Sequence record: NC_019517.1
Length of the DNA stretch: 64,000 nt
DNA from: Escherichia phage FV3
Reading direction: 5' to 3' (one strand)
In this document: positions 1 through 64,000 of the stretch, piece by piece
How positions within the stretch are numbered: the stretch's first letter is position 1
Layout: every line of letters starts with the position of its first letter
Program-made: the position numbers and the translations under genes
The notes under the pieces: model-generated
Databases searched by the model: none
What the model saw: the letters and a program-made list of their open reading frames with translations, nothing else
Told to the model about the DNA's origin: nothing

Positions 1-1083
1 GCCTGATAAGGACTGGTAACAAAGCGATAATCTATATCAATTATCTTTCTTTCTCCGTCCTTCTCCACCCACTCAGGCACGAACACTGATGGGAAGTCTG
101 TTTCAGAATACCCTTTGGTTGGACTAGTGAATCTACCAGTTATTGTGTTCGATCTTTTGTCGAAGGAGGCTTCCGGATAGATCTTAACCTCACCGCAAAC
201 ACAGTCCTCACTCAGTGTCATTGTTGCTGGGCCATAGTATGCACCTACCAGCAGACCATACTTACCAGCTACATAGCTAAGATCTGCACCACAAGCTTTC
301 AGCATTTCTGCCATAATACTTGCTGGTGCTTCATCCGTGTCGAACTCACCATTAATGGTGTAACGACTCTCACTGGTTCCGTCTGCGTTTCTTACAGCCT
401 CGTCGCATATGTTGGCAGCCTCCTTGAAGGACTCCCAGTTGATGGTTTCGTCAGGACATTTAAGGTATGTTCTTAAATAGTCCAGAATCACCAAGGCAGC
501 GTTATTGGTATACACCTCTTTACTGGTGCGAGGATCATAGCATTTTTTACCAACCTTGATGAGTGTAACGTTTGGCAACCCAAAAGGGAACTTGTTAGGG
601 TCAAACCTGAAGCTAACACGCAGCCAGCTGATCCCTCTACCTATCATGTCCGGTGACCACGATGGGCAGTGTGTACCCATGAAAGGATCAGAGGTTTTTC
701 TGTCGTTATGTAGCTCCCACGATACCAAATCCCCATACGAGGAAATAGGATTACCGTCGATAAGTATATCTTCTATACCTTCCAGAGAGTGATTGGCAAG
801 AACAATAGCACAATGAAGGGTTCTGTCTCTATCCTGCTCCAAAAACGCAAGCAATCCAGATGTGCGTGTCTTACCATACACTACAGAACAAGGTGCAGCA
901 GAAGATCTAAGAAGCTTTTGCCTATCTTGCTGACTTCTGTAAGATTTGTTACCCTCGAAAATCTTATCCAGAGTTCTGGTGGTAACAGTGTTCAGGCTGT
1001 CAGCCAGAGCTGCCTTGGATGCGTTCCAGTCATAGCTTGAAGATCTTGCAGAAGCAACGATGTTATCAATCATTGCAATTGGC
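1..1083 (-). CDS. Distal tail / host-specificity-like protein, partial (N-terminal about 361 aa; 3' end beyond window start)
   Basis: Hand translation of the minus strand from ATG at 1083-1081 (GGAGG SD upstream, TAATG overlap with upstream gene stop) stays open to position 1; contains a KKCYDPRT-type segment reminiscent of lambda J-like central tail proteins. Absent from ORF track because no stop lies in the window. Confidence 0.45.
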
Positions 1084-1084
1084 A

Positions 1085-1522
1085 TTAATACCTCCAGACA
1101 TCAACAACGATAGAATCTTTCATATCGAACGTAAAGATCCCTTTATCACCTTTCGCCCAAATCTGGTTGTTCCAGAACACACCAGCGGTGAGGCCGTTCA
1201 GACCTTCGAAAATAACAATATCACCACGCTGAACCTGTTTAGGAGTATCCAGTCGAGTCAAAAAGAGATCAAAAACAGTAGGCAGGTGTGTGGTTTTGAA
1301 ACGGAGCATGCACCATCTCTTGCTTTCCAACTCTGTTTTATACGTTCCTTCAAAGTTAGAAAGAAAATCTGTCCCGTATTGGGCATCAACACACTTAGCC
1401 GCAAAAGTGCAACAATCGTGGAATCCCCATTCAAACGGGACGGTGGCTTCTTCGTCAAATACTTTCCACAATTTTTCTTGCCAGTCTACTAAACGAGGGT
1501 GTGTGCTCATTAAACCTCCCAA
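1085..1522 (-). CDS. Hypothetical tail-associated protein (145 aa)
   Basis: ORF in tail gene block, tightly packed with neighbours; contains HDCC motif; function not assignable by eye. Confidence 0.3.
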   Translation of the reverse strand: MGGLMSTHPRLVDWQEKLWKVFDEEATVPFEWGFHDCCTFAAKCVDAQYGTDFLSNFEGTYKTELESKRWCMLRFKTTHLPTVFDLFLTRLDTPKQVQRGDIVIFEGLNGLTAGVFWNNQIWAKGDKGIFTFDMKDSIVVDVWRY

Positions 1523-2076
1523 ATGATCGGGCGGCTCGCCACCTGATCCACATATTTAAAAAATCTGTCATTATCGTTTCTTGAGCTATGGCTTTCCTCT
1601 GTGTATCGGTAAGGAAAACCTCTTAACCAGCTGTTGAAGATGGAAGAGATGGATATGGACAAAGCACTATTCTCCCCTGTCTGAATAGCCATGTCCGTTA
1701 TAAGGCCGTCAAACAAGCCATTAGTTGTAACAGGCAAACCATTCTCCATAGCGGTGATATACAACGTGGCACGGCAACCAGAATACTCAGTCTTCAGAAG
1801 ATCACCTACATACTTGGGATCAAACCCGTTCAATGTTGCTACCACAGATCCGAAGTTGGTGGCATCTTTCTCAGACACAGCAGTCAATGTTGCTGATCCA
1901 CCTATCCCTATGAAATGTTGACCCTCAATCACTACAACACCAGTTCCTGAGCACACCCTGACAGTACCTGTTGGCAGCTCTAGCTTTGCAGCAATTAAGA
2001 TCTCAACACCATCAAGCTCTAGCTTTTCAAGAAATAAATTATCTAATGGCGCTCTTATCATCTTAGAAATCCTCAA
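1510..2076 (-). CDS. Hypothetical tail-associated protein (188 aa)
   Basis: ORF in the tail block, overlapping neighbours by a few codons (operon packing). Confidence 0.3.
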   Translation of the reverse strand: MRISKMIRAPLDNLFLEKLELDGVEILIAAKLELPTGTVRVCSGTGVVVIEGQHFIGIGGSATLTAVSEKDATNFGSVVATLNGFDPKYVGDLLKTEYSGCRATLYITAMENGLPVTTNGLFDGLITDMAIQTGENSALSISISSIFNSWLRGFPYRYTEESHSSRNDNDRFFKYVDQVASRPIIWEV

Positions 2077-2653
2077 AGAAGTTGATAACTATATTGTCAC
2101 CTTTCTGCATAGCATCAACCTTTTGCTTAATTTTATAAAGATCTCTGATATGAAATCTACCCTTCGGAGATTGAGTTATTATCTTCATGGTATCCCCTGC
2201 GGCAATAGGTTTCCTAAGTCTTGGAGATATGTTTATAACAGCAGCCCCAACACCATCGCTTCGTACTGAGGCTGTCACCACTTTCAACTCATCATTGACA
2301 GATATTTTATCCCCAGCTCTGGCTATATCCCTGTTAGGCTCCCAACCAACCGTCTTCAAAAAATCGTCGTTACCAGTCGGTCCGAGAGCGATTGGCTCGT
2401 TGGAGGTAACTGAATGCCCATAAGCCTTGATAAGAAAAATGTTCCCATCTTTGTAAACCTGATCAACAAAGCTTTTGAGCTCCAACAACTGAGACTCGCT
2501 GATATTGGAAACCGTCAAAGTGCCTTTCCAGTTAGGAGTGGCATAGGTGACTTTTTGCGTCTTACCTGTAAACGGGCTTTTAAATGTAACGATGTCTGCC
2601 AGTAACTCCAATCTAATATCTGGGAGGTATCTAGGCCTTTCCCATAAAAACAT
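2063..2653 (-). CDS. Hypothetical tail-associated protein (196 aa)
   Basis: ORF immediately downstream of the long fibre gene on the minus strand. Confidence 0.3.
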   Translation of the reverse strand: MFLWERPRYLPDIRLELLADIVTFKSPFTGKTQKVTYATPNWKGTLTVSNISESQLLELKSFVDQVYKDGNIFLIKAYGHSVTSNEPIALGPTGNDDFLKTVGWEPNRDIARAGDKISVNDELKVVTASVRSDGVGAAVINISPRLRKPIAAGDTMKIITQSPKGRFHIRDLYKIKQKVDAMQKGDNIVINFFEDF

Positions 2654-2705
2654 TGTGCCTCCAGGTTAAACAAATATGATAGTTATTTTACCAGATTTTA
2701 AGTTA

Positions 2706-2735
2706 ATACGCAATACAAACAAAAAGCCCCCGCCG
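2706..2735 (-). terminator. Intrinsic terminator downstream of long tail fibre gene
   Basis: Minus-strand RNA forms GC stem with UUCG tetraloop (plus 2716-2735 gcccccgccgaagcgagggc) followed by U-tract (plus A-run 2709-2715). Confidence 0.6.
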
Positions 2736-2752
2736 AAGCGAGGGCAAAACAG

Positions 2753-5700
2753 TTACTTCAATTTTCCTTGTAACTCGGTAACAACCTCTGTTAGTTTTTT
2801 AACCTGTTCCTCAAGGGAGGTTATTCTATCATCTTGTTCTCTGCAAACCTGAACAAGCAATCCTGTTACAGCCGCATAGTCAACATTATAGAATCTTTCC
2901 TCGGTCATCAGAGGAATACCATCTTGAGTAGGACCAGGAACCTCTTTCCTTTTCACGAAAGAACCAACAGCTTCAGGTAATGCTTCCATGACCTCTTGAG
3001 CAATTACCCCCGCGTGAGGCATACCATTCTCTTTTAGAGTGTAGGTATAGCCCTTCATCTTACGGATAGCTTCCAGCGCGTTAGGAATAACCTCTATGTT
3101 ATCCTTCAGGTCACGGTCAGAGCTCTGGCTGACAGCGGTGCACTCTACTACGCCGTTGACAGCAAGGTACCTTGACTTGGCCTCATCTGTCTTAGCACCA
3201 CAATGCCATACCCAACTGGCAGATGTAGCGTTGTCGTTTATCTGGAACTCAAGCACGTTCTTCCTGTCTGCGCCATTACCCCAGTAGTACATTCTGCCTG
3301 TATTAGAAGGCATGTTGGAAGTGTTGGTAACATCAGTCCCGCCACCTGTATGTATCATGAACTCCGGGTCAAGATTGGAGCCTGCGGTTTTAAGAGTAAT
3401 TCCCTTACCACCAAGCTGCTGCCAAGGTCCCCATGTGAAAACACTACCTATTGTTGTTCCATAACGCAGGAATTTTTCCCCAAGATATGATATATACTCC
3501 TGTACGCAACTCTCTGGAACATTGGCGTAGTTCCTATACACTATAAGCGTACCTGCTCGGGAGCATGGGTAGTTTCTATCAGGTGTGGCTTGAGCATTGG
3601 CCTCCTGATGATAAAAACCTTCCCTATCCCCTTTGTAGTCGTTAAGGTCATTAATCCCTAGACCTTGCCCTCTGTGTTGTATGACCTTGTTCCACGCTCT
3701 ATGGTTACCACCCTCGATAGATCTGGTGTATAACTGATCAAGGCGGCCAGCCATTTGGAAAGCATAGTTTCCAGAGAACGCCACAGACAGTCCACCAACA
3801 ACCATCGAGCCCTCTGGTCCGTTAACATTACCCGCCATTATTTTTGACGGGTTATTAGACCCAAACTGGTTGTTCCAGTCTCCACCAGTATGACATACAA
3901 AACCACCAGGGGCCGAGAAAGTACCGTCTTTGTTGAAATTGTAGAATCTGTGAGCTGTGCCCACAACATCGCGAACAATAACTTGACCAGCTTCTGGGGT
4001 AGATCTGAACTCTGCCTGACCTTTGAGGCCAGCACCATTACCGCATTTAGAGGTAAACGTACCGTTAGTTAGATCCTCTGTTCCATCTGATGCACACTGG
4101 AATCCTGCATTAGAGAATAACGCCTTTCTAGGGCTGCCATAGCACAAATAGTCAATACCGTCAGCCCATAGTTCGACTTTAGGCATGTTCATTTTGCTCA
4201 TCACCGCATAGCGTTCAGCAGTGCCTATATAGTGCCACTGTGTGCCGCCGCCAGTGTAGAACCCAGAGGTACCTTTGAAGTCAACAACAGGTCTGGTGTT
4301 GGTATTGTCATCTCCAAGAACAGCAAGATTCAAATCTGCTGACTGGAGAGGCGCAACAAACTTAACACCGTCCTGATTGTCTGTTACAGCTCCGACCTGG
4401 TAATCTTGCTCTCTGGTAAACACTTCTACAACATTTCTACTTGCGTATACGCTGATAGGGAAAGCACGAGCCTCTGCATAGAAAGCAACATACTCTTGTT
4501 TACCCCTTGTTGGAGCAACCATTCCAAGAAGTGCTTTTTCATTTTGATAGAAATTTACTACCCCGTAGAAAGAATCTCCTCTATCTGTCCAACCACCAGT
4601 TCTATAGTGACACTGCAAGGTGGCGCAGTTCATAGGGTCACCGCCGGATGACGATCTGGTAACTAGGGTAATATCAGTGCCAGTTGTTGGAGCATAGTAC
4701 GGATCTGTTCTAACGATGATTGGGTAGTATTTCCCATCTTCCATCCCTGCAGTTCTTGGCAGTGTTAAGAAATCTTTGACACCCGCAGCTATAGGAACTT
4801 TGAACAGATTCTGAGCATCTGCCAGGGTTGTAGCCCCAGTGCCACCTGCGGCTTGAGGTAAAGGTTCCCACTTGGCCTTCCGGTTGTTATAAACACCCCA
4901 TTCTAGAGTACCATTACCGGATTCATCCATACCGCCATCCCAGACGACCATCTTAGCGGCTTTCTTGGAACCCCAGAACCCTCTTTCTGCCCCTGAACTA
5001 CGAATCCATTCCCCAAGTCCCCAGTTTGTCAGCTGACCCGTGAGATCCCCGACCTGCATGTACTTAGGACAATCTAATACACCATCTTCACGGAATCCTA
5101 AATACCGATGAGTTTCAGATCCTTTTGCGCCTTTGTGCAGGTGGACTGTTAACCAAGTCTTATTGTCGTTTCTTACCTCGGAGTAGATCCTATACCCATG
5201 CTCAAGGACACCGTCAGCACTGTATTTGTCCCCGTTAACAATACCTGATGCCGACTTAACATCAGCAGAGCTTTGAGACAGGTAAAGGTGCCCGAAGGTA
5301 GGGGAATTTCTAGACCCAAGACCGATGTGCGATCTAAAAGTATCATCGTTACGAGGTCTGACCATTGGCTGCCATGCAGTCCACTGGTTTGTGTTGGCCT
5401 GATAGGTTCTTAAATACCAAACATCTACGTTAGAGAATGGATAGTATTCCTGACGACAGCCAGTGCCACCGTTAGCATTGTTCTGCCAAACAATCAAGTG
5501 ACCAGCACCAGAACCTGCAGGATAACCATTTGCCTCAGTTGCATTAGCTGTCATCGGCTGGTAGTATATGCCGTCCTGATTACCAGTCAAGTTATTGATA
5601 TTGAAATTTGCCTCAAGGGCTGCACGTTGCTTATAGAAAGCACCGATATTGATACGGACTCCAGCGGCATCTCTGGCTCCTGTACCGCCTTGCTCTATAG

Positions 5701-6553
5701 CAAGAGGTTGCCACGAGGCTGTTTGCTGGTTCCACATACCCCAACGGCCTGTTGCATCAAGCTGCAAGTACCCTGCCGTGTTTAAATCATCTCCAGCACG
5801 GATAACTGTTCTTGTTGGGTTGTTTGCCTCCAGGCGTTTAAATTCATCACGAAGTGCTATTCTTTTTGTTGTTGCTACACCGTTGGTTACTGCAATGGTA
5901 TACATGGCTCCAGAGGTAGCGCCACGGAAAATACCATCAACAGTCGTAGTATCACGACGAGATACCACACCGTTCAAAAATTTTTCACCAGCTGCTTCAG
6001 AAGGGTAGTTAGTAGTTCTTCCCTCTTCAATAACTGCAGGACCAACAAAGTTGACAAGGTGAATAACATCGCCTACAGTATGCACTGTACCAAAATCTAC
6101 CCGCTGTGCAAGTGCTTTAGCATCGTTGGCTGTCTGAACCGTAACATCCATTACATCCTGGACAGACTGCCCTTCGGCTGTCATGATCATAGATGCGCCA
6201 ATGGTAGACTCCAACTCCTCCCTTAAGGACGGGTCTGTATATACCATCCATGCAGCATCAGTAATCCCACCATCAGAGTACGGTGAAGACAGTGCAGGCA
6301 CAGTGTGTGGAAATTCGCCTTTCCAACGCAGGTAGAGGTCTTCCTCTTCGAAGTAGGCAAAATCCATTGGGCCGTTTAACTTACCACCTTCCTTAAAGGA
6401 GATTACATGAGAAACAGTCCCATCCACATGGACAACATCGCCAATTTTTACACGACGGGTCAGGTCTGGTTGTTGAACAACCAGGTAATCATCCTCTGTC
6501 ACTGCGGTAGTGGCAGGAAGAGATTCAATTCTGACAACTTTAATATCAGCCAT
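2753..6553 (-). CDS. Long tail fibre protein with C-terminal intramolecular chaperone (peptidase S74-like) domain
   Basis: 1266-aa ORF; C-terminal about 130 aa carry the auto-processing chaperone signature (DRDLKDNIEV...GYTYTLKENG...AQEV...) followed by a coiled coil, as in T5 pb1 and endosialidase tailspikes; N-terminal about 85 aa homologous to N-terminus of ORF 9188..9856. Confidence 0.75.
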   Translation of the reverse strand: MADIKVVRIESLPATTAVTEDDYLVVQQPDLTRRVKIGDVVHVDGTVSHVISFKEGGKLNGPMDFAYFEEEDLYLRWKGEFPHTVPALSSPYSDGGITDAAWMVYTDPSLREELESTIGASMIMTAEGQSVQDVMDVTVQTANDAKALAQRVDFGTVHTVGDVIHLVNFVGPAVIEEGRTTNYPSEAAGEKFLNGVVSRRDTTTVDGIFRGATSGAMYTIAVTNGVATTKRIALRDEFKRLEANNPTRTVIRAGDDLNTAGYLQLDATGRWGMWNQQTASWQPLAIEQGGTGARDAAGVRINIGAFYKQRAALEANFNINNLTGNQDGIYYQPMTANATEANGYPAGSGAGHLIVWQNNANGGTGCRQEYYPFSNVDVWYLRTYQANTNQWTAWQPMVRPRNDDTFRSHIGLGSRNSPTFGHLYLSQSSADVKSASGIVNGDKYSADGVLEHGYRIYSEVRNDNKTWLTVHLHKGAKGSETHRYLGFREDGVLDCPKYMQVGDLTGQLTNWGLGEWIRSSGAERGFWGSKKAAKMVVWDGGMDESGNGTLEWGVYNNRKAKWEPLPQAAGGTGATTLADAQNLFKVPIAAGVKDFLTLPRTAGMEDGKYYPIIVRTDPYYAPTTGTDITLVTRSSSGGDPMNCATLQCHYRTGGWTDRGDSFYGVVNFYQNEKALLGMVAPTRGKQEYVAFYAEARAFPISVYASRNVVEVFTREQDYQVGAVTDNQDGVKFVAPLQSADLNLAVLGDDNTNTRPVVDFKGTSGFYTGGGTQWHYIGTAERYAVMSKMNMPKVELWADGIDYLCYGSPRKALFSNAGFQCASDGTEDLTNGTFTSKCGNGAGLKGQAEFRSTPEAGQVIVRDVVGTAHRFYNFNKDGTFSAPGGFVCHTGGDWNNQFGSNNPSKIMAGNVNGPEGSMVVGGLSVAFSGNYAFQMAGRLDQLYTRSIEGGNHRAWNKVIQHRGQGLGINDLNDYKGDREGFYHQEANAQATPDRNYPCSRAGTLIVYRNYANVPESCVQEYISYLGEKFLRYGTTIGSVFTWGPWQQLGGKGITLKTAGSNLDPEFMIHTGGGTDVTNTSNMPSNTGRMYYWGNGADRKNVLEFQINDNATSASWVWHCGAKTDEAKSRYLAVNGVVECTAVSQSSDRDLKDNIEVIPNALEAIRKMKGYTYTLKENGMPHAGVIAQEVMEALPEAVGSFVKRKEVPGPTQDGIPLMTEERFYNVDYAAVTGLLVQVCREQDDRITSLEEQVKKLTEVVTELQGKLK

Positions 6554-6588
6554 TCTTTCTCCTGAAAGGGGGCAAACAGCCCCCTATG

Positions 6589-9186
6589 TTAAAGGTACAA
6601 TCCACGGTATTGAGCATAAAGTCCCAGACCGCGAAGGATTTCGCCAGAGTGATAGCCTACCGGATCAGAAACTGCCCAGCAGCCGTTTAAAACATTATCC
6701 CCGTTAATGAAGTGGTGCTTTTGCAGTAACTTCACACAGGCTTCTACAACAATATCTATTTGAGGTATTGTCTCTGAATACCCGCAAAGACCTAGCCAGC
6801 AGCAACCTGCAAGCCATTCACCTACCACCCACATCCTGTCACCTCTGTCTTGATAAGAATATCCTCCTGAGGTGTTAAAGTCTGTAGGGAGATTTCCGGA
6901 ATGAGATGACTGGAATCTGTTGAGGAACCATGCCCATTTCTGGCAGAACAGGAACAGTCTTTCGTCAACAGGTTCTTTATGTTTCTTAAGCTCATATAGT
7001 GTGCGGCACGCAGCAACAAAGGCTCTTGATTGGAGTTTAGAGTTATCTACCATCTCCCACCAACCAGTCAACCCTTCATTACCCCTCTGCCATACGTAGC
7101 GGGATGCAACTGGTCCTTCTGTTTTAAATGTGTTATTATACCAAACTTGGGAGTCGTACATAAATCCAATTGTATTTGCCAATCTTTGACGATCTATGTT
7201 TTCCGCACCCATACAGTAGACTACCGGATATTGCATTCCGGGATAGGGCCAATTTGGCCTTTCCTCTAGAAGATAATTTTCCTTATCTATCACCTTTCCG
7301 GCAGGGAACACACCTGGAGTGTGTCTGTATGCGCCTTGCTTGTAGTTTCTGACATAGCAATCACCAACCTTGGCGGTTGATTCTGTCTTGCTTGCCATCC
7401 ATACACTAAACCAGATCAGATAAGCATCTCTATCTGCAACATAAAATTGCGGCAGCGTGTTGACGCAATACAGATCGAACAAGCCATTGCCTATCTGCCT
7501 GTCGCTCAGACTGAAATCTACAGAGGTAATTCCTTTAGGGTTGGCAAAGAAAGGTTTAATCTCATCTTCTGTGTGATGAGGTTGTGTTGGATCTAGTTTA
7601 AAATCCCCTAGGGTAAGAGTTTCTGTTATCCATTGTCCGTTAGTGGCATATAGATCAGCATACCATAACCAACGGTCTTTGTCAAGAAATTTGACCCTTA
7701 CCATCTCATCATCTGATCGATAAGTTACTGAGTTTAAAGAAATCTCTCTTCCAAAATTGAAAGTTACTTTGCCTCTTACTATGTTGCAACGGGTGAAGTT
7801 GTCGGAGTGGTTGTAAATGTCGGTATCATACTGCATACTAACACTAGCGCCACCGCTTACGGCAATGTTTTCCTCTTTTGGCAAGAGATACGGGTTACCG
7901 TCTTTACCAACCACCTCTACGAAATCAGTAACTTTGGCAACTGTCTCTGTTACTTCTGACCCTCCAAAAGGGACCCCTATCCTATACTGTTTTTTGTTAT
8001 TGTTGCCATCATTAAGGATGAAATGTGGCTGGAACAGAACCCCCTCTCCTCCGAAATTCATAACAATTTCAGCATCTCTGCCTATCTTGTATGTAGTCCC
8101 TTTTTGGATTATTTCGCAAGGCTGGCGTGCGTTCATTCTAAAATTGATATACCCGTCGCTGTCCCTACTCATGACAGGAACTGTTCCTGCAACGAGACAA
8201 GTACCATCTGTGAACGGTGCCTTAATCAACGTGGTCTTTCTAAACAACTTGTCGTAGGCATTTATATCACTGAAATTAAGCAACTTGTTGTAAGACTGTT
8301 TAAACGCTGTGTAATACTTTTCCTCGCCTGTCAAAGTGTAGAGTTGATAACAAGCGTCACACCACATTTCTTCCCCGTCCAACTCTGGGGCTTGATTGTC
8401 TGCAACCACATTTATAGGGTTTACAATTACAGGGGATCCAGCAGGTATCACCGATCCACCCTGCTCTTGTGGCAATCTCACACAGTAGGTTACTTTGTGG
8501 CTGCCTGTAACACCCTTATCCTGCAGTTGGATTGTGCCGAACTCTGCAGACGTATGACCACTGTCGGCTATGCTACCGTTGGCCCAATAGCGGTTACCAT
8601 CCCATGCTATATACCACTCAACCCACCAACTCAATCCAGATGTTGTCCAATTTGGGTTAGCATCTGTGCCGCCGTAAACATCAGAGTCTACAGTGTTTCT
8701 TCCTAGCACACCGTTATACGCTTGGAATGCCTTGTCTAGGTATTCACCCCATGTCGGAGATCCAGCTGGGATTTTTCCTCTACCGTTGGTAAAAGACACC
8801 ACTACATCTTTAAACCCACCATGTGATGGAACCCCGTCTGTGGATAATGGGTAGTGGGACAATCTTTGCATTTTACTTTCTACTGCATATGCACCCAGAA
8901 GGTGACTGTTGTAGGCTTCCCAAGCTTCTTTGGCCCTATCTAGATAAAAATCGCTTTTCGATGCCCTGTATGCTTCAATGTATCCCAGAATCAACACAGC
9001 TTGAGCTTCATGCATTGCCCAATCATTATTTATCTTACTCCCTGACCAACCTGACGCTATAAGTCCATCCTGGTTTACCAGTTTGTTCTGCGTGGGGAGA
9101 TTGGTAATGCCTGTGTTATTATCGAGGCACTTCCTGTGCCCCTCAATCATCTGAAATACGTTATCAATATTGTGTTGAATACGCAT
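6589..9186 (-). CDS. Large tail fibre / tailspike-like protein (865 aa)
   Basis: Large ORF directly upstream of the long fibre gene in the tail block; Trp/Tyr/Gly-rich, consistent with a beta-rich receptor-binding or glycan-active protein; no motif confidently assigned. Confidence 0.45.
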   Translation of the reverse strand: MRIQHNIDNVFQMIEGHRKCLDNNTGITNLPTQNKLVNQDGLIASGWSGSKINNDWAMHEAQAVLILGYIEAYRASKSDFYLDRAKEAWEAYNSHLLGAYAVESKMQRLSHYPLSTDGVPSHGGFKDVVVSFTNGRGKIPAGSPTWGEYLDKAFQAYNGVLGRNTVDSDVYGGTDANPNWTTSGLSWWVEWYIAWDGNRYWANGSIADSGHTSAEFGTIQLQDKGVTGSHKVTYCVRLPQEQGGSVIPAGSPVIVNPINVVADNQAPELDGEEMWCDACYQLYTLTGEEKYYTAFKQSYNKLLNFSDINAYDKLFRKTTLIKAPFTDGTCLVAGTVPVMSRDSDGYINFRMNARQPCEIIQKGTTYKIGRDAEIVMNFGGEGVLFQPHFILNDGNNNKKQYRIGVPFGGSEVTETVAKVTDFVEVVGKDGNPYLLPKEENIAVSGGASVSMQYDTDIYNHSDNFTRCNIVRGKVTFNFGREISLNSVTYRSDDEMVRVKFLDKDRWLWYADLYATNGQWITETLTLGDFKLDPTQPHHTEDEIKPFFANPKGITSVDFSLSDRQIGNGLFDLYCVNTLPQFYVADRDAYLIWFSVWMASKTESTAKVGDCYVRNYKQGAYRHTPGVFPAGKVIDKENYLLEERPNWPYPGMQYPVVYCMGAENIDRQRLANTIGFMYDSQVWYNNTFKTEGPVASRYVWQRGNEGLTGWWEMVDNSKLQSRAFVAACRTLYELKKHKEPVDERLFLFCQKWAWFLNRFQSSHSGNLPTDFNTSGGYSYQDRGDRMWVVGEWLAGCCWLGLCGYSETIPQIDIVVEACVKLLQKHHFINGDNVLNGCWAVSDPVGYHSGEILRGLGLYAQYRGLYL

Positions 9187-9187
9187 C

Positions 9188-9856
9188 TTAGATAGCTCCT
9201 GCGATAATCAGTGCCCCGTACCAAGTTAACCCGTTGTCGTAGGTTTCTAACTTGAAAATATCTGTTGCACCAGCTGTAAATGTTAGGATAGGATCTCTTC
9301 CGTATGCCCATTTAACATTATCAGGCCAATAGACTTTGTTGCCGCCAGATGTCTGAGTAATGCATACGGTTATAGTTCTCGCCACCCCTTCAAGACCTTC
9401 TGTTTGATTCTCAAAAGAGATCGTGGTATTTGAAGTTAGTCGAACTTTAAAAGTGTCAGCAACTTCAAGATCCATATCAAGCTGACCACCAATAGACCCG
9501 TAATCAACTATTCTACCAGAAGAAGTTGCAGCAAGCTCTCCAAAAACAGACCAGGCTTTTGCAGACACACCCCCAGCACCCTCTACAGTAGAGTCTGGGA
9601 GGATTATTTTAGGATAATCCCCGTTCCACGTGTAGTAGCGCTTGGTCTCTGGGTCATAAGCAAAGTCCTTCTTGCTCTTAAGATAACCACCCTCTGTGAA
9701 ATAGACTATTTTAGTAATGCTGAGATCGTTGACAACATCGTCAATCTTAGCCTTTCTTGTCCCATCAGTCTGATTGACAACCAAGAAGTCATCACTCAGG
9801 ACTGTTTCTGCATCTTCAAGATCTGGAATTGGTATTGTAGGATAAGCTACAGCCAT
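9188..9856 (-). CDS. Short fibre-like protein sharing N-terminal anchor domain with the 1266-aa fibre
   Basis: 222-aa ORF; first about 85 aa align with N-terminus of ORF 2753..6553 (DDFLVVNQTDGTRKAKIDDVV / DDYLVVQQPDLTRRVKIGDVV; FTEGGYL..DFAY / FKEGGKL..DFAY). Confidence 0.45.
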   Translation of the reverse strand: MAVAYPTIPIPDLEDAETVLSDDFLVVNQTDGTRKAKIDDVVNDLSITKIVYFTEGGYLKSKKDFAYDPETKRYYTWNGDYPKIILPDSTVEGAGGVSAKAWSVFGELAATSSGRIVDYGSIGGQLDMDLEVADTFKVRLTSNTTISFENQTEGLEGVARTITVCITQTSGGNKVYWPDNVKWAYGRDPILTFTAGATDIFKLETYDNGLTWYGALIIAGAI

Positions 9857-9865
9857 GATTTCTCC

Positions 9866-10582
9866 TTAGTTAACATCAATAGCACGACCAGACTGGTTGG
9901 CAATAGCCTCATCATTAGAGGTGGCAATAACACCAGAGTATTCGCGCTCATCTGGAGCAAGCGTCCAGGTATTGCGGTTAATGGTTTGTTCTGCCTCGGT
10001 CATCAGCAGATCTTTATCCTGAGTCAACAGAGAGCCTACAGGGATCGGGTTTTCCATCTCAGGACCAGCATACTGGTTCCACCATGTGGCATCCCCGGTT
10101 CTAGGTAATCTAAAGTTGATCAGGTAGTACAGTTTATTAGCCCACTTAATCCAACCTTCATCATCACAGAGAGAGGTTGTCCCGGCATCAGGCTGTGGAT
10201 AGGTAAACTGATCAAGACCTACGAAAGCAAGTCTTACAATCTCGTTCTCCTTGGTAACAACCTCAAAGAACGCTTGATATGTTCTCGATCTTCGATCCAT
10301 AGTAGATTGGAAGTTTATGATGTTTAGCACATCCGGCTCTTGTCTTGCCACTTCCATAATCTTGTTATCAAGAACAGTCTTCATGACCTTCTTGCTAAGA
10401 AAGTCCATATAAGGGAAGCCAAACAACTCATCAAAGTACCAGCTCCCTTTCCAGGTATTAAACCTCATCCACAGGCGCTGGCGCAGACTTACTTGGTTTG
10501 AGTCTATCAACTTAAGACCTTTGTCTATCGCCAAATCACCTGTCTGTGGGTCCATCAATATATCACTATAAAGCGTAGCCAT
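9866..10582 (-). CDS. Putative baseplate protein (238 aa)
   Basis: Position between spike-like gene and fibre genes; no motif assigned. Confidence 0.3.
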   Translation of the reverse strand: MATLYSDILMDPQTGDLAIDKGLKLIDSNQVSLRQRLWMRFNTWKGSWYFDELFGFPYMDFLSKKVMKTVLDNKIMEVARQEPDVLNIINFQSTMDRRSRTYQAFFEVVTKENEIVRLAFVGLDQFTYPQPDAGTTSLCDDEGWIKWANKLYYLINFRLPRTGDATWWNQYAGPEMENPIPVGSLLTQDKDLLMTEAEQTINRNTWTLAPDEREYSGVIATSNDEAIANQSGRAIDVN

Positions 10583-10594
10583 GCAAGCCCTCTA

Positions 10595-11272
10595 TTAGTG
10601 CGGTCCACTTGTCTCACCATCAGGGCAAGAGTGGGTATGACCTTTATATTCTGCATAGAATGAGTCCAAATCCACACCAGCAGCAGTTATGATTCTACCC
10701 GATGGGTCTATTGTGGCACCATTCATTCTAATATTTCCGTCCACAGCAGCTCGTAAATTGGCAGCTCCGTTGGTGAAAGAAAACTCCCCGCTACTGTCGC
10801 ACCGTAATGTCCCACCAGGTGTTTGAAGCTCAAAATCACCAGAAGGTGTCAGCTTAAAATAAACCTTATCATTCCATAGCTCTACATTGTCAGGATCGAT
10901 CTGCAAAGCGTTAGAGTCTGAATGAACAGAGGTTATTGCCCACCCCGGAAACAGGCCGTGAGTTTGTTGATCATCATTATTGTTTTCATTTCTCTCTGAA
11001 AACTGCAATCCTACAACATCACCAGCCTTAATAGGAAGTGTTAACCTTGCCTTCCCACTGTTTGCAGACATCACCTGTATTGGCACATCATAGATAAGAG
11101 GGTATCTCTCAACATCCCCGTCATCAAACGTTGTTTCAGCTATTGGCTGCACTGCTGCGGAGGGGATACTGTAATCTACACTGACAACTCTGGCCCTGAT
11201 ACTGGTGTGGTAGTCCCTCATTATTTTTTCTATAAAGGATCTTACGGCAGCATCTTTCCTATTTATTGCCAT
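10595..11272 (-). CDS. Putative baseplate central spike (gpV-like)
   Basis: 225-aa ORF downstream of tape measure block; C-terminal His/Cys cluster (HTHSCPDGETSGPH) resembles metal-binding spike tips; assignment is by position and size. Confidence 0.35.
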   Translation of the reverse strand: MAINRKDAAVRSFIEKIMRDYHTSIRARVVSVDYSIPSAAVQPIAETTFDDGDVERYPLIYDVPIQVMSANSGKARLTLPIKAGDVVGLQFSERNENNNDDQQTHGLFPGWAITSVHSDSNALQIDPDNVELWNDKVYFKLTPSGDFELQTPGGTLRCDSSGEFSFTNGAANLRAAVDGNIRMNGATIDPSGRIITAAGVDLDSFYAEYKGHTHSCPDGETSGPH

Positions 11273-12270
11273 TATACCTCCTCAGTTTTGTCAACAACTC
11301 CACCTATTGTTTCCCCAAGGCCAAGCTCTGTAATGTAATCACCGCCTTCTATGGTGCCCTTATGGTGCACTGTGATCACCTTATAGAAGCCTGTGTATTG
11401 CCTGCTTTTAAGATAAATGGTGGACTCTGGGAGGATAGCTCCGTTAAGACATGTGGTTACAGTAAGACCAACATCCTCTCTCGGGTTTTTCTTTTTCTTA
11501 CTTGTGCCACCTTTCGCAGCAGCTTTAGCTTTTCGTTTTTTAGCGGGTTCTGGGTTTTTAGGGGTAGGTGATCCGTGCATCCCAGACTCTGCACTTATTT
11601 CAAACACAGAATCCTTGAACCTTTTTCCAACCTTGGTCCAATACAAAGCCCCATCCTGAACGCTAAACGTCGAGTTGGTCAGCCTTGCAAACCTGCGGAG
11701 GTTCTCTGCAGTGTTTCCAGAGAAAGCCATAGAGTATTGCAAAGTCTGGTTTCCAAAACCAACAACCCTGCCTTTTGGCAAGTTCATATCCTTCAGTAGG
11801 TCATTAAGCACAGAGTTCAGAGGTGTACCTTTCTGATAAGATCTTGTGCTTTGGCACTTAATGATGTTCTCAGTGCCATCCCCAAAGATGAACTTAGTTT
11901 TTCTGGTCGGGCCTTCCCATCTGTCCTCAACAAACTCTACAGTTCCAGAGAATATCAACTGGTTTTCATTATCATAGCCAGCCTCAAACATAACTGCAAG
12001 AGCATCAGCTTGATGCATATCTAGATAGTTAACTGTATCGTCAGACAGGTTGTAAACTGTCACATAGCCTTTGTTTGGCTCTTTGGTGTTGTCCTTTTGT
12101 ATGTCAAACTCTATATTGGCAGCACCAGTGTCCGAGCTAATCTCATAAACTCCGGAATCACTCTCTCCTTTCTTTTCAACAGATTTTGGGATATTGGTTT
12201 TTGATTTACCGCCATGCTCTACAGGACGACCAAACAACAGTCGCCATGTTCTACGTCTGTACTCTGCCAT
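11272..12270 (-). CDS. Putative baseplate hub / tail protein (332 aa)
   Basis: ORF in baseplate block; Lys-rich internal linker (KKRKAKAAAKGGTSKKKK). Confidence 0.3.
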   Translation of the reverse strand: MAEYRRRTWRLLFGRPVEHGGKSKTNIPKSVEKKGESDSGVYEISSDTGAANIEFDIQKDNTKEPNKGYVTVYNLSDDTVNYLDMHQADALAVMFEAGYDNENQLIFSGTVEFVEDRWEGPTRKTKFIFGDGTENIIKCQSTRSYQKGTPLNSVLNDLLKDMNLPKGRVVGFGNQTLQYSMAFSGNTAENLRRFARLTNSTFSVQDGALYWTKVGKRFKDSVFEISAESGMHGSPTPKNPEPAKKRKAKAAAKGGTSKKKKNPREDVGLTVTTCLNGAILPESTIYLKSRQYTGFYKVITVHHKGTIEGGDYITELGLGETIGGVVDKTEEV

Positions 12271-12650
12271 TATTCTAACCCTTGCTGTTCCTTGTAAAGA
12301 TCAACTGGGGTACCGTATACAAGTTGCAGCTCAGATCTTGCTCCAAGGTTGTATCTTCCAACCCGTCCCCAATATTGATCGTCTTTAAACGACAGCACCA
12401 TCAATCTACCTTTCGGTAAATCGTCTCTGTAATGCAGTCCGTCTAAAATATCTTGACAAGCTGTTACTTTTCTGGTTACTAAAGGACTGTCACCTACCGG
12501 ACCAAGAGATAACCACCAGGACTCATCCCTCTCATTCCATTGCATACGCATTTCATACGTCTCATTGTCTAAAACAACACGCATGGTTTGATCAGGAAAG
12601 CCGTCAATGTCCCACACAAAGGTGATTATGCACCAATCTTTAAGCTCCAT
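12270..12650 (-). CDS. Hypothetical tail protein (126 aa)
   Basis: ORF with ATGA-type overlap to the downstream gene in the tail block. Confidence 0.3.
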   Translation of the reverse strand: MELKDWCIITFVWDIDGFPDQTMRVVLDNETYEMRMQWNERDESWWLSLGPVGDSPLVTRKVTACQDILDGLHYRDDLPKGRLMVLSFKDDQYWGRVGRYNLGARSELQLVYGTPVDLYKEQQGLE

Positions 12651-12662
12651 TACACGCTCCCC

Positions 12663-13574
12663 TTATTTTCCGTTAACTTTGTTGTAGTTTCCCTGCTCAG
12701 ATGGGACTATGGTAGAAGGTCTTCCATATTCCTGATAATACCAATCCGCAGCAGATTGGGTAACACCGTTTTCATCCGTCCACATCATAGATTTGTATGG
12801 CTGCCACTCTTCTGCAGCATTTGTGGATGCAGTGTCTGCAAATGCCCCTGTGTCCCTCTTGTTACCTACGTTACTGCCATTCTTACAATCGTTGACAGCA
12901 CCTTTTTGCTGGGTCTTGCCTACTTTCTTAGGGTTGCTGTATACAGTTGCATTAACAACCTTGTTCAAGTAGAATGTGCGGAACTCTGTAAGTTCTACAT
13001 CAAACACCATCGCAGCGCCTTCACCAACAGACTTGTTGGCAGAAAGACTGGTTATGATGTAGTTCTCAAGGAGTCTCTCCTCGGTAACCAAAGAAACCAA
13101 TTGGCGCTTATTAATGATCTCAGTCAAAGCCTCCAGTGCAGCGCCCGGTCGCATAGATGCTGCAGGGTTTTTAGAGTCAGTATTCCTGTCAATGTAGTTT
13201 TGCTCATAGATTATATGTGGTGATGTATTTACCCTACCAGTAAAAGAAAATACACCATCTTTAATTACAGCGTGGTCTGACAGGGTAGATTTATCTTCCA
13301 CCGCAAAATCAGTCTTATCAACAGAATGTTTGAAAGAGTAATTCTCAACCTGATCGAAGATAATGGCAAGATCGTTAGTAAAGTTTTTACCCTTCATCTC
13401 CGTATTGCGACCACCATAGTTAAGACCGCTGACAAACATAGTGTATTTTACATCGCTTTCAGTTTGCTGCTCTGCCTTTTCAGCCTTTGGAGATTTAACC
13501 TCTTGAGGCTTGTACAGGTCTTTTTCATCAACTATATTGCTTGGCATAACCTCTCCAGGACACTCCGATACCAT
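12663..13574 (-). CDS. Hypothetical tail / distal tail protein (303 aa)
   Basis: First ORF after tape measure gene and its terminator. Confidence 0.3.
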   Translation of the reverse strand: MVSECPGEVMPSNIVDEKDLYKPQEVKSPKAEKAEQQTESDVKYTMFVSGLNYGGRNTEMKGKNFTNDLAIIFDQVENYSFKHSVDKTDFAVEDKSTLSDHAVIKDGVFSFTGRVNTSPHIIYEQNYIDRNTDSKNPAASMRPGAALEALTEIINKRQLVSLVTEERLLENYIITSLSANKSVGEGAAMVFDVELTEFRTFYLNKVVNATVYSNPKKVGKTQQKGAVNDCKNGSNVGNKRDTGAFADTASTNAAEEWQPYKSMMWTDENGVTQSAADWYYQEYGRPSTIVPSEQGNYNKVNGK

Positions 13575-13611
13575 CTAAATATTGTATCATAAAATAGCCG
13601 TTTTTACAACA

Positions 13612-13640
13612 CCGATAAAATAAAGGGGGCCAGAGCCCCC
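13612..13640 (-). terminator. Intrinsic terminator downstream of tape measure gene
   Basis: GC hairpin (plus 13625-13640 gggggccagagccccc) followed on the minus strand by a U-rich tract (plus A-rich 13613-13624). Confidence 0.5.
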
Positions 13641-13653
13641 TGTGTGCTGTTTA

Positions 13654-15993
13654 TTACCAAAGATCTGTTGACATAAAGTTAATATCTTTGTTATTCTCCC
13701 ACTCAAGTTTTGCATCGAGTATTTTGCTAAACTCACCCTCATCTATTGAAATCGTGATTTTGCCATCACTGATCTCTAAAGGTAGCATTTCCATAGTTCT
13801 TAATTGAGAAGCAAAACCAGGGCCACCTGGCAACGGAAGAGTACCGCCCGGTAAGGTATCCAAAGGATCAACAAACCCGTTACCTCCCGATATGATATCT
13901 TTGCGAATCATATCGCTGATAGTATCCAGTTGCTGATTTCTCTCACTCAGTGGGTTGAAACGGTCATTAAATAACTCCCCGGCACTTAATATTGTACCGA
14001 TAATACCAAGCTTACCAAGCAGGCCAACTTTACCACCAGGTGTCTTGAGGCCACCTCCCCCTTTTCCTGCTGCACCCCCACCAGATCCTTCTGTGGTAGC
14101 TGCACCCGCTGCTGCTGCTCCAGCTGCACCTCTTAGAGAGCTAAGGAATTTGAAGGTTTTTACAAGCATAGATGCCATGACAAAACCTTTTGTCAGGGCG
14201 TTCACTACCAGCATGATGGCAGCAGCAAACCCTGCCCATTTAGCATAGCTAAAGGTGTCATGAAGCTCTTCAGAATATTCCTTCGTCTTAGCTGTTATGA
14301 ATCCCCATTTAATCCCCCATTCAAGGAAAAACATGCGGATCTTGACTATGGTATTGTTTAGTTCACCAATTACCCAGTTGAGACCTCTCACAAACCCACT
14401 AACAAAATCACCAGAGGCATCCCACACAAATTGCAAAGTCTCACCAGTGCGAATCAGTGTATAATAGAACTCTGTTAGTTCATCAGCCCAACGGGTGAAT
14501 AGTTTCTGACGAGACAGTTCGATGAAGGTTTTCAGTCGGTTTTCTGCCAGTACGTTAGACTTCTGCATTCTTTCATAACCAGCTGCAGATGCCTCGTTCA
14601 TGTACTTAGCCACATACTTCATGATCTTGGCTGTCTTAACCTCACCTTTCTTCATCATGTCCATGAACTGATCCATGGATAGTTCAGAAAGACCAAAAGC
14701 CTCTTTGGTGGCCTTGATAAAAGGTTCGTATGCACCGGGCAATGCTTCAGCAAGTTGTTGCTTCAGTTCTTCGGACATTACCTGTCCTTTACCGAGCATT
14801 TGCTGGATTGCCATAATGCCGCGCTGGTATTTTACCTCATCGGCACCATAAGCAGCAGCATACTGTGAGTATGCAGAGAATAGCTCATGCACCTCTTGAT
14901 TTGTCATCTGGTTTTTGGCGTTTACCGCCATCTGGGCGTAACCTTGAAGACCAGATTTGAGATCAAAACCAAGACGCATAGCCTCTTGCTGGACAAACGC
15001 AACCTCACTGTTGGCCTTGTTTGGATCTCCAGTAACAGCAGTAAGAGCAGCACTTGCCCCCTCCATCATGTGACCAGATCTGTTCACAGCAGTAAATCCA
15101 GAGAAAGCCGTATACGCAGCTGTTGCATTAATAACAGATCTACGTAAGTCTCTCATGGCATCGCCTAGTGTAAGCGTTTGGCTTGTAGCGCTTTTAAATC
15201 CAGACTGCAGAGCTGACAGGTGGGCGTTAAAGGTTGACTTTTTCATCTCCCCGCGAGCAAACCTGGACTCTAACTCTGAGTATCCTGGCAAGCTTCCACG
15301 GAATCCGGCCCCATACTTGGCAGAAAGTCTTATCGCAGAGTTGTATAGGTGGGTTCTCCTTGCCTCACGATCAGACATAAGCTTATTATCCATACCAGCT
15401 TTACTGTCTCTTCTTAGCTGTCTATGATAACGATTCATAGCAGCTGTCTGAGCTTTCACAAGGTTAGGGTCGGAAGCCACACCACCCATATTAGAGTTAC
15501 CAGGGATATACTTGAAAGATTTGGCATTAGCCAAAACTCTTGCCTTAGGTGCCTTATAACCGCCGTAAGACACTGGTGCAGATTTGGTAGCCTTTTTGGC
15601 CTCTTTAGCTTGCTGCTGGTAGAACTTACGCATCCTAGCCATTTCTGGATTTTTAGCGGTAAGATTACCCACAGCTTGTTTACGTCTCGCGTTCTCCCTA
15701 CGTTCTATTGCAGCCCTTACTGCAGCCTCTTTCTTGGCCTGTGCTACGCTCTCCCTGTGCAGTTTAGCATTTGCCTGAGATTGCTGTCTGGCAACCCGCT
15801 GCATTGTTTGCTGGGTTTTAACAGCCACTGCCTGCCATCTACTCATTGGGTTGGCTGAGTTAAAATCCTCGCCCAGTTTCCTGAACTCCCTCCCAATACT
15901 GCGAATTTTCTCTACAGCTTTTTTGTAGGAGGAGTTCTCTATCTCAAAGCCAATCTTGTTGACTGTTGTGGCAACTATTTTGTTTGTAGCCAT
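13654..15993 (-). CDS. Tail tape measure protein
   Basis: 779-aa ORF immediately downstream of the chaperone frameshift pair; long alpha-helical/coiled-coil composition with a Gly/Ala-rich segment (GAAGAAAAGAATTEGSGGGAAGKGGGG). Confidence 0.75.
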   Translation of the reverse strand: MATNKIVATTVNKIGFEIENSSYKKAVEKIRSIGREFRKLGEDFNSANPMSRWQAVAVKTQQTMQRVARQQSQANAKLHRESVAQAKKEAAVRAAIERRENARRKQAVGNLTAKNPEMARMRKFYQQQAKEAKKATKSAPVSYGGYKAPKARVLANAKSFKYIPGNSNMGGVASDPNLVKAQTAAMNRYHRQLRRDSKAGMDNKLMSDREARRTHLYNSAIRLSAKYGAGFRGSLPGYSELESRFARGEMKKSTFNAHLSALQSGFKSATSQTLTLGDAMRDLRRSVINATAAYTAFSGFTAVNRSGHMMEGASAALTAVTGDPNKANSEVAFVQQEAMRLGFDLKSGLQGYAQMAVNAKNQMTNQEVHELFSAYSQYAAAYGADEVKYQRGIMAIQQMLGKGQVMSEELKQQLAEALPGAYEPFIKATKEAFGLSELSMDQFMDMMKKGEVKTAKIMKYVAKYMNEASAAGYERMQKSNVLAENRLKTFIELSRQKLFTRWADELTEFYYTLIRTGETLQFVWDASGDFVSGFVRGLNWVIGELNNTIVKIRMFFLEWGIKWGFITAKTKEYSEELHDTFSYAKWAGFAAAIMLVVNALTKGFVMASMLVKTFKFLSSLRGAAGAAAAGAATTEGSGGGAAGKGGGGLKTPGGKVGLLGKLGIIGTILSAGELFNDRFNPLSERNQQLDTISDMIRKDIISGGNGFVDPLDTLPGGTLPLPGGPGFASQLRTMEMLPLEISDGKITISIDEGEFSKILDAKLEWENNKDINFMSTDLW

Positions 15994-16047
15994 GCTTTCC
16001 TCATAATAAAAAGGGCCAGATCCCAGAAAAGGAATCCGGCCCTTAGA

Positions 16048-16412
16048 TTATCCTCTCCTGCGCTTAGCTTTCGCAGCAGCTGCGGCAGCCTTCTGCTCCC
16101 GCTCCATTTCCCTGTTTTGGACGGTATCTAGGAATTCTTCGATATCAAGATACTCACAGAGCTTCAGGAAATACGCCATATCTGCAAGATTTAGCGATTC
16201 AAAATTTTCCCCTTTGAAATTCTTGAGCACCCTGCACCAAAGAAAGTCGAACCAGTTGAGTGAACTGTTCTTGGCTGCCCACTCACTGGCCCTCACAACA
16301 ACCTTGCTTATTCCTGCTCTTCCGGAGTCTGATCCAGATTGTTCACCTGCTGAATCATACCCATCTGCTGTAACATCTCCAGAAGGCTTCCTAAACCGTC
16401 TTGTGTGAAAAA
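16048..16412 (-). CDS. Tail assembly chaperone -1 frameshift extension (T-like part of G-T fusion)
   Basis: The -1 frame is open from 16419 to the stop at 16048 and overlaps the 3' end of ORF 16308..16781; slippery heptamer T_TTT_TTC in the upstream frame. The ORF-track start at 16296 is a GTG, so an independent start is unlikely. Confidence 0.5.
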
Positions 16413-16781
16413 ACAGCCGTAGTTAACCTCCAGAACCTTACCTGCCAGCTTAATCATCTCCAGCAGATGCCCTGCAAACACAACATCAGGGTTAAGCTTA
16501 TCCACACCATCCACGGTAATATCTTCGAACAAGATTTTAAATAACTCTTCGATAGAGTTATCATCAAGTTCTTGGAACAGGTAAGCCAGGGCTGTAGGAA
16601 GGACCTCTGCCATATTCTGACCGCCTGAGAGAATAGATCCACCGATAGCACCTAGCGGGACAGCTACAATCTTACCGATTTTAGGCATGTTTTTCATTGC
16701 TTTCATCGGTCCCCAGTGGGTGATCACAAAGTTGTGCCCTGCTAAATCAATCTCTGTTGTAGGTCTAAAGTTTATAGCCAT
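16308..16781 (-). CDS. Tail assembly chaperone (gpG-like)
   Basis: 157-aa ORF between tube-like gene and tape measure gene; contains a -1 slippery site near its 3' end. Confidence 0.55.
   Translation of the reverse strand: MAINFRPTTEIDLAGHNFVITHWGPMKAMKNMPKIGKIVAVPLGAIGGSILSGGQNMAEVLPTALAYLFQELDDNSIEELFKILFEDITVDGVDKLNPDVVFAGHLLEMIKLAGKVLEVNYGCFFTQDGLGSLLEMLQQMGMIQQVNNLDQTPEEQE
16406..16413 (-). other. Programmed -1 ribosomal frameshift slippery site (T TTT TTC)
   Basis: Minus-strand sequence TGT TTT TTC ACA in the chaperone frame (plus gaaaaaa at 16407-16413); shifting -1 reads FFHTRRF... into the 16048 ORF. Confidence 0.55.
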
Positions 16782-16824
16782 TTTATAGCATCCTTATTAG
16801 TCATGTTGTGCACCATATTTGTGT

Positions 16825-16853
16825 ATTTTACCATGATTATGGTGCATTGTCAA
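16825..16853 (-). promoter_or_regulatory. Sigma70-type promoter for tail chaperone / tape measure operon, with inverted repeat overlapping it
   Basis: Minus strand TTGACA (16853-16848), 17-nt spacer, TAAAAT (16830-16825); 9-bp inverted repeat TGCACCATA (16809-16817) / TATGGTGCA (16838-16846) straddles the -10 region. Confidence 0.55.
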
Positions 16854-16892
16854 TTTAACCTTTCAAGCAATTCAAGAACGTGTGTCAAAACC

Positions 16893-16925
16893 ATAAAAGC
16901 AAAAAGCCCCACCCGAAGGTGAGGC
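16893..16925 (-). terminator. Intrinsic terminator downstream of tube-like gene
   Basis: Stem gccccacc-cgaa-ggtgaggc (plus 16906-16925) followed on the minus strand by a U-tract (plus A-run 16897-16905). Confidence 0.55.
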
Positions 16926-16943
16926 CTATGCTAAAGTGTGCCC

Positions 16944-17417
16944 TTAGATAATACCTGCAAGACCTGCGAGGCCAGTGAGAGCACCAGTGATGTTGTCACG
17001 GTTGAGCCATGCATCCAGAATACCAATATCCCAGTCCAGTTGACCTACTTCGGTTCCGTAAGTCAGGTCAGGCTGCTTCTGAATCCAACCGATTGTGGAA
17101 ATACCAGGACCCTGGCTGCCCTCCAGCAGAACTGGGAAGAATACCAGACCAGTAATCGATGCCTGTTTCTGCCAGTCAGAGAGGTAAGCGTTCCATACAG
17201 AAGTGTTCTGCAAAGACACAGTCATAACACCTGATTGGTTACGAGACAGTGCCGCAGACATTTCGCCATCCACACCAACATGAGGGTAGATGTTGTCTTC
17301 GTTTCTTGAAACAACGATCTTGGTGTCAGCAGCGAAGCCAGTGACACGCTGCTGCATCAGATACAGTTTGACCTTTTTAGGGTCATACGCATAAGGAGTT
17401 AAAATTTGAGTTTCCAT
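16944..17417 (-). CDS. Putative tail tube protein
   Basis: 157-aa ORF directly downstream of the sheath-like gene and upstream of chaperone and tape measure genes; followed by a terminator. Confidence 0.45.
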   Translation of the reverse strand: METQILTPYAYDPKKVKLYLMQQRVTGFAADTKIVVSRNEDNIYPHVGVDGEMSAALSRNQSGVMTVSLQNTSVWNAYLSDWQKQASITGLVFFPVLLEGSQGPGISTIGWIQKQPDLTYGTEVGQLDWDIGILDAWLNRDNITGALTGLAGLAGII

Positions 17418-17427
17418 CTAGTCTTCC

Positions 17428-18804
17428 TTATTCAGTCATTGCAACAGCATTGGTGGATTTAGAACCAACTTTGTCCAGAAGGACGTTGATCCGGATACGA
17501 ACGAAGTGCAGGGCGTTGTTATACACCAGTTCCACTTTCACACCTTCCAGAACACGAGCAGCCAACTGATTGGTTGGGATCTCTGCACGTTTAGGAACTG
17601 TGATGATCGGGTCGTAGAACACATTGTTGTCTTCGTCAAAACCTGTCAGGATCGCGCCATTCTTAATGCCAGTATTGATCGGGTTGTTCATCAGAACAGA
17701 CTTGATAACCGGAAGATCATCATCAGACATCTTCATGCTTAAACCCATATTGGAGCGGCGATGCATGTACCCGAACATGGATTCTTCAGATCTGAACTTG
17801 ATCCAGTGTGCAAAACGAATAGCGTCTGCATACTGACCTGAAGCACACTTACCTTCCCAGAAAGCGCCAACACCGTTAATCATTCTGTAGAAGTTAACGT
17901 GGTTTTCCCAAATCGCCATACGCTGAGTCAAAGTCAGAGATGGTGCAATCACACCAGGCATCTGTTTTAAGTGCAAACTGTCACCGTAAGACGGGTCGTT
18001 GGATGCCATAGCACCTATGATACCACCCTCCGGAAAATCTTTATCCGCACGAGGATCGTACATGCCGACGCTATCATATTGTGCAGCCATCAGTTTGGTG
18101 GCGATGTTACTATCTTTGCCAGTCACATCTTCTGCCGTAGAGTAGACGTGCAGCTTGTAGTTGGCCTGAGCCCACTTAGCACATGCTTCAATGTCGGTGT
18201 GGTCTTCATGGCACAGGAAGTACCAATTGTCACGCTCAGCATTGATCTTATCAACTACTGTAGAAGGTTTTTCAGCATTGGCGATATTTTTGATTGTATA
18301 GTTACCAGTATGATAACCAACAGTACAGTCACCCGTGATGGTGAGAACACCGTCTTCAGCCGCTACAGTGATATCGTTCAAGCTATCATCTGCTTCAATT
18401 TTAGTCTTCATTGACTCTGCAATCTGAGTTGCACCTGTTCCACCAGAGATAGGCACTATCAGAGAAGTATTGTAGCTACCTTTTGCAATAGTCATTACGA
18501 CATCAGTATCAGCTGCGGCAGCAATACCTTTAAAATCTACAGTGGTTTTTTCTTTTGCCTGTCTGCCGATCATAACATACTGCGGAGGGAATACACCGCC
18601 GAAAGCTTTTGCTGCAAACTCATAAGCTGCAGAGCCTTGTGCGAAACCGTCTTCCACCATCTGATCCAGCTCCGCATATACGCGAGCTCGCTCAGTGAAG
18701 TTGTTGTGGATAGCGATGAACAGCGGAGTTTCGAAACCTACAGTGTCAATAGGCTGGGTTCCGAGGTTAACTGTAACATCTACCACTTTATCTAAATATG
18801 GCAT
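17428..18804 (-). CDS. Putative tail sheath protein
   Basis: 458-aa ORF preceding a small tube-like ORF; sheath-tube-chaperone-tape measure order typical of contractile tails. A major tail protein of another type cannot be excluded. Confidence 0.45.
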   Translation of the reverse strand: MPYLDKVVDVTVNLGTQPIDTVGFETPLFIAIHNNFTERARVYAELDQMVEDGFAQGSAAYEFAAKAFGGVFPPQYVMIGRQAKEKTTVDFKGIAAAADTDVVMTIAKGSYNTSLIVPISGGTGATQIAESMKTKIEADDSLNDITVAAEDGVLTITGDCTVGYHTGNYTIKNIANAEKPSTVVDKINAERDNWYFLCHEDHTDIEACAKWAQANYKLHVYSTAEDVTGKDSNIATKLMAAQYDSVGMYDPRADKDFPEGGIIGAMASNDPSYGDSLHLKQMPGVIAPSLTLTQRMAIWENHVNFYRMINGVGAFWEGKCASGQYADAIRFAHWIKFRSEESMFGYMHRRSNMGLSMKMSDDDLPVIKSVLMNNPINTGIKNGAILTGFDEDNNVFYDPIITVPKRAEIPTNQLAARVLEGVKVELVYNNALHFVRIRINVLLDKVGSKSTNAVAMTE

Positions 18805-18876
18805 TTGTTTCCTCTTAATATCTGTGCACGGATATCAAACACGCAGTGTAATCATTACACTACACAATTATAACGA

Positions 18877-19428
18877 TTACTGACCACTGTCTGTAACCGA
18901 TTTATCAGAATTGGGTGAAGGGAAGTGTGTGGTTATTTCAGCCTTAATTCCCTGAAGATCCTCAAAAGCCCCAATGTCTGTCTCAACAAACCTTACGTTA
19001 AATGTCAGCATTACCGTGGCCCTATTTTCATACGTCTGCTTATTCAACGGCACTCTTTGAGGTGAGATTGTTGAATTGTTAGAGTAAGCAAAGCACGATC
19101 CCAGAGGGAAATACTTGTCATAAAACATTGGAAGATTTATTGCTTGCAATACTCTGCTAAGTGCAGCATGTGCCCTGCCACGATAAGCTGTTAACAGATA
19201 GGTAACAGTGTAACTGTGTGTTACGTAAGCATTACCCTCCGCATCTTGAAACTCATTATCTTCCCAAGTGGTGGGATTGATCGCCAAGGTTTGTAAAAGT
19301 ACAAACTCACCTTCCGGCTTCGGTATGGTAGAGCTTTCTGCCAGAACTACAGTTCTTCCTGTGGCAACCTTGACAAGCTTAGCAATGGTTGTTTCAAGAT
19401 CAGAAAAAACTTTTTCGAAAGCTTCCAT
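18877..19428 (-). CDS. Hypothetical neck / tail completion protein (183 aa)
   Basis: Position between capsid and sheath genes. Confidence 0.3.
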   Translation of the reverse strand: MEAFEKVFSDLETTIAKLVKVATGRTVVLAESSTIPKPEGEFVLLQTLAINPTTWEDNEFQDAEGNAYVTHSYTVTYLLTAYRGRAHAALSRVLQAINLPMFYDKYFPLGSCFAYSNNSTISPQRVPLNKQTYENRATVMLTFNVRFVETDIGAFEDLQGIKAEITTHFPSPNSDKSVTDSGQ

Positions 19429-19853
19429 TAGTTTTCTCCTTCAGGCTCTTCCACCACAAAAAATCTATATCTTCCACCGCCAGATGTGACATATGCATCG
19501 CATTTTAAAACGGTAAACCATTTCAAGTCACCACGGATGTCAGGCAGCTGAATTTGATCAGCCATTGCATATGTTCCTTCATCTGGACTGTACAACTTGG
19601 TTGAGGAGTAAACTGTAAAAGCCTCGTACTGTCTGTCACCTTCAGGATTTATTTGAGAGGAGTAATCTTTAGCTGCCCTTCCTGTCAACGGTTGCACAAC
19701 ACACTCTAAGACATCAAACTCTTCATACTCAAGTTCTAACCCCTCGTTAGCAAAAGGACCACCAACTGTTTTGTTATACACTCTGTGGCGACCTTTGAAT
19801 GTTTTACGAGGTATTAGCCTGTTCTTTCCTATCAGCCTATAACCTGCTGCCAC
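19428..19853 (-). CDS. Hypothetical head-tail joining protein (141 aa)
   Basis: Position; ATGA-type overlap with neighbour. Confidence 0.3.
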   Translation of the reverse strand: MAAGYRLIGKNRLIPRKTFKGRHRVYNKTVGGPFANEGLELEYEEFDVLECVVQPLTGRAAKDYSSQINPEGDRQYEAFTVYSSTKLYSPDEGTYAMADQIQLPDIRGDLKWFTVLKCDAYVTSGGGRYRFFVVEEPEGEN

Positions 19854-19862
19854 TCAACCCCC

Positions 19863-20339
19863 TTATTTTTGCTGTCCAATTTTAAAGGTTGCAGATTCCA
19901 GCAGCACATCGTAATGCCGCATAGCCTCGTTGAAGCCCTTCTCTTGTGCCCACTGCTCACTAACAGTAGGGTTACTAAACTGACCAGCCTCAATAACAAA
20001 CTGGATGGCTTTGGCCCCTGTGTCCCCCATCTGCCTAAGAACAGCCTCTGCACTTGATCCTCTAGCCATAGCTCTCAACAATTTTTCTGTCAAGGTTTGC
20101 AGTTGCGTGCTGTGAAATGCAAAGGCCGTCTCCATGAAATTGCGAACAGGCAGCCCGTTCCAACCGAAGTTGTGAATAGCTGCCAATGTTGCCATATTTA
20201 AGCCTGACGGGTGAGGTTCATCATAAAAGCCGTAGGTTATTGTTTTGCTTTCAAGTTTCACAAGGTCTTTATAAAGGCGATCTAAACGCTTTAAGTTGAA
20301 CCTTGTTTGACATTTAACCTTTAGCATTATATTCCTCAC
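19863..20339 (-). CDS. Hypothetical head-tail adaptor protein (158 aa)
   Basis: Position in neck module. Confidence 0.3.
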   Translation of the reverse strand: MRNIMLKVKCQTRFNLKRLDRLYKDLVKLESKTITYGFYDEPHPSGLNMATLAAIHNFGWNGLPVRNFMETAFAFHSTQLQTLTEKLLRAMARGSSAEAVLRQMGDTGAKAIQFVIEAGQFSNPTVSEQWAQEKGFNEAMRHYDVLLESATFKIGQQK

Positions 20340-20380
20340 TAATGTATTTTACCACAAAGATACATCAAAAGCAACAATTT

Positions 20381-21058
20381 TTAAAAACTGAGTTTGCGTC
20401 TTGGGTGGCGAGGAGGTTGATTATTTAGACCACTGATAGGTGTAATCCCCTGAACATCGAACGGGCCGTTACTGTTTTCATTAAATTTAACCCGAATTCC
20501 TTCGTCTACACGAACACCACCAATGATAATCATTCTGCTGTAAGCATCTAGCTCAGAGTCTACATAGTCTGGGTGTGCCAGCAGCCAATCAAGGAAATCT
20601 TTCCACTGGGCGTAGGAAGATCCACCACGAATCTCTATGGTCTCATCACCTATCTTTTCCAGACGAGAAGTTATACTTGCGTTACCACTGGACACTTCCT
20701 GCATCATCAGCCACCGCACAAGTTGCACAAGCACATTGTACTTAAGCAGAGGTAGCTTATCAGGATCTGCCGGATAATTTAGTTTCAGCTTCTCCATGTC
20801 AAGGAATGTTTTAATTACTCCGTCAGGGAGCGTTTCCTCATCAATATTGCCAAGCAATAACCTCATAATATCAATAAGAGGTTGGTCTGGATCAGGTTCC
20901 GGAGGTACAGGATCTTCTTTTGGTGGTTCTTCTGGGGTATCGACTACACCATCATGGTTAGGCGGGGACGGGATAACCTCTTCATCTTCATACCATGCCA
21001 TTTGAAAATACCTCGTAAAAATAAAGCCCCATTCCTGATTTGGAAGGGGCCTTAACAA
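20381..21058 (-). CDS. Hypothetical head completion protein (225 aa)
   Basis: Position in neck module; Pro/Glu-rich N-terminal region. Confidence 0.3.
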   Translation of the reverse strand: MLRPLPNQEWGFIFTRYFQMAWYEDEEVIPSPPNHDGVVDTPEEPPKEDPVPPEPDPDQPLIDIMRLLLGNIDEETLPDGVIKTFLDMEKLKLNYPADPDKLPLLKYNVLVQLVRWLMMQEVSSGNASITSRLEKIGDETIEIRGGSSYAQWKDFLDWLLAHPDYVDSELDAYSRMIIIGGVRVDEGIRVKFNENSNGPFDVQGITPISGLNNQPPRHPRRKLSF

Positions 21059-21060
21059 AA

Positions 21061-21876
21061 TTATGCCAGTGCAGCCTCAAAATCTTTCATCATATTTTGG
21101 AAAGTTTTTGCCTTACTTAAGGTAACACCGTACTCTTTAGCAAAGGTTTGGAGTGCATCTTTTGAACCACTTTTGTCATCTTCGTTGTTAAGAGCTGCGG
21201 CCTGTTTAAGGATTTCATCCTTATTCTCAACAGCTGCAGATGCGAAAGAGGCTACAGCCACATCTTGTGGATCTGCTACAGGACCTTCACTGTCACCCTC
21301 AAGAGGTGGTTCCGGAACTTCAGGTTCAGGCTCTGGGGCCACTGTAGAGGTCAGCCCAAGATTTACAACCTGAGAGCGTTTCTTAGGCCATTCAATGGTG
21401 AAAGTTTGGGTATCTTCTTCATAAACAATGCTGCATTGCTCATCGTTTATGGTCACTTTTTTAGGCATCCCTACAGGGTCCCACAGATGTCCCTCTGCCA
21501 CGGAAACTTTGAAAGCAGCATCTACCTCTTTAAACACTGACGGAGTGAGTGTGATATTGACATCCCCGCTTTGCAGTGTTAAAGTGCTTTCATCAAGGTT
21601 CTCTGTGAAGAACAGAAGAATAACACCCATACGGATAGTTGAAATACCAGTATCAATTGGCAGGCCTGTATGTTTTGCAATCTTCTCGAAGAAGTCTACA
21701 ATAGTTCTGCATGGATAGTGAACACTGCCAATAACGAATTCTGTTGGTGGCAGCAAGGCTGATAAACCAACATTGATTTCTGGGTTATATTGTGCTAAAA
21801 ATTGATAGAAACTTAACTGATTGTTGAAAACTCTTAATAGAGGATCATACTCAACTGGATATACGGCTCTCTTCAC
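21061..21876 (-). CDS. Hypothetical structural protein (271 aa)
   Basis: ORF downstream of capsid terminator; contains a Pro/Glu-rich linker (APEPEPEVPEPPLEG). Confidence 0.3.
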   Translation of the reverse strand: MKRAVYPVEYDPLLRVFNNQLSFYQFLAQYNPEINVGLSALLPPTEFVIGSVHYPCRTIVDFFEKIAKHTGLPIDTGISTIRMGVILLFFTENLDESTLTLQSGDVNITLTPSVFKEVDAAFKVSVAEGHLWDPVGMPKKVTINDEQCSIVYEEDTQTFTIEWPKKRSQVVNLGLTSTVAPEPEPEVPEPPLEGDSEGPVADPQDVAVASFASAAVENKDEILKQAAALNNEDDKSGSKDALQTFAKEYGVTLSKAKTFQNMMKDFEAALA

Positions 21877-21896
21877 GGGACACTCCTGTTAAACCC

Positions 21897-21933
21897 TAAT
21901 AAATAAAAAAGGGGAGGGGAGAACCCCCTCCCC
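21897..21933 (-). terminator. Strong intrinsic terminator downstream of capsid gene
   Basis: G/C-rich hairpin (plus 21911-21933 ggggaggggagaaccccctcccc) followed on the minus strand by a long U-tract (plus A-run 21901-21910). Confidence 0.65.
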
Positions 21934-21957
21934 ATATGGGATGAATCACCTTAGTGA

Positions 21958-22968
21958 TTAGCCACCGTTTTTCAGAGTTACTTTAACAACCAACTCTGGA
22001 CGGGTGTTAACTGCCAACATGGAAGTTTCAGATTCAATCTTCTCTTCACGCAGGTATGCAGAGTGTTTGTACCACATGTACAGTTCCTGTGCTGGAGTGT
22101 TTGCTTCGTTAACATCATCTGCCGGAGCAAAGTGCAGCTGGAACATCTGATCAATACCCATCGGCAGAATGCGAGCTTCTTTCTTAGGAATATTGCCAGA
22201 GATATCTTCGATAAAGGTGATACCTTTATGTTCAAACACACGGTATACGCTGTCTTGACCGCCAGCACCCAGACGGCGACGCAGAGGTTCCTGAGCAGAG
22301 CCGTAGTAGGTGTATGCCAGTTCTACCAGCGGGTGATGAGTAACAGCGCTGAAGAACTCCGGTGAGCACAGAGCTACAATGCGATAGCCAGCTGCGTTGT
22401 CACCAGCTTGCAGTGCGATGTGCAGACGAGCTTCTTCCAGAACCTCCATAGGATCCTGATCTGCTTTTGCAGGGTCAATCTCAACAGACTTCTGAGACAC
22501 ACCCCACAGAGTGTAGTAATCATACTGGCAGGTAGCGTCACCCGGTGCATAGGATTTACCCAGAATAGCCTGGAACAGCGCTTTCTCACGCAGTGCTTCA
22601 TGGGAAACACGGATACGGCGAACAACGCGGGTTACTACGTCCTGAACAGTTTTCGGAGCATCAGGAGTGAAGTAACGACGGAAGTTCTGGACATCTGCAG
22701 CAGTGATGCCTTTATCCAGAGGGAAGAACGGGATGTTCAGGTTTTTAACCTGAGCACGTTCATTACCAACGTAGTTACGCTCACCACCACGACGGCGTGC
22801 CGGAATGTCGGTTACAACTTCATCAACACGCTCAATCTGAGCAATTGTTGAGGTGCCAAGACGAGTTTCGAACAGATCCATGCCGGTAATCAGGCGAAAT
22901 TGACGCGGAACAAGGTCCAGAGTAGCACCTAAATCGACAATGCCAAATTCATCTTTACGAGTAATCAT
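21958..22968 (-). CDS. Putative major capsid protein
   Basis: 336-aa ORF downstream of scaffold-like and small decoration-like ORFs and immediately followed by the strongest terminator of the module; size consistent with E-type or HK97-fold capsid proteins. Assignment by context. Confidence 0.55.
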   Translation of the reverse strand: MITRKDEFGIVDLGATLDLVPRQFRLITGMDLFETRLGTSTIAQIERVDEVVTDIPARRRGGERNYVGNERAQVKNLNIPFFPLDKGITAADVQNFRRYFTPDAPKTVQDVVTRVVRRIRVSHEALREKALFQAILGKSYAPGDATCQYDYYTLWGVSQKSVEIDPAKADQDPMEVLEEARLHIALQAGDNAAGYRIVALCSPEFFSAVTHHPLVELAYTYYGSAQEPLRRRLGAGGQDSVYRVFEHKGITFIEDISGNIPKKEARILPMGIDQMFQLHFAPADDVNEANTPAQELYMWYKHSAYLREEKIESETSMLAVNTRPELVVKVTLKNGG

Positions 22969-23019
22969 TTATTTCTCCAAAGTAAAACTTAAATATTTTC
23001 CCGAACAATTTAGGGCTTA

Positions 23020-23406
23020 TTATTCACCAAGAGTCTGGACGTGAACTTTGTTACCTAAAGCTTCCAACTTATCCAGAATTCTTTGGTCTGCTTTAGCTCC
23101 ATCTGCACCTAACAGCATGTCTTTTGCAAAGGTAACACCATGGACGGCAACAACCAGGTTATAGGATTGTCCTACTTCTAACGGTTTTGCAAGATGGACC
23201 GTACCAGCATCTTTGACAAGAGCACGGTCAACAAGAACGCCGTACACATCAGAACCGTCTGCGTTAGCGATGGTACCAGTTTTTGTTACAACAGTGCCAG
23301 CGTGGTGATGCTCTGTCAGTGTTACCTTAATCTCTTTAAAATTGTAGCCAGCATCGCTAGAATCAACTTTGCCGAGCACGATATCAGAATATTGAGCGGT
23401 AATCAT
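23020..23406 (-). CDS. Putative head decoration / accessory capsid protein (128 aa)
   Basis: Small ORF immediately upstream of the capsid candidate; context-based. Confidence 0.3.
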   Translation of the reverse strand: MITAQYSDIVLGKVDSSDAGYNFKEIKVTLTEHHHAGTVVTKTGTIANADGSDVYGVLVDRALVKDAGTVHLAKPLEVGQSYNLVVAVHGVTFAKDMLLGADGAKADQRILDKLEALGNKVHVQTLGE

Positions 23407-23426
23407 TTATTTCCCCCGTTAATGTC

Positions 23427-24404
23427 TTATTTGGTAGATTCTGCACGTGCACGAGCAAGTGCTTTTGCAACGTTTTCAGCAAGAATTTCTTCTGCGGATT
23501 TCGCAATATCATCCACAACAGGTTCGCCATCATTACCATGTTCAGTGGTGGCAAACTCTTCTTTGGTTTTATGCACCTCTGCTTCCAGCTCTTCAATTTT
23601 GGCTTGAGCTTTCTCCAGCATAGCTACGATAGGTTCGTTAGCTTTTTCCAGCATGAAGTCAACCAGGGTTGCGTGATCTTCTTCACCAACAAAGCTTAAA
23701 GCTTGAGCCTTAGTCAGCATTTTAGCTTTTTCAACTTCAACCTGGGCCTTGATGATTTCTTCAGCTTTACTCTGGGTTGCTTTCAGCTCTTCTACTTGCT
23801 TCAGCAGATCCAGATACTCTTTAGTTTTGGTTACGTCCACCGGATTCTCCTCGGTATTTGCGGATTTTGCAACATCATCCACCTCGGTAGTTTTATCCAC
23901 CTCAGCAGGTTCCTGTACCGCCTTGATCAGGTTCCCTTCTTTATCGAAGAGATCAGCGGTTACTTGTTCAAAAATCTGTTGTGTTTTTAACAGGCTGTAC
24001 TGATCTGCCACACTAAGCTGCTTGCCTTCTTTTGCAGCTTTATGAATGGTCACGTTATCACAACGCTCTTCCAGCCATGCAATACAAGACTCTGCGTCAG
24101 CTTGCGCCCATTCCCAATCAGGATGCTCTTTAGCCCAAGCCTCCTCTTCAATCTCAAAACCAAGCATGTGTGCAAGTGCTTTAGCATCATCATACCACAT
24201 ATCGAAGAAACGACGCAGGTATTCTTCAAAACTAAGCTCCACAGTAACTTGGCGAAGTGCCTTAACAATATCGTCTGTTAACTGCTCAGGCTTAAGATCA
24301 CTCTTCATCAAAAGAGATACAGGCCTGTTGTTAGCGCTATAGCCTTGCGCCTTATGGCACAGGGCAATCCCCTTCTCTTTAATAGTAATCGTTTTTTCAG
24401 ACAT
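23427..24404 (-). CDS. Putative scaffolding protein
   Basis: 325-aa highly acidic, helix/coiled-coil-rich ORF (KIEELEAEVHKTKEEF) between portal and capsid genes. Confidence 0.45.
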   Translation of the reverse strand: MSEKTITIKEKGIALCHKAQGYSANNRPVSLLMKSDLKPEQLTDDIVKALRQVTVELSFEEYLRRFFDMWYDDAKALAHMLGFEIEEEAWAKEHPDWEWAQADAESCIAWLEERCDNVTIHKAAKEGKQLSVADQYSLLKTQQIFEQVTADLFDKEGNLIKAVQEPAEVDKTTEVDDVAKSANTEENPVDVTKTKEYLDLLKQVEELKATQSKAEEIIKAQVEVEKAKMLTKAQALSFVGEEDHATLVDFMLEKANEPIVAMLEKAQAKIEELEAEVHKTKEEFATTEHGNDGEPVVDDIAKSAEEILAENVAKALARARAESTK

Positions 24405-24835
24405 TATTCATTGCCCTCTTCTACAACACTGATCCCGAAGTTTACGTTGGTAATTTCACCAGTTTCTTCATCAACATTACCTGTTGCCTGAATGCTTAGG
24501 CCACCAACAATGCCAGCCTTCTTAGCTTCCCATAATTCAGGATTATTGTATTTAACTTTAGCAACCCAAGAGCCAGCCTTGATGACCTGCTCAGTGCCAA
24601 TTACTACAACATCAAACTCTTCTTGAATCCACGTCTTTTCAATAGTGAAAGCATCTGTAGAGGTCAAGTGAAAAAGGTTTTCAGAAACTAGGCCTGCGGC
24701 GTATGCTGCGTCCCAGTTATCTTTAGCCTTTTTGATGGTGTCTTTACTCATCCACTCGCCGTGAGCATCTTTAGTGTCAGGTTCGTAGATGATTTCGTAG
24801 GAAATCATTTCTTCCTGTGGCATCTTATTCCCCAT
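24404..24835 (-). CDS. Hypothetical head morphogenesis protein (possible prohead protease)
   Basis: ORF between portal and scaffold-like genes; ORF-track start at 24979 overlaps the portal 3' end by 88 nt, so an internal Met (24835 or 24823) is more plausible. Confidence 0.3.
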   Translation of the reverse strand: MGNKMPQEEMISYEIIYEPDTKDAHGEWMSKDTIKKAKDNWDAAYAAGLVSENLFHLTSTDAFTIEKTWIQEEFDVVVIGTEQVIKAGSWVAKVKYNNPELWEAKKAGIVGGLSIQATGNVDEETGEITNVNFGISVVEEGNE

Positions 24836-24890
24836 GTGGATTATTTTATCACGCCAAAGGAGGTTTTGCAACCCCCTGTGTTGATAATTT

Positions 24891-26447
24891 TTAATTTTCC
24901 ATGTTGGATATGGAATTATCTCTGGTTGATGACATCTTAGAAGTGCCGTTGCCAGTGGATCCTGCAGCCATTCCATCACCAGCCCTACTAATGTCCTGGC
25001 CCAAGAGCTTCATCAGCTCTTCCTGATCCATGTCCTCGTCAAATCTTTCATCAAACCCGCCTACTTCAAGAATCTTATTAATTACTGCAGGAGTTTTTGG
25101 CAAGTAACCTACAGCACCGATCCTCTGGACAAACTTGGAGAAGCTCTCCATATCCACTTCTTCAATCAGACCAGGTTTCAGTTTAGGCATATCATCATCT
25201 TCAAGGATGATACCATTCAATGCCAGAAGCTGCGGAATAAGATCTTTATTGAAGGCCTCAGTGATAATATCTATATCACGCTGAACAAAATGACCATGGA
25301 TAGACTGTTTTGACTCAGACAGAGAGAAGGATCCAACGTTATCGTTACCGAGGTTAATAAAGCCAGCACCGAAACGGTCAAGAATCGCCTTCTTACGGGC
25401 ATCAATCAAATCTTTAGTGGAATACTGCTTACCAATACCGTCAACCCCCTTCAGGGTCATGGAGTAAAGCTCTTTACCAGACTTATCTCTATCAGACGGA
25501 AGTATAAAGAAACTTTGCTCACCACTATGGGCGTTTGCTGCGTCAAGCATAAGGTCTGCAACCATTCTCCCTTCCATTGAATTAGGGTCAATGCTGGCCT
25601 TGTTTAAAATATTGGAAGGAATTTTCAGCTCAAGCACACCACCAAGGTCTTTAGAACAGCCAACAACCTCAAGGTTTTCAATCAGAACTTTCTCACGGAA
25701 AGATCTGTAGCAACCTATCATCGGTGACACACCTGCAGGGTTAGATTCTGTTCCTGACAGGGTCATGAGCATAAGCTTTTTAGCAGGGATGAAAATTTCA
25801 GGCTCATTAAAGCCTTTTGAAGGCATTGCAGCAAGAGGTCCAGCCCAGCGTGCATTCTGAGTGTTTAGAAATGCATTAGGTGATTGATAAATACCTGTCA
25901 GTGTTCTACTATTCTTGTCAAAGACAAACGGCTCTGATCTGGACAAACTGGCCTGAGGTCGGAATGCAATTTTATCAATAAGAAGCATCCCGGCATATTT
26001 ACCTTCTTTCTCTCTGCGGTATACTTTCTCAAACAGTGAAAAACCATACTCGTTAAAGGTAGCTGCGCTTCTTGCAATATCTCGAAGAGTTTGTTGGTTT
26101 GCCAAATTACGCAAAGAATACTCTATAAGCTCGGCAGCTTTCTTAGAGTCTTCACTTTTAACATTATAGAGGATCTTAAAATCATTGAATGCTTTCGTGA
26201 TGAAAACATATTTTGTATCTAAGGCAGTAGCAACTGTGGAATCACATTTCATAGTCTCCACGGTGGCAATCAGCTGAGGCCAACGCAATTCCTCAACCAT
26301 CATAGATTGCGATTCTGCCATAATTTGGGAAAGTGCGCCAGAACCGATCTCACTCATACGAACATTATGAGTTGGTGCGCCTGCGTTCCCAGATTTATTC
26401 ACAGTTTTGGCTGTGGCGTTGTGTTTCCTGCGGTTCTTTTTGGACAC
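24891..26447 (-). CDS. Putative portal protein
   Basis: 518-aa ORF immediately downstream of the large terminase gene; size and position typical of portal proteins. Confidence 0.55.
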   Translation of the reverse strand: MSKKNRRKHNATAKTVNKSGNAGAPTHNVRMSEIGSGALSQIMAESQSMMVEELRWPQLIATVETMKCDSTVATALDTKYVFITKAFNDFKILYNVKSEDSKKAAELIEYSLRNLANQQTLRDIARSAATFNEYGFSLFEKVYRREKEGKYAGMLLIDKIAFRPQASLSRSEPFVFDKNSRTLTGIYQSPNAFLNTQNARWAGPLAAMPSKGFNEPEIFIPAKKLMLMTLSGTESNPAGVSPMIGCYRSFREKVLIENLEVVGCSKDLGGVLELKIPSNILNKASIDPNSMEGRMVADLMLDAANAHSGEQSFFILPSDRDKSGKELYSMTLKGVDGIGKQYSTKDLIDARKKAILDRFGAGFINLGNDNVGSFSLSESKQSIHGHFVQRDIDIITEAFNKDLIPQLLALNGIILEDDDMPKLKPGLIEEVDMESFSKFVQRIGAVGYLPKTPAVINKILEVGGFDERFDEDMDQEELMKLLGQDISRAGDGMAAGSTGNGTSKMSSTRDNSISNMEN

Positions 26448-26549
26448 AAGCTTTACCCCTCAAAACAGTATAACAAAATAGCCCTCGTGTTAGAGGGCTA
26501 GTATCTCCGATTACTCTATTCTACCACATCTAATTAAGATTGGCAACAC

Positions 26550-28097
26550 TTAGATAAAACGCTTGAACATAGAAGGTGATGAGATTGATGGAATCACACA
26601 AGGAAGTGCTACCTCCTCTTTCTCCAGGAAATTAATCGCAGAAGCTACACAGTCGGCCCAATCGTCTTTTCTGTTAAATGTTGATCTTTCCCCGTTGAAT
26701 TTTTCAAGTTCAGTCAGAAATGCTTCCAGAGTATCAGGATGGAAACTGGATTTTACAATCCTCACCATTCCTTGTTGGGCAAGATTGGCAAAAGGTGAGA
26801 ACCTTGTCAGTTTAGATTTGTTGGAAGGCATTGGGTCTTCTTCAACCCTAAACCCTTCGGCAAGCAAGGATCTGGAGGAGGTTAAGAACTCACTCTTACC
26901 TGCCTGACCGGGGTCCACAGAGAATACGATTATACAATCATCACCATCAAACTGCGCCTGTTTCCTGATGATCACATCTCGTTCACCAGCCTTTTTACAG
27001 AACTTGCCTTCCAGACCTGTGGAATACCTCCCGTCATCCACGTTCTCAGGACAATAATCCCCGGACAGGTAATAAAAGCCGTCGCTATCTTTACTTACCT
27101 TAACACTGGCGGTAAAGTCAGGAAATTTATTACCGGAAGTTCTCTCGGTTCCTGCTTTATCCCATGCCCTGCAAGACACTGATCCAAGGGGCACTCTATC
27201 GGCATCACGAAGGAAAGATCTTTGAAAATAGTTTGCACCCTCAGGCTTTGCAAACCAGTTACCATGGAGAAGCTGAGCTTTTTCAAGCTCGGGCAGACCT
27301 TCAAGGAAAGCAAGGTATTCTGGGTTGTCTCTTAAGCAGACAGGATTATCGAAGATTGTTGCGCCTATAAACGAGAATGACAACGGTCTCGGCTTGATCT
27401 CTACACCCAGTCCGTTAACCGTGGTGTATTTCTCTATCAACTCTTCTTTAGAGTCTCCCCAGATAAATTCACCGTCGCGTCGGATAAAATATCTTTTCTT
27501 ACCGCATTTCTCCGGATCTGGATACCCTTCATCGTCCAACCACCACCTAACCAGTTTGGCAAGCATGTGTTCTGAATCGGGGTTACAGCTGATAACCATT
27601 CTTGATGGATACTTTGACTGAGATCTCAGACGAGACATCAGATAGTCTATCTGCTCCCATTCGAACTGCGTGCCCTCATCGAAGCAAACCATGGTATACT
27701 CAAGCCCTTGATGGTTAAGCTTATCTTGTACATACTCCATGTGGCAGTATTTTACAACAGCTCCCTTTTTGCTTCTATCCCACTTGCCAGTGTTCGGATC
27801 AAACCGTGGAAAAATGAACTTATGATCCTTCTCTCTGAACTTTGGCTTAATGTTTTCAGGCAGATCACTATAAATAGCTACTGCTTTAGGCCATAGTCCA
27901 CCCTCACCTTCCAACTGTGGGGTTGTTCTTCGGAACATAACCACAGAGCTGTGGGGGTCATCAATAATTTTAAGTGGCATCAGCTGCAAGAGGAACGACT
28001 TGCCAGACCCTGCGGCACCGCCGATTACCAAAATATCTGCATCGTTTTCGAGGATCATCTTCTGCTTTTCAGAACACGGTCCGTAAATCTTAGACAT
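26550..28097 (-). CDS. Terminase large subunit
   Basis: 515-aa ORF with N-terminal Walker A (ILVIGGAAGSGKSF) and acidic Walker B-like motifs; C-terminal half has nuclease-like acidic residues; precedes the portal-like gene. Confidence 0.8.
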   Translation of the reverse strand: MSKIYGPCSEKQKMILENDADILVIGGAAGSGKSFLLQLMPLKIIDDPHSSVVMFRRTTPQLEGEGGLWPKAVAIYSDLPENIKPKFREKDHKFIFPRFDPNTGKWDRSKKGAVVKYCHMEYVQDKLNHQGLEYTMVCFDEGTQFEWEQIDYLMSRLRSQSKYPSRMVISCNPDSEHMLAKLVRWWLDDEGYPDPEKCGKKRYFIRRDGEFIWGDSKEELIEKYTTVNGLGVEIKPRPLSFSFIGATIFDNPVCLRDNPEYLAFLEGLPELEKAQLLHGNWFAKPEGANYFQRSFLRDADRVPLGSVSCRAWDKAGTERTSGNKFPDFTASVKVSKDSDGFYYLSGDYCPENVDDGRYSTGLEGKFCKKAGERDVIIRKQAQFDGDDCIIVFSVDPGQAGKSEFLTSSRSLLAEGFRVEEDPMPSNKSKLTRFSPFANLAQQGMVRIVKSSFHPDTLEAFLTELEKFNGERSTFNRKDDWADCVASAINFLEKEEVALPCVIPSISSPSMFKRFI

Positions 28098-28384
28098 TAA
28101 CCTCTCTCCTTTGGAAACAGTGTTCTAATATAGTCTTGCAAAATGATCAATTTAGCTCTATCATTGCTACAAGACAGATTATTATCCCTCATAATGCCAG
28201 AATTCACTGCATCTGGCGCACCTTTCTTCAAAGGCATAGCTTTAGCAGGTGGTTTCATGGCACCTTCTGGGGGTTTAACAATCAACCTTCCTACATCAGG
28301 AGGGTCAATCTTGTATTCTCTCTCAACGCTGGTTGCACACCCACATAATAACAAGCACACAATAAACAGTGTAGCAACTCTCAT
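28097..28384 (-). CDS. Outer-membrane spanin (Rz1-like lipoprotein)
   Basis: 95-aa ORF with lipoprotein signal and lipobox (LLLCGC), Pro-rich mature region; 4-nt overlap with the i-spanin-like gene. Confidence 0.55.
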   Translation of the reverse strand: MRVATLFIVCLLLCGCATSVEREYKIDPPDVGRLIVKPPEGAMKPPAKAMPLKKGAPDAVNSGIMRDNNLSCSNDRAKLIILQDYIRTLFPKERG

Positions 28385-28779
28385 TGATCCTCCTGATTGA
28401 TACTCTCATTATAAATATCTATAAGCTGATCAGGAAGTGTTGACTTCTTGCCTTCAGGTGACTGGAGGTAGATAATCTGCTTTTCTTTACCTGCCTTCTC
28501 AGCCATATTTAATTTATCCTGCAGATCAGAAAGGGATTTTTCAAGGTTTTTAACCTCCTCTGCGTGGCCCATTTTAATTTTGTCGGCCTGCTTTTGTTGC
28601 TGATCAAGGATCCGTTCCCACTTTAACTCTGTTGCTGACACACCTTCTTGGTAGGCATCATTAAGCTTAGAGTTAAACCAATACACGGCCCCAAGATAAG
28701 CTGTACCTAGCGCAGCTGCAAAAACTAAACCTTTTATGATCCCTCTATACCTGCTCAGCCATGTTAAAACTGAAATCAT
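28381..28779 (-). CDS. Inner-membrane spanin (Rz-like)
   Basis: 132-aa ORF with N-terminal transmembrane helix followed by coiled-coil periplasmic domain; immediately followed by a lipoprotein gene. Confidence 0.55.
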   Translation of the reverse strand: MISVLTWLSRYRGIIKGLVFAAALGTAYLGAVYWFNSKLNDAYQEGVSATELKWERILDQQQKQADKIKMGHAEEVKNLEKSLSDLQDKLNMAEKAGKEKQIIYLQSPEGKKSTLPDQLIDIYNESINQEDQ

Positions 28780-28794
28780 TTTAAGGCTCCAGAA

Positions 28795-28830
28795 ACGAAA
28801 AAACCCCGCAGCTATACAGCTAACGGGGCG
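28795..28830 (-). terminator. Intrinsic terminator between early/tRNA region and lysis-structural block
   Basis: Minus-strand GC hairpin (plus 28804-28828) followed by U6 (plus A-run 28798-28803). Confidence 0.55.
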
Positions 28831-28884
28831 GGTTAAAATTGAGTAACCTAAATAGATCGAAACTAACTAAAAGGAGACTAATAC

Positions 28885-29154
28885 TTATCGAGGCACTCGG
28901 TGGATGATTCTAACAGTAACTGCATTTTCATTCATCAAGTATGCATCTACATCTCTGTAAATATAAAACTTCTGCTCACTATCAACAACACAAGCTACCG
29001 CCCCTTCAGAGTTGTCTTCAAAAAAGACCACCACTGCATCGCAGCTGAGTTCATGATATGACTCTCGAAGATTTACAGCCAGAGGATTGAAATCGTCACG
29101 AAAATCTACGGTATGGGTTGGATTTACACGCTCTACAATTTTAAGTGTATACAT
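28885..29154 (-). CDS. Hypothetical protein (89 aa)
   Basis: ORF between tRNA cluster and terminator; no motif. Confidence 0.3.
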   Translation of the reverse strand: MYTLKIVERVNPTHTVDFRDDFNPLAVNLRESYHELSCDAVVVFFEDNSEGAVACVVDSEQKFYIYRDVDAYLMNENAVTVRIIHRVPR

Positions 29155-29200
29155 TTTAAAGGTTCCTTTTGTTTGTATATGTTTAAAGTATAACTAAAGG

Positions 29201-29277
29201 TGGTCTCCACGGAGTGATTCGAACACTCGACCTCCTGATCCCAAATCAGGCGCTCTACCAAGCTGAGCTACGCGGAG
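29201..29277 (-). tRNA. tRNA-Pro: tRNA-Pro (anticodon UGG)
   Basis: Hand-folded cloverleaf: 7-bp acceptor stem, T-arm with TTCGAAT loop, anticodon loop UUUGGGA, encoded CCA. Confidence 0.7.
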
Positions 29278-29288
29278 TATTTATAATT

Positions 29289-29363
29289 TGGTGGCCCTGG
29301 GTGGAATTGAACCACCGTCTGGCGATTATGAGTCGCTTGCTTGAACCTTCCAGCTACAGGGCC
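29289..29363 (-). tRNA. tRNA-Met: tRNA-Met/Ile2-type (anticodon CAU)
   Basis: Cloverleaf with perfect acceptor stem GGCCCTG/CAGGGCC, anticodon loop CUCAUAA, encoded CCA. Met versus lysidine-Ile cannot be distinguished. Confidence 0.65.
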
Positions 29364-29364
29364 A

Positions 29365-29440
29365 TGGTGCTGATAGCAGGACTCGAACCTGCAACCTATT
29401 GATTACAAATCAATTGCACTACCAATTGTGCTACATCAGC
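29365..29440 (-). tRNA. tRNA-Thr: tRNA-Thr (anticodon UGU)
   Basis: Cloverleaf: acceptor GCTGATG/TATCAGC, D-arm GCAC/GTGC, anticodon stem ATTGA/TCAAT with loop UUUGUAA, T-loop TTCGAGT, encoded CCA. Confidence 0.7.
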
Positions 29441-29447
29441 AAAAAGG

Positions 29448-29544
29448 TGCTAGGTGATGGAATCGAACCACCTATGTATTCAACGACTACCTCGTCTATT
29501 TTCAGGATTAAAAATCCTCGCCCTTGCCAAAGGGCTTACCTAGC
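29448..29544 (-). tRNA. Atypical tRNA-like gene (97 nt; possible UUU/Lys anticodon, about 30-nt extra arm, no encoded CCA)
   Basis: Perfect 7-bp acceptor (GCTAGGT/ACCTAGC), canonical D-arm (GCCC-TTTGGCAA-GGGC) and T-arm (GGTGG-TTCGATT-CCATC), but anticodon stem is 4 bp plus a mismatch and an unusually long region lies between anticodon arm and T-arm. Confidence 0.4.
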
Positions 29545-29642
29545 TCAGTATGTTGACCATGTTGCTAGTCGGCGATGACGACTGTAACATTTGATAATCC
29601 GGTTCTGCTTCCGGCTTTCGCTTAATTACAAGGTCAACAATA

Positions 29643-29733
29643 TGGCTGAGGGTAATGGAATCGAACCATCATCGAGTCATCCTCAACGGGACGGTTTTCA
29701 AGACCGCTTGAGCACCATTGCTCCCTACCCTCA
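29643..29733 (-). tRNA. tRNA-Ser: tRNA-Ser (anticodon UGA), class II
   Basis: 91-nt cloverleaf with long variable arm; anticodon stem GCGGT/ACCGT, loop CUUGAAA; encoded CCA. Confidence 0.65.
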
Positions 29734-29847
29734 TTTATAAACAATACTGATAATGACACTGATTTTCGAGCAGTTAGTGACTAGTATAAACGACGATAAA
29801 TATCAATGCCATTATCTGTATGATTTATGCATTTAAAAATATAAATT

Positions 29848-29934
29848 TGGTGGGGAGTGGTGGAGTCGAACCACCCGAGTCGCAATGACAATAGATTTAC
29901 AGTCTACACCGCTACCTCTACGGGATAACTCCCC
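29848..29934 (-). tRNA. tRNA-Tyr: tRNA-Tyr (anticodon GUA), class II
   Basis: 87-nt cloverleaf; acceptor GGGGAGT/ACTCCCC, anticodon loop CUGUAAA, T-loop TTCGACT, encoded CCA. Confidence 0.65.
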
Positions 29935-29938
29935 AATT

Positions 29939-30013
29939 TGGCACCCCGTACTGGACTCGAACCAGTGTCAACGGCTTAGAAGGCCGCTGCTTTATCCACT
30001 AAGCTAACAGGGC
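29939..30013 (-). tRNA. tRNA-Arg: tRNA-Arg (anticodon UCU)
   Basis: 75-nt cloverleaf; anticodon stem GCGGC/GCCGT, loop CUUCUAA; T-loop TTCGAGT; encoded CCA. Confidence 0.65.
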
Positions 30014-30109
30014 ACTGGGTGGCTTTCTTTTACACCTTAGCCGCCAGAAAAGGTGGGAGACCATGTTTACAATATTACACTGTTAAGCAAAGTTTGTCAA
30101 GAAAATATT

Positions 30110-30451
30110 TTAACTATTGCCAACAGGTTGTATTTCTGTGGTAAACGGCATAAAAGGTGCTGGTTTTTCAGCCTCTTCCACTACCACCTCTTCTTCCTCT
30201 TCACCAAACATCTCATCATATTCTTCCTGCATTCGGTCTGCCTTATCAAGAACATACTCTGCAATGCTTTGACGAATATTTTGTTTGGTTTTCGGATCCA
30301 ACATCAGCTCTCTTAAAACTTTGTGAGCTTCTGGAACCATCGCTATAAAAGATTCCTTCATGTCAAGAATGTTCTTCTCTAGCTGAATGGCGTTGGACTC
30401 CTCTTTCAGAGGTCTGCCTCTACGGCGACGCTTTTTGGTTGTATCCGCCAT
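30110..30451 (-). CDS. Small AT-hook-like basic/acidic protein (113 aa)
   Basis: Likely start at ATG 30451 (MADTTKKRRRRGRPLK...) with GGAGG SD; ORF-track start at 30508 is a TTG inside the -35 hexamer. N-terminal RGRP motif with Arg/Lys run, Glu-rich C-terminal tail. Confidence 0.45.
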   Translation of the reverse strand: MADTTKKRRRRGRPLKEESNAIQLEKNILDMKESFIAMVPEAHKVLRELMLDPKTKQNIRQSIAEYVLDKADRMQEEYDEMFGEEEEEVVVEEAEKPAPFMPFTTEIQPVGNS

Positions 30452-30479
30452 GTTTCCTCCATTATCACGTGATAGGTGG

Positions 30480-30508
30480 ATTTTATCACGGCAAATACTG
30501 ATTGTCAA
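30480..30508 (-). promoter_or_regulatory. Sigma70-type promoter for AT-hook protein gene / tRNA transcription unit
   Basis: Minus strand TTGACA (30508-30503), 17 nt, TAAAAT (30485-30480), then SD and ATG at 30451; a GC hairpin (30511-30539) abuts the -35. Confidence 0.55.
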
Positions 30509-30796
30509 GTTCGCCGCAGGGTGGTATTCCCTGCGACTTGCCTAGCGTCCTAGACCAACAAGACCCAACAAGTGGGTTACCAGAGACCCATTACCGCGCT
30601 TTGGCTCGACCTTATTACAGGTTGGCTGGGGTCACATCGTCATGTGCTGGCTGCCCCTACCATTTTAAGTGTGGTGCACTATCAAGCCCTCTAAGGGGAA
30701 CTCAGACTTCTCCGAACCCTGTTTCAAAGCATCCGGAGATAAAGCCATCAAACTCATCTTTAAATTGGATATTCATCATGATACACGAAAACAACC

Positions 30797-31039
30797 TCAT
30801 TGTAAAGCACAAATAAATAAAACATACTTAATTTGTTTGTTATCGGGCTCAGGGTAGAAGTAGAAGATCTTGCTATCACCAATCTGAACACCACCATCCC
30901 AACAACATAAACCATAACCCGTATTCATACAAGCTAAGTCGTTGGCAAAATCTATTGCATCATCTAGTGCACGAAATTCACCTTCATCTTCTAAATAATC
31001 CTCATTCATGGAACGGAAAACGAGCTTAACCTTAAACAT
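30797..31039 (-). CDS. Hypothetical protein (80 aa)
   Basis: Small acidic ORF in early minus-strand region. Confidence 0.3.
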   Translation of the reverse strand: MFKVKLVFRSMNEDYLEDEGEFRALDDAIDFANDLACMNTGYGLCCWDGGVQIGDSKIFYFYPEPDNKQIKYVLFICALQ

Positions 31040-31115
31040 AGCATTACCTGTAGACCTCGTAAGTTAAAATTGTATCACATCATATTGCAGATCTTATCAG
31101 GTAACATTATTTTTG

Positions 31116-31304
31116 TCAACAGATTCCGGCCTTATCCCTCCTGTCTGCGTATTCTTTAATCGCAACCTCACCTGCATTGGTAACCAGATCTTCAAAGTAA
31201 TTCTCAAGCTCCTCGTCAATGTCCGGTGACCAGCTCTTTTTCCTGTCAGTGTGAATTGCAGACTTGTTGAACTTATTACAGTTCTTTGCTACCGGATTGT
31301 TCAT
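31116..31304 (-). CDS. Hypothetical protein (62 aa)
   Basis: Short ORF; no motif. Confidence 0.25.
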   Translation of the reverse strand: MNNPVAKNCNKFNKSAIHTDRKKSWSPDIDEELENYFEDLVTNAGEVAIKEYADRRDKAGIC

Positions 31305-31314
31305 TAAGCTCTCC

Positions 31315-31893
31315 TCAACGTTCGTAGTAAATCTTATTCAACATTACCTCATCGTTTGCAGAAAGGATATCAAGATATGCATCACCAAATCTGCCTGCAA
31401 CAACCTCTGCATGATACATCACTTCGTCAACATCGTCAAGAGTGATAACCGGATGACCATATCTTTCTGAATATTGCCTCAGGGTGCGATGTAACGAGTC
31501 GTCATCATATGCAGACTTTTTAATATCACAAACACGACGAATGGCCTTGATGTCGAAAAAGCCTGTGCGATACCATCCAAGAAAAAAGTTCCGTGTGGTG
31601 TCAACATCTACATCAATACCATCAAGAACCTTATCTACAAGATAGCTGTCATCCTTTGGACCAGCGTCCTTAGTGCGAATGTAGTTGCCATCTTTTCCAG
31701 GCGATAGCTCCTTCTCATCACCAACCTGCATGCCATCATTTGGCGGTGTTAGCCACTTATCCGGATGCTTACGATCACGAGCGTTAGAATGATTACGCTG
31801 GAAACCTGGCTTCCACTTGAAAGTTTTCTCCATCTGTTCTTCATTCTGATAACGTTTTGCAATCTTTTCGCGGTCATCTTTGCGTGAACTCAT
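31315..31893 (-). CDS. Hypothetical protein (192 aa)
   Basis: ORF downstream (minus sense) of the structured noncoding region; charged, no recognisable motif. Confidence 0.35.
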   Translation of the reverse strand: MSSRKDDREKIAKRYQNEEQMEKTFKWKPGFQRNHSNARDRKHPDKWLTPPNDGMQVGDEKELSPGKDGNYIRTKDAGPKDDSYLVDKVLDGIDVDVDTTRNFFLGWYRTGFFDIKAIRRVCDIKKSAYDDDSLHRTLRQYSERYGHPVITLDDVDEVMYHAEVVAGRFGDAYLDILSANDEVMLNKIYYER

Positions 31894-31989
31894 AGCTGCC
31901 TCCTCTTCAAGTTATAGAAAAACTCACTGTATCGCTTTGTAACGAGCTTTTCTATCAAACTGGTGCGATTGCCTTACTTGGTAGAGTTT

Positions 31990-32270
31990 ACACAGCTGTG
32001 GGGAGATTTAGGAGCCTTCTTGTCCGTTTCCACACATAAACTTTAACCAAACTCGCGCGGGAGTCTCTCAACCGACTCCTTACGGCGCTGGCAAGCTTTC
32101 GTCGGTGGTCCACATTAGTGCTCGGCCTTTGGCCTGCGCTATCGCTTCGCTCCCACACATGTTAACAGTCCTGCATGTATGCACTCCTGTTATTGTGTGC
32201 ACTATGGAGGCCCGGCATCTCGCCCCTCGTAGGCGAGTGCCAATGAGGGGCCGACACTACCCATAATAAG
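31990..32270. other. ORF-free GC-rich structured segment (candidate ncRNA or replication-associated structure)
   Basis: About 280 bp richer in GC than surroundings, with multiple nested inverted repeats (ggagtc-N8-gactcc, ctcgcc-N7-ggcgag, gcccctc...gaggggc, ggcctttggcc); no ORF of 60 aa or more on either strand. Confidence 0.3.
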
Positions 32271-32294
32271 TAATAAATTTAAAACATGGTACTT

Positions 32295-32396
32295 AGGATC
32301 TAGTATATTCTACATAAGTTAAGTATATGTACTTTAGTACCATAAGTACTAGATCTTTTATTTTTATTATTTAGTTATTTTAGTTATATTCTTTAT
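32295..32396. repeat. AT-rich tract with inverted repeats (GATCTAGTA / TACTAGATC) and short direct repeats
   Basis: Inverted 9-mers at about 32305-32313 and 32347-32357; then AT-rich run with ttagttat direct repeats (32357-32396); resembles a DNA-unwinding element. Confidence 0.4.
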
Positions 32397-32479
32397 GTGT
32401 CCGTATTGCGGACAGTTAGTGTCCGTATTACGGGCAGATGTGCCCGCGTGACGGACAGTAGTGTCCGTATCACGGACAG
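32397..32479. repeat. Four tandem palindromic 19-bp repeats (iteron / operator-like array)
   Basis: GTGTCCGTATTGCGGACAG (32397), GTGTCCGTATTACGGGCAG (32419), GTGCCCGCGTGACGGACAG (32440), GTGTCCGTATCACGGACAG (32461); each is a dyad GTCCG-N5-CGGAC; spacing 22/21/21 bp. Confidence 0.7.
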
Positions 32480-32553
32480 TTACTATCCTCTGCTCTTGGG
32501 TGGACATAAAACATACGAATCCTTATAGTACAGATATTTAAGTTTTTACTGGT

Positions 32554-32904
32554 CTAACCAGTTGTTGACATTAGAATAACCTCTTCTGGTGGCAAAACTT
32601 TGGAAAATGTGCATCTTTTACCTCTCCCTTGTGTGGATATTTCAACCACTCCTGCACATTCTAAAGTTTTAACGCACGCTGCTGCTTTTGTTTTCTTTAT
32701 CCCAACATCTGCTGCAATTTTCCTTGTGCTTGGTGTGAAGCGTGAATTTCCTCCAAGCTTATACCAGTTGTGCAGGTAGCAGTATACGATCTTGTCATAT
32801 AAGTCAAGAACAACAACCTCCCCGGTTGTGTCATTCAAAACTTTTGACATAGACAGTATTTCAAGGGGGACTTTAAGATATAGCAGCTTATCCCCATCTT
32901 TCAT
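32554..32904 (-). CDS. Putative winged-helix / HTH DNA-binding protein (116 aa)
   Basis: Helix-turn-helix-like segment (STRKIAADVGIKKTKAAACVKTLECAGVVEI); gene ends about 75 bp from the palindromic repeat array. Confidence 0.4.
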   Translation of the reverse strand: MKDGDKLLYLKVPLEILSMSKVLNDTTGEVVVLDLYDKIVYCYLHNWYKLGGNSRFTPSTRKIAADVGIKKTKAAACVKTLECAGVVEISTQGRGKRCTFSKVLPPEEVILMSTTG

Positions 32905-32951
32905 ATCTCCTGATTCTCCTTGTGTGGCAATTTTCTTTAAAATAGCAGGGA

Positions 32952-33506
32952 TTACTCCCCGCTGTCAATAGCAAGACTCATTGCAATACGGTATGCCTCT
33001 TCTAATGGTAAGAGTCTCCCCCACACATCCCAACCGACATCAAACTGCCTGCCAAACAACTGCTGTGTGGTTCCGTGAGCATGACCGAACAGTTGGACTG
33101 ATCCGTGAGGCTTTCTGTTCCACTTTGCAAACTGGTAATGGCTCATACAGATCAAATTCTTGTTGTGGCGAAGCTCGTAATAATCTACAACCTCATGACC
33201 GAACTCTTTCATAATTCTGACAGTCGTCCTTGTGTCATGGTTACCACGAACAAGAATAATATGTCCGTTCAACATATTTAGAACATCTGGGAGCAATTTG
33301 TTGATATTCTTATCCTTAGTGCATGCAATATCGCCCAAGTGAAACACAGTGTCTTCCGGTGACACAACAGAGTTCCACTCGGCGATGATTCCTGCATTCA
33401 TACTGTCAAGATTGCGATCATACTGAGATCTGTGTTTTTGACATGAATCAAACTCCATGACTCGCTGGTGGAGAAAGTGTGTATCGCTTGTTACAAAATA
33501 TTTCAT
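32952..33506 (-). CDS. Calcineurin-like metallophosphoesterase (candidate RNA 2',3'-phosphatase)
   Basis: 184-aa ORF with metallophosphoesterase motifs (SDTHF..., GDIA, GNHD, GHAH); adjacent to P-loop kinase gene. Confidence 0.55.
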   Translation of the reverse strand: MKYFVTSDTHFLHQRVMEFDSCQKHRSQYDRNLDSMNAGIIAEWNSVVSPEDTVFHLGDIACTKDKNINKLLPDVLNMLNGHIILVRGNHDTRTTVRIMKEFGHEVVDYYELRHNKNLICMSHYQFAKWNRKPHGSVQLFGHAHGTTQQLFGRQFDVGWDVWGRLLPLEEAYRIAMSLAIDSGE

Positions 33507-33513
33507 ACATCCC

Positions 33514-33924
33514 TCATTTTAGTTTAATGCAGTTTTTAAGCTCACGCTCCATACGGTCCACAACCCTATTTGGAACATCATGAATGCTCTTATTACCGTG
33601 GCGGTTTTCAACCACGATCACAGTATAACTATACCCATGACTGATTGCCATGTCAACATATTCTTGCACATGTTTTTCTTTTGTAAACGTATTACTTACC
33701 ACGACACGGTCGTATCCCATACGCATCATATCTTCTACGTTATCTTTGCACCATTTTGCTGCAAGTGTTACTTTACTTGCATCCCAGTTGTAATTTCCAT
33801 CGTCGTCGTACCAGAACATGTCGTTCTCAAAATGTGGGTACAGCCCCTCTAAAGATAGTGCATTTGCCAGTGTTGATTTGCCAGAACCTGGTAGACCACG
33901 CACGATATATAGCATTTTAGACAT
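33514..33924 (-). CDS. P-loop polynucleotide kinase-like protein
   Basis: 136-aa ORF with Walker A (GLPGSGKST) at N-terminus, resembling the kinase domain of polynucleotide kinase. Confidence 0.55.
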   Translation of the reverse strand: MSKMLYIVRGLPGSGKSTLANALSLEGLYPHFENDMFWYDDDGNYNWDASKVTLAAKWCKDNVEDMMRMGYDRVVVSNTFTKEKHVQEYVDMAISHGYSYTVIVVENRHGNKSIHDVPNRVVDRMERELKNCIKLK

Positions 33925-33952
33925 AGTATTCCTCCGTTTTAATTTTAATGGT

Positions 33953-33981
33953 AGTATACATAACTCTTTTGTTCATTTCAA
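33953..33981 (-). promoter_or_regulatory. Sigma70-type promoter for kinase / phosphoesterase operon
   Basis: Minus strand TTGAAA (33981-33976), 17 nt, TATACT (33958-33953), followed by GGAGG and ATG 33924; lies in the divergent region opposite the plus-strand early operon. Confidence 0.5.
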
Positions 33982-34024
33982 GTGTTGACACGAGTTTATT
34001 TGTGTGGCAAGATAGAGTGACAAA

Positions 34025-34960
34025 ATGGCAAACGAGGAATGTATGATGAAGTATTTTAATGCAGATGATTTGGTGGATAAAGGTCTTGTAACCAGTCGGT
34101 ATTATCCAGATCTTGGATTAAAGATCTATAAATATGCCAGAAAAGTATTCTACAACAATTTATGGCATTTGTCTCCGCGTTTACTAGAGTGCCGAGGAAT
34201 TGTTGTCGGTAATGAAGGAAATGTTGTGGCATGGCCCTTCACAAAAGTGTTTAACTTGGGAGAAAATTCCACCAACCTGCCTGACAATAAACTTGTGACG
34301 GCGGTAGAGAAAAAGAACGGATTCCTTGGTGTGGTATCATCTCACAAAGGTGAACTGTTGTTCTCAACAACCGGGTCTCTTGATTCTCCATATTGTAACC
34401 TTGCAAAGGAAACAATCCAGGAGCAATGTGGTAATTTAGATCTTATCAAGAAGGTTATGGGCCATGAAAACATGACATTCATGTTTGAAATTTGTCACCC
34501 TTCAGATCCGCATATTGTTCAGGAAGATCATGGCGCATATTTGATAGGTTTCAGATATAATGATTCTGGAATAATGCTACCAGAAGCAGCTTTAGATGGG
34601 ATTGCCAAATACCTTGGTGCAAAACGTCCTCACACTGTGCGTGAAATTCCGTTCAGCTATGCAAAAGAATTAGCTGCAGAAACAAGAGGTGAAGGGTATA
34701 TGATTCGTAAGCCTTACTACCCTTATGATCTGCAGCTGAAGATCAAGTCTCCATACTATTTGGCACGGAAGGCCGTAATGAGGGGTAAAGCTTGGAAGAT
34801 TTGGGATAATGATATCTTTAAACGTGTTGACGAAGAGTTTTACGGCATGGTAAACTTCATTCGTAGAAACTACACAGAAGATGTGTGGAATTGCCTCCTG
34901 GAGCAGGAACGCCGTGAGATACTTGACTGCTATTTCCACAACGAGGACTATATGCAATGA
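34025..34960 (+). CDS. Putative ATP-dependent RNA ligase-like nucleotidyltransferase
   Basis: 311-aa ORF with ligase-type motifs: motif I lysine (EKKNGFLG), motif IV (EGYMIRK), motif V (LKIKSP). True start may be ATG 34043 or 34046 after GAGGA SD. Confidence 0.45.
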   Translation: MANEECMMKYFNADDLVDKGLVTSRYYPDLGLKIYKYARKVFYNNLWHLSPRLLECRGIVVGNEGNVVAWPFTKVFNLGENSTNLPDNKLVTAVEKKNGFLGVVSSHKGELLFSTTGSLDSPYCNLAKETIQEQCGNLDLIKKVMGHENMTFMFEICHPSDPHIVQEDHGAYLIGFRYNDSGIMLPEAALDGIAKYLGAKRPHTVREIPFSYAKELAAETRGEGYMIRKPYYPYDLQLKIKSPYYLARKAVMRGKAWKIWDNDIFKRVDEEFYGMVNFIRRNYTEDVWNCLLEQERREILDCYFHNEDYMQ

Positions 34961-35307
34961 AGAAGTTGATTGTGTGGCTGGATGACTTGAGAGATCCGTC
35001 AAATTATGGGCTCCCAGATGCTCTTTGGCTAAAGAATTCCTCTGAGTTTATGGATTTTATTAACGATAAGGGAAAGCTCTACAGGCGCGTTTCTGAGTGG
35101 CACATGGACAACGACCTTGGAGAGGTATTTGAAGGGTACGATTGCCTATCTATGCTGGAAGAAAAATTTGTATTTGGTAAGCCTCCTGTAGTTGACAACG
35201 TGAAGATTTTCGTGCATACTTCTAACCCATCAGCCGCTCGTAAATTCATGCTTGCTGCTGACTCGTTTAAAAAGTTTGGAATAGAGATTAAACAAAACAT
35301 CTACTGA
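34957..35307 (+). CDS. Hypothetical protein (116 aa)
   Basis: ORF translationally coupled (ATGA overlap) to the ligase-like gene and immediately upstream of the Sir2-like gene. Confidence 0.3.
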   Translation: MKKLIVWLDDLRDPSNYGLPDALWLKNSSEFMDFINDKGKLYRRVSEWHMDNDLGEVFEGYDCLSMLEEKFVFGKPPVVDNVKIFVHTSNPSAARKFMLAADSFKKFGIEIKQNIY

Positions 35308-35315
35308 GGACACTT

Positions 35316-36077
35316 ATGCGACGACTGATCATTATCTCCGGTGCTGGTTTGAGCGCTGAATCTGGTATCCCAACTTTCCGATCTGGTGGCACTGCAATGT
35401 GGGAGAATTTCAGCATCGATGAGGTGTGTAACATCCACACCTTTGCCAAGAACTACTATAAGGTACATGACTTTTACAATGCACGGCGTGTAGCTTTGGG
35501 GAGTGTTGAGCCTAACCTTGCACATCTCCGGATCGCTGAGTGGTATTCCCGCTGGTCTGGTCGTGTGATCAACCTGACCACCAATGTAGATGATTTGCTG
35601 GAGCGTGCTGGTGTAAAACATGAAGATATTTTGCATGTCCACGGGTATTTGCCAGAAATAGTTTATGAGGATGATGAAGGGAATGACGTCATTAAAGACA
35701 TTGGATACTCTGAGGTAGATGCAAGCGAGTATACTTGGGTCAAGCCTAATGTAGTGTTCTTCGGAGAAGTAGCTCCAAAGTATGTAGACATGTATGACCT
35801 GTTGACTTCTCTGACGAGCAATGATATGGTTATCCTTGTAGGGTGCTCCAACACAGTTATCAATTTTAACTGGGAGCTATTCCCTGCCTGTAATAAGGGG
35901 ACTAAACTACTGATCGTTAACAAATACGACTCACAGCATTTAGGGGAGAATGGCATTTCACGTAGTGACATTTACCAGTATGAGGATCGCGGAATCCCAG
36001 TTTGGTTTAACGGGGCGGTTGACGCTTTCTCTGATAAAACATTCATTGACATCGTAGAAAACTTTATGGAACTGTAA
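35316..36077 (+). CDS. Sir2-family (sirtuin-like) NAD-binding protein lacking zinc ribbon
   Basis: 253-aa ORF with sirtuin Rossmann-fold motifs in order: GAGLSAESGIPTFRSGG, TTNVDDL, catalytic-His motif HVHG, VVFFGE, ILVGCS, LLIVN; no CxxC...CxxC zinc-binding pairs. Confidence 0.65.
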   Translation: MRRLIIISGAGLSAESGIPTFRSGGTAMWENFSIDEVCNIHTFAKNYYKVHDFYNARRVALGSVEPNLAHLRIAEWYSRWSGRVINLTTNVDDLLERAGVKHEDILHVHGYLPEIVYEDDEGNDVIKDIGYSEVDASEYTWVKPNVVFFGEVAPKYVDMYDLLTSLTSNDMVILVGCSNTVINFNWELFPACNKGTKLLIVNKYDSQHLGENGISRSDIYQYEDRGIPVWFNGAVDAFSDKTFIDIVENFMEL

Positions 36078-36091
36078 GCGGAGGCCTTTTA

Positions 36092-36805
36092 ATGCTGAAT
36101 ACTAAACTGATCGACAACCTGGAAAAACTGTCTCAGCCTGAAAACTACCTTTGGTCTGCCAACTGGGTGGAAAATTGGAACCGTGTAGCAGCTAAAGTGA
36201 AAAAATCATACACACCATTCGAACTTCAGCTGAGTTTCATTGAGGAAGAGTTCAATGAAGTTTTGGAAGAGTTGGAGAAAGGTGATGGTGGGGATCATCT
36301 CCTAAAAGAGGCCTGCGATCTTCACGTTGTCACAAGTTATGCCGCTTATCTTGTTAACGATAACCATGAAAAGTGGTCAAACCTGTTTGATAATCCGCGA
36401 GGTCTTAAGTTTAAGATCGGTGAATTTTATGATACACTGATCGCTGCGAAAAATACCTCTAAGCAAAGAGCGTCTGCTTACCGCTTAGCAGAGTTGTCAA
36501 CAGCTTTGCTGTTCCAGCTTCGCGGTGATGTGTGCGGGATGATGCGGAAGGTTCTAAAATCTAATGACAGCAAGTTTGCACGCGTCAACCATCTGCGGTA
36601 TTCACACGGTGCCAGTGCAGATATGCCTGCTGAACAACTCATCGAGTTGGAGATTAAAGATCTTGAGCGACGCTTTGATGGTCGCTATGAAGGTTTTGTT
36701 GCTAAAGAAGAATTCTACAACGGAAATAAAGTTATCATATTCCTCGACAGTAAAGGTAAGATTATGAAGCCTTCGAGCTTCAAGGATGTAACAGAATATA
36801 TTTAA
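36092..36805 (+). CDS. MazG-like nucleotide pyrophosphohydrolase domain protein
   Basis: 237-aa ORF; N-terminal region has the all-alpha NTP-PPase acidic motif (IEEEFNEVLEELEKGD...EACDL). Confidence 0.45.
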   Translation: MLNTKLIDNLEKLSQPENYLWSANWVENWNRVAAKVKKSYTPFELQLSFIEEEFNEVLEELEKGDGGDHLLKEACDLHVVTSYAAYLVNDNHEKWSNLFDNPRGLKFKIGEFYDTLIAAKNTSKQRASAYRLAELSTALLFQLRGDVCGMMRKVLKSNDSKFARVNHLRYSHGASADMPAEQLIELEIKDLERRFDGRYEGFVAKEEFYNGNKVIIFLDSKGKIMKPSSFKDVTEYI

Positions 36806-36811
36806 TAACAT

Positions 36812-36840
36812 AGCCGGGGTGATCCCGGCTTTACTTGTTT
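36812..36840 (+). terminator. Intrinsic terminator after MazG-like gene
   Basis: agccggg-gtgat-cccggct stem-loop followed by T-rich tract. Confidence 0.5.
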
Positions 36841-36869
36841 CGGAAAGTATGCAAGTGAGGTAGAAAGTT

Positions 36870-37178
36870 ATGTACAAGCACTCTAGAGATCTTGAAAACG
36901 ATGCTGTGTTTGGTGATCAGATGAAAGAATTGGTTAAACTTATAGGTAGGATAGAGGATAAGTTTGACACTAAGATCTACATCGACAGCAAAGTATTCAA
37001 CCACAAAATATGGACAAATTTGTGTGTTGGACTACATGGGGATAAAGATGTGGTAAATTTAGTTGTAATTAAGTTCATAGTGTGGCAGAATAAGACTATA
37101 AGTTATTACGATCCGCACCTGCTTGTTTACCCGATAAAAGACCTATTAGAGAAGGAGGACTGCAATGCCGTTATTTAA
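36870..37178 (+). CDS. Hypothetical protein (102 aa)
   Basis: ORF with plausible SD; no motif. Confidence 0.3.
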   Translation: MYKHSRDLENDAVFGDQMKELVKLIGRIEDKFDTKIYIDSKVFNHKIWTNLCVGLHGDKDVVNLVVIKFIVWQNKTISYYDPHLLVYPIKDLLEKEDCNAVI

Positions 37179-37434
37179 TCTTGCTAAACCTGTAGAAGCA
37201 CACCAGTTTGACGGAAGCTCTTCATCAGTATCTGATCTGCAACGGTGGATTGATACAGGTGTGTTTACATCGTCACCTGTTCGAACCAGAGATATTCTTC
37301 GCATGTGTGAGCTTGTCGAGCCGTTTGGTAACCTGGTCTTGTACCAAGGGGATTGGTTAGTTGACTTTATGGGAGACTGGTTGGTAATGAGCAAAGAAGA
37401 GATGTTTAAAATTTTTAAGGAAGAGGCTGAGTAA
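37165..37434 (+). CDS. Hypothetical protein (89 aa)
   Basis: ORF coupled (TAATG) to DNA ligase gene. Confidence 0.3.
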   Translation: MPLFNLAKPVEAHQFDGSSSSVSDLQRWIDTGVFTSSPVRTRDILRMCELVEPFGNLVLYQGDWLVDFMGDWLVMSKEEMFKIFKEEAE

Positions 37435-46731: not shown

Positions 46732-47333
46732 TGGATATTATTGTTCTTAATGCTCCACCAAGTTCTGGAAAAGACCATATCGCAGATCTTTTGTTGGAAG
46801 CCATTCCAAACTCGCATCACCGCGAGGTAAAGGAAATGCTATTCAGTGTGGCAATTAAGGCAGCTGGTATTTCACCACAGTTGTGGAATGCACTCTATGA
46901 TCGCCGCTACAAAGAAGAACCGTGCCCGTTCTTAATGATAGACGGCAAGCATGTTTCTCCGCGAGAATGGATGATCCATTGTAGTGAAAATCTGATCAAA
47001 CCTATCTTTGGTGAAGATGCTTTCGGTAAGGCCGCAGTCGCATCCTTGAAGAAAGATTTCCCTGAAGGTAAAGGGGTTGTTGTTTACTCCGATGGTGGCT
47101 TCAAAGAGGAGCTGGCATGCCTTGGCGAGTACGCATCCATCACAGGTGGCGATCTTCTACTGTTCCGTATCCACCGTGAAGGATATGATTGGGGAAATGA
47201 TTCCAGAACTTACCTTAGCCTAGAGAAGAACGGGATAAAAGGTATTGAGTTTGATGTTGTTAACCCAGAGGGAGCTCCTTGGGAGTGCGCATCTGAGATT
47301 GTGTGCAAGTATATTGATGCTAAAGAGGGCTGA
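46731..47333 (+). CDS. Putative deoxynucleoside monophosphate kinase
   Basis: N-terminal P-loop (NAPPSSGKD) resembling T4 gp1-type dNMP kinases; located among nucleotide metabolism genes. Confidence 0.45.
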   Translation: MDIIVLNAPPSSGKDHIADLLLEAIPNSHHREVKEMLFSVAIKAAGISPQLWNALYDRRYKEEPCPFLMIDGKHVSPREWMIHCSENLIKPIFGEDAFGKAAVASLKKDFPEGKGVVVYSDGGFKEELACLGEYASITGGDLLLFRIHREGYDWGNDSRTYLSLEKNGIKGIEFDVVNPEGAPWECASEIVCKYIDAKEG

Positions 47334-47338
47334 GAACA

Positions 47339-47932
47339 ATGCTGATCGGAATTGATGTAGATTTAACACTGGTAGACTCAGGAACAGCATGGTGGGAGTG
47401 GCTAGAGCGTTTATATGGTCCAGCCAGCAAGACAGTCGCTAAACCTTCTAACGGACTGATGTATTACGATCTGTCAAAGTATTGGCCTGATCGCCCCAAA
47501 GAAAACATCATAGGGCCTTTTGATTTCTGGAGTGACCCGTTCCTCTACGACTTTCTTAAGCCTGAAGAGGGGGCTATTGAGGTTATGAAAGATTTGGTGG
47601 CTCGTGGTCACAAGCTTGCATTTATCTCTGTATGCAAGAAAGGTCACCTTGCATCTAAATCAAGGTTCTTAAAGCGTTGGACCAGCGATTTTATGGATCT
47701 TGACGATCACACCCAGGGTCACGGCTTCTACGCCACACATTTCAAAGGTAATGTGGCTGTAGATGTTATAATTGACGACAGGCATGAATACCTGAACCAA
47801 TTCGCTTCACGCCCTGAAGTTATTAAAATCTTAAAAGACACTCCTTATGAGCAATTCGAGGAGTTGAAGGTTAGTGTTGACTATACCGCTAACAGCTGGT
47901 ATAAAATAGGGAAGTTTTTAGAAGGTATTTGA
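47339..47932 (+). CDS. HAD-family 5'(3')-nucleotidase-like protein
   Basis: HAD motif I (IGIDVDLTL, DxDxT) at N-terminus and distal acidic motif (IIDDR). Confidence 0.45.
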   Translation: MLIGIDVDLTLVDSGTAWWEWLERLYGPASKTVAKPSNGLMYYDLSKYWPDRPKENIIGPFDFWSDPFLYDFLKPEEGAIEVMKDLVARGHKLAFISVCKKGHLASKSRFLKRWTSDFMDLDDHTQGHGFYATHFKGNVAVDVIIDDRHEYLNQFASRPEVIKILKDTPYEQFEELKVSVDYTANSWYKIGKFLEGI

Positions 47933-47933
47933 A

Positions 47934-48134
47934 ATGGGCAGATGTTCTAAAGGTGGCGATCCTGTAGTCAGATACGGTGACTGGCTAGAGGTGTATGATC
48001 TGGGTGGTAAGCTGGTGTACGCCTCTAGGATCACCCAAGATATGTGCTCCGATATGTTTAACAGATACCTTGCATTTAAGGCCAACATAAACCCAGACGA
48101 AATTTCCAAAATTAAAACAAGGAGAGCTAAATAA
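47934..48134 (+). CDS. Hypothetical protein (66 aa)
   Basis: Short ORF coupled to thyX (TAATG). Confidence 0.25.
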   Translation: MGRCSKGGDPVVRYGDWLEVYDLGGKLVYASRITQDMCSDMFNRYLAFKANINPDEISKIKTRRAK

Positions 48135-49117
48135 TGCTAAAACTGTGCACTGCAAAGATTATTGCCGACAGCATTTCCGAGAAAGGTAAGCGTATCACTA
48201 CTTTTGAGCTAGAATATCCTCGAATTATTCACTCAGAGCTTATGACACATCGAATGTTCAGCCGAAACGCTATGTCTTCTCGTGCAGTACCTGTCAGCAA
48301 GATGCTGCAGCAAATTGTGGAGAATCCGGCAATGCCAGTTCGCTTCGGTGTAAATAAGCGAGGAATGGAAGATGGAGGGGAACACGATCAAAAGATCCGT
48401 GTAGAATACACTGACATGGAGATGACCCCTGAAGAGTTTTGGAAAGAAGCTGCAAAAAACGCCGCTTGGCATGCAGAGAAGTTCGCCCTTGCTGGTTACC
48501 ATAAGCAAGTATGTAACCGCTTAGTAGAGCCGTTTCAGCGCATGAAAACAGTTGTAACAAGCACCGAGTGGAATAATTTTTTCCACCTGCGTTGCTGGCA
48601 CGATGCGGATCCTACGATTCAGATGTTGGCTAATTGCATGCAGGATGCTATTATGAATAGCACTCCTGAAATCCTTAAACCGGGTCAATGGCACACCCCA
48701 TATGTAGAGCATGTTTATTTGGACGGAGAGTTTAACTACGCTGTACGTGACACAGAAGGAAAGCTCTGCATTCTCGATACTAAAGAAGCTCTGTCTATTA
48801 GTGCTAGTTGCTGTGCACAAGTATCTTATCGAAATATTGACAGCACGTTTGAAAAGGCAGACAGTGTTGCTAAAAAATTGATTGGTGGGGATCGTATTCA
48901 TGCAAGCCCTTACGAGCATCAGGCAACACCTATGGATCACGATAACGCAATGGAACGTTTAAACTACTACCTGTCTTCATGTGAAATCACACAGGACAGC
49001 TGTGTTTGGCAGGAAGGTGTAACCCATCAAGACCGCGACGGTAAATTCTGGTCTGCCAACTTTTGTGGGTGGGTTCAGCACAGACAGCTGCTTAATAACC
49101 ACTTCATGAAAGGTTAA
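48134..49117 (+). CDS. thyX: Flavin-dependent thymidylate synthase (ThyX-like)
   Basis: ThyX-like signature (T)HR-X7-SSR (THRMFSRNAMSSRAV). Confidence 0.6.
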   Translation: MLKLCTAKIIADSISEKGKRITTFELEYPRIIHSELMTHRMFSRNAMSSRAVPVSKMLQQIVENPAMPVRFGVNKRGMEDGGEHDQKIRVEYTDMEMTPEEFWKEAAKNAAWHAEKFALAGYHKQVCNRLVEPFQRMKTVVTSTEWNNFFHLRCWHDADPTIQMLANCMQDAIMNSTPEILKPGQWHTPYVEHVYLDGEFNYAVRDTEGKLCILDTKEALSISASCCAQVSYRNIDSTFEKADSVAKKLIGGDRIHASPYEHQATPMDHDNAMERLNYYLSSCEITQDSCVWQEGVTHQDRDGKFWSANFCGWVQHRQLLNNHFMKG

Positions 49118-49118
49118 T

Positions 49119-49146
49119 CCTATCGCAGCGATAGGTAACTTTTGTG
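49119..49146 (+). terminator. Possible terminator / palindrome after thyX
   Basis: Perfect palindrome cctatcgc-a-gcgatagg followed by T-rich sequence. Confidence 0.35.
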
Positions 49147-49175
49147 TTGACTAATAGTATTAGATAATCTATAAT
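49147..49175 (+). promoter_or_regulatory. Near-consensus sigma70 promoter upstream of nrd operon
   Basis: TTGACT (49147-49152), 17-nt spacer, TATAAT (49170-49175). Confidence 0.65.
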
Positions 49176-49203
49176 AATGGCTCACTTTGTTGGTGAGCCA
49201 GAA

Positions 49204-49677
49204 ATGGAGACAGATATGAGTAATGTTATGATTCCTAAAAAGACATTTATTTCAGTTACTTTAGATTTCCTATCTACTGTTCCCGGGTTTAACGTTCGCA
49301 CACGAAACGGTCTCCGAGCTGCACTCTTTGCTGTAGGGTTTGATTTAAAAAATATTGATGTTCTTCGTGGAAAAAACGTTAGATGCAAAAATAAGCCAAC
49401 CCATTATCGAAAGGCAGATGTATTTGCTGGTGTCATGCGTGCAGACTTTAGATACCCGCAGATGTATAACGGTGTAGATATTTTAGATGTAGATAAAGCA
49501 CCCGGTGAGGCAATGCTTGTTCAAGATCTTCCGTATGATATCCCCGTAGAAGATCGTGTTAATGTGAGAAAGTATACAAAACAATCTGAAAAGGCTGAAG
49601 ATATTCATATTGTTGATGAACCTTTCAATTTTGAAGATCTGCATCGCCTGGAAAAATTATTCGGTATTGAAAGCTAA
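49204..49677 (+). CDS. Hypothetical protein (about 157 aa)
   Basis: ORF-track start 49177 abuts the -10 hexamer; ATG 49204 (METDMSNV...) after GGTGAG SD is more plausible. Confidence 0.3.
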   Translation: METDMSNVMIPKKTFISVTLDFLSTVPGFNVRTRNGLRAALFAVGFDLKNIDVLRGKNVRCKNKPTHYRKADVFAGVMRADFRYPQMYNGVDILDVDKAPGEAMLVQDLPYDIPVEDRVNVRKYTKQSEKAEDIHIVDEPFNFEDLHRLEKLFGIES

Positions 49678-49688
49678 GGTGGTGAAGA

Positions 49689-49918
49689 TGAGTCATAACT
49701 CCAAGTGGAAGGATCTTGGTTTTGCAAGTCGGGCAGAGTATGTTGGTTGGCTTTGGTTCAACGGTCTGACAAACGATATTAAAATGTATGATGATGTTTA
49801 TTATGATGAATATACAGGTAAAATTATAAATATCTCTGTAGAAGAGGATACTTTTATCCAACAAGACACTGATACCTGCCTTGATAAATACGTTGATGAA
49901 GTGGAGGAAGCAAATTGA
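49689..49918 (+). CDS. Hypothetical protein (about 76 aa)
   Basis: ATG 49689 (MSHNSKWK...) after AGGTGG SD; coupled to nrdA (ATTGATC overlap). Confidence 0.3.
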
Positions 49919-52230
49919 TCACCAAGGTAATTAAAAGCAACGGATGTGAAGTGGCATTCGATCCAGAACGTTTAAATAAGGCAGCTATTTTCGGTGACGA
50001 CGGTAACGGCAATTGGTCACATATTGCACTTGATGCATACAAACGGCTGTATGATGGGTGTACAACCAAAGAAGTTAACCAAGCTATCATAGACTCCTGT
50101 GTTAGCCGTAAAGACGAAGCTCATTCTCGTATGGCTGGTCGTGTTCTTATCGGTCAGATTTATAAAGAGGCTTTTGGAGGATTTACAAAGATCCCTTCCT
50201 TACCCTCATTTTACAATACCATGGTTGATAAAGGGTATTGGGAGGATATGGGTTATAGCTTTACCGAGTTAAACACTTTAGACGCTGTTATTGATCACAG
50301 TAAAGATCTCGGTTATGGCTATGCAGTCCTTAAACAGTTTCGCGACAAATATGGGATCAAGGATACTCTTAAAGACACCCTGTTTGAATCTCCCCAGATG
50401 ATGTTTATGGGGATAGCAATGGCTGTCATGAAGAATATGCCGAAAGAACGTCGTATCAACGATGTTGTAAAATTATACACTTATCTGTCGGACTTGAAGA
50501 TTAATGCCCCGACACCGTACTTAAACGGTCTACGCACAGGTAAGACAGGGTATGCATCTTGTTGCGTAATAAAAGCTGACGATACAGCAAAATCTATTGG
50601 TGTGGCACGTGAAGTTGCGTACACAATGACGGTTAACCAAGCAGGTATTGGCTACTATCTATCATCAAGATCTGCAGGTGATGGTGTTCGTGGTAACACT
50701 ATTAAACATATGGGCAAGCTTCCATATTATCGAGGCATTGATGCTGGGGTTAAGGAGAATAGACAACAATCACGCGGAGGTTCGGCAACGGTATCATTCC
50801 TTGCGCTAGATCCCCAGATTGATGAACTGATCCGTTTGAGAAACCCTATGACTGTTGCTTCAAAAAGAATCAACACTATGGACTACTCTATAGGTATTAA
50901 TAGATCATTTATCAACCGTGTGGCTAAGAATTTAGATTGGATGCTTGTTTCTTATAAGCACGCACCTCAACTGCACGAGGGTATCTTCACCATGTCTATG
51001 GATGAGTTTGATGCAGAGGTTGATCGTATCGCTAAAGATGACAGCATTCCTAAAACATGGATCCGTGCTAGAGACCTTGCTGTTGAACTGATCACGCAGC
51101 GTACCGAGGTAGGCAGGCTGTATGTGTACTGGACAGATGAGATGAATAGGCATACACCTTTTAAAGATGTAATCTATTCAAGTAATCTGTGTGCAGAGAT
51201 AGCCCTTCCGACAAAAGGCTATTCAGATATGCGTAATATCTTCAAGTACGATGCTGATGATGGTGAGGTTGCATTGTGCTTCCTATCATCCCTTGTAGCT
51301 GGAAGGGTTACCCCAGAGGAGTATGAGGATGTTGCATACTACACTGTGCTTATGATTGACAATGTTATGGAAATCATGACATATCCGTATGAAAATATGG
51401 AGAGCACTGTTAAAAAACGCAGATCCATCGGGGTTGGCCTTACCAATATTGCACATTTTATTGCCAGCCACAAGGTTGCTTACGGGTCTCCTGAAAGTAA
51501 ACAGCTTGTTCACGATCTTGCAGAGCTTCACAGCTACAGCTTGCATAAGGCAAGTTTACGATTGGCAAAAGAGCGTGGTGTCTGCGAGTGGATGCATAAA
51601 ACAAAATACCCAGAGGGTTGGTTACCAATCGACACTTATAACAAAGAGGTCGATAGTGTGGTGAAAGATCCTTCTCTTAAGCAGGATTGGGAAGGGTTAC
51701 GTAAAGAAATTATTGAAAACGGTGGACTACGTAATAGCGTTCTTGAAGCATATATGCCTAATGAAAGCTCCTCGTTGGCAACAAACACAACTAACGGGGT
51801 TTATCCTGTCCGTGAGCACATTATCTTTAAAAAGTCGCCACAAGGACAGGTGCTGTTTATCGTTCCTGAATATGATGAACTGAAAGAGTATTATACCTCG
51901 GCTTGGGACGTTGATACTAACGACATGATTGATATGTATGCTGTGATTCAAAAATTCACAGGACAGGCAATCAGTGCTGACCTATATATTGATTACACCA
52001 AGTTGAAAGATGGTAAAATTTCAATGAAGGAGCAGCTTGGGTATCTTATCCGTGCTACTAAATTCGGGATGAAGACATGGTATTACTTAAACTCTCGGGT
52101 TGGTGCTGGTGACTCTTTGACAGAGGAGCTTCACGCGAAGAAACAGGCTGAAGATGAAACCAGAAAGAACTATCCTTTGATTGCAGATAGTTCAGTTGAA
52201 GATCCGTATTGCGAAAGTTGTGCACTGTAA
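49915..52230 (+). CDS. nrdA: Ribonucleotide reductase class Ia large subunit
   Basis: 771-aa ORF with N-terminal ATP-cone (VIKSNGCEVAFDPERLNKA) and C-terminal redox Cys pair (PYCESCAL). Confidence 0.85.
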   Translation: MITKVIKSNGCEVAFDPERLNKAAIFGDDGNGNWSHIALDAYKRLYDGCTTKEVNQAIIDSCVSRKDEAHSRMAGRVLIGQIYKEAFGGFTKIPSLPSFYNTMVDKGYWEDMGYSFTELNTLDAVIDHSKDLGYGYAVLKQFRDKYGIKDTLKDTLFESPQMMFMGIAMAVMKNMPKERRINDVVKLYTYLSDLKINAPTPYLNGLRTGKTGYASCCVIKADDTAKSIGVAREVAYTMTVNQAGIGYYLSSRSAGDGVRGNTIKHMGKLPYYRGIDAGVKENRQQSRGGSATVSFLALDPQIDELIRLRNPMTVASKRINTMDYSIGINRSFINRVAKNLDWMLVSYKHAPQLHEGIFTMSMDEFDAEVDRIAKDDSIPKTWIRARDLAVELITQRTEVGRLYVYWTDEMNRHTPFKDVIYSSNLCAEIALPTKGYSDMRNIFKYDADDGEVALCFLSSLVAGRVTPEEYEDVAYYTVLMIDNVMEIMTYPYENMESTVKKRRSIGVGLTNIAHFIASHKVAYGSPESKQLVHDLAELHSYSLHKASLRLAKERGVCEWMHKTKYPEGWLPIDTYNKEVDSVVKDPSLKQDWEGLRKEIIENGGLRNSVLEAYMPNESSSLATNTTNGVYPVREHIIFKKSPQGQVLFIVPEYDELKEYYTSAWDVDTNDMIDMYAVIQKFTGQAISADLYIDYTKLKDGKISMKEQLGYLIRATKFGMKTWYYLNSRVGAGDSLTEELHAKKQAEDETRKNYPLIADSSVEDPYCESCAL

Positions 52231-52233
52231 TTT

Positions 52234-52257
52234 AAAAGGGGCTTCGGCCCCATTTTA
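52234..52257 (+). terminator. Intrinsic terminator / attenuator after nrdA
   Basis: ggggc-ttcg-gcccc tetraloop hairpin followed by ATTTTA. Confidence 0.5.
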
Positions 52258-52268
52258 GAGGTAGAATA

Positions 52269-53357
52269 ATGTCCGTATTTAATACTGAGAACACTGCTCA
52301 TAAAACTGGTGATTATCCGCTGTTTCTAGGACAGCAGATGGGGATGTACGACTCTATTAACAAAAAGTATCCACAGCTGTTTGAACTATACAAAAAACAA
52401 AAAGAACAAGATTGGGCAGAGGACGAAGTAGATTTGTCACAGTCTATTTCTGATTTCGTAACATGCTCAAAGTCAACTTACGATGTGATGGTGCAGACAC
52501 TGATGTGGCAATGGGAGGCAGACAGTGTTGCAGCAAGATCTATCATTTGTCTGTTTTCACCATTTATCACCAACAGTGAGCTTTTCACCTTGTTGATGAA
52601 GCAGTCTGAGATTGAGGTTCTTCATGCACTAACTTACTCAGAGATTGTTAGACAATGCCTTCCTAATGCTCGCGAGATTATAGAAGAGATTCAGGAAAAC
52701 CAGAACGTGCTGAGCAGATCTGGAATTATTGTCAAATATATGCAAGAGCTTGAGGTTATTGGTGCAAAATACCGACTGGATCCTTCCAGTGTTGAAGAAG
52801 ATGTTGTACGGAAATGTATCCTTAGAGCACTTTTTGCACTTTTAGCGCTAGAAAGTATTGAGTTTATTGCAAGTTTTGCATGTACGTTCGCAGTAGCTGA
52901 GCAAGGTATTTTTGTTCAAGTGGCACAACTTGTTCAAAAAATTATGCTTGATGAAATGCTGCATTCGAAAGGTGATTTTGCTATCATCGATATCCTGCTT
53001 GATGATCCTGCATGGGAGCAAAGCTTCCTTGAGATTAAGGGTGAGTTAAAAGAAATTCTTGACGAAGTGCGGACCAAGGAGTACGGTTGGAGTGACTATA
53101 TTTTCAGCGAAGGAAGAGCAATTATAGGTCTTAACTCACCATTACTTAAAGAATGGGTTGACTATAACTGCTCACCGATTTATGATTACTACAACATCGA
53201 CAAAGACTTTGTGCCGCCAACAAAAGACCCGCTACCGTTTATGCAGGTGTGGATGAAACCTTCACTGCAACAGACGGCTAACCAGGAAATGTCTAACACT
53301 GACTACCGCGTCAACACAACTGTTAACGACGCTGAAGAAGAAATTTGGGAGTTTTAA
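52269..53357 (+). CDS. nrdB: Ribonucleotide reductase class Ia small subunit
   Basis: 362-aa ORF following nrdA with ferritin-like helices and E..H iron-ligand spacing. Confidence 0.8.
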   Translation: MSVFNTENTAHKTGDYPLFLGQQMGMYDSINKKYPQLFELYKKQKEQDWAEDEVDLSQSISDFVTCSKSTYDVMVQTLMWQWEADSVAARSIICLFSPFITNSELFTLLMKQSEIEVLHALTYSEIVRQCLPNAREIIEEIQENQNVLSRSGIIVKYMQELEVIGAKYRLDPSSVEEDVVRKCILRALFALLALESIEFIASFACTFAVAEQGIFVQVAQLVQKIMLDEMLHSKGDFAIIDILLDDPAWEQSFLEIKGELKEILDEVRTKEYGWSDYIFSEGRAIIGLNSPLLKEWVDYNCSPIYDYYNIDKDFVPPTKDPLPFMQVWMKPSLQQTANQEMSNTDYRVNTTVNDAEEEIWEF

Positions 53358-53360
53358 TAT

Positions 53361-53639
53361 ATGAGCTGCGAAAAATCTTTTTTCATCATCATTTACGGTA
53401 AGGATAACTGCCCACATTGTGTAAGAGCAAAAGAATTTGCAGTCAGTAAAGGCATACCTTTCGTATACAAGACGCTAGGTGAAGGATACACAAAAGAAGA
53501 GCTTATCGAGAAGTGTAGCCCATTTGTTCCCAGAACGTTGCCTCAGATCTTCTTGGAAAGCAACCTTGACAGTATCCACATAGGTGGTGCTGACGATTTC
53601 ATCTCTTTTGTTAAGAATGGTTTTGGAGAGAAAAAGTGA
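53361..53639 (+). CDS. Glutaredoxin-like protein (NrdH/Grx-type)
   Basis: 92-aa ORF with CPHC active-site motif (GKDNCPHCVRAKEF). Confidence 0.6.
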   Translation: MSCEKSFFIIIYGKDNCPHCVRAKEFAVSKGIPFVYKTLGEGYTKEELIEKCSPFVPRTLPQIFLESNLDSIHIGGADDFISFVKNGFGEKK

Positions 53640-54487
53640 AAGTTGTAAAACGGGACGGTAGAGAAGAGTTTTATAACGGAATTAAGGTGATCAAGGCGGC
53701 AGAGTCCGCCTTACTTGAGTCTGGACATACTGAAGAAGAAGCTTACCGGATTGCCTGTGCGGTTAATGAAGTTGTTGCCAACAATCTGCCAACTGACCAG
53801 TGCACGATCTCTGTAAAAAATATCCATATCCTTGTTGAAGATGCTCTTATGGATATGGGTTTAAAATGTGCAGCCAGAGAATACATCCAGTATAGACAGA
53901 CAAGAGATAATAACAGAGAGGCAGGTGGAAAACTGCTTGCCGATATTAGTGGCTTCTTGGATCGTACTTGTGATGAATTTACAAAAGAAAACGCAAATAA
54001 GCCTACTAATCATGTACACACTCATCGTGACCTGCTTGCAGGAATCCTTAGCAAACATCTTGCATCAACACAGATCCTGCCAGACCGTGTCTCAGAAGAG
54101 CACAACAAAGGCTTCATCCATGTGCATGATCTTGACTACCTGATCAGTCCGTTAACAAACTGTTGTTTGGTGAATTATCCGGATATGCTGGAAAACGGAT
54201 TCAACATTGGCAACGCCCATGTCAGTAAGCCGAAGTCAATAGGGGTTGCAACAACAATCCTTAGCCAAATCTCTAGTGCAGTAGCTAGTGCTCAATATGG
54301 CGGTCAGACCATGAGTCATATTGATCATTATTTGGCACAGTATGCTGAAGCAACTTATGAGAAGAACCTTAAATTTTGTCAGGAACATTGGTTGCCAGAT
54401 GCTGAGACTGTTGCAATGCAAATGACAGATAAAGACGTGTTTGATAGTATGCAAACTTTGCTCTACCAAATCAATACGTTAACTTCT
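53636..54487 (+). CDS. nrdD: Anaerobic ribonucleotide reductase NrdD, exon 1
   Basis: GTG start overlapping the glutaredoxin stop; N-terminal ATP-cone (KVVKRDGREEF); frame closes at VNG* shortly after a conserved ...NTLTS segment, while the remainder of NrdD resumes at 55283. Exon boundary approximate. Confidence 0.65.
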
Positions 54488-55282
54488 GTCAACGGTTAAC
54501 AAACTGGCCGTTGTAAAACTCTCCTAACCTCATAAGAGGGGTCGGTAAATCCGGCTAACGGGGAACGCTAAGGCGAAAGCTATGCCAATCCCGTGACTAG
54601 TTCTTACAGGAGTTGGAACGGTTGTAACGACTAACGAAAGGCAGAGATGCTTGACAAACATTTCTGAACCGAGTAGTGTAGGGGTTAGTTGAAATACTAA
54701 CTTCGAAAGGGAGAGACTCTATGAAAAAGATCATTCTTAATGGTGAAGAATCGAACTACGTGATTGATGAGGTGGGAAACGTATACGGAAAACGTGGAAT
54801 GCTGCACCCCATATTGTGGGGAGGTTATGGAAAAGGTAACAAGCATGTTAAACGCCGCTATATGTATTCTTTCAACCACAAAGGTAAGAAGATTCGAATC
54901 CAAACTTCAAGGGTTGTTGCCTTGTATTGTTTGCCAGATGTCCCAGAAGACCCTGAAAACTGGGAAGTGAATCATAAAGATGGCAATACATTGAATGATC
55001 ATCCGTCTAACCTAGAGTGGGTTTTGCCGGAAGATAATAAGAGACATGCTTTCCGAACAGGGCTTTGTCCAGGCAAGTGCTACAGGAAAGTGCAGGCATA
55101 CCAAGGGAAAACCTTGGTGGGTGAATATCCTTCACTCTATGCCTGTGCAAAAGCCTTAAATTTGAACGTAGGGAACGTCCATAGGGCTATCGAAGGAAAT
55201 GCCGAAGGTAAGCATCTCACAATAAAGGGTTATTATCTTATTGAAGTAGAGTAAGAGATAGTCTGGCCCTGTGGAAACACAG
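54488..55282 (+). mobile_element. Putative group I intron in nrdD carrying an HNH homing endonuclease ORF
   Basis: About 795 nt between two halves of one NrdD reading frame (length divisible by 3, both halves same frame); 5' about 230 nt are structured and noncoding, then HNH ORF 54721..55254. Exon 1 ends in U; intron ends in G. Confidence 0.5.
54721..55254 (+). CDS. Intron-encoded HNH homing endonuclease
   Basis: 177-aa ORF with HNH motif (EVNHKDGNTLNDHPSNLEWVLPEDNKRH) inside the nrdD interruption; own SD (GGGAGAG). Confidence 0.65.
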   Translation: MKKIILNGEESNYVIDEVGNVYGKRGMLHPILWGGYGKGNKHVKRRYMYSFNHKGKKIRIQTSRVVALYCLPDVPEDPENWEVNHKDGNTLNDHPSNLEWVLPEDNKRHAFRTGLCPGKCYRKVQAYQGKTLVGEYPSLYACAKALNLNVGNVHRAIEGNAEGKHLTIKGYYLIEVE

Positions 55283-56554
55283 GGGTGGAGACAGCAGACT
55301 CCATTCATCACATTAAGTTTAGGGCTGGATACTTCGGTCTTTGGTAGAATGATTACCAAAAACTACTTGAAAGTTCACAAAATGGGTCTTGGTGAAGAAC
55401 GGATCACACCTGTGTTCCCTAAAGTGCTGTTCTTCTTAGAGGAGGGTGTCAACATGAACCCTGGGGATCCTAACTACAATTTGAAACGATTGGCCCTAGA
55501 ATGCTCTGCAGAGCGGATTTATCCTGACTTTGTTTCTGTTCCGCTAAATCGTAAAGTGACAGGTTCAACAGACGGCAAAGTAACAAGCATGGGATGTAGG
55601 TCGTTCCTTGGCAAATACGTTACCCCGGAGGGTGATGAAAAATACCTTGGCAGATTCAACTTGGGTGTTGTTAGCCTTAACCTACCAATGATTGCGGCAA
55701 AAGCTAAGACGGAAGGTATTGATTTCTTTGCAGTTCTTGACGAATACTTGGATCTTGCATACGAGGCTCACCTTGTAAGGGTTAACCGTCTAAAAGGAAC
55801 AAAGGCAGGGCAGAACCCTATCATGTGGTGTGAAGGAGCTCTTGCTCGCCTGGATCCTGAAGAGAGTATCGATAAACTCTTCTATGACGGGTACGCTTCC
55901 ATCAGTATTGGGTATATTGGTGTGTATGAAACCTGTCAGATTTTGGGCAGAGAGGGTGACAAGGCTTTAGCTCTTGGAATCCTTCAGCACATGAAAGATG
56001 CTTGTGATCGATATAAGAAGGAAAGTGGACTAGCATTTAGCTTGTACGGCACACCTTCTGAGAGTTTATGCTATAAAGCTGCAACCTGTCTGGATCGTGA
56101 ATACCCAGAAGTGTTGAAGCACGAGCATGAATACCTCACCAACAGTTTCCATCAGCCGGTATGGATCAATAGCTCGCCTTTTGATAAGTGGAAGTATGAG
56201 GAAGGTTTTGCTATGATCTCCTCTGGTGGCAACATTGGGGACATAGAGACACCGAATCTGAAAAACAACTTAGATGCTTTAGAAGCTCTTGTTGATTTCG
56301 GATATAAACATATTATGTATTTTGGTATTAACCAGCCTGTGGATAAATGTCTTAAGTGTGGATTCTCTGGCGAGTTCAGTGCAACAGCTAAAGGCTTTGT
56401 ATGCCCAGAGTGTGGAAACCATGAAGAAGGAACGATCAGTGTGATCAGACGCGTATCCGGGTATCTGTCCAGTCCAAACTCCCGCCCTTACAATAAGGGT
56501 AAGCAAGCTGAGGTTATAGAACGGGTTAAGCACTACGGAAGTTGTGGTTGCTGA
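55283..56554 (+). CDS. nrdD: Anaerobic ribonucleotide reductase NrdD, exon 2
   Basis: Conserved NrdD core (MGCRSFL, FNLGVVSLNLP), C-terminal zinc site (CLKCG...CPECG) and glycyl-radical motif (RVSGYLS). Confidence 0.7.
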   Translation, partial: GWRQQTPFITLSLGLDTSVFGRMITKNYLKVHKMGLGEERITPVFPKVLFFLEEGVNMNPGDPNYNLKRLALECSAERIYPDFVSVPLNRKVTGSTDGKVTSMGCRSFLGKYVTPEGDEKYLGRFNLGVVSLNLPMIAAKAKTEGIDFFAVLDEYLDLAYEAHLVRVNRLKGTKAGQNPIMWCEGALARLDPEESIDKLFYDGYASISIGYIGVYETCQILGREGDKALALGILQHMKDACDRYKKESGLAFSLYGTPSESLCYKAATCLDREYPEVLKHEHEYLTNSFHQPVWINSSPFDKWKYEEGFAMISSGGNIGDIETPNLKNNLDALEALVDFGYKHIMYFGINQPVDKCLKCGFSGEFSATAKGFVCPECGNHEEGTISVIRRVSGYLSSPNSRPYNKGKQAEVIERVKHYGSCGC

Positions 56555-56557
56555 TAC

Positions 56558-56587
56558 TTGACAAAAGCCACAAGGATGTGGCATATT
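56558..56587 (+). promoter_or_regulatory. Promoter with palindromic operator-like element upstream of nrdG unit
   Basis: TTGACA (56558-56563), spacer containing palindrome GCCACA-AGGA-TGTGGC (56566-56581), -10-like CATATT (56582-56587). Confidence 0.5.
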
Positions 56588-56617
56588 GTTGTCACACAGT
56601 AAACTAGGAGGTGCAGT

Positions 56618-56734
56618 ATGTCTACAGGTATTTATAAAATTTGCAAGTGTGGTTGTCATTGCAATCTTCGTTGGTGTAAGGCACTGGACGATTTTATTTG
56701 GCATTGTCCTAAATGCGACGCGGAGTATGTATGA
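56618..56734 (+). CDS. Small Cys-rich protein (38 aa), translationally coupled to nrdG
   Basis: AGGAGG SD then ATG 56618; MSTGIYKICKCGCHCNLRWCKALDDFIWHCPKCDAEYV; stop overlaps the nrdG start (ATGA). Below the ORF-track size cutoff. Confidence 0.4.
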   Translation: MSTGIYKICKCGCHCNLRWCKALDDFIWHCPKCDAEYV

Positions 56735-57204
56735 ATATTGCCGGGTATACAGAGATATCTTACACCGAGGGACCAGGTATTAGGACAGCTTTGTGGGTAT
56801 CTGGGTGCCCACACGCTTGTCCTGGTTGCTTTAATCAAGCATTTTGGTCAAAAGATAAAGGAAGAGTGTTCACCGAAGAAGATTTGCAGAAAATTTTGTC
56901 GGATTTAGACAATGAATCTGTATGCGGTATTTCTTTACTAGGTGGAGAGCCTTTGGCTACTTATAATGAGCCAGGTATTATTGACCTTATGAGGAGAATT
57001 AAGGAAAAGTTTGGTGACAAGAAAACTATTCTTGTGTATACTGGGTTCACATTTGAGCATATCTCTAGTGATGTTCTTAAACTGGCTGATATCGTCATTG
57101 ATGGAAAGTATGTAAAAGATTTACCAACCAAGAAACCATTCCGAGGCAGCGATAACCAAAGAATGTTTAAAAAGGTAGCAGGAGGTTGGGTTCAGGTTGA
57201 CTAA
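56731..57204 (+). CDS. nrdG: Anaerobic ribonucleotide reductase activating protein
   Basis: Radical-SAM-type cluster motif CPHACPGC near N-terminus; N-terminus MNIAGY... fits NrdG-like starts; ORF-track start 56713 probably too early. Confidence 0.7.
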   Translation: MNIAGYTEISYTEGPGIRTALWVSGCPHACPGCFNQAFWSKDKGRVFTEEDLQKILSDLDNESVCGISLLGGEPLATYNEPGIIDLMRRIKEKFGDKKTILVYTGFTFEHISSDVLKLADIVIDGKYVKDLPTKKPFRGSDNQRMFKKVAGGWVQVD

Positions 57205-57207
57205 TTG

Positions 57208-57237
57208 TTGACAAAGTCTTGTTAAGTTGGTTATAAT
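57208..57237 (+). promoter_or_regulatory. Sigma70-type promoter
   Basis: TTGACA (57208-57213), 18 nt, TATAAT (57232-57237); a second -35-like TTGACT at 57196. Confidence 0.6.
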
Positions 57238-57266
57238 TAGCGTAATGAAAGCAGAGGAGGTGCCAA

Positions 57267-57380
57267 ATGGCTAAAAAGGCCTTGAAGAAGGCGTACAAAA
57301 AAGAGATTGCGCTTGAGCTTAAGAAAAAACACAAGCGTGAAAAGAAACATCATGAGGATGAAGAGGGGGTGCAACAGTGA
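57267..57380 (+). CDS. Small lysine-rich basic protein (37 aa)
   Basis: GAGGAGG SD then ATG 57267; MAKKALKKAYKKEIALELKKKHKREKKHHEDEEGVQQ; stop overlaps the GTG start of the next ORF. Below ORF-track cutoff. Confidence 0.35.
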   Translation: MAKKALKKAYKKEIALELKKKHKREKKHHEDEEGVQQ

Positions 57381-57727
57381 CACAAGAACGTATCGATTTG
57401 GCTAATAAGTTTGTAGATCTCATTTTGCCACGGTTAGTTACTCAACATGCGGACGCTATTTCTACTAATCTTGATGGCTTACGCCTGATGCTAAATCGCA
57501 CAGATGACCCTCGTATCCGGGCTGATTTAGAAGCCTCTGCCAACAAACTGGAAAAGTTCTTGCAAGTAGACACGCAAGAAGCCTTACACAAGATTATGGT
57601 GGAAGGTTTCTCTAAAGAATTTACCATTAAAGAGCTTAAGGAGCTGATCCACCAAGAAGAGATGAATATCCGAGTTCAGGCTGTTGCAAGCAGCATGGAA
57701 GCGGCTATTGAAAAACTATTGCAGTAA
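57377..57727 (+). CDS. Hypothetical protein (116 aa)
   Basis: Alpha-helical ORF; no motif. Confidence 0.3.
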   Translation: MTQERIDLANKFVDLILPRLVTQHADAISTNLDGLRLMLNRTDDPRIRADLEASANKLEKFLQVDTQEALHKIMVEGFSKEFTIKELKELIHQEEMNIRVQAVASSMEAAIEKLLQ

Positions 57728-57765
57728 AAGTACTTGGCACATCTCAATCTGAAAGGAGTCCCAAC

Positions 57766-58554
57766 ATGGGTCGAGCTAAAGAAACAAAACGCATGCGTGA
57801 TGAAGCTAGAGAGGCTCGCAAATCTGATCGCCTGCGTAAGGCTGCTGAAAAATTTGCTGACGAACGAGAGCACACCGCTCCAGCTCTCCGACCAATGAAT
57901 AAAAAGCAGCAAAAGTATCTTGATTATCTAGGGTCGCGTAAGATTATCATTGTAAACGGTGTGTTTGGATCCGGTAAGACATTCATGGCATCTGCATATG
58001 CAGGTGATCTTCTGCGCAAGAACGAGATTGATAAGATCATTGTTGCACGTCCTTACGTTCAGACAGGAAAGACTTCAGGATTTAAACCTGGAAATGCAAT
58101 GCAGAAACTGTGGCCCTATCTTCGAAGCATGATGGACACTATTTGTCGTCGTGTTGGCAAAGGTGCTTTTGCAGCAATGCTTGGGGACGGTCAGAACAGC
58201 CGTATCGAGATTTGTGAGGTTGAAAGCATTCGTGGTCGTAGTTTTGATGAACGATGCTTTGTCCTTATTGATGAAGCACAGCAAACTAACCCTGAAGAAA
58301 TGTTGTCAATTATCACAAGGATCTCTGATCAGGCCACCCTTGTAATTATGGGCGATAACAGCCAACGTGACATCCCTGGTAAATCTGGCCTTGCATGGGT
58401 GACAGATTTCTTTACTCGTCATCCAGATCCTGAGGTTGGAATGATTAGCTTTGATAGTCCAGACGATGTCGTTCGTTCCGGGCTGGGTCGTCAGATTGCA
58501 CTCAATCTTATTGAGGATCGTGCAAATCATATTTGGACTCCTGTTTCCGAGTAA
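57766..58554 (+). CDS. phoH: PhoH-like ATPase
   Basis: 262-aa ORF with Walker A (VNGVFGSGKTF) and Walker B-like (CFVLIDEAQ) motifs. Confidence 0.75.
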   Translation: MGRAKETKRMRDEAREARKSDRLRKAAEKFADEREHTAPALRPMNKKQQKYLDYLGSRKIIIVNGVFGSGKTFMASAYAGDLLRKNEIDKIIVARPYVQTGKTSGFKPGNAMQKLWPYLRSMMDTICRRVGKGAFAAMLGDGQNSRIEICEVESIRGRSFDERCFVLIDEAQQTNPEEMLSIITRISDQATLVIMGDNSQRDIPGKSGLAWVTDFFTRHPDPEVGMISFDSPDDVVRSGLGRQIALNLIEDRANHIWTPVSE

Positions 58555-58598
58555 TACAGAAGGGTGGTTATTCCACCCTTAAATATCTAAAACAGTTG

Positions 58599-58627
58599 TT
58601 GACAAACAGGTGAGCTTTAGATATTAT
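58599..58627 (+). promoter_or_regulatory. Sigma70-type promoter
   Basis: TTGACA (58599-58604), 17 nt, TATTAT (58622-58627); preceded by a weak hairpin terminator (58561-58586). Confidence 0.55.
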
Positions 58628-58657
58628 TATTGGACAAAACAAGGAGAAGGACACAGT

Positions 58658-58969
58658 ATGGCTACAATACAAGAGAGACTGAATAAAATATACTGCCTGT
58701 TTGTCTATAACGGTGAGACAATTTTGGCAAATAAGGGATCCAAGAGTGTGTGGACCAAGGACAGTGGTGGTAACATAATCAACTTAGCGTTGCTACGTGA
58801 GCGCAGACACAGATTCTTTATCGAGTCTCGGATTATTGAAAGCAGCACCTGCTACAGAACAGGCGATAAAGTAATTGTTGACAATGATACGTGGTATGTG
58901 GTAGACTGGCAATCATTGAGCTGTGATGCTTCTGACAATCGTAAGTATTCTATAGTGATTGCTAAATAA
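58658..58969 (+). CDS. Hypothetical protein (about 103 aa)
   Basis: ATG 58658 (MATIQERL...) after AAGGAGAAGG SD; ORF-track start 58610 overlaps the promoter. Confidence 0.3.
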   Translation: MATIQERLNKIYCLFVYNGETILANKGSKSVWTKDSGGNIINLALLRERRHRFFIESRIIESSTCYRTGDKVIVDNDTWYVVDWQSLSCDASDNRKYSIVIAK

Positions 58970-59029
58970 AGGTAAATGTGAATCAGGTTTAAATAAATAG
59001 CTTTCAACTTCCAATATTAAGGATTTCTC

Positions 59030-60079
59030 ATGAATTTAACACCTCGCAGCACCATGGTACACGGCATGAAAGAAAAACAGAACGGTTTCGAACCTATGAG
59101 TAACAAAATGTTTGGTATGCCTGGTGGTATTATGGAAACATACAGCTACCCAACACCTGTTGTTGACCACGTTCTTTATATCGACGATTTGGACGACCTA
59201 CAAGATCATATGTCTCGTCTACAGACGATCCGTATGGCTCAGCCAGAAGAAAGTATCCGTGTAATCATTAACAGCCCTGGTGGTTGCGTTCACATTGCTA
59301 TGGCGTATTTGCAGGCATTCCGCGAGTCTCAGGCAAGCGTTGTTGTACACGCTGAAGGGATGTGCTGTTCAGCAGGAACAATCTTATGGCTAGGTTGCAA
59401 AGAACGAACTGTGGCTCCGGACACAGAATTTATGTTCCACTATTATCAAGGTGGCACTTATGGTAACGGCGTGAACATGAATACCCAGGTCAACTACTGG
59501 AAGAAACGTTTTGAACGCCTGATCGAAAAATACTACGGTGGGGTGTTAACAGAAGATGAGATCGCATCCATCACAGCTGGCGGTGAAGTGTGGTTAGATG
59601 GAGAAGAGCTGGCATCTAGAACTGGTGCTATCATTCTGGACGATGAAAACATTCAGCGCATTCAGAATGGACAGAAACCGAAAAAGCTTTTGGCAAAAAG
59701 TGATGAAGAAGGTGTGCTAGGCGAAGCAGGCCTGCCAGAGATTCACCAATGCACATCTTTGGACGAGCTGGTTCATGCTGTTGAGTCTGCAAAAGAAAAT
59801 GGTATGAAAGGTGATGTTCACACTGTGTTCCTGAATCTGCAGATGGAGAGTGGTGAGACCGTTAAGATTGCACTGGGTGAGATTACCTCGGAAGATCTGC
59901 AGCGATTCTCTGTGGTAGAGCTTCAGGACATTTTGTCCCAATTGAAAACTACCCTGAACGGAGGTGAAGAAGTTCAGGTGAAAGATAAGACTCGCAAGCG
60001 TCTGGTGGACAATATTATTAAAACAGCAAAAGAGCTCAATGAAAAAATCCTGGGCGCAGGAATTGTCGAAGAAGCTTAA
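59030..60079 (+). CDS. ClpP-like serine protease domain protein with C-terminal extension
   Basis: ClpP/S14-type motifs (IINSPGG, Ser in GMCCSAGT, His in FMFHYY) within the first about 200 aa, followed by an about 140-aa acidic/helical extension. Confidence 0.5.
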   Translation: MNLTPRSTMVHGMKEKQNGFEPMSNKMFGMPGGIMETYSYPTPVVDHVLYIDDLDDLQDHMSRLQTIRMAQPEESIRVIINSPGGCVHIAMAYLQAFRESQASVVVHAEGMCCSAGTILWLGCKERTVAPDTEFMFHYYQGGTYGNGVNMNTQVNYWKKRFERLIEKYYGGVLTEDEIASITAGGEVWLDGEELASRTGAIILDDENIQRIQNGQKPKKLLAKSDEEGVLGEAGLPEIHQCTSLDELVHAVESAKENGMKGDVHTVFLNLQMESGETVKIALGEITSEDLQRFSVVELQDILSQLKTTLNGGEEVQVKDKTRKRLVDNIIKTAKELNEKILGAGIVEEA

Positions 60080-60091
60080 ACATTAATTCTA

Positions 60092-60114
60092 AAGCCCTCT
60101 TCGGAGGGCTTTTA
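60092..60114 (+). terminator. Intrinsic terminator
   Basis: agccctc-ttcg-gagggct tetraloop hairpin followed by TTTTAT. Confidence 0.55.
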
Positions 60115-60130
60115 TGATCTGGAGATTTGC

Positions 60131-60664
60131 ATGACTTGTGCTAGAAAACCTGATGAACAACGTAACGCTTACGACGAGTATGTGACACCGGAGTGGTGTG
60201 CAGAAGGGCTGTATGACCTTATTCCGTTCCCAGAAGACTGGACCTACTTAGAGCCTTGCAGGAATAGCGCTTCAGGTGTGTTCTACTCCCGTATGCCGTT
60301 AGGATCTGCATGGGGAGAAATTCAAGAAGGTGTTGACTATCTGAATACAGAATACAACCATGTTGACTGTATTATCACCAACCCGCCGTACAGCCTGGCT
60401 CGTGAGTTTGTGGACAAGGCGTTGAAAGATGCCGACGTAGTTATTATGCTTTTGCGTCTTAATTTTCTGGAAAGCAAGACCAGATTTGAATGGTGGCTTG
60501 ATAATGCACCTACCACTGTGATCACAATATCTAAGCGTCCGTCATTCCAATCCAATGGTAGAACGGATGGGCAGGCATATGCCTATTTTGTATGGGACAA
60601 GAAAAACCGTCTAGGCTTGCCGCCATTTATGTGGTTGGCACCACCAGAGGCAGACTTGAAATGA
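60131..60664 (+). CDS. Small N6-adenine DNA methyltransferase
   Basis: 177-aa ORF with catalytic NPPY motif (DCIITNPPYSLA) and N-terminal YVTPEW motif. Confidence 0.5.
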   Translation: MTCARKPDEQRNAYDEYVTPEWCAEGLYDLIPFPEDWTYLEPCRNSASGVFYSRMPLGSAWGEIQEGVDYLNTEYNHVDCIITNPPYSLAREFVDKALKDADVVIMLLRLNFLESKTRFEWWLDNAPTTVITISKRPSFQSNGRTDGQAYAYFVWDKKNRLGLPPFMWLAPPEADLK

Positions 60665-60945
60665 AAATAAGTGCTAAGGACAAGTTGCACCAGTTAGCGC
60701 TAAAACGTCCTGTAACGCTTCCTGACGAGCTTAACTCTATTTATGATGCGATTGTAGGGGAGATACAAAATAAAGCGTTAGCAGGCTTTCTGGGATGCGG
60801 ATTTTCGATAAATCTTCCATCGCACCTCTCAGACTACTTCCCACACATCGTTGGGGATTTGAGGGCAGGAGGTCTGCAGGTGGATGTTGTTGGCATCTCT
60901 CCGGAGAAAAATAACACGGTTGCCTACTTGACAGTAACCTGGTAG
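60661..60945 (+). CDS. Hypothetical protein (about 94 aa)
   Basis: ATG 60661 (MKISAKDK...) overlapping the methyltransferase stop (ATGA); ORF-track start 60592 is internal to the previous gene. Confidence 0.3.
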   Translation: MKISAKDKLHQLALKRPVTLPDELNSIYDAIVGEIQNKALAGFLGCGFSINLPSHLSDYFPHIVGDLRAGGLQVDVVGISPEKNNTVAYLTVTW

Positions 60946-60973
60946 TGGTGTATTTTGTTTTCAACAAGAGGGG

Positions 60974-61222
60974 GTGTCATCTATGTACAAGTCATTTTCA
61001 ATCTACTCAAGACAGGCAAAACACTACACGGAGATTCTGATCACTCAGAAAAAGTCTGTAGAAGGTGAGTGGGAATATCATCATAAAATGTTGCGTCCAG
61101 ACTGGGTTTTTGATAGACTTATTGCTATGATTCCTCTTGGAGAAGTATACCCTCTGACAGGTCATAGGGATGCTTGGGATTTAATTGATTACATAGATTC
61201 ATTTAAGGAGCCTGGTGTATGA
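60974..61222 (+). CDS. Hypothetical protein (82 aa)
   Basis: ORF with SD; coupled to the next ORF. Confidence 0.3.
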   Translation: MSSMYKSFSIYSRQAKHYTEILITQKKSVEGEWEYHHKMLRPDWVFDRLIAMIPLGEVYPLTGHRDAWDLIDYIDSFKEPGV

Positions 61223-61617
61223 AGATTGAGATCACTAAAGAAGGTAAGAAAGTGTCTGGCGATTATGCAACAGTAATTCGGGATGTAATGTTTGAAGTAA
61301 CCCAGATTGGTACGTCTAAGGTTGGTCAAACGGTAAGTGTGCAAGGTAATATTGCCACAGGTGAAAAGATAATCATTGTGATCAAAGGACAAGACCCTGT
61401 GGAAGGAACAGTGGGCCGAGGAGGCTACCTGTGCATTTCTGAAGAACCGCGTATGCTGGTTGCTGATGACTCCACAGGTAAAAAGCGGGTATGTAACACG
61501 GACGAGGTGATGATTATCTATCCAGTCAACCCAGATGATCCGGCAACATGGATTGTGGGAAATGAAATCTTCTCTTTAGAAGAGTTATCCTTCCCAGCTC
61601 CGCGCTCTGTTCAGTAA
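61219..61617 (+). CDS. Hypothetical protein (132 aa)
   Basis: ORF with ATGA overlap to the previous gene. Confidence 0.3.
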   Translation: MKIEITKEGKKVSGDYATVIRDVMFEVTQIGTSKVGQTVSVQGNIATGEKIIIVIKGQDPVEGTVGRGGYLCISEEPRMLVADDSTGKKRVCNTDEVMIIYPVNPDDPATWIVGNEIFSLEELSFPAPRSVQ

Positions 61618-61656
61618 TAATTTATCTTACCAGGGACGGTAGAAGTAGGAGGTAGC

Positions 61657-61890
61657 ATGAAAGTTAAATTTCTTACAGATTTAGGGTACCCTTCCTTGGT
61701 TGACTGCGTTGGTAAAATTGTGGAAGCAAAACGACTATCTGCAAACGATAATGTTGTCATGGTTAAGGGAAAAGATTTACTATCTGCAGGTGCAGAGTCT
61801 GGCAGGATCTCTCCTGACTATACGTATTACCTGTCTTTAAGTAATCTACCAGAACGAGGCGGCAAAGGCCTTGAAGTTGTGGAGGAGTGA
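61657..61890 (+). CDS. Hypothetical protein (77 aa)
   Basis: ORF with GGAGG SD. Confidence 0.3.
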   Translation: MKVKFLTDLGYPSLVDCVGKIVEAKRLSANDNVVMVKGKDLLSAGAESGRISPDYTYYLSLSNLPERGGKGLEVVEE

Positions 61891-62414
61891 CAGGTATGCT
61901 GCTAGTTGATTGGAAAGATTTTTATGGCGATAAAGACCCGAAAGCCTTTATATATAAACCTTGGAGATACTCAGAGAGTCAAATTGCTGCAATAAACCTT
62001 ACAGCAAAGCGCCGAAAAATTATCGAAAGTAAATACAGGTACGCTCAGCTAGTGGCTGGTGTTTCTCCACAGGTAGAGAGTTTTGTGCTTAAACTGTACG
62101 AAAAGTTTATGAGTTACGATCTGTCATTCGTGAAGGTGGGTGAGGATTTATCCCCTGGTAACAACGTAACACGTTGGAAAGTTTCATGCGACAAAAAACT
62201 TCCGGTAAGTATTGAGGTGTGTCGATACTGGGGGTATCATGAGTGTGGCTTTTATGACTACCATGATGTAGAAATAAAGCCACGCAATCATCTAAGCGAC
62301 CCAGAAAAAGATTACTTGAAGCATGTGATTCTTTCCATGTTTGGAGGGTATATCACAGAGAAAAATAGCGAAGACAGAATATCCTTTCTTAACAGTTTGA
62401 ACCGGGAGATGTAG
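61887..62414 (+). CDS. Hypothetical protein (175 aa)
   Basis: ORF coupled to neighbours. Confidence 0.3.
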   Translation: MTGMLLVDWKDFYGDKDPKAFIYKPWRYSESQIAAINLTAKRRKIIESKYRYAQLVAGVSPQVESFVLKLYEKFMSYDLSFVKVGEDLSPGNNVTRWKVSCDKKLPVSIEVCRYWGYHECGFYDYHDVEIKPRNHLSDPEKDYLKHVILSMFGGYITEKNSEDRISFLNSLNREM

Positions 62415-62415
62415 T

Positions 62416-62652
62416 ATGACTATAGACACTGTGCTGGTTTGGTATTGCGCATTGACCTTTCTGACAATGGTTGTTTTAGCAACTCTTTGCATCATATCTT
62501 GTAGAAAAATTAAGTTTGACGACTTTATAACTATAATCACTGCCGCACCTTTTTGGCCTGTTGTTCTCTTCATTGCGGTTATGTGCTTGGTGGATCACTG
62601 TAAAACCGTCAGGAAAATGAAGGAGGCAGATAAGAATGGTAACAGTGACTGA
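62416..62652 (+). CDS. Small membrane protein (78 aa, two predicted transmembrane helices)
   Basis: Two hydrophobic stretches (VLVWYCALTFLTMVVLATLCIIS; ITAAPFWPVVLFIAVMCLV). Confidence 0.35.
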   Translation: MTIDTVLVWYCALTFLTMVVLATLCIISCRKIKFDDFITIITAAPFWPVVLFIAVMCLVDHCKTVRKMKEADKNGNSD

Positions 62653-62854
62653 AACTGTTTATACTGTTCTTAGGGAGATTGCATTCTATACAGACCTTAG
62701 TTCAGTATCTTCATGGGAAAAGAGTGTGTATTTAAAATGGTGCGTGAAATTAGAGGGGACCTTCTAATGTTTCAAGCCATGTTTATTGAAATGCTCTCCG
62801 GAGTATTACTGCTGGTAGCCATTTTGGGTGGTGCGGCGCTAATGTATAATTATC

Positions 62855-63058
62855 TTGAAAAAGGGGACAGTAATGACAAAAAATAAATCCTTAGAACAGG
62901 CTGAAAACCTTCTCCACGAGCTGGTAAAGGAGTGGAAAGTTGAATACTCAGATTTTAATGCAAGAGAGGGGGAAGATTATTGGCCTACGGAGCGCTCAGA
63001 GGGAGAGTGGTATCAAGATTTCATAGAATGGTTATATCAGACGTGCGATGAGGGGTGA
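62855..63058 (+). CDS. Hypothetical protein (67 aa)
   Basis: Short acidic ORF; coupled to the next gene. Confidence 0.25.
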   Translation: MKKGTVMTKNKSLEQAENLLHELVKEWKVEYSDFNAREGEDYWPTERSEGEWYQDFIEWLYQTCDEG

Positions 63059-63516
63059 CGATGTTTGTTAAATATGTAAAAACGTGCCTCAACAACCTTG
63101 GTAGAGAGCATTGGTACACCTTGCTTGAAAAAGGAGAAATTTTAACAAAATCTGGAAAGATAACTCTGATACCTTTGGATGATAAAGACCCGTCACTACT
63201 TGTCATAGATGATTACGTTACAGGTGTGTCGTACGAGGTCTCTGTGGAGAGGTTAATACGCAGATCTGGAGGGCCTTATGACCGAAGAGAGTATGTTTTC
63301 GATTCTGTTACAGAGAAGGAGGATCCGTCTCTAATGTTTAGGATGGTAATCAGGGATATGAAATCATCTATAAATAGGATTGTAAAGGACATTAAGGAGC
63401 CTTTTAGGGTAAAAGTTAAGAAGTTTTTTGATTCTAAGATTAACATACTCGCCGTTGTGCTAGGCGTAATTCAACTTCTGTTAATTTTGCACTATCTTGA
63501 ACTGTTGTTCAAGTAG
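63055..63516 (+). CDS. Hypothetical protein with C-terminal membrane anchor (153 aa)
   Basis: Hydrophobic C-terminus (ILAVVLGVIQLLLILHYL). Confidence 0.3.
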   Translation: MTMFVKYVKTCLNNLGREHWYTLLEKGEILTKSGKITLIPLDDKDPSLLVIDDYVTGVSYEVSVERLIRRSGGPYDRREYVFDSVTEKEDPSLMFRMVIRDMKSSINRIVKDIKEPFRVKVKKFFDSKINILAVVLGVIQLLLILHYLELLFK

Positions 63517-63549
63517 TGTGCAACAAGGCACAAAGGATGTGCCATGATT
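63517..63549 (+). promoter_or_regulatory. Promoter-like element with palindromic operator (third copy of shared motif)
   Basis: TGTGCAACA-AG-GGCACA-AAGGA-TGTGCC-ATGATT, same architecture as 56558-56587 and 38798-38828; upstream of ORF 63577. Confidence 0.45.
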
Positions 63550-63576
63550 AAATAAACTAAGAAAGAGGTAGAGAGA

Positions 63577-63924
63577 ATGCCAAAGATTAAGTCGATATTA
63601 ATGTGGGCAGCTGTTGTGGCTTTTGTAGGATACTGGACTTGGGAAACTGAATTAAAAGATATCGGGTATACCAGTCTTGAGAGCAAGGCATGCATTGGCA
63701 TAACCGATGCATTCAGGCAAAATGCTATGGATCACGAATGTGTCGATGCAGATATAGATGAGAAACTGTCTAAGGACAAGGATTTTTACCATGGTCATGC
63801 CTTGCTTGATAGTGGTGACACTGTAGAATTCTGGTCGTGGTTCCGTGAAGATGGAACAATAAAGACAGCAGTAAAGATTTCCAACAAAGAGTTAATGCTG
63901 TTGCAGCAGAAGGAGGTGCAATGA
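63577..63924 (+). CDS. Hypothetical protein with N-terminal transmembrane/signal segment (115 aa)
   Basis: GAGG SD; N-terminal hydrophobic helix (ILMWAAVVAFVGYWTW). Confidence 0.3.
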   Translation: MPKIKSILMWAAVVAFVGYWTWETELKDIGYTSLESKACIGITDAFRQNAMDHECVDADIDEKLSKDKDFYHGHALLDSGDTVEFWSWFREDGTIKTAVKISNKELMLLQQKEVQ

Positions 63925-64000
63925 TCTGGATATCCTACACTGATGGCACCATGCTGTATACTGCAGGTACTAGGTATGAAGTTCAGGAGGACGATAAAAA

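What the first reader, a model, noticed from the sequence alone, without database searches (positions are those of the whole stretch)
2753..9856. Two fibre-like proteins share an N-terminal anchor domain; the long fibre ends in a self-cleaving chaperone domain
The first about 85 residues of the 1266-aa fibre and of the 222-aa protein are clearly homologous (DDYLVVQQPDLTRRVKIGDVV / DDFLVVNQTDGTRKAKIDDVV; FKEGGKL..DFAY / FTEGGYL..DFAY), implying two proteins that dock to the same baseplate site or to each other, for example alternative receptor-binding modules or a short fibre plus adaptor. The long fibre's C-terminus has the S74-type intramolecular chaperone signature, predicting autoproteolytic release after trimer folding.
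Basis: seen in the sequence. Interest (0 to 1): 0.5.

Follow-up and report, generated by a model that had tools for sequence, protein, structure and literature searches.

The report
Shared docking end on two phage tail proteins
In this rV5-like E. coli phage a long self-processing tail fibre and a small 222-residue protein carry the same kind of N-terminal docking module. The small protein is most likely an adaptor that holds the large protein encoded next to it, which is an ordinary modular design but helps assign unassigned tail parts.

Summary
Residues 7-105 of the 1266-aa fibre and 8-105 of the 222-aa protein align at 38% identity (E=2e-18; z=31 against shuffles). The fibre ends in a Peptidase_S74 chaperone domain with the S-D-x-x-L-K cleavage motif at S1145/K1150.

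The window is a Vequintavirus (rV5-like myophage). The three genes are orthologues of rV5 gp43 (222 aa), gp42 (865 aa) and gp41 (1266 aa). All three were detected in rV5 virions by mass spectrometry.

The shared module has two parts: a roughly 45-residue N-terminal peptide and a Pfam Tail_spike_N neck. phi92 gp140 and gp143 share only the peptide. The whole module heads proteins of 110-1599 aa with unrelated distal parts, as expected of a virion-docking end.

The C-terminal domain of the 222-aa protein is encoded immediately upstream of a gp42-family gene in 42/42 IMG/VR loci and 5/5 named phages. In those phages the carrier's N-terminus differs by lineage; in a T7-like podovirus it is the T7 tail-fibre N-terminal domain.

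So the 222-aa protein is best read as an adaptor carrying gp42, and gp41 uses a paralogous docking module. The docking socket itself is unknown. This is a known kind of architecture and of modest interest.

The parts
9188..9856 (-). 222-aa protein, orthologue of rV5 gp43. Proposed adaptor or carrier, made of a docking module plus a gp42-coupled C-terminal domain.
   Evidence: ORF. phrog_7760 E=6e-119. 92-96% nucleotide identity to Vequintavirus genomes. AF2 model with a 29-sequence alignment, pLDDT 76. The rV5 orthologue was found in virions.
9722..9856 (-). Anchor peptide of the 222-aa protein (residues 1-45; motif ..DL......DDFLVVNQTDGTRKAKIDDVV)
   Evidence: Homologous to residues 1-45 of the long fibre, z=11. 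It is the only part shared by phi92 gp140 and gp143. Predicted as a beta-hairpin plus a short helix, at low confidence.
9542..9721 (-). Tail_spike_N neck domain of the 222-aa protein (residues 46-105)
9191..9511 (-). C-terminal beta-sandwich domain of the 222-aa protein (residues ~116-222), the gp42-coupled domain
   Evidence: pLDDT 77-88. The same fold and sequence family closes many phage fibre proteins. It is found immediately upstream of a gp42-family gene in 42/42 IMG/VR loci and 5/5 named phages. 532 phage records carry it, against 529 for gp42, with a near-identical taxon breakdown.
6589..9186 (-). 865-aa gp42-family protein. Proposed cargo or distal subunit carried by the 222-aa adaptor.
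   Evidence: phrog_2871 E=0. No Pfam, NCBIfam or PDB relatives. Its start codon lies 1 nt after the stop of the 222-aa gene, with the RBS inside that gene. The rV5 orthologue was found in virions. The family occurs in 529 phage records.
2753..6553 (-). 1266-aa long tail fibre, orthologue of rV5 gp41
   Evidence: phrog_6578 E=0. Pfam Tail_spike_N plus Peptidase_S74. Alleles of 617-1481 aa differ by whole-module insertions and deletions.
6239..6553 (-). Docking module of the long fibre (residues 1-105): anchor peptide 1-45 (6419-6553) plus Tail_spike_N 46-105 (6239-6418)
   Evidence: 90% conserved among gp41 alleles whose distal parts differ.
5363..5605 (-). First knob-like repeat of the fibre (residues ~317-397)
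   Evidence: Aligns with residues 968-1047, z=16. The second copy matches the R2-pyocin fibre 6ct8.
3413..3652 (-). Second knob-like repeat of the fibre (residues ~968-1047)
2756..3121 (-). S74-type intramolecular chaperone domain (residues 1145-1266). Predicted cut between S1145 (3119-3121) and D1146, releasing 121 aa.
   Evidence: PF13884 60.8 bits. Motif SSDRDLK, with S1145 and K1150. It aligns with SSDRRIK of the S16 fibre 6f45 and with the MYRF domain. The same S|D..LK spacing marks the annotated cleavage site of phi92 gp143.
2726..2745 (-). Intrinsic terminator directly after the fibre gene
   Evidence: 8-bp stem (7 G-C pairs), loop TTCG, then TTTTTGTTTG.
6568..6584 (-). G+C hairpin (GGGGGC-tgttt-GCCCCC, then TTTC) in the 35-nt gap between the 865-aa gene and the fibre gene
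   Evidence: Read directly from the sequence. Function not tested.

Best explanation
The three consecutive genes encode two receptor-side devices of an rV5-like myophage. Both devices are mounted through paralogous N-terminal docking modules.

(1) The 222-aa protein is an adaptor.
- Residues 1-45 (anchor peptide) and 46-105 (Tail_spike_N neck) attach it to the periphery of the baseplate.
- Its C-terminal beta-sandwich (residues ~116-222) holds the 865-aa gp42-family protein, which is translated from the adjoining, translationally coupled gene.

(2) The 1266-aa protein is a long trimeric fibre.
- It starts with the same kind of docking module.
- It continues as a modular shaft with repeated knob domains.
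- It ends in an S74 intramolecular chaperone that helps the trimer fold and then cuts itself off after Ser1145, removing 121 residues.

Shown here: the homology, the domain content, the cleavage motif, the strict pairing of the C-terminal domain with gp42 genes, and the modular exchange of distal parts.

Taken from the literature: virion presence of all three rV5 orthologues.

Inferred: that the N-terminal module is the docking end; that the 222-aa protein physically binds the 865-aa protein; that cleavage occurs. Whether the two modules use the same socket or neighbouring sockets is not known.
For: Homology: E=2e-18, z=31, and both halves significant on their own.

The module is fused to unrelated distal parts. 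The 1.84-billion-protein search gave 576 hits. Full-module hits sit at the N-termini of proteins of 110-1599 aa that end in S74 domains, a Collar domain or a beta-helix.

The pair is conserved. There are two copies per genome in Vequintavirus and Seunavirus. phi92 gp140 and gp143 share only the first ~40 residues.

Carrier and gp42 coupling:
- 42/42 IMG/VR loci and 5/5 named phages have the C-terminal domain encoded directly upstream of gp42.
- Independent tblastn searches give 532 records for the domain and 529 for gp42, with almost the same taxon counts.
- Carrier N-termini differ by lineage. The T7-like phage Atoyac10 has Pfam Phage_T7_tail (E=1e-11) followed by the C-terminal domain. P2-like contigs place the pair between the J/I genes and the H-like fibre.

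A second, unrelated N-terminus is shared between the carrier and a neighbouring fibre in L036 (E=4e-46).

rV5 gp41, gp42 and gp43 were detected in virions (PMC3606486).

S74 evidence.

The stop of the 222-aa gene is followed after 1 nt by the ATG of the 865-aa gene.
Against: No complex was modelled or observed; the tools do not offer multimer prediction.

The anchor peptide is modelled at low confidence (pLDDT 50-68). It has no significant solved relative; the best is crAss001 gp22 at E=0.22.

The C-terminal domain fold also closes many phage fibre proteins, so it could be a receptor-binding tip in its own right.

The phi92 cryo-EM study could not fit gp140 and did not consider gp141.

The two anchors are only about 36% identical and may use different sockets.
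Confidence: 0.62

Rival explanations
1. The 222-aa protein is an independent, very short receptor-binding fibre (anchor, neck and tip domain). The 865-aa protein joins the virion by its own means. The two anchor-bearing proteins are then alternative receptor binders on one type of socket.
For: The C-terminal domain fold sits at the C-terminal end of many annotated phage tail fibre proteins. Databases call the protein a tail fibre.
Against: The C-terminal domain is encoded immediately upstream of a gp42-family gene in 47/47 loci examined. The two families occur in virtually the same set of about 530 phage genomes. In the T7-like phage Atoyac10 the 270-aa carrier is the only protein annotated as a tail fibre in the 8.8-kb stretch examined, which points to gp42 as the likely distal receptor-side part.
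Confidence: 0.18
2. The 865-aa protein is the branching hub. Both N-terminal modules plug into it, as CBA120 TSP1/TSP3 plug into TSP2/TSP4 and G7C gp63.1 plugs into gp66.
For: The gene order is adaptor, 865-aa gene, fibre. phi92 fibre I is L-shaped and fibre II leaves from its base. Tail_spike_N proteins form such complexes: B2 gp48/gp49.
Against: gp42 is conserved while the N-termini of its carriers change with the tail type: the T7 tail domain, a helical N-terminus in P2-like phages, and others. Anchor-like fibres exist in phiEt88, which has no gp42. No gp10-like domain was detected in gp42.
Confidence: 0.1
3. The 865-aa protein is a dedicated folding factor for the C-terminal domain of the 222-aa protein, in the way downstream tail-fibre assembly genes work. 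It is not a permanent partner.
For: Fibre chaperones are classically encoded directly downstream of the fibre gene and match its C-terminus (established knowledge for P2 G, Mu U and lambda Tfa). The strict adjacency was seen here.
Against: It is five times larger than known fibre chaperones. rV5 gp42 was detected in purified virions. Atoyac10 would lack a receptor-binding part.
Confidence: 0.07
4. The N-terminal similarity is only a generic structural neck (Tail_spike_N) left by domain shuffling, with no shared docking role.
For: Tail_spike_N alone occurs at varying offsets in hundreds of tailspikes. In Sf11 the attachment is made by helices N-terminal to it.
Against: The similarity includes residues 1-45, outside the Pfam domain (z=11). 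The phi92 pair shares only that peptide.
Confidence: 0.03

Closest known systems
rV5 gp43 / gp42 / gp41, and their counterparts PVP-SE1 gp51 / gp50 / gp49 and phi92 gp140 / gp141 / gp143
   Same: Orthologous genes in the same order, directly after the sheath-initiator gene. The rV5 proteins are virion components. The K1F-chaperone-like C-terminus of gp41 and the tailspike-like N-terminus of gp43 were already noted. The PVP-SE1 annotation already calls gp49 a fusion with an rV5 gp43-like N-terminus.
   Different: The distal part of the third gene differs: a knobbed fibre here, a 712-aa protein in PVP-SE1, an endosialidase in phi92. phi92 gp140 lacks the neck domain. In the papers read here, the BASEL paper says it is unclear which genes build which fibres, and the phi92 cryo-EM paper does not mention gp141.
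Branched tailspike complexes of CBA120 (TSP1-4) and G7C (gp63.1 on gp66), and Shigella phage B2 gp48/gp49
   Different: No T4 gp10-like branching domain was found in the three proteins here. The anchor peptide has no counterpart among solved structures.
Peptidase S74 intramolecular chaperone domains (K1F endosialidase, phi92 gp143, T5 pb1, S16 gp37, MYRF)
   Same: Pfam match, C-terminal position and an S-D-x-x-L-K motif with the same Ser-to-Lys spacing as the annotated phi92 gp143 site.
   Different: Here it closes a knobbed fibre rather than an endosialidase. Cleavage was not shown for this protein.
Adaptor-plus-enzyme receptor-binding systems of podoviruses (K1E/K1-5 gp37 with endosialidase; the KP32/KP34 anchor, branching-domain and conserved-peptide scheme, PMC6872550)
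   Same: A small virion-docked protein carries a separately encoded large receptor-side protein, and the N-terminal anchors are exchangeable.
   Different: The coupling element here is a different, uncharacterised C-terminal domain paired with an uncharacterised cargo family. It occurs in myoviruses of several types as well as in a T7-like phage.
T-even gp37 with the separately encoded tip adhesin gp38 (T2/S16 type)
   Same: The fibre's C-terminal domain is matched to the product of the next gene, which stays on the virion (established knowledge).
   Different: The cargo here is about 865-1170 aa and shows no sequence relation to gp38.

Membership tests
Peptidase S74 / C-terminal intramolecular chaperone domain | Match to Pfam PF13884 above the gathering score | tested here: met
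   60.8 bits against a cut-off of 22, E=1.5e-16, residues 1145-1196, profile positions 1-57 of 58.
Peptidase S74 / C-terminal intramolecular chaperone domain | Serine at the domain boundary with a lysine five residues downstream (Ser/Lys dyad, S-D-x-x-x-K) | tested here: met
   S1145-D-R-D-L-K1150. Aligned to SSDRRIK of 6f45. The annotated cleavage site of phi92 gp143 is S756|D-G-T-L-K761.
Peptidase S74 / C-terminal intramolecular chaperone domain | Lies at the extreme C-terminus of a trimeric fibre or spike; the released fragment ends in a helical or coiled-coil stretch | tested here: met
   121 residues follow S1145. The tail, ITSLEEQVKKLTEVVTELQGKLK, aligns with the helical end of 6f45 and of MYRF.
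Peptidase S74 / C-terminal intramolecular chaperone domain | Autoproteolytic release after trimer folding | not testable with these tools
   Needs protein chemistry or virion mass spectrometry.
Tail_spike_N-containing tailspike/fibre N-terminal modules (CBA120 TSPs, G7C gp63.1) | Pfam PF18668 above the gathering score | tested here: met
   41.2 and 40.5 bits against a cut-off of 25, in both proteins.
Tail_spike_N-containing tailspike/fibre N-terminal modules (CBA120 TSPs, G7C gp63.1) | Same fold as the solved N-terminal domains | tested here: met
Branched receptor-binding complexes (anchor, T4 gp10-like branching domain, docking peptide) | A T4 gp10-like branching domain in one partner | tested here: inconclusive
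   No Gp10 Pfam hit in the three proteins.
Branched receptor-binding complexes (anchor, T4 gp10-like branching domain, docking peptide) | Physical docking of the second protein's N-terminal peptide on the first protein | not testable with these tools
   No multimer prediction was available.
Adaptor + separately encoded distal protein (carrier and cargo) | The carrier's N-terminus is a virion-attachment domain | tested here: met
   The homologous carrier in Atoyac10 has Pfam Phage_T7_tail at residues 24-135 (E=1e-11), followed by the C-terminal domain. For the window protein this is inferred by position.
Adaptor + separately encoded distal protein (carrier and cargo) | Carrier and cargo genes always adjacent and co-distributed | tested here: met
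   42/42 IMG/VR loci and 5/5 named phages. 532 against 529 phage records, with matching taxon counts.
Adaptor + separately encoded distal protein (carrier and cargo) | Stable physical complex in the virion | not testable with these tools
   The only support is that both rV5 orthologues are in virions.
Vequintavirus (rV5-like) tail locus | Nucleotide identity and synteny with rV5-like genomes | tested here: met
   92-96% identity over all 7104 bases in more than 100 genomes. Same gene order as WalterGehring.

The most novel reading that the evidence does not exclude
The C-terminal domain of the 222-aa protein and the 865-aa gp42-family protein form a portable two-gene 'carrier and cargo' cassette. 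It has spread through P2-like, rV5/phi92/PVP-SE1-like, Felix O1-like, jumbo and Ackermannviridae myoviruses and into a T7-like podovirus. It fits each tail by swapping only the small carrier's N-terminal docking domain. In rV5- and phi92-like phages this complex, together with the fibre that bears the paralogous anchor, would account for the still unassigned fibres I and II that share one base on the wedge. The papers read here contain no such description.
Probability: 0.55. Interest if true: 0.55.

Novelty: new member of a known kind. Interest (0 to 1): 0.35.

Why it matters
rV5- and phi92-like phages are common broad-host-range coliphages used in therapy cocktails. Yet as of 2021-2026 it is still unclear which genes build which of their side fibres.

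Three things follow from this analysis:
- Knowing that two proteins share one docking module, and that one of them probably carries the large neighbouring protein, gives testable assignments for those fibres.
- It marks residue ~105 as the natural swap point for host-range engineering.
- It points to a widespread, uncharacterised tail protein family (gp42, about 530 phage genomes) with a simple rule for how it is mounted.

The S74 prediction tells experimenters to expect a mature fibre of 1145 residues.

Tried and rejected
- A single-sequence AlphaFold run of the 222-aa protein was useless (pLDDT 35). It used one of the two prediction jobs, so the 865-aa protein and the fibre N-terminus could not be modelled.
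- The first word-index homologue search found only 4 relatives. An alignment query was needed. The last such search, on gp42, added nothing.
- The 865-aa protein has no Pfam, NCBIfam or PDB sequence relatives.
- An anchor-only profile against the PDB gave only an insignificant match, to crAss001 gp22 (E=0.22).
- A profile of the whole 222-aa family hits solved structures only through the neck domain.
- A self-BLAST for repeats in the fibre returned nothing. Targeted alignments then showed the repeats.
- Searches for PDB codes in papers were mostly noise. Schwarzer 2012 on phi92 is not held.
- Recent gene conversion between the two anchors was considered and rejected. They are 36% identical, and the 222-aa protein's anchor is closer to its orthologue in PVP-SE1 (47%).
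- The idea that the 865-aa protein is the hub for both anchors was rejected: carrier N-termini change with tail type while gp42 stays the same.

Full report
WHAT THE WINDOW IS

The 7.1-kb region matches more than 100 Vequintavirus (rV5-like) E. coli myophage genomes at 92-96% nucleotide identity over its full length.

On the minus strand the window carries the tail module in this order:
- tape measure protein (13654-15993)
- tube initiator, plug, hub and central spike
- sheath initiator (9866-10582)
- the 222-aa gene (9188-9856)
- an 865-aa gene (6589-9186)
- the 1266-aa gene (2753-6553)

Notes in the PVP-SE1 record fix the rV5 names: 222 aa = gp43, 865 aa = gp42, 1266 aa = gp41.

BLASTP aligns residues 7-105 of the fibre with residues 8-105 of the small protein (38% identity, E=2e-18). 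The local alignment score is 176, against 27 +/- 5 for 2000 shuffles (z=31).

The two halves are each significant: residues 1-45 z=11 and residues 46-105 z=18. Nothing beyond residue ~110 is related.

The second half is Pfam Tail_spike_N (PF18668) in both proteins. The fibre also has Peptidase_S74 at residues 1145-1196.

Only these two proteins carry the module in the window, in the rest of the tail locus of a close relative, and genome-wide by tblastn, which finds two places per genome.

THE S74 END

- The domain boundary reads S-S-D-R-D-L-K, with S1145 and K1150.
- It aligns with SSDRRIK of the S16 fibre chaperone (6f45) and with the MYRF auto-processing domain.
- It has the same serine-to-lysine spacing as the annotated cleavage site of the phi92 endosialidase precursor, S756|DGTLK761.
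- The prediction is a cut after S1145, releasing 121 residues. Cleavage itself was not shown.
- The similarity of rV5 gp41 to the K1F chaperone was already published in 2013 (PMC3606486).

WHAT THE SHARED MODULE IS

A profile of the two N-termini was searched against 1.84 billion representative proteins and gave 576 hits.
- Hits to the whole module lie at the extreme N-terminus of proteins of 110 to 1599 aa. Their distal parts are unrelated: S74-ended fibres of several lengths, a Collar-domain fibre and a beta-helix tailspike.
- Hits to the Tail_spike_N half alone occur at many different offsets in other tailspikes.

Alleles of the fibre itself keep residues 1-330/395 at about 90% identity while whole distal modules are gained or lost. 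The shaft contains repeated knob and junction units.

In phi92 the counterparts gp140 (157 aa) and gp143 (endosialidase) share only the first ~40 residues. gp140 lacks the neck domain.

The conserved core of the pairing is therefore the ~45-residue N-terminal peptide, and the neck is an optional spacer. In Sf11, the only in-situ structure of a relative that was read for this report, the neck domain follows the segment that makes the attachment.

All this is the classic signature of a virion-docking end. That reading is an inference from comparative data, not an observation.

THE MIDDLE GENE CHANGES THE PICTURE

An AlphaFold model of the 222-aa protein, built on a 29-sequence alignment (pLDDT 76), has three parts:
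- a low-confidence N-terminal hairpin and helix;
- a confident C-terminal beta-sandwich, whose fold closes many phage fibre proteins.

Homologues of the 865-aa protein were then fetched from IMG/VR, giving 45 loci. In all 42 loci where upstream DNA is present, the gene immediately upstream ends in this C-terminal domain (E 1e-18 to 1e-37). This holds even where gp42 is only 30% identical and the upstream protein (172-560 aa) has a quite different N-terminus.

The same arrangement was found in five of five diverse named phages:
- a jumbo Seoulvirus
- a Felix O1-like Kolesnikvirus
- Loughboroughvirus ZCSE2
- an Ackermannviridae Vibrio phage
- the T7-like Aeromonas phage Atoyac10

Independent tblastn searches of 50,697 phage records give the following:

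| Query | Records | Escherichia | Salmonella | Vibrio | Erwinia | Campylobacter | Cronobacter | Aeromonas | Klebsiella |
|---|---|---|---|---|---|---|---|---|---|
| gp42 | 529 | 240 | 101 | 62 | 33 | 23 | 12 | 7 | 6 |
| C-terminal domain | 532 | 238 | 101 | 60 | 33 | 23 | 12 | 7 | 6 |

In Atoyac10 the carrier's N-terminus is the T7 tail-fibre N-terminal domain (Pfam PF03906, E=1e-11). That it attaches the T7 fibre to the tail is established knowledge.

In P2-like contigs the pair sits between the baseplate J/I genes and the H-like fibre gene.

In the window, the 865-aa gene starts one base after the stop codon of the 222-aa gene.

The simplest reading is that the 222-aa protein is an adaptor. 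Its N-terminus fits the tail type, and its C-terminal domain is matched to the 865-aa protein, which it carries. rV5 gp41, gp42 and gp43 were all detected in virions.

SHARING OF THE CARRIER'S N-TERMINUS RECURS

- The same anchor family is shared by the carrier and a downstream receptor-side protein in Vequintavirus (1268 and 1479 aa), in Seunavirus (712 aa) and in phi92-like contigs (558 and 705 aa).
- In locus L036 a completely different 115-residue N-terminus is shared by the carrier and the neighbouring 673-aa protein (E=4e-46).
- phiEt88 has a homologous baseplate but no gp42. Its two last tail genes both begin with an anchor-like motif. The motif in gp27 was judged by eye only.

These cases argue that the N-terminus binds the baseplate rather than gp42.

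WHAT REMAINS OPEN

The socket is unknown. In phi92, fibre I attaches to the C-terminal domain of the wedge protein gp145, and fibre II leaves from the base of fibre I. The same paper could not identify fibre II and does not mention gp141. Two fibres sharing one base would fit two proteins with paralogous anchors, but this is speculation.

The two anchors are 36% identical, and the small protein's anchor is closer to its PVP-SE1 orthologue (47%). The duplication is therefore old, and the sockets may differ.

The fold and activity of the 865-aa protein could not be examined: it has no family or PDB match, and the prediction jobs were exhausted.

COMPARISON WITH KNOWN SYSTEMS AND VERDICT

Conserved N-terminal anchors joined to exchangeable distal parts are well described. 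So are adaptor proteins, branched receptor-binding complexes and S74 chaperones (PMC6872550 and related papers). The N-terminal likeness of PVP-SE1 gp49 to rV5 gp43 is already written in a GenBank note.

The finding as written is therefore correct but ordinary: a new member of a known kind.

The added value is the rule pairing the carrier's C-terminal domain with gp42. No description of it was found in the papers read here. It gives concrete, testable assignments for the side fibres of rV5- and phi92-like phages.

Noticed in passing
window 1-2653 (minus strand): 2063-2653, 1510-2076, 1085-1522 and the ORF running off the left end at ..1085: Directly after the fibre's terminator lies a four-gene cassette that looks like a lambda-type siphovirus tail tip:
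- a Dit-like 196-aa protein (phrog_1302);
- a 188-aa tail protein (phrog_2048);
- a 145-aa DUF6950 protein (annotated as cell wall hydrolase in WalterGehring);
- a gpJ-like giant. In the relative WalterGehring this is 1279 aa, with Pfam Ig_J, Ig_J_second and Phage_Tail_Tip.

PVP-SE1 and phi92 lack the cassette at this position.
   Followed up: partly
window 6568-6584 (minus strand): A perfect 6-bp G+C hairpin (GGGGGC tgttt GCCCCC, then TTTC) sits in the 35-nt gap between the 865-aa gene and the fibre gene, just before the fibre's ribosome-binding site. It could be a weak terminator or an mRNA-stability element that sets fibre dosage.
   Followed up: no
GenBank records MG065652, MG065682, MG065676, MG065666, MG065635, MG065674, MG065690 and others: About 18-23 records named 'Campylobacter phage' (host C. 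jejuni) carry this Vequintavirus locus at 98-100% protein identity to the E. coli phages. This suggests contaminating coliphages or mis-assigned hosts.
   Followed up: no
window ~34000: GC skew flips sign at about 34 kb. Long ORFs are on the minus strand to the left (structural genes) and on the plus strand to the right. This marks a divergent transcription boundary.
   Followed up: no
L052 (Erwinia phage vEam_PM_21) 872-1945 and 3552-4286: In this Felix O1-like phage a 357-aa 'tail fiber' combines an anchor-like N-terminus (E=0.003) with a T4 Gp10 C-terminal domain. The gp42 carrier (244 aa) also starts with an anchor-like motif. This may link the anchor peptide to gp10-type branching proteins.
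   Followed up: partly
L005 (Erwinia phage phiEt88) 8258-8902 and 8902-10878: This 47-kb temperate myophage has an rV5-like inner baseplate. It ends its tail module with two proteins (214 and 658 aa) that both begin with an anchor-like motif; the motif in the smaller one was seen by eye only. It has no gp42 homologue.
   Followed up: partly
PDB 7qoj chain J (crAss001 tail fibre gp22), residues 28-58: It is weakly similar (E=0.22, not significant) to the anchor-peptide profile: AATPLKGNETVVLVQNGKNVKASVKDVVEQL. The motif may be much more widespread than HMMER can show.
   Followed up: no
window 2753-6553; proteins P0005-P0008: Natural alleles of the fibre (617, 827, 988 and 1481 aa) differ from this 1266-aa version by clean loss or gain of whole internal modules. 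One allele (1481 aa) has a different C-terminal end with no S74 match.
   Followed up: partly

What the first reader, a model, noticed from the sequence alone, without database searches (positions are those of the whole stretch)
16048..16781. Canonical -1 programmed frameshift in the tail chaperone gene
The chaperone ORF contains the heptamer T_TTT_TTC in frame near its 3' end, and the -1 frame is open from there for about 120 codons to 16048, ending just before the tape measure gene. This is the conserved G/GT arrangement of tailed phages; the ORF track shows the downstream part as a separate GTG-initiated ORF, which is probably an artefact.
Basis: partly seen in the sequence, partly recalled or inferred. 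Interest (0 to 1): 0.35.

Follow-up and report, generated by a model that had tools for sequence, protein, structure and literature searches.

The report
Tail chaperone -1 frameshift, rV5-like phage
This rV5-like E. coli phage very probably makes a short and a long form of its tail assembly chaperone by letting a few ribosomes slip back one base at T_TTT_TTC; this is the ordinary G/GT trick of tailed phages, which public records of this phage group do not annotate.

Summary
The window is a Vequintavirus (rV5-like myophage). On the minus strand the order is sheath, tube, tail assembly chaperone (16781..16308, 157 aa, Pfam Phage_TAC_15), a -1-frame ORF ending at 16048, then the tape measure gene. 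T_TTT_TTC (16413..16407) is the only in-frame X_XXY_YYZ heptamer in the gene. It lies 3 codons after the last -1-frame stop, and the -1 frame then runs 119 codons, predicting a 244-aa fusion.

All 24 distinct sequence contexts from about 15 lineages (down to 24-30% protein identity) keep NNT TTT TTC while neighbouring synonymous sites vary. Every homologue examined keeps the -1 frame open to just before the tape measure gene, except one cut by a contig end. That frame evolves as coding sequence. In at least 10 of 22 lineages no start codon precedes its conserved block, so independent initiation does not explain it. One homologue (Barbavirus) has G_GGA_AAG instead, which points to ribosomal rather than transcriptional slippage. 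No conserved downstream RNA structure was found.

The same site is annotated as ribosomal slippage in Mooglevirus Michonne and was argued for in Pakpunavirus in 2025. None of the 19 rV5/phi92-group records I inspected annotates it. This is an ordinary mechanism and a useful annotation correction.

The parts
16308..16781 (-). Tail assembly chaperone, short form ('G'/TAC-N), 157 aa, ATG 16781, stop 16310..16308
   Evidence: ORF list and translation. Pfam Phage_TAC_15 84.5 bits (cut-off 22) and phrog_3840 E 6e-69.
16407..16413 (-). Slippery heptamer T_TTT_TTC (tgT TTT TTC; Cys123-Phe124-Phe125), the proposed -1 shift site
   Evidence: It is the only in-frame X_XXY_YYZ in the gene. TTT TTC is invariant in 24 distinct contexts; the preceding codon is TGT, CCT or AGT but always ends in T. 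U_UU.U_UU.C is in the efficient class of -1 motifs measured in E. coli (PMC4066793).
16048..16407 (-). -1-frame extension ('T' part): 119 codons read after the slip (HTRRFRKPSG...KAKRRRG) plus stop 16050..16048
   Evidence: Translation. phrog_10409 matches at E 8.5e-51. In relatives, differences at codon positions 1/2/3 of this frame are 188/142/795, with 662 synonymous against 264 non-synonymous codon changes. Alignment A3 shows a conserved block, KNSSLxWxDYL...LLKLNEYLD.
16423..16425 (-). Last stop codon (TAA) of the -1 frame upstream of the shift site; sets the 5' limit of the shift window
   Evidence: Three-frame translation and frame analysis.
16427..16431 (-). Internal Shine-Dalgarno-like GGAGG, 13 nt upstream of the heptamer; a possible but unproven stimulator
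   Evidence: Read from the sequence. It lies within the 6-17 nt range in which SD-like stimulators were sought in PMC4066793. It is only partly conserved in relatives: GGAGG, GGAGA, TGAAG, TGAGG, CAGGT.
16294..16296 (-). GTG that gene callers use as the start of a separate 82-aa ORF; probably not a functional start
   Evidence: Only an AAGG lies upstream. The start is not conserved: in at least 10 of 22 lineages no ATG/GTG/TTG precedes the conserved T block. Database ORF calls for this region start at query positions 20 to 79.
16011..16044 (-). Terminator-like hairpin plus T run between the T stop and the tape measure start (context)
   Evidence: 14-bp stem with T tail. The equivalent position carries a hairpin plus T run, with different stem sequences, in the seven Vequintavirinae loci folded.
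16825..16853 (-). Sigma-70-like promoter (TTGACA-17-TAAAAT, TG extended) upstream of the chaperone gene (context)
   Evidence: 11 of 12 consensus positions match. Phage Gotham's record carries a predicted promoter at the same place.
16904..16927 (-). Terminator-like hairpin after the tail tube gene (context)
   Evidence: It is annotated as a terminator in Gotham.
13654..15993 (-). Tape measure protein gene (779 aa), the presumed client of the chaperone
   Evidence: Pfam TMP_3 E 2e-18; phrog_5255 at 1127 bits.
16944..17417 (-). Tail tube gene (157 aa), the presumed binding partner of the T part
   Evidence: Pfam KPP10_Orf10 and phrog_280. Annotated as tail tube in rV5-type records. Identified as tube protein gp52 in rV5 virions (PMC3606486).

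Best explanation
The tail assembly chaperone gene is decoded in two ways.

Most ribosomes read 16781..16308 and make the 157-aa short form. A minority slip back one base when tRNA-Phe occupies both the P and A sites on U_UUU_UUC (16413..16407). They then continue in the -1 frame to 16048 and make a 244-aa fusion. The fusion consists of the first 125 chaperone residues, a Gly/Ser-rich linker and a conserved C-terminal domain of about 80 aa.

By analogy with lambda gpG/gpGT, the shared N-terminal part would coat the tape measure protein. The C-terminal 'T' domain of the rare long form would recruit the tail tube protein. Both forms would leave before the tail is finished.

What is shown: the heptamer, the open -1 frame, their deep conservation, the coding-type evolution of the -1 frame and the lack of a conserved start. 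What is inferred: that ribosomes do slip here, the ratio of the two products, and which partners they bind.
For: **Anatomy.** establish the ORFs, the heptamer and the frames.

**Identity and gene order.** Sheath, tube, chaperone and tape measure genes lie in that order.

**Conservation of the site.**
- All 14 annotated relatives from other genera, at 24-62% identity in the T part, have an in-frame heptamer and a -1 frame open 74-98 codons past the G stop.
- All 35 IMG/VR loci found by a degenerate peptide scan have T_TTT_TTC in the same phase. In 34 of them the -1 frame stays open 82-92 codons past the G stop; the 35th is cut by a contig end.
- Across 24 distinct contexts, TTT TTC is invariant. 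The preceding codon encodes Cys, Pro or Ser but always ends in T. Neighbouring Val/Ile, Tyr and Gly codons vary synonymously.

**The -1 frame is coding.** Substitutions fall 188/142/795 on its codon positions 1/2/3.

**No conserved start.**

**Ribosomal rather than transcriptional.** The Rheinheimera Barbavirus homologue lacks the T run and has the lambda-type G_GGA_AAG two codons downstream, with the same -1 continuation. Aeromonas phage 4L372D has a hairpin 9 nt after the heptamer.

**Motif efficiency.** U_UU.U_UU.C is experimentally shift-prone in E. coli, at more than 0.1% without stimulators, and belongs to the most efficient class (PMC4066793).

**Annotation in relatives.** The homologous aGT TTT TTC site is annotated 'ribosomal slippage' in Citrobacter phage Michonne. 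Felixounavirus CL1, with one extra T, reads straight through as a single 213-aa ORF.

**Function by analogy.** The lambda G/GT roles and the 30:1 ratio come from PMC5009743.
Against: There is no direct evidence for the fusion protein in any rV5-like phage; the rV5 genome and proteome paper mentions neither a frameshift nor a chaperone.

I found no conserved downstream stimulatory structure:
- RNAalifold predicted 0 pairs.
- The window's downstream folds have z-scores of -1.25 and +0.84.
- The mean z-score across lineages is about 0 for 45 and 70 nt.

The efficiency may therefore be low. The upstream GGAGG is not universally conserved.

A run of six T could also support some RNA polymerase slippage, which would give the same protein.

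The window has a GTG with a weak AAGG at 16296, so some independent initiation in this lineage cannot be excluded.

Homology of the T domain to the Ounavirinae T part is not statistically established: hhalign gave E 0.016 and probability 2.8%.
Confidence: 0.85

Rival explanations
1. Transcriptional slippage. RNA polymerase occasionally adds one extra U while copying the T6 run. A subset of mRNAs then carries U7 and is translated normally into the same 244-aa fusion.
For: - The site is a homopolymer run, and selection for T at the wobble position of the preceding codon would equally serve run length.
- No conserved ribosomal stimulator was found.
- A DNA-level T7 variant (phage CL1) gives the fused ORF.
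- Runs of A or T are known slippage sites (PMC5009743).
Against: - Bacterial transcriptional slippage is described for runs of about 9 A or T, whereas this run is 6 in every lineage and never longer.
- The run always ends in C, giving a perfect X_XXY_YYZ in phase.
- The Barbavirus homologue replaces it with G_GGA_AAG, which has no homopolymer run suited to polymerase slippage.
- The Aeromonas homologue has a hairpin 9 nt downstream, the geometry expected of a ribosomal stimulator.
- U_UU.U_UU.C is a measured ribosomal shift motif in E. coli.
Confidence: 0.07
2. Two separate genes. The downstream ORF is translated on its own from GTG 16296 as an 82-aa protein, and the heptamer is incidental.
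For: - Gene callers and most GenBank records annotate it this way.
- phrog_10409 is an 82-aa family.
- A weak AAGG lies 5 nt upstream of the GTG.
Against: - The start is not conserved. In at least 10 of 22 lineages no ATG/GTG/TTG precedes the conserved SLxWxD block.
- Annotated ORFs range from 43 to 102 aa and start at different places.
- The -1 frame stays open for 27-51 codons upstream of the G stop in all lineages, back to the heptamer. A separate gene has no need for this.
- The heptamer is invariant at synonymous sites.
Confidence: 0.05
3. Nothing functional. The long -1 ORF and the heptamer are coincidences, and the region between the chaperone and the tape measure gene is non-coding.
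For: Several RefSeq and GenBank records leave the region unannotated.
Against: - Substitutions are strongly biased to the third codon position of the -1 frame, and synonymous changes are in excess.
- The amino-acid block is conserved down to 21-26% identity.
- No relative has a stop in this frame.
Confidence: 0.02

Closest known systems
Lambda gpG/gpGT and the conserved tail-chaperone frameshift of dsDNA phages (Levin 1993; Xu, Hendrix and Duda 2004, 2013, 2014; cited via PMC5009743 and PMC8785237)
   Same: - Two overlapping ORFs lie between the major tail (tube) gene and the tape measure gene.
- An X_XXY_YYZ heptamer sits in the overlap.
- There is a short product and a -1 fusion.
- The downstream ORF has no start of its own.
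- There is no obvious downstream RNA stimulator; that lambda also lacks one is from my own recall, not checked here.
   Different: - The heptamer differs: T_TTT_TTC here, G_GGA_AAG in lambda.
- The host phage is a contractile-tailed myophage.
- The chaperone belongs to Pfam Phage_TAC_15. I did not test sequence similarity to lambda gpG or gpT.
- The shift site is 32 codons before the G stop.
- A terminator-like hairpin separates the T stop from the tape measure gene.
Annotated ribosomal slippage in the tail assembly chaperone of Citrobacter phage Michonne (Mooglevirus, NC_028247.1), and the Felixounavirus homologues
   Same: - The site has the same sequence and phase (aGT TTT TTC within ..NFGSFF.., against ..NYGCFF.. 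here).
- The gene order is the same.
- The N-terminal chaperone parts are detectably homologous (tblastn E 7e-5 to CL1).
   Different: - The T part is shorter (about 93 aa) and abuts the tape measure start.
- Its homology to the rV5-group T part is not established (hhalign E 0.016).
- That group is at least sometimes annotated with the slippage; the rV5/phi92 group was not in 19 of 19 records inspected.
Proposed -1 frameshift at the invariant GTTTTT motif of TAC-N in Vandenendeviridae (Pakpunavirus Adele) and Andersonviridae (PMC12846349, Dec 2025)
   Same: - The argument and the signature are the same: a poly-T motif near the 3' end of TAC-N, and an uninterrupted -1 frame through what is annotated as intergenic or hypothetical.
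- That paper places those clades as relatives of Vequintavirinae and Stephanstirmvirinae.
   Different: As far as I could read, that paper did not examine the chaperone locus of Vequintavirinae or Stephanstirmvirinae. I did not fetch Pakpunavirus sequences to test site homology directly.
T7 gene 10A/10B -1 frameshift (Condron et al. 1991, cited in PMC8785237)
   Same: The A-site tetramer U_UUC is decoded by tRNA-Phe. This is from my own knowledge of the G_GUU_UUC site.
   Different: It is a capsid gene, with a different P-site codon and a different biological role.

Membership tests
Phage tail assembly chaperone G/GT arrangement (Xu et al. 2004 type) | Two overlapping ORFs located between the major tail/tube gene and the tape measure gene | tested here: met
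   Tube 17417..16944, G 16781..16308, -1 ORF to 16048, tape measure gene from 15993.
Phage tail assembly chaperone G/GT arrangement (Xu et al. 2004 type) | A slippery sequence inside the overlap that allows re-pairing in the new frame | tested here: met
   T_TTT_TTC at 16413..16407, three codons after the -1 frame opens. It is the only such heptamer in the gene.
Phage tail assembly chaperone G/GT arrangement (Xu et al. 2004 type) | The arrangement (site plus open second frame) is conserved in relatives although the sequence has diverged | tested here: met
   14 of 14 annotated relatives keep the site and the open frame. All 35 IMG/VR loci keep the site, and 34 keep the open frame; the 35th is cut by a contig end. 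The heptamer is the same in 24 of 24 distinct contexts.
Phage tail assembly chaperone G/GT arrangement (Xu et al. 2004 type) | The downstream ORF has no translation start of its own | tested here: met
   At family level, no start codon precedes the conserved block in at least 10 of 22 lineages. In this window a GTG with a weak AAGG exists, so it is not strictly excluded for this genome.
Phage tail assembly chaperone G/GT arrangement (Xu et al. 2004 type) | Both a short product and a frameshifted fusion are made, at a fixed low ratio | not testable with these tools
   This needs proteomics or a reporter assay.
Phage tail assembly chaperone G/GT arrangement (Xu et al. 2004 type) | Both products are required for tail assembly and absent from virions; G binds the tape measure protein and T binds the tube protein | not testable with these tools
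   The only weak consistency is that the virion proteins named in the rV5 paper's main text do not include the chaperone.
Pfam PF21822 Phage_TAC_15 | Whole-protein score above the curated gathering threshold | tested here: met
   84.5 bits against a cut-off of 22, covering residues 15-129.
Stimulated -1 PRF signals (IS3/dnaX type: heptamer + spacer + downstream hairpin or pseudoknot, and/or upstream SD) | A stable or conserved RNA structure 5-9 nt downstream of the heptamer | tested here: not met
   Folds of the window give z-scores of -1.25 and +0.84. RNAalifold on 12 lineages predicts 0 pairs. The mean z-score is about 0 for 45 and 70 nt in 24 loci. Only Aeromonas phage 4L372D has such a hairpin.
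Stimulated -1 PRF signals (IS3/dnaX type: heptamer + spacer + downstream hairpin or pseudoknot, and/or upstream SD) | An internal Shine-Dalgarno-like sequence 6-17 nt upstream | tested here: inconclusive
   GGAGG lies 13 nt upstream in the window. It is present in some relatives and degraded in others, and it overlaps conserved Leu-Glu-Val codons.
Programmed transcriptional slippage sites | A homopolymeric A or T run of about 9 or more | tested here: not met
   The run is exactly 6 T in all T-run lineages. The length criterion is from PMC5009743.

The most novel reading that the evidence does not exclude
The shift site is an ancient feature of one large myophage supergroup: Ounavirinae, Vequintavirinae, Stephanstirmvirinae, Plateaulakevirus and probably Vandenendeviridae. 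It is frozen inside the peptide motif N-[YF]-G-[CPS]-F-F.

On this reading it works without any conserved RNA stimulator. Its efficiency would be set by something not yet described for GT sites, for example the nascent peptide or the partly conserved upstream SD-like element.

In Vequintavirinae this would be combined with conserved terminator-like hairpins before and after the G/GT unit, which would set the tube : G : GT : tape-measure stoichiometry at the transcript level.
Probability: 0.15. Interest if true: 0.4.

Novelty: new member of a known kind. Interest (0 to 1): 0.22.

Why it matters
**Annotation.** None of the 19 Vequintavirinae, Stephanstirmvirinae, Plateaulakevirus and Barbavirus records I inspected, RefSeq entries included, annotates the fusion. 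About 300 nt is either left blank or called as hypothetical ORFs of assorted lengths. These phages are widely used in therapy and biocontrol collections and in cryo-EM studies, so a correct chaperone annotation is useful.

**Biology.** The result extends one homologous T_TTT_TTC site across several myophage subfamilies. It also gives one clear case of slippery-site turnover, to G_GGA_AAG in Barbavirus.

It does not change what is known about tail assembly.

Tried and rejected
- **Downstream stimulatory structure.** Single-sequence folds of 67 and 107 nt, RNAalifold on 12 lineages and z-scores for 45, 70 and 100 nt in 24 loci showed nothing conserved. The 100-nt windows show a mild mean z of -1.1, which I do not interpret. 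The long-range GCCUUCUGGAG/CUCCGGAAG pairing in the window starts 19 nt after the heptamer and is not conserved.
- **Natural in-frame G-T fusions.** A word-index search gave 3 short hits. An exhaustive phmmer search of the T part gave 17 hits. The true relatives are all short ORFs. The long hits are LRR/DUF285 repeat proteins and were rejected as repeat-summed noise.
- **Structure prediction of the fusion.** Only a single-sequence run was allowed. It gave pLDDT 37.5 and pTM 0.22, which is unusable, so I made no fold search.
- **Solved-structure relatives of G by profile.** None was found below E 0.1.
- **Homology of the T parts of the rV5 group and Ounavirinae.** hhalign gave E 0.016 and probability 2.8%, which is inconclusive.
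- **Literature on an rV5, Vequintavirinae or Certrevirus chaperone frameshift.** Nothing was found in the rV5 paper, the phiTE cryo-EM paper or the CB7 paper.
- **Other shift sites or frames.** There is no other in-frame heptamer, and the +1 frame closes after 19 codons.
- **Promoter-like element upstream of G.** It is unique in the window.

Full report
**What the window is.** The 1.1-kb region around the finding is 95-99.8% identical to 116 records of Vequintavirus (rV5-like) E. coli myophages; the best match is Escherichia phage EPFV3-03/2025 at 99.8%. All relevant genes are on the minus strand:
- tail sheath, 18804..17428 (phrog_205);
- tail tube, 17417..16944 (Pfam KPP10_Orf10, phrog_280);
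- a 157-aa ORF, 16781..16308;
- a -1-frame ORF ending at 16048;
- the tape measure gene, 15993..13654 (Pfam TMP_3, phrog_5255).

**Checking the observation.** The 157-aa ORF is a tail assembly chaperone. Pfam PF21822 Phage_TAC_15 scores 84.5 bits against a gathering threshold of 22, and phrog_3840 matches at E 6e-69.
- The sequence ggc tgT TTT TTC aca places T_TTT_TTC at 16413..16407 in the zero frame, at Cys123-Phe124-Phe125. It is the only in-frame X_XXY_YYZ in the gene.
- The -1 frame is closed by TAA at 16425..16423, three codons upstream. It is then open for 119 codons to the stop at 16050..16048.
- A -1 slip on the heptamer therefore predicts a 244-aa fusion of 125 + 119 residues.
- The +1 frame is closed after 19 codons.
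- The distal 82 codons are what the ORF list shows as a GTG-initiated ORF (16296..16048). This matches phrog_10409, an 82-aa family of unknown function.
- The heptamer is 32 codons before the G stop, so 'near the 3' end' is approximate.
- Of 91 ORFs of at least 100 aa in the window, three combine a -1 extension of at least 50 codons with an in-frame heptamer in the overlap: the chaperone and two plus-strand ORFs that I did not assess.

**Comparative test: annotated relatives.** tblastn with the predicted fusion finds both halves, as two pieces in different frames, in 354 phage records at 80% coverage or more. I fetched representative loci and analysed the frames.
- Every relative has an in-frame heptamer and a -1 frame that is open 27-51 codons upstream of the G stop. 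It then continues 74-98 codons beyond that stop.
- In most relatives this frame ends just before the tape measure gene. Aeromonas 4L372D has a 320-nt gap there, and Barbavirus has an intervening gene.
- The heptamer is T_TTT_TTC in all the taxa listed except Barbavirus, which has a different heptamer (described below).
- The taxa covered are Avunavirus, Seunavirus, Henunavirus, Mydovirus-like, LTH01, Certrevirus, Phapecoctavirus, Justusliebigvirus (phi92-like), KP2025, Aeromonas Plateaulakevirus and Rheinheimera Barbavirus.

**Comparative test: metagenomic relatives.** A scan of IMG/VR used a peptide pattern that fixes Phe-Phe, back-translated into degenerate DNA. It returned 35 confirmed relatives.
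- All 35 have T_TTT_TTC in the same phase.
- In 34 of them the -1 frame stays open 82-92 codons past the G stop. In L031 the frame runs to the end of a 5.4-kb contig.

**Codon-level conservation.** Across 24 distinct 36-nt contexts the two Phe codons are always TTT TTC. The preceding codon encodes Cys, Pro or Ser but is always TGT, CCT or AGT. The flanking Val/Ile, Tyr and Gly codons vary synonymously. This is nucleotide-level selection on the heptamer, not on the protein.

**Is the second frame really coding, and does it have its own start?**
- In pairs of relatives at 80-99.5% nucleotide identity, differences downstream of the G stop fall 188/142/795 on positions 1/2/3 of the -1 frame. There are 662 synonymous and 264 non-synonymous codon changes.
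- Inside the overlap, the most variable position is the third position of the G frame.
- The T part aligns across all lineages with a conserved block, A-x-x-Y-A-x-K-N-S-S-L-x-W-x-D-Y-L ... L-L-K-L-N-E-Y-L-D.
- In at least 10 of 22 lineages no ATG, GTG or TTG in that frame precedes this block.
- GenBank ORF calls for the region start at scattered positions and give 43-81 aa.
- An exhaustive phmmer search of 1.84 billion representatives finds only short ORFs of 43-102 aa, starting at query positions 20 to 79.
- Independent initiation therefore cannot produce the conserved domain across the family. The GTG at 16296 is lineage-specific.

**Ribosome or RNA polymerase?** Sequence alone cannot fully separate a ribosomal -1 slip from the insertion of one U by RNA polymerase on the T6 run. 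Four observations favour the ribosome:
- The Barbavirus homologue has no T run (Cys-Leu-Thr replaces Cys-Phe-Phe). Two codons downstream it carries the lambda-type G_GGA_AAG in phase, followed by the homologous -1 continuation.
- Aeromonas phage 4L372D has a 9-bp hairpin starting 9 nt after the heptamer, with only 2 of 200 dinucleotide shuffles folding as well.
- The run is exactly six T followed by C in all lineages and is never longer. Bacterial transcriptional slippage is described for runs of about nine (PMC5009743).
- U_UU.U_UU.C was measured as frameshift-prone in E. coli. It belongs to the most efficient class (H_HH.U_UU.Y), shifts at more than 0.1% without a stimulator, and is used by IS elements (PMC4066793).

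**Stimulators.** I found no conserved downstream structure.
- The window's 67-nt and 107-nt folds are unremarkable, with z-scores of +0.84 and -1.25.
- RNAalifold on 12 lineages predicts no pairs.
- Mean z-scores over 24 loci are about 0 for 45 and 70 nt.
- A GGAGG lies 13 nt upstream of the heptamer (16431..16427). This is within the 6-17 nt range in which SD-like stimulators were sought in PMC4066793. It overlaps conserved Leu-Glu-Val codons and is degraded in several lineages.
- 'Canonical' therefore applies to the heptamer and the gene arrangement, not to a full heptamer-spacer-structure signal.

**Mechanism (inferred).** By analogy with lambda (PMC5009743), the abundant short form and the N-terminal part of the rare fusion coat the tape measure protein. 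The -1-encoded T domain binds the tube protein and nucleates its polymerisation. Both chaperone forms are absent from the finished virion.
- The linker after the slip site is Gly/Ser/Asp-rich and variable in length, as expected of a tether.
- None of the binding steps was tested here.
- The single-sequence AlphaFold model was unusable, with pLDDT 37.5.

**Comparison with what is known.** The G/GT frameshift is textbook (Xu et al. 2004, cited).
- The homologous site, aGT TTT TTC in ..NFGSFF.., is annotated as 'ribosomal slippage' in Citrobacter phage Michonne, a Mooglevirus.
- A December 2025 paper argues for a conserved -1 frameshift at an invariant GTTTTT in the chaperone of Vandenendeviridae and Andersonviridae. 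It names Vequintavirinae as a related clade (PMC12846349).
- I found no paper that describes the frameshift in rV5-like, Certrevirus or phi92-like phages.
- None of the 19 records of those groups that I inspected carries a joined CDS. Five of them leave the region unannotated.
- The finding is therefore a correct but ordinary call: a new, unannotated member of a well-known kind.

**Verdict.** My confidence that a -1-frame fusion is made from this site is about 0.9 (0.85 ribosomal, 0.07 transcriptional). Interest is low (0.22). The value lies in correcting annotation and in documenting one deeply conserved site, with one instance of slippery-site replacement.

Noticed in passing
window 16011..16044 (-); equivalent positions in L004, L006, L007, L008, L009, L010: A strong terminator-like hairpin (14 bp plus T run) sits in the 54-nt gap between the T stop and the tape measure start codon. 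A hairpin plus T run occupies the same place, with different stem sequences, in the seven Vequintavirinae loci folded. It is absent in the two phi92-group loci folded (ZCKP1, PD06), where the gap is only 19-20 nt. It might attenuate transcription into the tape measure gene.
   Followed up: partly
window 16782..16943 (-): The 162-nt spacer between the tube and chaperone genes holds a terminator-like hairpin (16927..16904). It also holds a near-consensus extended -10 sigma-70 promoter (16853..16825, 11 of 12 positions). A perfect 9-bp inverted repeat brackets the -10 element: TGCACCATA at 16846..16838 and TATGGTGCA at 16817..16809. The promoter-like sequence is unique in the window.
   Followed up: partly
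L017:1530 (Escherichia phage CL1, OK040806.1): This Felixounavirus record has seven T where its relatives have six: 641 nt against 642 nt across 250+ records. The chaperone therefore reads as one 213-aa ORF, equivalent to the fusion, and no short form is encoded. This is either a homopolymer sequencing error or a natural fusion-only mutant.
   Followed up: partly
L016:1524 (Rheinheimera phage Barba30A): This homologue has lost the T run and uses the lambda-type G_GGA_AAG two codons downstream, a case of slippery-site turnover. In this phage a reverse-strand 'putative DNA binding protein' gene is inserted between the T ORF and the tape measure gene.
   Followed up: partly
L015:1528..1554 (Aeromonas phage 4L372D): A 9-bp hairpin (CUGAACCAG/UUGGUUCAG) starts 9 nt after the heptamer. 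It is the only lineage in the set with a canonical-looking downstream stimulator. The gap from T to the tape measure gene is unusually long here (320 nt).
   Followed up: partly
one search hit list (e.g. MG065646.1, MG065647.1, MG065654.1): Eighteen records named 'Campylobacter phage', with host Campylobacter jejuni, match this rV5-like E. coli phage region; those listed are 98.6% identical. This is an odd host label for a Vequintavirus. It could reflect contamination or mislabelling in that submission series.
   Followed up: no
window 5649..6008 (+) and 7817..8257 (+): These two plus-strand ORFs of 119 and 146 aa also have long -1-frame overlaps containing in-frame X_XXY_YYZ heptamers: TTTAAAT and AAATTTT in the first, TTTTTTG and CCCTTTT in the second. 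I did not check whether they are real genes or which strand is coding there.
   Followed up: no
proteins P0010, P0012, P0016: The T part gives weak multi-stretch phmmer hits (E 1e-5 to 1e-3) to large LRR/DUF285 repeat proteins. Pfam shows these are leucine-rich repeats, so the hits are most likely summed repeat noise rather than homology.
   Followed up: yes

What the first reader, a model, noticed from the sequence alone, without database searches (positions are those of the whole stretch)
29448..29642. Atypical 97-nt tRNA-like gene and structured spacer inside the tRNA cluster
Between tRNA-Thr and tRNA-Ser lies an element with flawless acceptor, D- and T-arms but an irregular anticodon arm (4 bp plus mismatch, loop UUUUUAA) and about 30 nt between anticodon arm and T-arm, too long even for a class II variable arm. 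It may be a tRNA with an insertion, a pseudo-tRNA or a tRNA-like regulatory RNA. The next 98 nt (29545-29642) contain a perfect 5-7-5 hairpin (agtcg-gcgatga-cgact) enclosed by a longer-range inverted repeat (TTGACC...GGTCAA), suggesting a processing element or small RNA.
Basis: seen in the sequence. Interest (0 to 1): 0.5.

Follow-up and report, generated by a model that had tools for sequence, protein, structure and literature searches.

The report
Two conserved odd RNAs in phage tRNA operon
In the tRNA gene cluster of an rV5-like coliphage sit two conserved, unnamed structured RNAs: a tRNA look-alike that almost certainly cannot read codons, and an 87-nt three-stemmed RNA module that also occurs, unannotated, in phage lambda and P1-like phages.

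Summary
The window is an rV5-like Vequintavirus. All features lie on the minus strand, inside one tRNA operon.

(1) Bases 29544-29446 form a tRNA-like RNA. Homologues occur in every Vequintavirinae genus sampled. The cloverleaf is 99.6% paired, and 10 pairs show compensatory changes. These include the tertiary elbow pair G19:C56, which becomes U:A. Comparison shows the "anticodon" stem is 5 bp, so the loop is only 5 nt here and 6 nt in most relatives. The loop sequence is not conserved. A 31-41 nt extra region has invariant single-stranded flanks. This is a selected tRNA mimic that does not decode. It is neither a canonical tRNA nor a decaying pseudogene.

(2) Bases 29638-29552 form a three-way-junction module with a nearly invariant core. 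Its closing helix has at least five unrelated sequences, and 10 of 11 pairs covary. The same module lies in lambda between tR' and S. It also follows tRNA-Ser(UGA) in the P1-like phage D6, and occurs in a Salmonella siphovirus and 426 of 5426 E. coli genomes. It matches no Rfam family.

Function is not shown for either RNA. Both are probably cut out by tRNA-processing enzymes and act in trans. Two natural isolates, V18 and JES2013, have lost both, so they are accessory.

The parts
29643..29733 (-). tRNA-Ser(UGA). It is the upstream neighbour of the module and forms a shared cassette with it.
   Evidence: ARAGORN. About 90% identical to tRNA-Ser(UGA) of the P1-like phage D6, where the same module also follows directly.
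29552..29638 (-). Portable three-way-junction RNA module (the 'structured spacer'), P1 to P1.
   Evidence: The covariance model built from 17 diverse copies hits here at 98.6 bits, E 1e-25, with a single copy in the window. RNAalifold independently predicts the same junction.
29628..29638 (-). P1 5' strand, GUUGACCUUGU. It pairs with 29552-29562 (ACAUGGUCAAC).
   Evidence: 10 of 11 P1 pairs show changes on both sides across at least five unrelated P1 sequences. One of these is in a second Vequintavirus contig (AGGAUCA/UGAUCCU).
29615..29627 (-). J1/2, AAUUAAGCGAAAG. The first 10 nt are invariant. GCGA (29618-29621) is complementary to the P3 loop UCGC (29572-29575), so a pseudoknot is possible.
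   Evidence: Invariant columns in alignment A5. All four candidate pseudoknot pairs are invariant, so covariation gives no test. The pseudoknot is an inference.
29599..29614 (-). P2 hairpin, CCGG-AAGCAGAA-CCGG.
   Evidence: The stem is invariant in all 17 representatives, and the loop varies at one position. A scan for variants with a changed outer pair found none.
29563..29589 (-). P3a (UGU/GCA) plus P3 hairpin AGUCG-UCAUCGC-CGACU.
   Evidence: Pair 59:71 of A5 covaries (G:C in 14 sequences, U:A in 3). P3a is kept through G:U changes.
29446..29544 (-). tRNA-like RNA (non-decoding tRNA mimic). Acceptor 29544-29538 / 29455-29449. D arm 29535-29520. Stem-loop at the anticodon position 29518-29504 (loop UUUUA, 29513-29509). 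Discriminator A at 29448, then CC at 29447-29446.
   Evidence: Alignment A4 of 12 sequences is 99.6% paired, and 10 pairs show compensatory change, including the tertiary 19:56 pair.
29473..29503 (-). Extra region of the tRNA-like RNA: GAAAAUAG, then hairpin ACGA-GGUAG-UCGU, then UGAAUACAUA.
   Evidence: The flanks are invariant or nearly so across genera. The hairpin has a different sequence and length in each lineage but always forms.
29365..29440 (-). tRNA-Thr(UGU), the downstream neighbour. tRNA-Thr is next to or near the tRNA-like RNA in all genera sampled.
   Evidence: Annotated loci.
30072..30100 (-). Sigma-70-like promoter of the tRNA operon (TTGACA-17-TAATAT).
   Evidence: The rV5 GenBank record annotates the homologous site as P(tRNA).

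Best explanation
The interval contains two separate structured non-coding RNAs, each under selection. Both are co-transcribed with the phage tRNAs from the promoter near 30072-30100.

(A) tRNA mimic, 29544-29446(-). It keeps a full L-shaped tRNA body: acceptor, D and T arms, and the D-loop/T-loop elbow pair. Most relatives also encode U73-CCA. RNase P and the 3' trimming and CCA enzymes should therefore process it like a tRNA. The hairpin at the anticodon position has a loop of only 5-6 nt with no conserved sequence, so it should not decode. The conserved parts outside the tRNA body are the single-stranded flanks of a large extra arm (GAAAAUA ... GAAUACAUA). These are the likely functional surface. 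The proposal is that it acts in trans as a tRNA look-alike. It would engage a tRNA-binding host or phage factor as a decoy, a cofactor or an amino-acid carrier outside translation.

(B) Three-way-junction module, 29638-29552(-), 87 nt. The flanking tRNA processing events would release it: trimming after tRNA-Ser, and RNase P cleavage at G29544. The closing helix P1 only has to be a helix. The nearly invariant junction and loops, possibly pseudoknotted, carry the function. That function is most probably recognition of a macromolecule common to enterobacterial hosts.

The module is portable. It came into, or left, the rV5 lineage as a tRNA-Ser(UGA)+module cassette shared with P1-like phages. In temperate phages it sits among the small-RNA-rich region between Q and the lysis genes.

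Shown: homology, structure, covariation, distribution, and dispensability in natural deletion variants. Inferred: expression, processing sites, action in trans, and the partners.
For: tRNA mimic:
- ARAGORN gives 'tRNA-???'. The Rfam tRNA model passes its gathering score only with a 26-nt insertion.
- Homologues are found in Vequintavirus, Avunavirus, Seunavirus, Mydovirus and Henunavirus, in 183 phage records.
- Alignment A4 is 99.6% paired and 10 pairs have compensatory changes. The covariation score is 0.45 against 0.17 in shuffles, with 0 of 500 shuffles reaching it, and at most 0.08 when partners are slid.
- The tertiary pair G19:C56 becomes U19:A56 in four phages.
- The closing pair of the stem at the anticodon position covaries (C:G in 8, U:A in 3). 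This fixes the loop at 5-6 nt. Loop sequences are UUUUA, UUAUA, CAUCCA, CAGCCA, CCUCCA, CCUCAA and CAUCAAA.
- An extra hairpin is predicted in all 11 sequences folded, with different sequences.
- GenBank annotations disagree: Lys, OTHER, Pseudo, TERM and ???(atcc).

Module:
- 83% identity to lambda 44866-44952.
- 61 distinct copies in the loci fetched, from prophage, P1-like and Vequintavirus contexts.
- Present in 426 of 5426 E. coli genomes, with 121 places on plasmids.
- 10 of 11 P1 pairs covary. The covariation score is 0.34 against 0.12 in shuffles (0 of 500), and at most 0.07 when slid.
- RNAalifold gives the same junction.
- G:U pairs favour the tRNA-sense strand.
- The model finds one copy per locus.
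- The tRNA-Ser(UGA)+module cassette is shared with D6.
- A tRNA cluster also precedes the module in contig L065.
Against: - No expression or end-mapping data were available.
- The core of the module (P2, the candidate pseudoknot, most of P3) never varies. Its internal structure therefore rests on one covarying pair plus thermodynamics, and part of the sequence identity could reflect recent horizontal transfer rather than selection.
- No partner was identified for either RNA.
- Neighbouring ORFs give no clue.
- Vequintaviruses V18 and JES2013 carry deletions that fuse the 5' part of tRNA-Tyr to the 3' part of the tRNA-like RNA. They lose tRNA-Ser, the module and the 5' part of the tRNA-like RNA. 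Neither element is therefore needed for propagation.
- The rV5 lineage has A73 and no complete encoded CCA, unlike most relatives. The acceptor-end function may not be uniform.
Confidence: 0.45

Rival explanations
1. The 97-nt element is a working, if odd, decoding tRNA. It would be tRNA-Lys(UUU), as annotated in the BASEL phages, or a suppressor, as annotated 'tRNA-TERM' in some records. The last stem pair would open to give a 7-nt loop, UUUUUAA.
For: If U31-A39 opens, the loop has U33, anticodon UUU and A37. Several GenBank records call it tRNA-Lys or TERM. The rest of the body is a good tRNA. The Erwinia phage homologue has a true 7-nt loop, CAUCAAA.
Against: The 31:39 pair covaries (C:G in 8 sequences, U:A in 3), so it is selected to be paired. 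Most relatives would then have loops of 6 or 8 nt, never 7, and they lack U33. The 'anticodon' differs between close relatives: UUU, UAU, UCC, GCC, UCA. The variable region of 31-41 nt exceeds that of any class II tRNA. ARAGORN cannot assign an anticodon.
Confidence: 0.1
2. The module is a cis-acting processing or insulation element. Its long closing helix would be an RNase III (or RNase E-guiding) site that separates neighbouring RNAs in polycistronic precursors. It would have no function of its own after cleavage.
For: It always lies between other structured RNAs: tRNA-Ser and the tRNA-like RNA here, tRNA-Ser and an STnc100-like RNA in D6, and downstream of tRNAs in L065. Other Vequintavirinae genera have a different spacer of about 190 nt at the neighbouring position. 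That spacer is also closed by an 18-20 bp covarying helix. From memory, not tested here: RNase III cleaves the T4 species 1 RNA that is encoded beside the T4 tRNA genes.
Against: A mere cleavage helix does not explain a 65-nt core that is nearly invariant across unrelated phages while the helix itself is free to change. P1 is only 9-11 bp in lambda and rV5, which is short for RNase III.
Confidence: 0.2
3. The module is an Hfq- or ProQ-dependent base-pairing small RNA or sponge. It would resemble the prophage small RNAs (AgvB, AsxR, PasA-D, STnc100) of the same lambdoid region, or the tRNA-spacer sponge 3'ETS-leuZ.
For: It lies in the Q-to-lysis 'moron' region, where such RNAs cluster (PMC4104026; bioRxiv 10.64898/2026.05.13.724894). 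It is directly 5' of an STnc100-like sequence in D6 (39.6 bits). It has invariant single-stranded stretches.
Against: It has no intrinsic terminator or U tail in any context, whereas all Pas RNAs and AgvB have one (same papers). It does not match the Rfam models AgvB, AsxR or STnc100. The invariance extends to stems and loops alike, which is not typical of seed-type small RNAs.
Confidence: 0.15
4. The module is a self-cleaving ribozyme or a ligand-binding aptamer of an undescribed class.
For: It is a compact three-way junction with invariant junction and loop nucleotides and a possible pseudoknot (GCGA:UCGC). The closing helix is sequence-free. It occurs widely in phage contexts, where several small ribozyme classes were first found.
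Against: It matches no known ribozyme or riboswitch model, even at E = 10. No conserved cleavage-site signature was recognised. Nothing was tested biochemically.
Confidence: 0.08
5. Both elements are non-functional relics: a degenerate tRNA gene, and a remnant of horizontally transferred DNA.
For: V18 and JES2013 have lost them and are viable. Annotators call the tRNA-like element 'Pseudo'. The module core shows little variation, as expected after recent transfer.
Against: Compensatory changes occur in four helices and one tertiary pair of the tRNA-like RNA across five genera. The closing helix around the module has been recreated independently in at least five sequence contexts, including two within Vequintavirus.
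Confidence: 0.04

Closest known systems
Class II (long-variable-arm) tRNAs and tRNA-Sec
   Same: It has a 7-bp acceptor stem, a 4-bp D stem, and a T arm with a UUCGAUU loop. It keeps the G18G19/C56 elbow and a hairpin in the variable region. The Rfam tRNA model passes its gathering score. Relatives give weak tRNA-Sec hits of 23-29 bits.
   Different: The loop at the anticodon position is 5-6 nt and is not conserved. The variable region is 31-41 nt, with 7-10 nt conserved single strands on both sides of the hairpin. Position 8 is A and the first D-loop base is U. It lacks the 8/5 acceptor/T geometry, the 6-bp D stem and the UCA anticodon of tRNA-Sec. tRNA-Sec scores are far below the gathering score of 47.
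Phage T4 stable RNAs C and D (species 1 and 2), encoded beside the T4 tRNA genes (recalled from the literature, not tested here)
   Same: They are stable non-tRNA RNAs of unknown function, co-transcribed and co-processed with phage tRNAs.
   Different: No sequence similarity was detected. T4-like phages match only the true tRNAs of this cluster. The structures were not compared.
Non-decoding tRNA-like RNAs: the tRNA-like domain of tmRNA, the tRNA-like domain of YrlA, and 'tRNA-Other' of Bacillus cereus (PMC3399842)
   Same: They have a tRNA-shaped body without a decoding function and act outside normal decoding.
   Different: There is no tag reading frame, and ARAGORN finds no tmRNA. The only Rfam YrlA hit is a chance overlap with real tRNAs. 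This RNA retains a hairpin at the anticodon position and adds an extra arm.
STnc100 (RF02076) and PasD, prophage small RNAs of the lambdoid Q-to-lysis region
   Same: They share the genomic neighbourhood. In D6 an STnc100-like sequence starts about 20 nt after the module. Both are enclosed by a long-range helix that begins (G/A)UUG(U/C)GGUGAA in many copies.
   Different: The module does not match the STnc100 model. It has no terminator. It has a different internal architecture: a three-way junction with an invariant core.
tRNA-precursor spacer RNAs with functions of their own (3'ETS-leuZ and internal-spacer sponges of E. coli; recalled, not tested)
   Same: A spacer of a tRNA operon that could be released by tRNA processing and act in trans.
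   Different: Those are short, largely unstructured and specific to one host locus. This is a structured, portable module also found outside tRNA operons, as in lambda.

Membership tests
Canonical elongator tRNA | Cloverleaf with a 7-bp acceptor, D arm, T arm and the elbow tertiary pair | tested here: met
   99.6% of cells are paired. Compensatory changes occur in all helices and at 19:56. Rfam tRNA scores 35.5 bits against a gathering score of 29.
Canonical elongator tRNA | 5-bp anticodon stem closing a 7-nt loop with U33 and a purine at 37, and an anticodon conserved among orthologues | tested here: not met
   The stem closing pair covaries, which leaves 5 nt (rV5, Av-05), 6 nt (most genera) or 7 nt (Erwinia phage). 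Position 33 is A or C in most. The triplets differ between relatives. ARAGORN reports '???'.
Canonical elongator tRNA | Variable region of 4-5 nt (class I) or about 10-24 nt (class II) | tested here: not met
   31 nt here and up to 41 nt in relatives.
Canonical elongator tRNA | Aminoacylation and participation in translation | not testable with these tools
   This needs acid-gel northern blots, tRNA-seq or in-vitro charging.
tRNA-Sec (RF01852) | 8/5 or 9/4 acceptor/T geometry, 6-bp D stem, UCA anticodon, and a score above the gathering score | tested here: not met
   The geometry is 7/5. Covariation of 19:56 places G18G19 in an 8-nt D loop. No tRNA-Sec hit is listed for the element in the window itself; its relatives score 23-29 bits against 47.
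tmRNA | tRNA-like domain plus a tag reading frame | tested here: not met
   ARAGORN finds no tmRNA in the window. The only tmRNA-family Rfam hit in the region (RF04321, 17.4 bits, E 0.88) lies over tRNA-Pro and tRNA-Met at 29237-29316, not over the element or the spacer.
STnc100 / AgvB / AsxR prophage small RNAs (Rfam) | Match to the family covariance model, and an intrinsic terminator | tested here: not met
   No hit on the window spacer or on the lambda copy, even at E = 10. No terminator follows the module in any context.
Known self-cleaving ribozymes and riboswitches (Rfam 15) | Match to any family model | tested here: not met
   Lax scans of the module alone in two contexts gave only noise of at most 14 bits.
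The module family defined here (model R1) | P1 helix of free sequence, invariant AAUUAAGCGA junction, CCGG-AANCAGAA-CCGG hairpin and UCAUCGC-loop hairpin | tested here: met
   The window copy scores 98.6 bits, E 1e-25, over the full model length. All features are visible in alignment A5.
MITE-like DNA element with terminal inverted repeats | Terminal repeats conserved in sequence between copies | tested here: not met
   The terminal helix differs completely between contexts but stays complementary. It uses G:U pairs on the sense strand only.

The most novel reading that the evidence does not exclude
Both RNAs could found undescribed functional classes.

The module would be a portable, pseudoknotted three-way-junction RNA. 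It is present even in the late leader of phage lambda. It would bind or act on a conserved enterobacterial factor, as an aptamer, a ribozyme or a protein decoy.

The Vequintavirinae tRNA mimic would be a dedicated non-ribosomal tRNA. One option is an aminoacyl carrier: most relatives keep U73, G1:C72, C2:G71 and a CC doublet in the loop, which from memory resembles the E. coli GlyRS identity set. The other option is a decoy for toxins or defence nucleases that attack tRNA acceptor ends or bodies.
Probability: 0.25. Interest if true: 0.85.

Novelty: new variant of a known kind. Interest (0 to 1): 0.62.

Why it matters
Phage tRNA clusters are usually read as codon-usage aids or, more recently, as spare parts against host nucleases that cut tRNA. 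This cluster also carries two conserved RNAs that are not tRNAs.

One is a tRNA mimic kept by a whole subfamily of large virulent enterobacterial phages that includes therapy and biocontrol candidates. Databases annotate it five different ways.

The other is a structured module shared between virulent and temperate phages. It lies, unannotated, in the late leader of lambda, the best-studied phage, and in about 8% of complete E. coli genomes.

Lambda genetics makes the module directly testable, and the BASEL collection does the same for the tRNA mimic. Either RNA could reveal a new way for phages to manipulate host RNA metabolism or defence. At the least, the result gives a covariance model and a correct annotation for both.

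Tried and rejected
1. A canonical tRNA with other boundaries. ARAGORN and Rfam give none.
2. ARAGORN's alternative stem (AUUUU/AAAAU with anticodon AUCC). It is not possible in relatives and was rejected.
3. A small ORF in the spacer. There are 16 codons here and 15 in lambda, but a 1-nt indel shifts the frame between them, so it is not coding (read).
4. Known RNA families for the spacer. None matched in four contexts. AgvB and the Pas RNAs were rejected because they have terminators and different sizes.
5. A literature search for the core sequence strings found nothing relevant. The rV5 genome paper lists six tRNAs and does not mention this element.
6. Homology between the tRNA-like RNA and the lambda sequence downstream of the module. 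The local alignment was no better than shuffles.
7. Targets in the window complementary to GAAUACAUA. There were 2 matches, one of them the element itself, which is not above chance.
8. Variants of the module with a changed P2 pair in viral contigs. None were found.
10. More distant tRNA-like homologues by pattern search. Only the known Vequintavirinae were found.
11. Neighbouring proteins, including the T5.085-like ORF that precedes the cluster in other genera. They have no Pfam domain, and that ORF has no homologue in the window.
12. The model R1 found no second or divergent copy in 820 kb of fetched loci.

Full report
**Source and layout.** The window is an rV5-like Vequintavirus, 99.5% identical over 1 kb to Escherichia phage APECc02. 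All features of the finding are on the minus strand, inside one tRNA operon.

The transcription order is:
- tRNA-Arg(UCU), 30013-29939
- tRNA-Tyr, 29934-29848
- tRNA-Ser(UGA), 29733-29643
- a 98-nt spacer, 29642-29545
- the atypical element, 29544-29446
- tRNA-Thr(UGU), 29440-29365
- a CAU tRNA
- tRNA-Pro

A sigma-70-like promoter lies at 30100-30072 (annotated as P(tRNA) in rV5).

**Check of the observation.** Every detail is present at the stated coordinates.
- ARAGORN reports 'tRNA-???' with a four-base anticodon.
- The Rfam tRNA model scores 35.5 bits (gathering score 29), but it treats 26 nt as an insertion.
- Single-sequence folding gives a cloverleaf plus an extra hairpin, with z = -3.66.
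- The spacer folds with z = -2.62.
- The 5-7-5 hairpin is at 29567-29583.
- The TTGACC/GGTCAA repeat, at 29553-29558 and 29632-29637, is part of an 11-bp helix.

**The tRNA-like RNA is conserved across a phage subfamily.** BLAST found it in 183 phage records. It occurs in rV5-like phages, Av-05, PVP-SE1, SSE-121, NINP13076, EspYZU15, GAP31, 4MG, Klebsiella BIS47, Raoultella Ro1 and Erwinia pEp_SNUABM_01. Together these cover five genera of Vequintavirinae. It always lies in the tRNA cluster near tRNA-Thr.

Twelve distinct sequences were aligned (A4) and scored against the cloverleaf.
- 99.6% of cells are paired, against 31-45% when partners are slid.
- 10 of 22 pairs show compensatory changes.
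- The covariation score is 0.45, against 0.17 in shuffles, and 0 of 500 shuffles reach it.

The D-loop/T-loop tertiary pair covaries as well. UUUGGCAA with UUCGAUU becomes UUUGUCAA with UUAGAUU in four phages, which is G19:C56 changing to U19:A56. The molecule is therefore selected to fold into a true L shape. This excludes a decaying pseudogene.

**It is not a canonical decoder.** The fifth pair of the stem at the anticodon position covaries (C:G in 8 sequences, U:A in 3). The loop is therefore:
- 5 nt in rV5 (UUUUA) and Av-05 (UUAUA)
- 6 nt in most genera (CAUCCA, CAGCCA, CCUCCA, CCUCAA)
- 7 nt only in the Erwinia phage (CAUCAAA)

Position 33 is A or C in most, and the triplet is not conserved. 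This explains the contradictory database labels Lys, OTHER, Pseudo, TERM and ???(atcc).

The features conserved besides the tRNA body are:
- A at position 8 with U as the first D-loop base, which I read as a swapped 8:14 pair (an inference)
- G26
- the single strands GAAAAUA and (U/A)GAAUACAUA, which flank an extra hairpin

The hairpin differs in sequence and length in each lineage but always forms. Most relatives encode U73-CCA. The rV5 lineage has A73-CC.

The rV5 genome paper lists six tRNAs and does not mention this element.

**The spacer is a portable module.** The minus-strand sequence 29627-29543 is 83% identical to phage lambda 44866-44952, between orf-64/tR' and S. It also matches the P1-like phage D6 and Salmonella siphovirus ST1UNAM. 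It occurs in 426 of 5426 complete E. coli genomes, in prophages and P1-like plasmids, and is never annotated.

A pattern scan of viral contigs gave more than 100 further copies. Among all loci fetched there were 61 distinct versions.

Seventeen representatives were aligned (A5). The architecture is:
- a closing helix P1
- a junction beginning with the invariant AAUUAAGCGA
- hairpin P2, CCGG-AAGCAGAA-CCGG
- a junction containing CAAAUG
- a short helix P3a
- hairpin P3, with the invariant loop UCAUCGC

P1 has at least five unrelated sequences. They are GUUGACCUUGU/ACAUGGUCAAC here, AGGAUCA/UGAUCCU in a second Vequintavirus contig, GUUGUGCUG/CAGCACAAC in lambda, a GGUG/CACC variant of that helix, and 14-bp helices in D6 and ST1UNAM. 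Ten of its 11 pairs show changes on both sides. One P3 pair covaries, and P3a is kept through G:U changes. The overall covariation score is 0.34, against 0.12 in shuffles (0 of 500 reach it) and at most 0.07 when partners are slid.

RNAalifold predicts the same three-way junction without guidance. G:U pairs are on the tRNA-sense strand. This argues for an RNA structure rather than a DNA repeat.

GCGA in the first junction is complementary to UCGC in the P3 loop. All eight bases are invariant, so the pseudoknot remains an inference.

No Rfam family matches the module in any context, even at E = 10.

A covariance model (R1) finds exactly one copy in the window (29552-29638, 98.6 bits). It finds one per positive locus and none in the other Vequintavirinae genera.

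**Context of the module.**
- In D6 the order is tRNA-Ser(UGA), module, then an STnc100-like sequence (RF02076, 39.6 bits, E 2e-7).
- The D6 and rV5 tRNA-Ser genes are about 90% identical, and in both the module follows. A tRNA-Ser+module cassette has therefore moved between a virulent myovirus lineage and temperate phage-plasmids.
- In contig L065 three tRNAs precede the module.
- In lambdoid prophages the module lies in the Q-to-lysis region, which is known for Hfq-bound small RNAs (PMC4104026; bioRxiv 10.64898/2026.05.13.724894). The module lacks the terminator that those RNAs share.

**Dispensability.** Vequintaviruses V18 and JES2013 carry deletions that join the 5' part of tRNA-Tyr to the 3' part of the tRNA-like RNA. 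These remove tRNA-Ser, the module and the 5' part of the tRNA-like RNA. Both RNAs are therefore accessory. That fits a role that depends on host or condition.

**Mechanism.** The following is shown: two structured RNAs under purifying and compensatory selection, lying in one tRNA transcription unit.

The following is inferred.
- RNase P cleavage at G29544 and 3' trimming of tRNA-Ser would release the module.
- Normal tRNA processing would release the tRNA mimic.
- The tRNA mimic keeps every element recognised by enzymes that handle the tRNA body and acceptor end, but it has lost the decoding loop. It most likely acts as a look-alike for a tRNA-binding factor, through its acceptor end, its elbow and the conserved extra-arm flanks.
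- The module has a free-sequence closing helix and an invariant core. This fits an RNA whose junction and loops are read by a conserved partner.

The rivals are set out in the rival-explanations section with the evidence for and against each. They are a decoding Lys or suppressor tRNA, a pure processing site, an Hfq-type small RNA or sponge, a new ribozyme or aptamer, and relics.

One lead is weak and rests on memory. Most relatives keep U73, G1:C72, C2:G71 and a CC doublet in the loop, which resembles the E. coli GlyRS identity set. This was not tested.

**Novelty.** tRNA-like RNAs, and stable non-tRNA RNAs in phage tRNA clusters such as T4 RNAs C and D, are known kinds. These two families are not in Rfam 15, were not found in the literature searched, and are annotated inconsistently or not at all. 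I rate the finding as a new variant of a known kind. The chance that one or both represent a new functional class is modest.

Noticed in passing
L007 about 2105-2845 (Salmonella phage ST1UNAM); L260 about 757-1350 (Salmonella phage Akira); L261 about 745-1290 (Klebsiella phage VLCpiS13a); L008 about 2090-2170 (E. coli STEC308 prophage): These are unannotated non-coding units with their own TTGACA-N17-TAGATT promoter and a terminator. They contain a tmRNA-like tag frame (GCA AAC GAT GAT ... GCG GCG TAA TAG). The encoded peptides are ANDDVVLMAA, ANDDVILMAA, ANEDRFLMAA and ANDDLMLMAA. A tRNA-like domain follows, with a D-arm-like hairpin, a GUUCGAUUC T arm and a GUUGUGG/CCACAAC acceptor-like stem. 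ARAGORN finds no tmRNA. Rfam gives only sub-threshold tmRNA_permuted hits (27-32 bits against 47). In 11 prophage loci the tag lies 330-515 nt upstream of the module on the same strand. In ST1UNAM the module sits between the tag and the tRNA-like domain. This may be an undescribed phage tmRNA-like RNA with an unusual gene order.
   Followed up: partly
L007 2355-2372 and 2575-2595; L260 about 1001-1028; L261 about 1001-1024; lambda L003 about 1180-1200; many siphoviruses: A 'boundary box', GUGCUCUU(U/A)(C/U)CGUUGUG(G/C)UG, is 96-100% conserved in Salmonella, Klebsiella and Aeromonas siphoviruses and in lambdoid prophages. Its left half pairs with an upstream AAGAGCAU, and its right half pairs with a downstream CA(C/G)CACAAC. 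Successive stem-closed RNA modules are therefore chained together: the module of this report, STnc100-like RNAs and the tRNA-like domain. In L008 about 2040-2075 the right half folds on itself with nothing inserted.
   Followed up: partly
L132 707-890; L133, L137, L138 and L139 about 690-890; L135 and L136 about 707-895: In the other Vequintavirinae genera the tRNA-like RNA is followed by a spacer of about 190 nt. An 18-20 bp terminal helix closes it, and the helix sequence differs between genera but stays complementary (for example AAACAUCUUAUGUACGGG/CCCGUACAUAAGAUGUUU in PVP-SE1). The GAP31 copy folds with z = -2.98. It has no Rfam match and no similarity to the module of the window. This is a second unannotated structured RNA next to the tRNA mimic.
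   Followed up: partly
L270 655-745 (phage V18); L271 640-730 (phage JES2013): These are natural deletion hybrids. The 5' part of tRNA-Tyr is fused to the 3' part of the tRNA-like RNA, and tRNA-Ser and the module are lost. JES2013 also has an unrelated insertion of about 130 nt after tRNA-Arg.
   Followed up: yes
window 29289-29363 (-): The CAU-anticodon tRNA is annotated tRNA-Met in rV5 but tRNA-Ile (codon ATA) in the BASEL phage MaxTheCat. Which is right depends on lysidine modification, so its identity is unresolved.
   Followed up: no
window 29734-29847 (-): A 114-nt AT-rich gap lies between tRNA-Tyr and tRNA-Ser. No predicted gene or RNA family falls in it. It contains a weak promoter-like site at 29812-29783.
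   Followed up: no
L003 about 1370-1420 (lambda about 45035-45085): A strong terminator-like hairpin followed by UUUU (GGCAGG...CCUGCCGUUUUGCCC) lies about 100 nt upstream of lambda S and downstream of the module. It may be the lambda counterpart of the PasA/AgvB-type small RNAs described in pathogenic E. coli prophages. Rfam gave no hit at E of 10 or less.
   Followed up: no
phage records MG0656xx: About 18 records named 'Campylobacter phage' are 99% identical to rV5-like coliphages over this region. They are probably mislabelled or come from contaminating coliphages.
   Followed up: no
L006 1772-2477 (phage D6): The feature table returned for D6 lists its tRNAs on the strand opposite to the one found by ARAGORN and Rfam in the same locus orientation. 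This is either a strand error in the record or an error in how the table was turned.
   Followed up: no
window 29643-29733 compared with rV5 L001: The tRNA-Ser of the window differs from that of rV5 by paired changes at the end of the acceptor stem (UGAGGGU...ACCCUCA against GGAGGGU...ACUCUCC). These look like compensatory substitutions within the species.
   Followed up: no

What the first reader, a model, noticed from the sequence alone, without database searches (positions are those of the whole stretch)
30110..30796. AT-hook-like small protein gene preceded by a GC-rich ORF-poor leader with direct repeats
The minus-strand gene likely begins at ATG 30451 and encodes MADTTKKRRRRGRPLK... with an RGRP AT-hook-like motif and a Glu-rich tail, driven by a clear TTGACA-17-TAAAAT promoter. 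Upstream (30509-30796) is a 288-bp GC-rich segment with a hairpin abutting the -35 (30511-30539) and direct repeats (CCAACAAG twice). A plus-strand 104-aa ORF here looks like a GC-rich artefact. The protein could be a nucleoid- or DNA-binding early factor and the upstream region a regulatory or ncRNA element.
Basis: partly seen in the sequence, partly recalled or inferred. Interest (0 to 1): 0.4.

Follow-up and report, generated by a model that had tools for sequence, protein, structure and literature searches.

The report
Conserved pseudoknotted RNA in phage tRNA clusters
The "GC-rich leader" is a compact, knotted non-coding RNA whose core is nearly identical in unrelated phages (rV5-like, T4-like, Klebsiella and environmental phages), usually sits among tRNA genes and matches no catalogued RNA family, while the neighbouring small basic protein is a real gene of unknown function, not a convincing AT-hook protein.

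Summary
**Observation.** The plus-strand 104-aa ORF is an artefact.

**What the GC-rich segment is.** It is not a leader of that gene, because the promoter lies between them. It is a ~190-nt structured RNA on the minus strand (30701-30509).
- Its ~80-nt core (30657-30577) has helices P1 and P3 with strong covariation, hairpins P4 and P5, and a pseudoknot.
- The invariant centre, ACCU-NURRNA-AGGU-C.A..-GGUAA, recurs in Vequintavirus, T4-like phages, ~46-kb Klebsiella siphoviruses, a jumbo-phage contig and many environmental phages. In T4 it is hidden under the annotated 5' end of vs.8.
- I found 107 copies in 22 flank clusters. In 11 of the 18 non-T4 clusters a same-strand tRNA lies within 1 kb.
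- It is absent from E. coli chromosomes, from 185,579 bacterial and archaeal species genomes, and from Rfam 15.
- Some lineages give it its own promoter or terminator.

**Function.** Unknown. My best guess is a stable trans-acting RNA of the tRNA cluster. A ribozyme or a cis-acting role is not excluded.

**The protein.** It belongs to PHROG 3330 and is restricted to Vequintavirinae. In distant relatives it is embedded in tRNA arrays. Its RGRP motif is not conserved, but GRPLKEESNAI is.

The parts
30509..30701 (-). Full conserved non-coding RNA region (~193 nt) in the Vequintavirus form: 5' block, pseudoknotted core and three 3' hairpins
   Evidence: Near-invariant across Vequintavirus. The 5' block and core are shared with a divergent Vequintavirinae lineage whose flanking genes are only about 66-72% identical. 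No conserved ORF on either strand.
30658..30701 (-). 5' conserved block GUUCCCCUUAGAGGGCUUGAUAGUGCACCACACUUAAAAUGGUA
   Evidence: Almost identical in L064, L092 and L101. In those loci it begins at the predicted start site of a TTGACA-16/17-TATACT promoter. A second copy of the motif follows the core in that lineage. It is single copy in the window.
30577..30657 (-). Core element as matched by covariance model R1 (P1, P2, P3, P4, P5, pseudoknot)
   Evidence: 89.7 bits, E=2.5e-21. The window's own copy was in the model's seed. 54 further matches in other phages.
30654..30657 (-). P1 5' strand (GGGG); pairs with 30628-30631 (CCCC)
   Evidence: All 5 P1 pairs show changes on both sides across 50 distinct sequences, e.g. 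GGGAA/UUCCC, GGGAG/CUCCC, AAAGC/GCUUU, GAGUG/CACUC, GGAAC/GUUCC.
30628..30631 (-). P1 3' strand (CCCC)
30647..30651 (-). Pseudoknot 5' strand (GCCAG) in the loop enclosed by P1; pairs with 30579-30583 (CUGGU)
   Evidence: Lineage-specific complementary pairs at the same position: GUGAGGG/CCCUUAC, UGAGG/CCUCA, UCGCCGA/UCGGUGA, CACAC/GUGUG, AAACCG/CGGUUU, CGGA/UCCG, CGGUUA/UAGCCG, AAACCA/UGGUUU. Cognate median score 12 against 9 for non-cognate pairings.
30579..30583 (-). Pseudoknot 3' strand (CUGGU)
30633..30646 (-). P2 hairpin CACAU-GACG-AUGUG
   Evidence: Replaced by CUACG-GACG-CGUAG in L064, CCUCAU..AUGAGG in T4 and CCUCA..UGAGG in L019. Absent in the Klebsiella-phage class.
30623..30626 (-). 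P3 5' strand (GCCA); pairs with UGGGU 30586-30590
   Evidence: All 4 pairs have changes on both sides. The pair next to the core is AU 29, UA 8, CG 6, UG 6, GC 1, with none unpaired.
30586..30590 (-). P3 3' strand (UGGGU, with the second G bulged in most classes)
   Evidence: register reading.
30609..30622 (-). P4 hairpin ACCU-GUAAUA-AGGU (invariant stem; loop N-U-R-R-N-A)
   Evidence: Stem invariant in 49 of 50 sequences, with one GCCU/AGGC variant. Loop triplet is UAA 64, UGA 7, UAG 5, never UGG, in 76 variants. My searches fixed this stem, so it could not vary in most hits.
30595..30608 (-). P5 hairpin CGAGC-CAAA-GCGCG with a conserved A.G mismatch
   Evidence: G-C/G.U alternation (GU 33, GC 15) in the core set. 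When P5 was left free in the search, the inner helix covaries: GC/GC, GUC/GAC, GUA/UAC, GCG/CGC, GG/CC.
30591..30594 (-). Junction GUAA (part of the invariant GGUAA)
   Evidence: Invariant in all copies. It was also part of the search patterns.
30563..30577 (-). 3' hairpin H1 ACCCA-CUUGU-UGGGU (holds the first 'direct repeat')
   Evidence: L166 has UCCCA..UGGGA, which is compensatory. L113 lacks the hairpin, so it is dispensable.
30540..30555 (-). 3' hairpin H2 GUCUAG-GACG-CUAGGC
   Evidence: GUCCAG/CUGGGC in L001, GCUCAG/CUGAGC in L166, and a G.U intermediate in L002. Two pairs have changes on both sides.
30513..30537 (-).
   Evidence: The stem never varies, so there is no covariation evidence for or against. 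It is not a canonical terminator.
30480..30508 (-). Sigma-70 promoter of the small-protein gene (TTGACA-17-TAAAAT, TG-extended)
   Evidence: The equivalent TTGACA-17-TAAACT is in L101.
30463..30474 (.). Perfect 12-bp palindrome TATCACGTGATA between the -10 and the Shine-Dalgarno sequence
   Evidence: Unique in the window. Near-matches occur at chance level, so there is no evidence for a repeated operator.
30110..30451 (-). 113-aa small protein gene (PHROG 3330): basic N-terminus, three predicted helices, acidic tail
30778..30806 (-). Candidate promoter TTTACA-17-TATCAT that could start transcription about 70 nt upstream of the RNA
   Evidence: 10/12 match. Inferred only.
29201..30013 (-). Downstream tRNA cluster on the same strand (Arg, Tyr, Ser, an odd 99-nt tRNA-like gene, Thr, Met, Pro), preceded by promoter TTGACA-17-TAATAT at 30100-30072

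Best explanation
The GC-rich segment encodes a discrete structured non-coding RNA on the minus strand. It belongs to the phage's tRNA and stable-RNA cluster, not to the small-protein gene.

**Fold (shown by covariation).** Helix P1 encloses a hairpin (P2) and a single-stranded stretch. That stretch pairs with sequence downstream of the core to form a pseudoknot. Between the two pseudoknot strands sits a three-way junction made of P3, P4 and P5. Its sequence, ACCU-NURRNA-AGGU / C-R-A..G / GGUAA, is almost invariant across unrelated phages.

**Expression (inferred).** In the window it is probably transcribed early by host RNA polymerase, from the upstream sigma-70 promoters at 31119 and/or 30806. 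It would be part of a transcript that continues into the small-protein gene and the tRNAs, and would be released by the same processing that matures the tRNAs.

**Mechanism I commit to (inferred).** The released RNA is stable and acts in trans. The double-pseudoknot scaffold presents the invariant junction and the P4 loop as a binding surface. The partner would be something conserved in many bacteria, most plausibly a component of the translation or tRNA-processing machinery, or a tRNA-targeting defence nuclease. The RNA would complement the phage's tRNA set as a decoy, sponge or cofactor.
For: **Cross-family conservation.** A 44-bp core is 88-97% identical (mostly about 93%) in the T4-like phage records among 699 hits (117 of those are full-length Vequintavirus matches), while the flanks are unrelated. 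Pattern scans found it in Klebsiella siphoviruses, a 360-kb contig and many environmental contigs.

**Structure.** 96.1% of cells are paired, against 80.1% in shuffles and 30-48% in slid controls. All P1 and P3 pairs change on both sides. P5 covaries when it is not fixed by the search. The pseudoknot is complementary in every lineage with different sequences.

**Strand.** Frequent G.U pairs (P5: GU 33, GC 15) and a G.U intermediate in H2 fit only the minus-strand RNA.

**Non-coding.** Indels are not multiples of three, the reading frame differs between lineages over the conserved bases, and the ORFs are broken.

**Autonomy.** No neighbouring protein is shared between classes. There is a dedicated promoter ending about 7 nt before the conserved block in L101 and L064, and an 11-bp terminator 12 nt after the element in L065.

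**tRNA linkage.** A same-strand tRNA lies within 1 kb in 11 of 22 clusters, which is 11 of 18 non-T4 clusters. No locus has an opposite-strand tRNA. The element can lie before, inside or after the array.

**Phage-specific.** It is absent from 5,426 E. coli genomes and from 185,579 species genomes, apart from 3 likely chance hits.
Against: - There is no expression, processing or stability data.
- No binding partner is identified.
- The single-sequence folding energy is not unusual (z = -0.71).
- The window copy has no canonical terminator and no strong promoter of its own.
- In T4-likes the element is 6-8 kb from the tRNA cluster and sits directly upstream of vs.8, which would also fit a cis role.
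- The model-based alignment leans towards the structure it was built on.
- The pseudoknot statistics use related sequences.
- P4 and most of the junction never vary, partly because the searches required them, so their pairing is inferred from complementarity only.
Confidence: 0.45

Rival explanations
1. It is a new self-cleaving ribozyme, or a dedicated processing element, that cuts polycistronic early and tRNA transcripts. This would resemble the hammerhead and HDV-like 'theta' ribozymes found beside phage tRNAs.
For: - The order of strands (P1 5', PK 5', hairpin, P1 3', inserted domain, PK 3') is the nested double-pseudoknot topology of HDV-like ribozymes.
- It is compact, about 80 nt.
- Nucleotides at a junction are invariant.
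- It is associated with tRNA arrays.
- Tandem copies occur occasionally.
- Theta ribozymes next to phage tRNAs are documented (PMC10879173, abstract).
Against: - Rfam ribozyme models give no hit even at E<=10.
- The G.U wobble that closes P1 in HDV-like ribozymes is absent (GC 21, AU 15, GU 1).
- No conserved C lies in the linker that would correspond to J4/2.
- The most conserved part corresponds to HDV's dispensable P4.
- The distance to the nearest tRNA is usually 45-600 nt rather than abutting it.
Confidence: 0.17
2. It is a cis-acting RNA element on the nascent transcript. It could be a put-like or boxA-like processive antiterminator that protects long untranslated tRNA transcripts from Rho. 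Alternatively it could be a 5' stabiliser or translational operator for the gene downstream (vs.8 in T4-likes).
For: - It lies directly downstream of a consensus promoter in L101 and L064.
- It is upstream of the tRNA array in the window and in L059, L062, L069 and L083.
- In T4-likes it is always immediately upstream of the conserved vs.8 start.
- A terminator lies just downstream in L065, which a modified polymerase could read through.
Against: - In many lineages it lies after or inside the tRNA array (L061, L065, L089, L120, L133, L143, L145, L150, L172).
- A promoter separates it from the next gene in the window, L101 and L111.
- The downstream gene differs completely between classes.
Confidence: 0.13
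3. It is a ligand-binding aptamer, either a riboswitch or an RNA sponge for a small molecule such as a nucleotide signal.
For: It has a small three-way junction with invariant junction-proximal nucleotides, braced by a pseudoknot. This architecture is typical of aptamers (established knowledge of riboswitch folds, applied by inference).
Against: - There is no consistent expression platform and no consistent downstream gene.
- It matches no Rfam riboswitch.
- Its position within tRNA arrays is atypical for riboswitches.
Confidence: 0.07
4. It is a DNA-level element, such as a regulatory region of the small-protein promoter, an origin, a recombination or homing site, or a remnant of a mobile element.
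For: It abuts the -35 of a strong promoter in the window and in L111. Its high identity across unrelated phages could reflect horizontal transfer.
Against: - Compensatory changes that maintain helices, and G.U pairs that would be A.C on the other strand, point to selection on a single-stranded transcript.
- The flanks of the invariant core are lineage-specific yet complementary, which argues against recent transfer.
- In most lineages there is no adjacent promoter.
- T4 oriE lies elsewhere, near repEA (PMC3016281).
Confidence: 0.04
5. It is protein-coding: the plus-strand 104-aa ORF, the small minus-strand ORFs, or the annotated N-terminus of vs.8 in T4.
For: Stop-free stretches exist: 104 aa on the plus strand, and 30 and 36 aa on the minus strand. 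Some records annotate small CDSs here, and T4 records extend vs.8 over the element.
Against: - There are no family matches.
- Frames are broken or switched in close relatives.
- The same conserved nucleotides are read in different frames in different T4-likes, with 1-nt and 35-nt indels.
- The vs.8 similarity between T4-likes starts at MRTFLTG, downstream of the element.
Confidence: 0.02

Closest known systems
HDV-like / theta self-cleaving ribozymes (phage tRNA-adjacent)
   Same: - Small RNA with a nested double-pseudoknot strand order.
- Found in phage genomes near tRNA genes.
   Different: - No match to Rfam HDV models.
- No G.U wobble at the base of P1.
- No conserved catalytic C in the equivalent of J4/2.
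- Conservation is concentrated in the domain equivalent to the dispensable P4.
- Not directly abutting tRNAs.
T4 stable RNAs C and D (rnaC, rnaD) in the T4 tRNA cluster
   Same: Phage-encoded, non-tRNA RNAs of unknown function associated with a tRNA cluster. What I know of rnaC and rnaD comes from my own knowledge of the T4 literature.
   Different: - The model finds nothing in the T4 tRNA region (OL964735 64000-74000).
- The T4 copy of this element lies 6-8 kb away, between denV and vs.8.
HK022 put RNA / rrn boxA-type processive antitermination elements
   Same: - Promoter-proximal structured RNA made of adjacent stem-loops.
- Lies upstream of long, partly untranslated transcription units (window, L101).
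   Different: - No sequence or model match.
- Often located after or inside the tRNA array.
- Pseudoknotted three-way junction rather than two simple stem-loops.
- The comparison rests on my recollection of those systems and was not tested here.
AT-hook DNA-binding motif (for the small protein)
   Same: A GRP tripeptide embedded in a run of Arg and Lys at a disordered N-terminus.
   Different: - RGRP is not conserved (KGRP in most lineages).
- No Pfam AT-hook hit.
- The invariant block extends to GRPLKEESNAI.
- The gene sits in tRNA arrays.
- An arginine-rich RNA-binding peptide, like that of lambda N, is an equally good formal analogy.

Membership tests
Any Rfam 15 family | Covariance-model match at or near the family threshold | tested here: not met
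   No hit over the element at gathering thresholds or at E<=10 in the window. No hit at E<=1 in T4-like copies or in nine divergent copies.
tRNA / tmRNA | Cloverleaf detected by ARAGORN or Rfam RF00005 | tested here: not met
   Seven tRNAs were found at 29201-30013 and none at 30509-30701.
HDV-like ribozyme | Nested double-pseudoknot strand order | tested here: met
   P1 5' - PK 5' - hairpin - P1 3' - inserted domain - PK 3'.
HDV-like ribozyme | G.U wobble closing P1 at the cleavage site | tested here: not met
   The outermost P1 pair is GC 21, AU 15, GU 1, UA 1.
HDV-like ribozyme | Conserved catalytic cytosine in J4/2 | tested here: not met
   The linker between the P3 3' strand and the PK 3' strand is 1-8 nt, variable, and lacks a C in several classes, e.g. 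T4 AAAUA and the Klebsiella class U.
HDV-like ribozyme | Self-cleavage | not testable with these tools
   Requires in-vitro transcription assays.
T4 rnaC / rnaD stable RNAs | Homology to the RNAs encoded in the T4 tRNA cluster | tested here: not met
   Model R1 gives no match in L121, the T4 tRNA region.
Type III toxin-antitoxin antitoxin RNA (ToxI-like) | Tandem array of short (~35-45 nt) direct repeats | tested here: not met
   One copy per locus, except for three T4-like loci with two copies about 115 nt apart. The octamer repeat in the window is not conserved.
Independent sRNA gene | Own promoter and own terminator | tested here: inconclusive
   A promoter lies directly upstream in L101 and L064. 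A terminator lies directly downstream in L065. The window copy has only a 10/12 promoter about 70 nt upstream and no terminator.
AT-hook protein (Pfam PF02178-type motif) | Conserved R-G-R-P core flanked by basic residues | tested here: not met
   The window has RRGRP, but 11 of 21 aligned family members have GKGRP. Only G-R-P is invariant. No AT-hook hit in Pfam at E<=1.
AT-hook protein | Binding to the AT-rich DNA minor groove | not testable with these tools
   Needs EMSA or footprinting.
Lambda N-type antiterminator | N-terminal arginine-rich motif plus a cognate boxB-type hairpin and Nus/RNAP-binding regions | tested here: inconclusive
   An arginine-rich N-terminus is present. There is no sequence or profile similarity to any Pfam or PDB family. 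The protein and the RNA element occur independently of each other.

The most novel reading that the evidence does not exclude
The element founds a new class of functional RNA carried in the tRNA arrays of virulent phages, including T4. It would be either a new self-cleaving ribozyme or a trans-acting decoy that neutralises a bacterial tRNA- or translation-directed defence. The stop-codon-like U-R-R triplet displayed in the P4 loop would be part of the recognition surface.
Probability: 0.2. Interest if true: 0.9.

Novelty: categorically new. Interest (0 to 1): 0.66.

Why it matters
Phage tRNA arrays are now recognised as counter-defence and translation-support modules; for example, phage tRNAs let phages evade retrons (PMC11555353, abstract). 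A non-tRNA RNA that rides in these arrays, has a near-invariant core across unrelated phage families, and is present even in T4 would be an unrecognised component of that toolkit.

It is directly testable in the best-developed phage model.

It also corrects annotation. The T4 vs.8 N-terminus and several small "hypothetical proteins" in rV5-like genomes overlie an RNA gene.

If it proves catalytic or ligand- or protein-binding, it would add a new structured RNA class with a compact double-pseudoknot fold.

Tried and rejected
- **T4 origin oriE and its early RNA.** I recalled these as lying near 62-65 kb. The Kreuzer and Brister review places oriE near repEA and mentions no such RNA at denV/vs.8. 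Rejected.
- **Second model hit in the window, 38254-38321(-), E=0.007.** It lies antisense inside a 427-aa ligase-like ORF. I treat it as chance.
- **Homology to T4 rnaC/rnaD.** No model hit in the T4 tRNA region.
- **A protein partner encoded next to the RNA.** vs.8 is found only in T4-likes and the 113-aa protein only in Vequintavirinae. The RNA is absent within 2.5 kb of the protein gene in GAP31 and Erwinia lineages.
- **Host origin.** No match in E. coli genomes.
- **By-eye resemblances.** P4 resembles the tRNA-Tyr anticodon loop (CUGUAA) and the 16S rRNA 3' region (GUAACAAGGU). I dropped both: the 'anticodon' varies (GUA, GUG, AUA), and a 10-mer match to rRNA is expected by chance by my own estimate.
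- **Palindrome TATCACGTGATA as a repeated operator.** It is unique, and near-matches occur at chance level.
- **One viral scan was wasted** on a mis-spaced pattern.
- **Fold search of the protein model.** Not run, because confidence is too low (pLDDT 66, pTM 0.36).
Full report
**Context.** The window is a Vequintavirus, an rV5-like coliphage: 98% identical to phages YP-6 and HMD-6, and 97.5% to Bas59. Around the finding every gene is on the minus strand. A series of sigma-70 consensus promoters (31119, 30806, 30508, 30100) precedes a cluster of seven tRNA genes at 30013-29201.

**Checking the observation.**
- The 113-aa gene (ATG 30451, stop at 30110), its Shine-Dalgarno sequence and its TTGACA-17-TAAAAT promoter are as described.
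- Relatives annotate the same CDS as a hypothetical protein. It matches PHROG 3330 end to end.
- The segment 30509-30700 has 51-53% GC against about 36-43% around it.
- The hairpin at the -35 and the duplicated octamer exist. The octamer duplication is not conserved in close relatives.
- The plus-strand 104-aa ORF has no family match, and its frame is not maintained in relatives.

**The unexpected result.** A sensitive BLAST of the segment hit 117 Vequintavirus genomes and also several hundred T4-like phages.
- The T4-like hits are confined to a 44-bp core (window 30586-30629) at 88-97% identity, mostly about 93%.
- In T4 the match lies just after denV, inside the annotated 5' end of vs.8.
- The real, conserved vs.8 start is 120 nt downstream, at MRTFLTG, NC_000866 position 64792.
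- The stretch between carries 1-nt and 35-nt indels and is read in different frames in different T4-likes.

**How widely it occurs.** Pattern scans of viral, metagenomic and genomic collections recovered the core in many phages.
- These include ~46-kb Klebsiella siphoviruses, a divergent Vequintavirinae lineage, a 360-kb contig and many environmental contigs.
- 185,579 bacterial and archaeal species genomes gave only three hits, which I take to be chance (GC-rich MAGs, none with the P4 hairpin context). E. coli genomes gave none.
- In total I counted 107 copies falling into 22 clusters of unrelated flanks.

**Structure.** Sequences flanking the invariant core differ completely between lineages but remain complementary.
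- A covariance model seeded from 11 sequences found 54 copies.
- On that alignment, 96.1% of cells are paired, against 80.1% in shuffles and 30-48% with slid partners.
- All five P1 pairs and all four P3 pairs change on both sides. The P3 pair next to the core is AU 29, UA 8, CG 6, UG 6, GC 1, and never unpaired.
- P4 (ACCU/AGGU) is invariant. P5 looked invariant only because my patterns fixed it. With P5 left free, its inner helix covaries (GC/GC, GUC/GAC, GUA/UAC, GCG/CGC, GG/CC) behind a conserved A.G mismatch.
- The stretch just after the P1 5' strand is complementary to sequence a few nucleotides beyond P3 in every lineage, with different sequences each time. This is a pseudoknot. Cognate pairings score higher than non-cognate ones: median 12 against 9, Mann-Whitney p=2e-9, on non-independent data.
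- G.U pairs are frequent, and a G.U intermediate links two H2 variants. The folded strand is therefore the sense (minus) strand.
- Caveats: the alignment was fitted to the model, and the single-sequence folding energy is unremarkable (z = -0.71).

**Genomic behaviour.**
- The element does not travel with any protein gene. It travels with tRNAs.
- A same-strand tRNA lies within 1 kb in 11 of the 18 non-T4 clusters. No locus has an opposite-strand tRNA.
- The element can sit before, within or after the array.
- In Klebsiella siphoviruses it lies with tRNAs and small ORFs in a reverse-oriented island between tail genes.
- In the divergent Vequintavirinae lineage, a TTGACA-16/17-TATACT promoter ends about 7 nt before the conserved 5' block.
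- In L065, an 11-bp terminator follows 12 nt after the element.
- In the window and in L111, the element runs straight into the next promoter.
- This pattern fits a discrete RNA module better than a leader of any particular gene.

**What it is not.**
- It matches no Rfam 15 family at permissive thresholds, in any lineage.
- It is not a tRNA.
- It is not related to the T4 tRNA-cluster RNAs.
- It shares the strand order of HDV-like ribozymes but fails their defining features.
- I found no description in the searchable literature. This search does not cover subscription journals.

**How it probably works.**
- Shown: a conserved, strand-specific, pseudoknotted fold with an invariant three-way junction, autonomy from neighbouring genes, and linkage to tRNA arrays.
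- Inferred: it is co-transcribed with early genes and tRNAs and released by processing. It then acts in trans, through the invariant junction and the P4 loop, on a partner common to many bacteria. I put this at about 0.45.
- Rivals: a new ribozyme or processing element (0.17), a cis-acting antitermination, stabiliser or operator element (0.13), an aptamer (0.07), a DNA-level element (0.04) and coding sequence (0.02).

**The small protein.**
- Homologues are confined to Vequintavirinae-type phages.
- The invariant residues are GRPLKEESNAI after a basic run, several helix positions, and a C-terminal PF(T/S)T(D/E)I. RGRP is often KGRP.
- AlphaFold gives a disordered basic N-terminus, three helices and a disordered acidic tail at modest confidence. 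There are no PDB or Pfam relatives.
- In the Cronobacter, Erwinia and metagenomic lineages the gene sits inside the tRNA array. tRNA-Cys lies about 85 nt upstream. tRNA-Tyr starts 3-10 nt after the stop codon in the Cronobacter and metagenomic lineages. The RNA element is absent from these loci.
- The 'AT-hook, nucleoid-binding' reading is therefore unsupported, and an RNA- or tRNA-related role is at least as likely. Its function remains unknown.

Noticed in passing
window 31985-32265 (-): A second GC-rich (about 55%), ORF-poor patch. It is conserved at 90-97% in 117 Vequintavirus records only and is mostly unannotated there. Its folding z-score is -2.08. It may be another non-coding RNA.
   Followed up: partly
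window 30741-30761 (-): The 21-mer AAAGATGAGTTTGATGGCTTT is almost identical (one A/G difference) in the divergent Vequintavirinae lineage, although the flanks have diverged. It encodes KDEFDGF: an 8-codon ORF with a Shine-Dalgarno sequence in L064, L092 and L101, and part of a 25-36-aa ORF in the window. It could be a micro-peptide or a regulatory site.
   Followed up: partly
T4 NC_000866 64792-64938 (L122); L003: The annotated start of T4 vs.8 (64912) lies inside the RNA element. Conservation among T4-likes supports a start at 64792 (MRTFLTG...). The vs.8 protein has Walker-A- and Walker-B-like motifs (GGRQSGKS, ILYIIDEP).
   Followed up: partly
L124, L125, L127, L129 (homologues of window 30110-30451): The PHROG 3330 gene is a constant resident of the tRNA array in distant Vequintavirinae. 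tRNA-Tyr starts 3-10 nt after its stop codon in L124, L127 and L129, which suggests the mRNA 3' end is made by tRNA processing.
   Followed up: partly
P4 loop, window 30613-30618 (-), and all family members: Loop positions 2-4 are always UAA, UGA or UAG (64, 7 and 5 of 76 flank variants) and never UGG, although UGG was allowed in the last scan. This may reflect a GNRA-like fold or a stop-codon-like display. The number of independent events is too small to judge.
   Followed up: partly
L068 5086-5258, L070 8968-9186, L117 310-528: Three T4-like contigs carry two tandem copies of the element. The second copy has a variant core, e.g. GCCUGUAAUAAGGC CAGUCCGCGAC GGUAA in L068.
   Followed up: partly
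L139 3624-3655 (-): An Rfam abiF RNA motif (45.4 bits, gathering score 37) sits beside tRNA-Asn in a phage contig that also carries the element. This hints that tRNA arrays collect other small RNAs.
   Followed up: no
L019 611-693 (-), L005 4879-4961 (+): Weak matches to group II intron domain V/VI (E=0.1-1, below gathering) about 600 nt downstream of the element in two T4-like contigs.
   Followed up: no
window 29446-29544 (-): A 99-nt tRNA-like gene that ARAGORN calls with a 4-base anticodon (atcc). It is annotated as tRNA-Lys in Bas59 and left unannotated in YP-6.
   Followed up: no
L061 9535-9610: A Klebsiella-type phage contig encodes a CUA-anticodon (amber suppressor-like) tRNA. Its copy of the element has UAG in the P4 loop. 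This may be coincidence.
   Followed up: no
window 31073-31084 and 30463-30474: Two early promoters are each followed, just after the -10, by a related dyad: TATGATGTGATA and TATCACGTGATA. The match is not statistically distinguishable from chance.
   Followed up: partly
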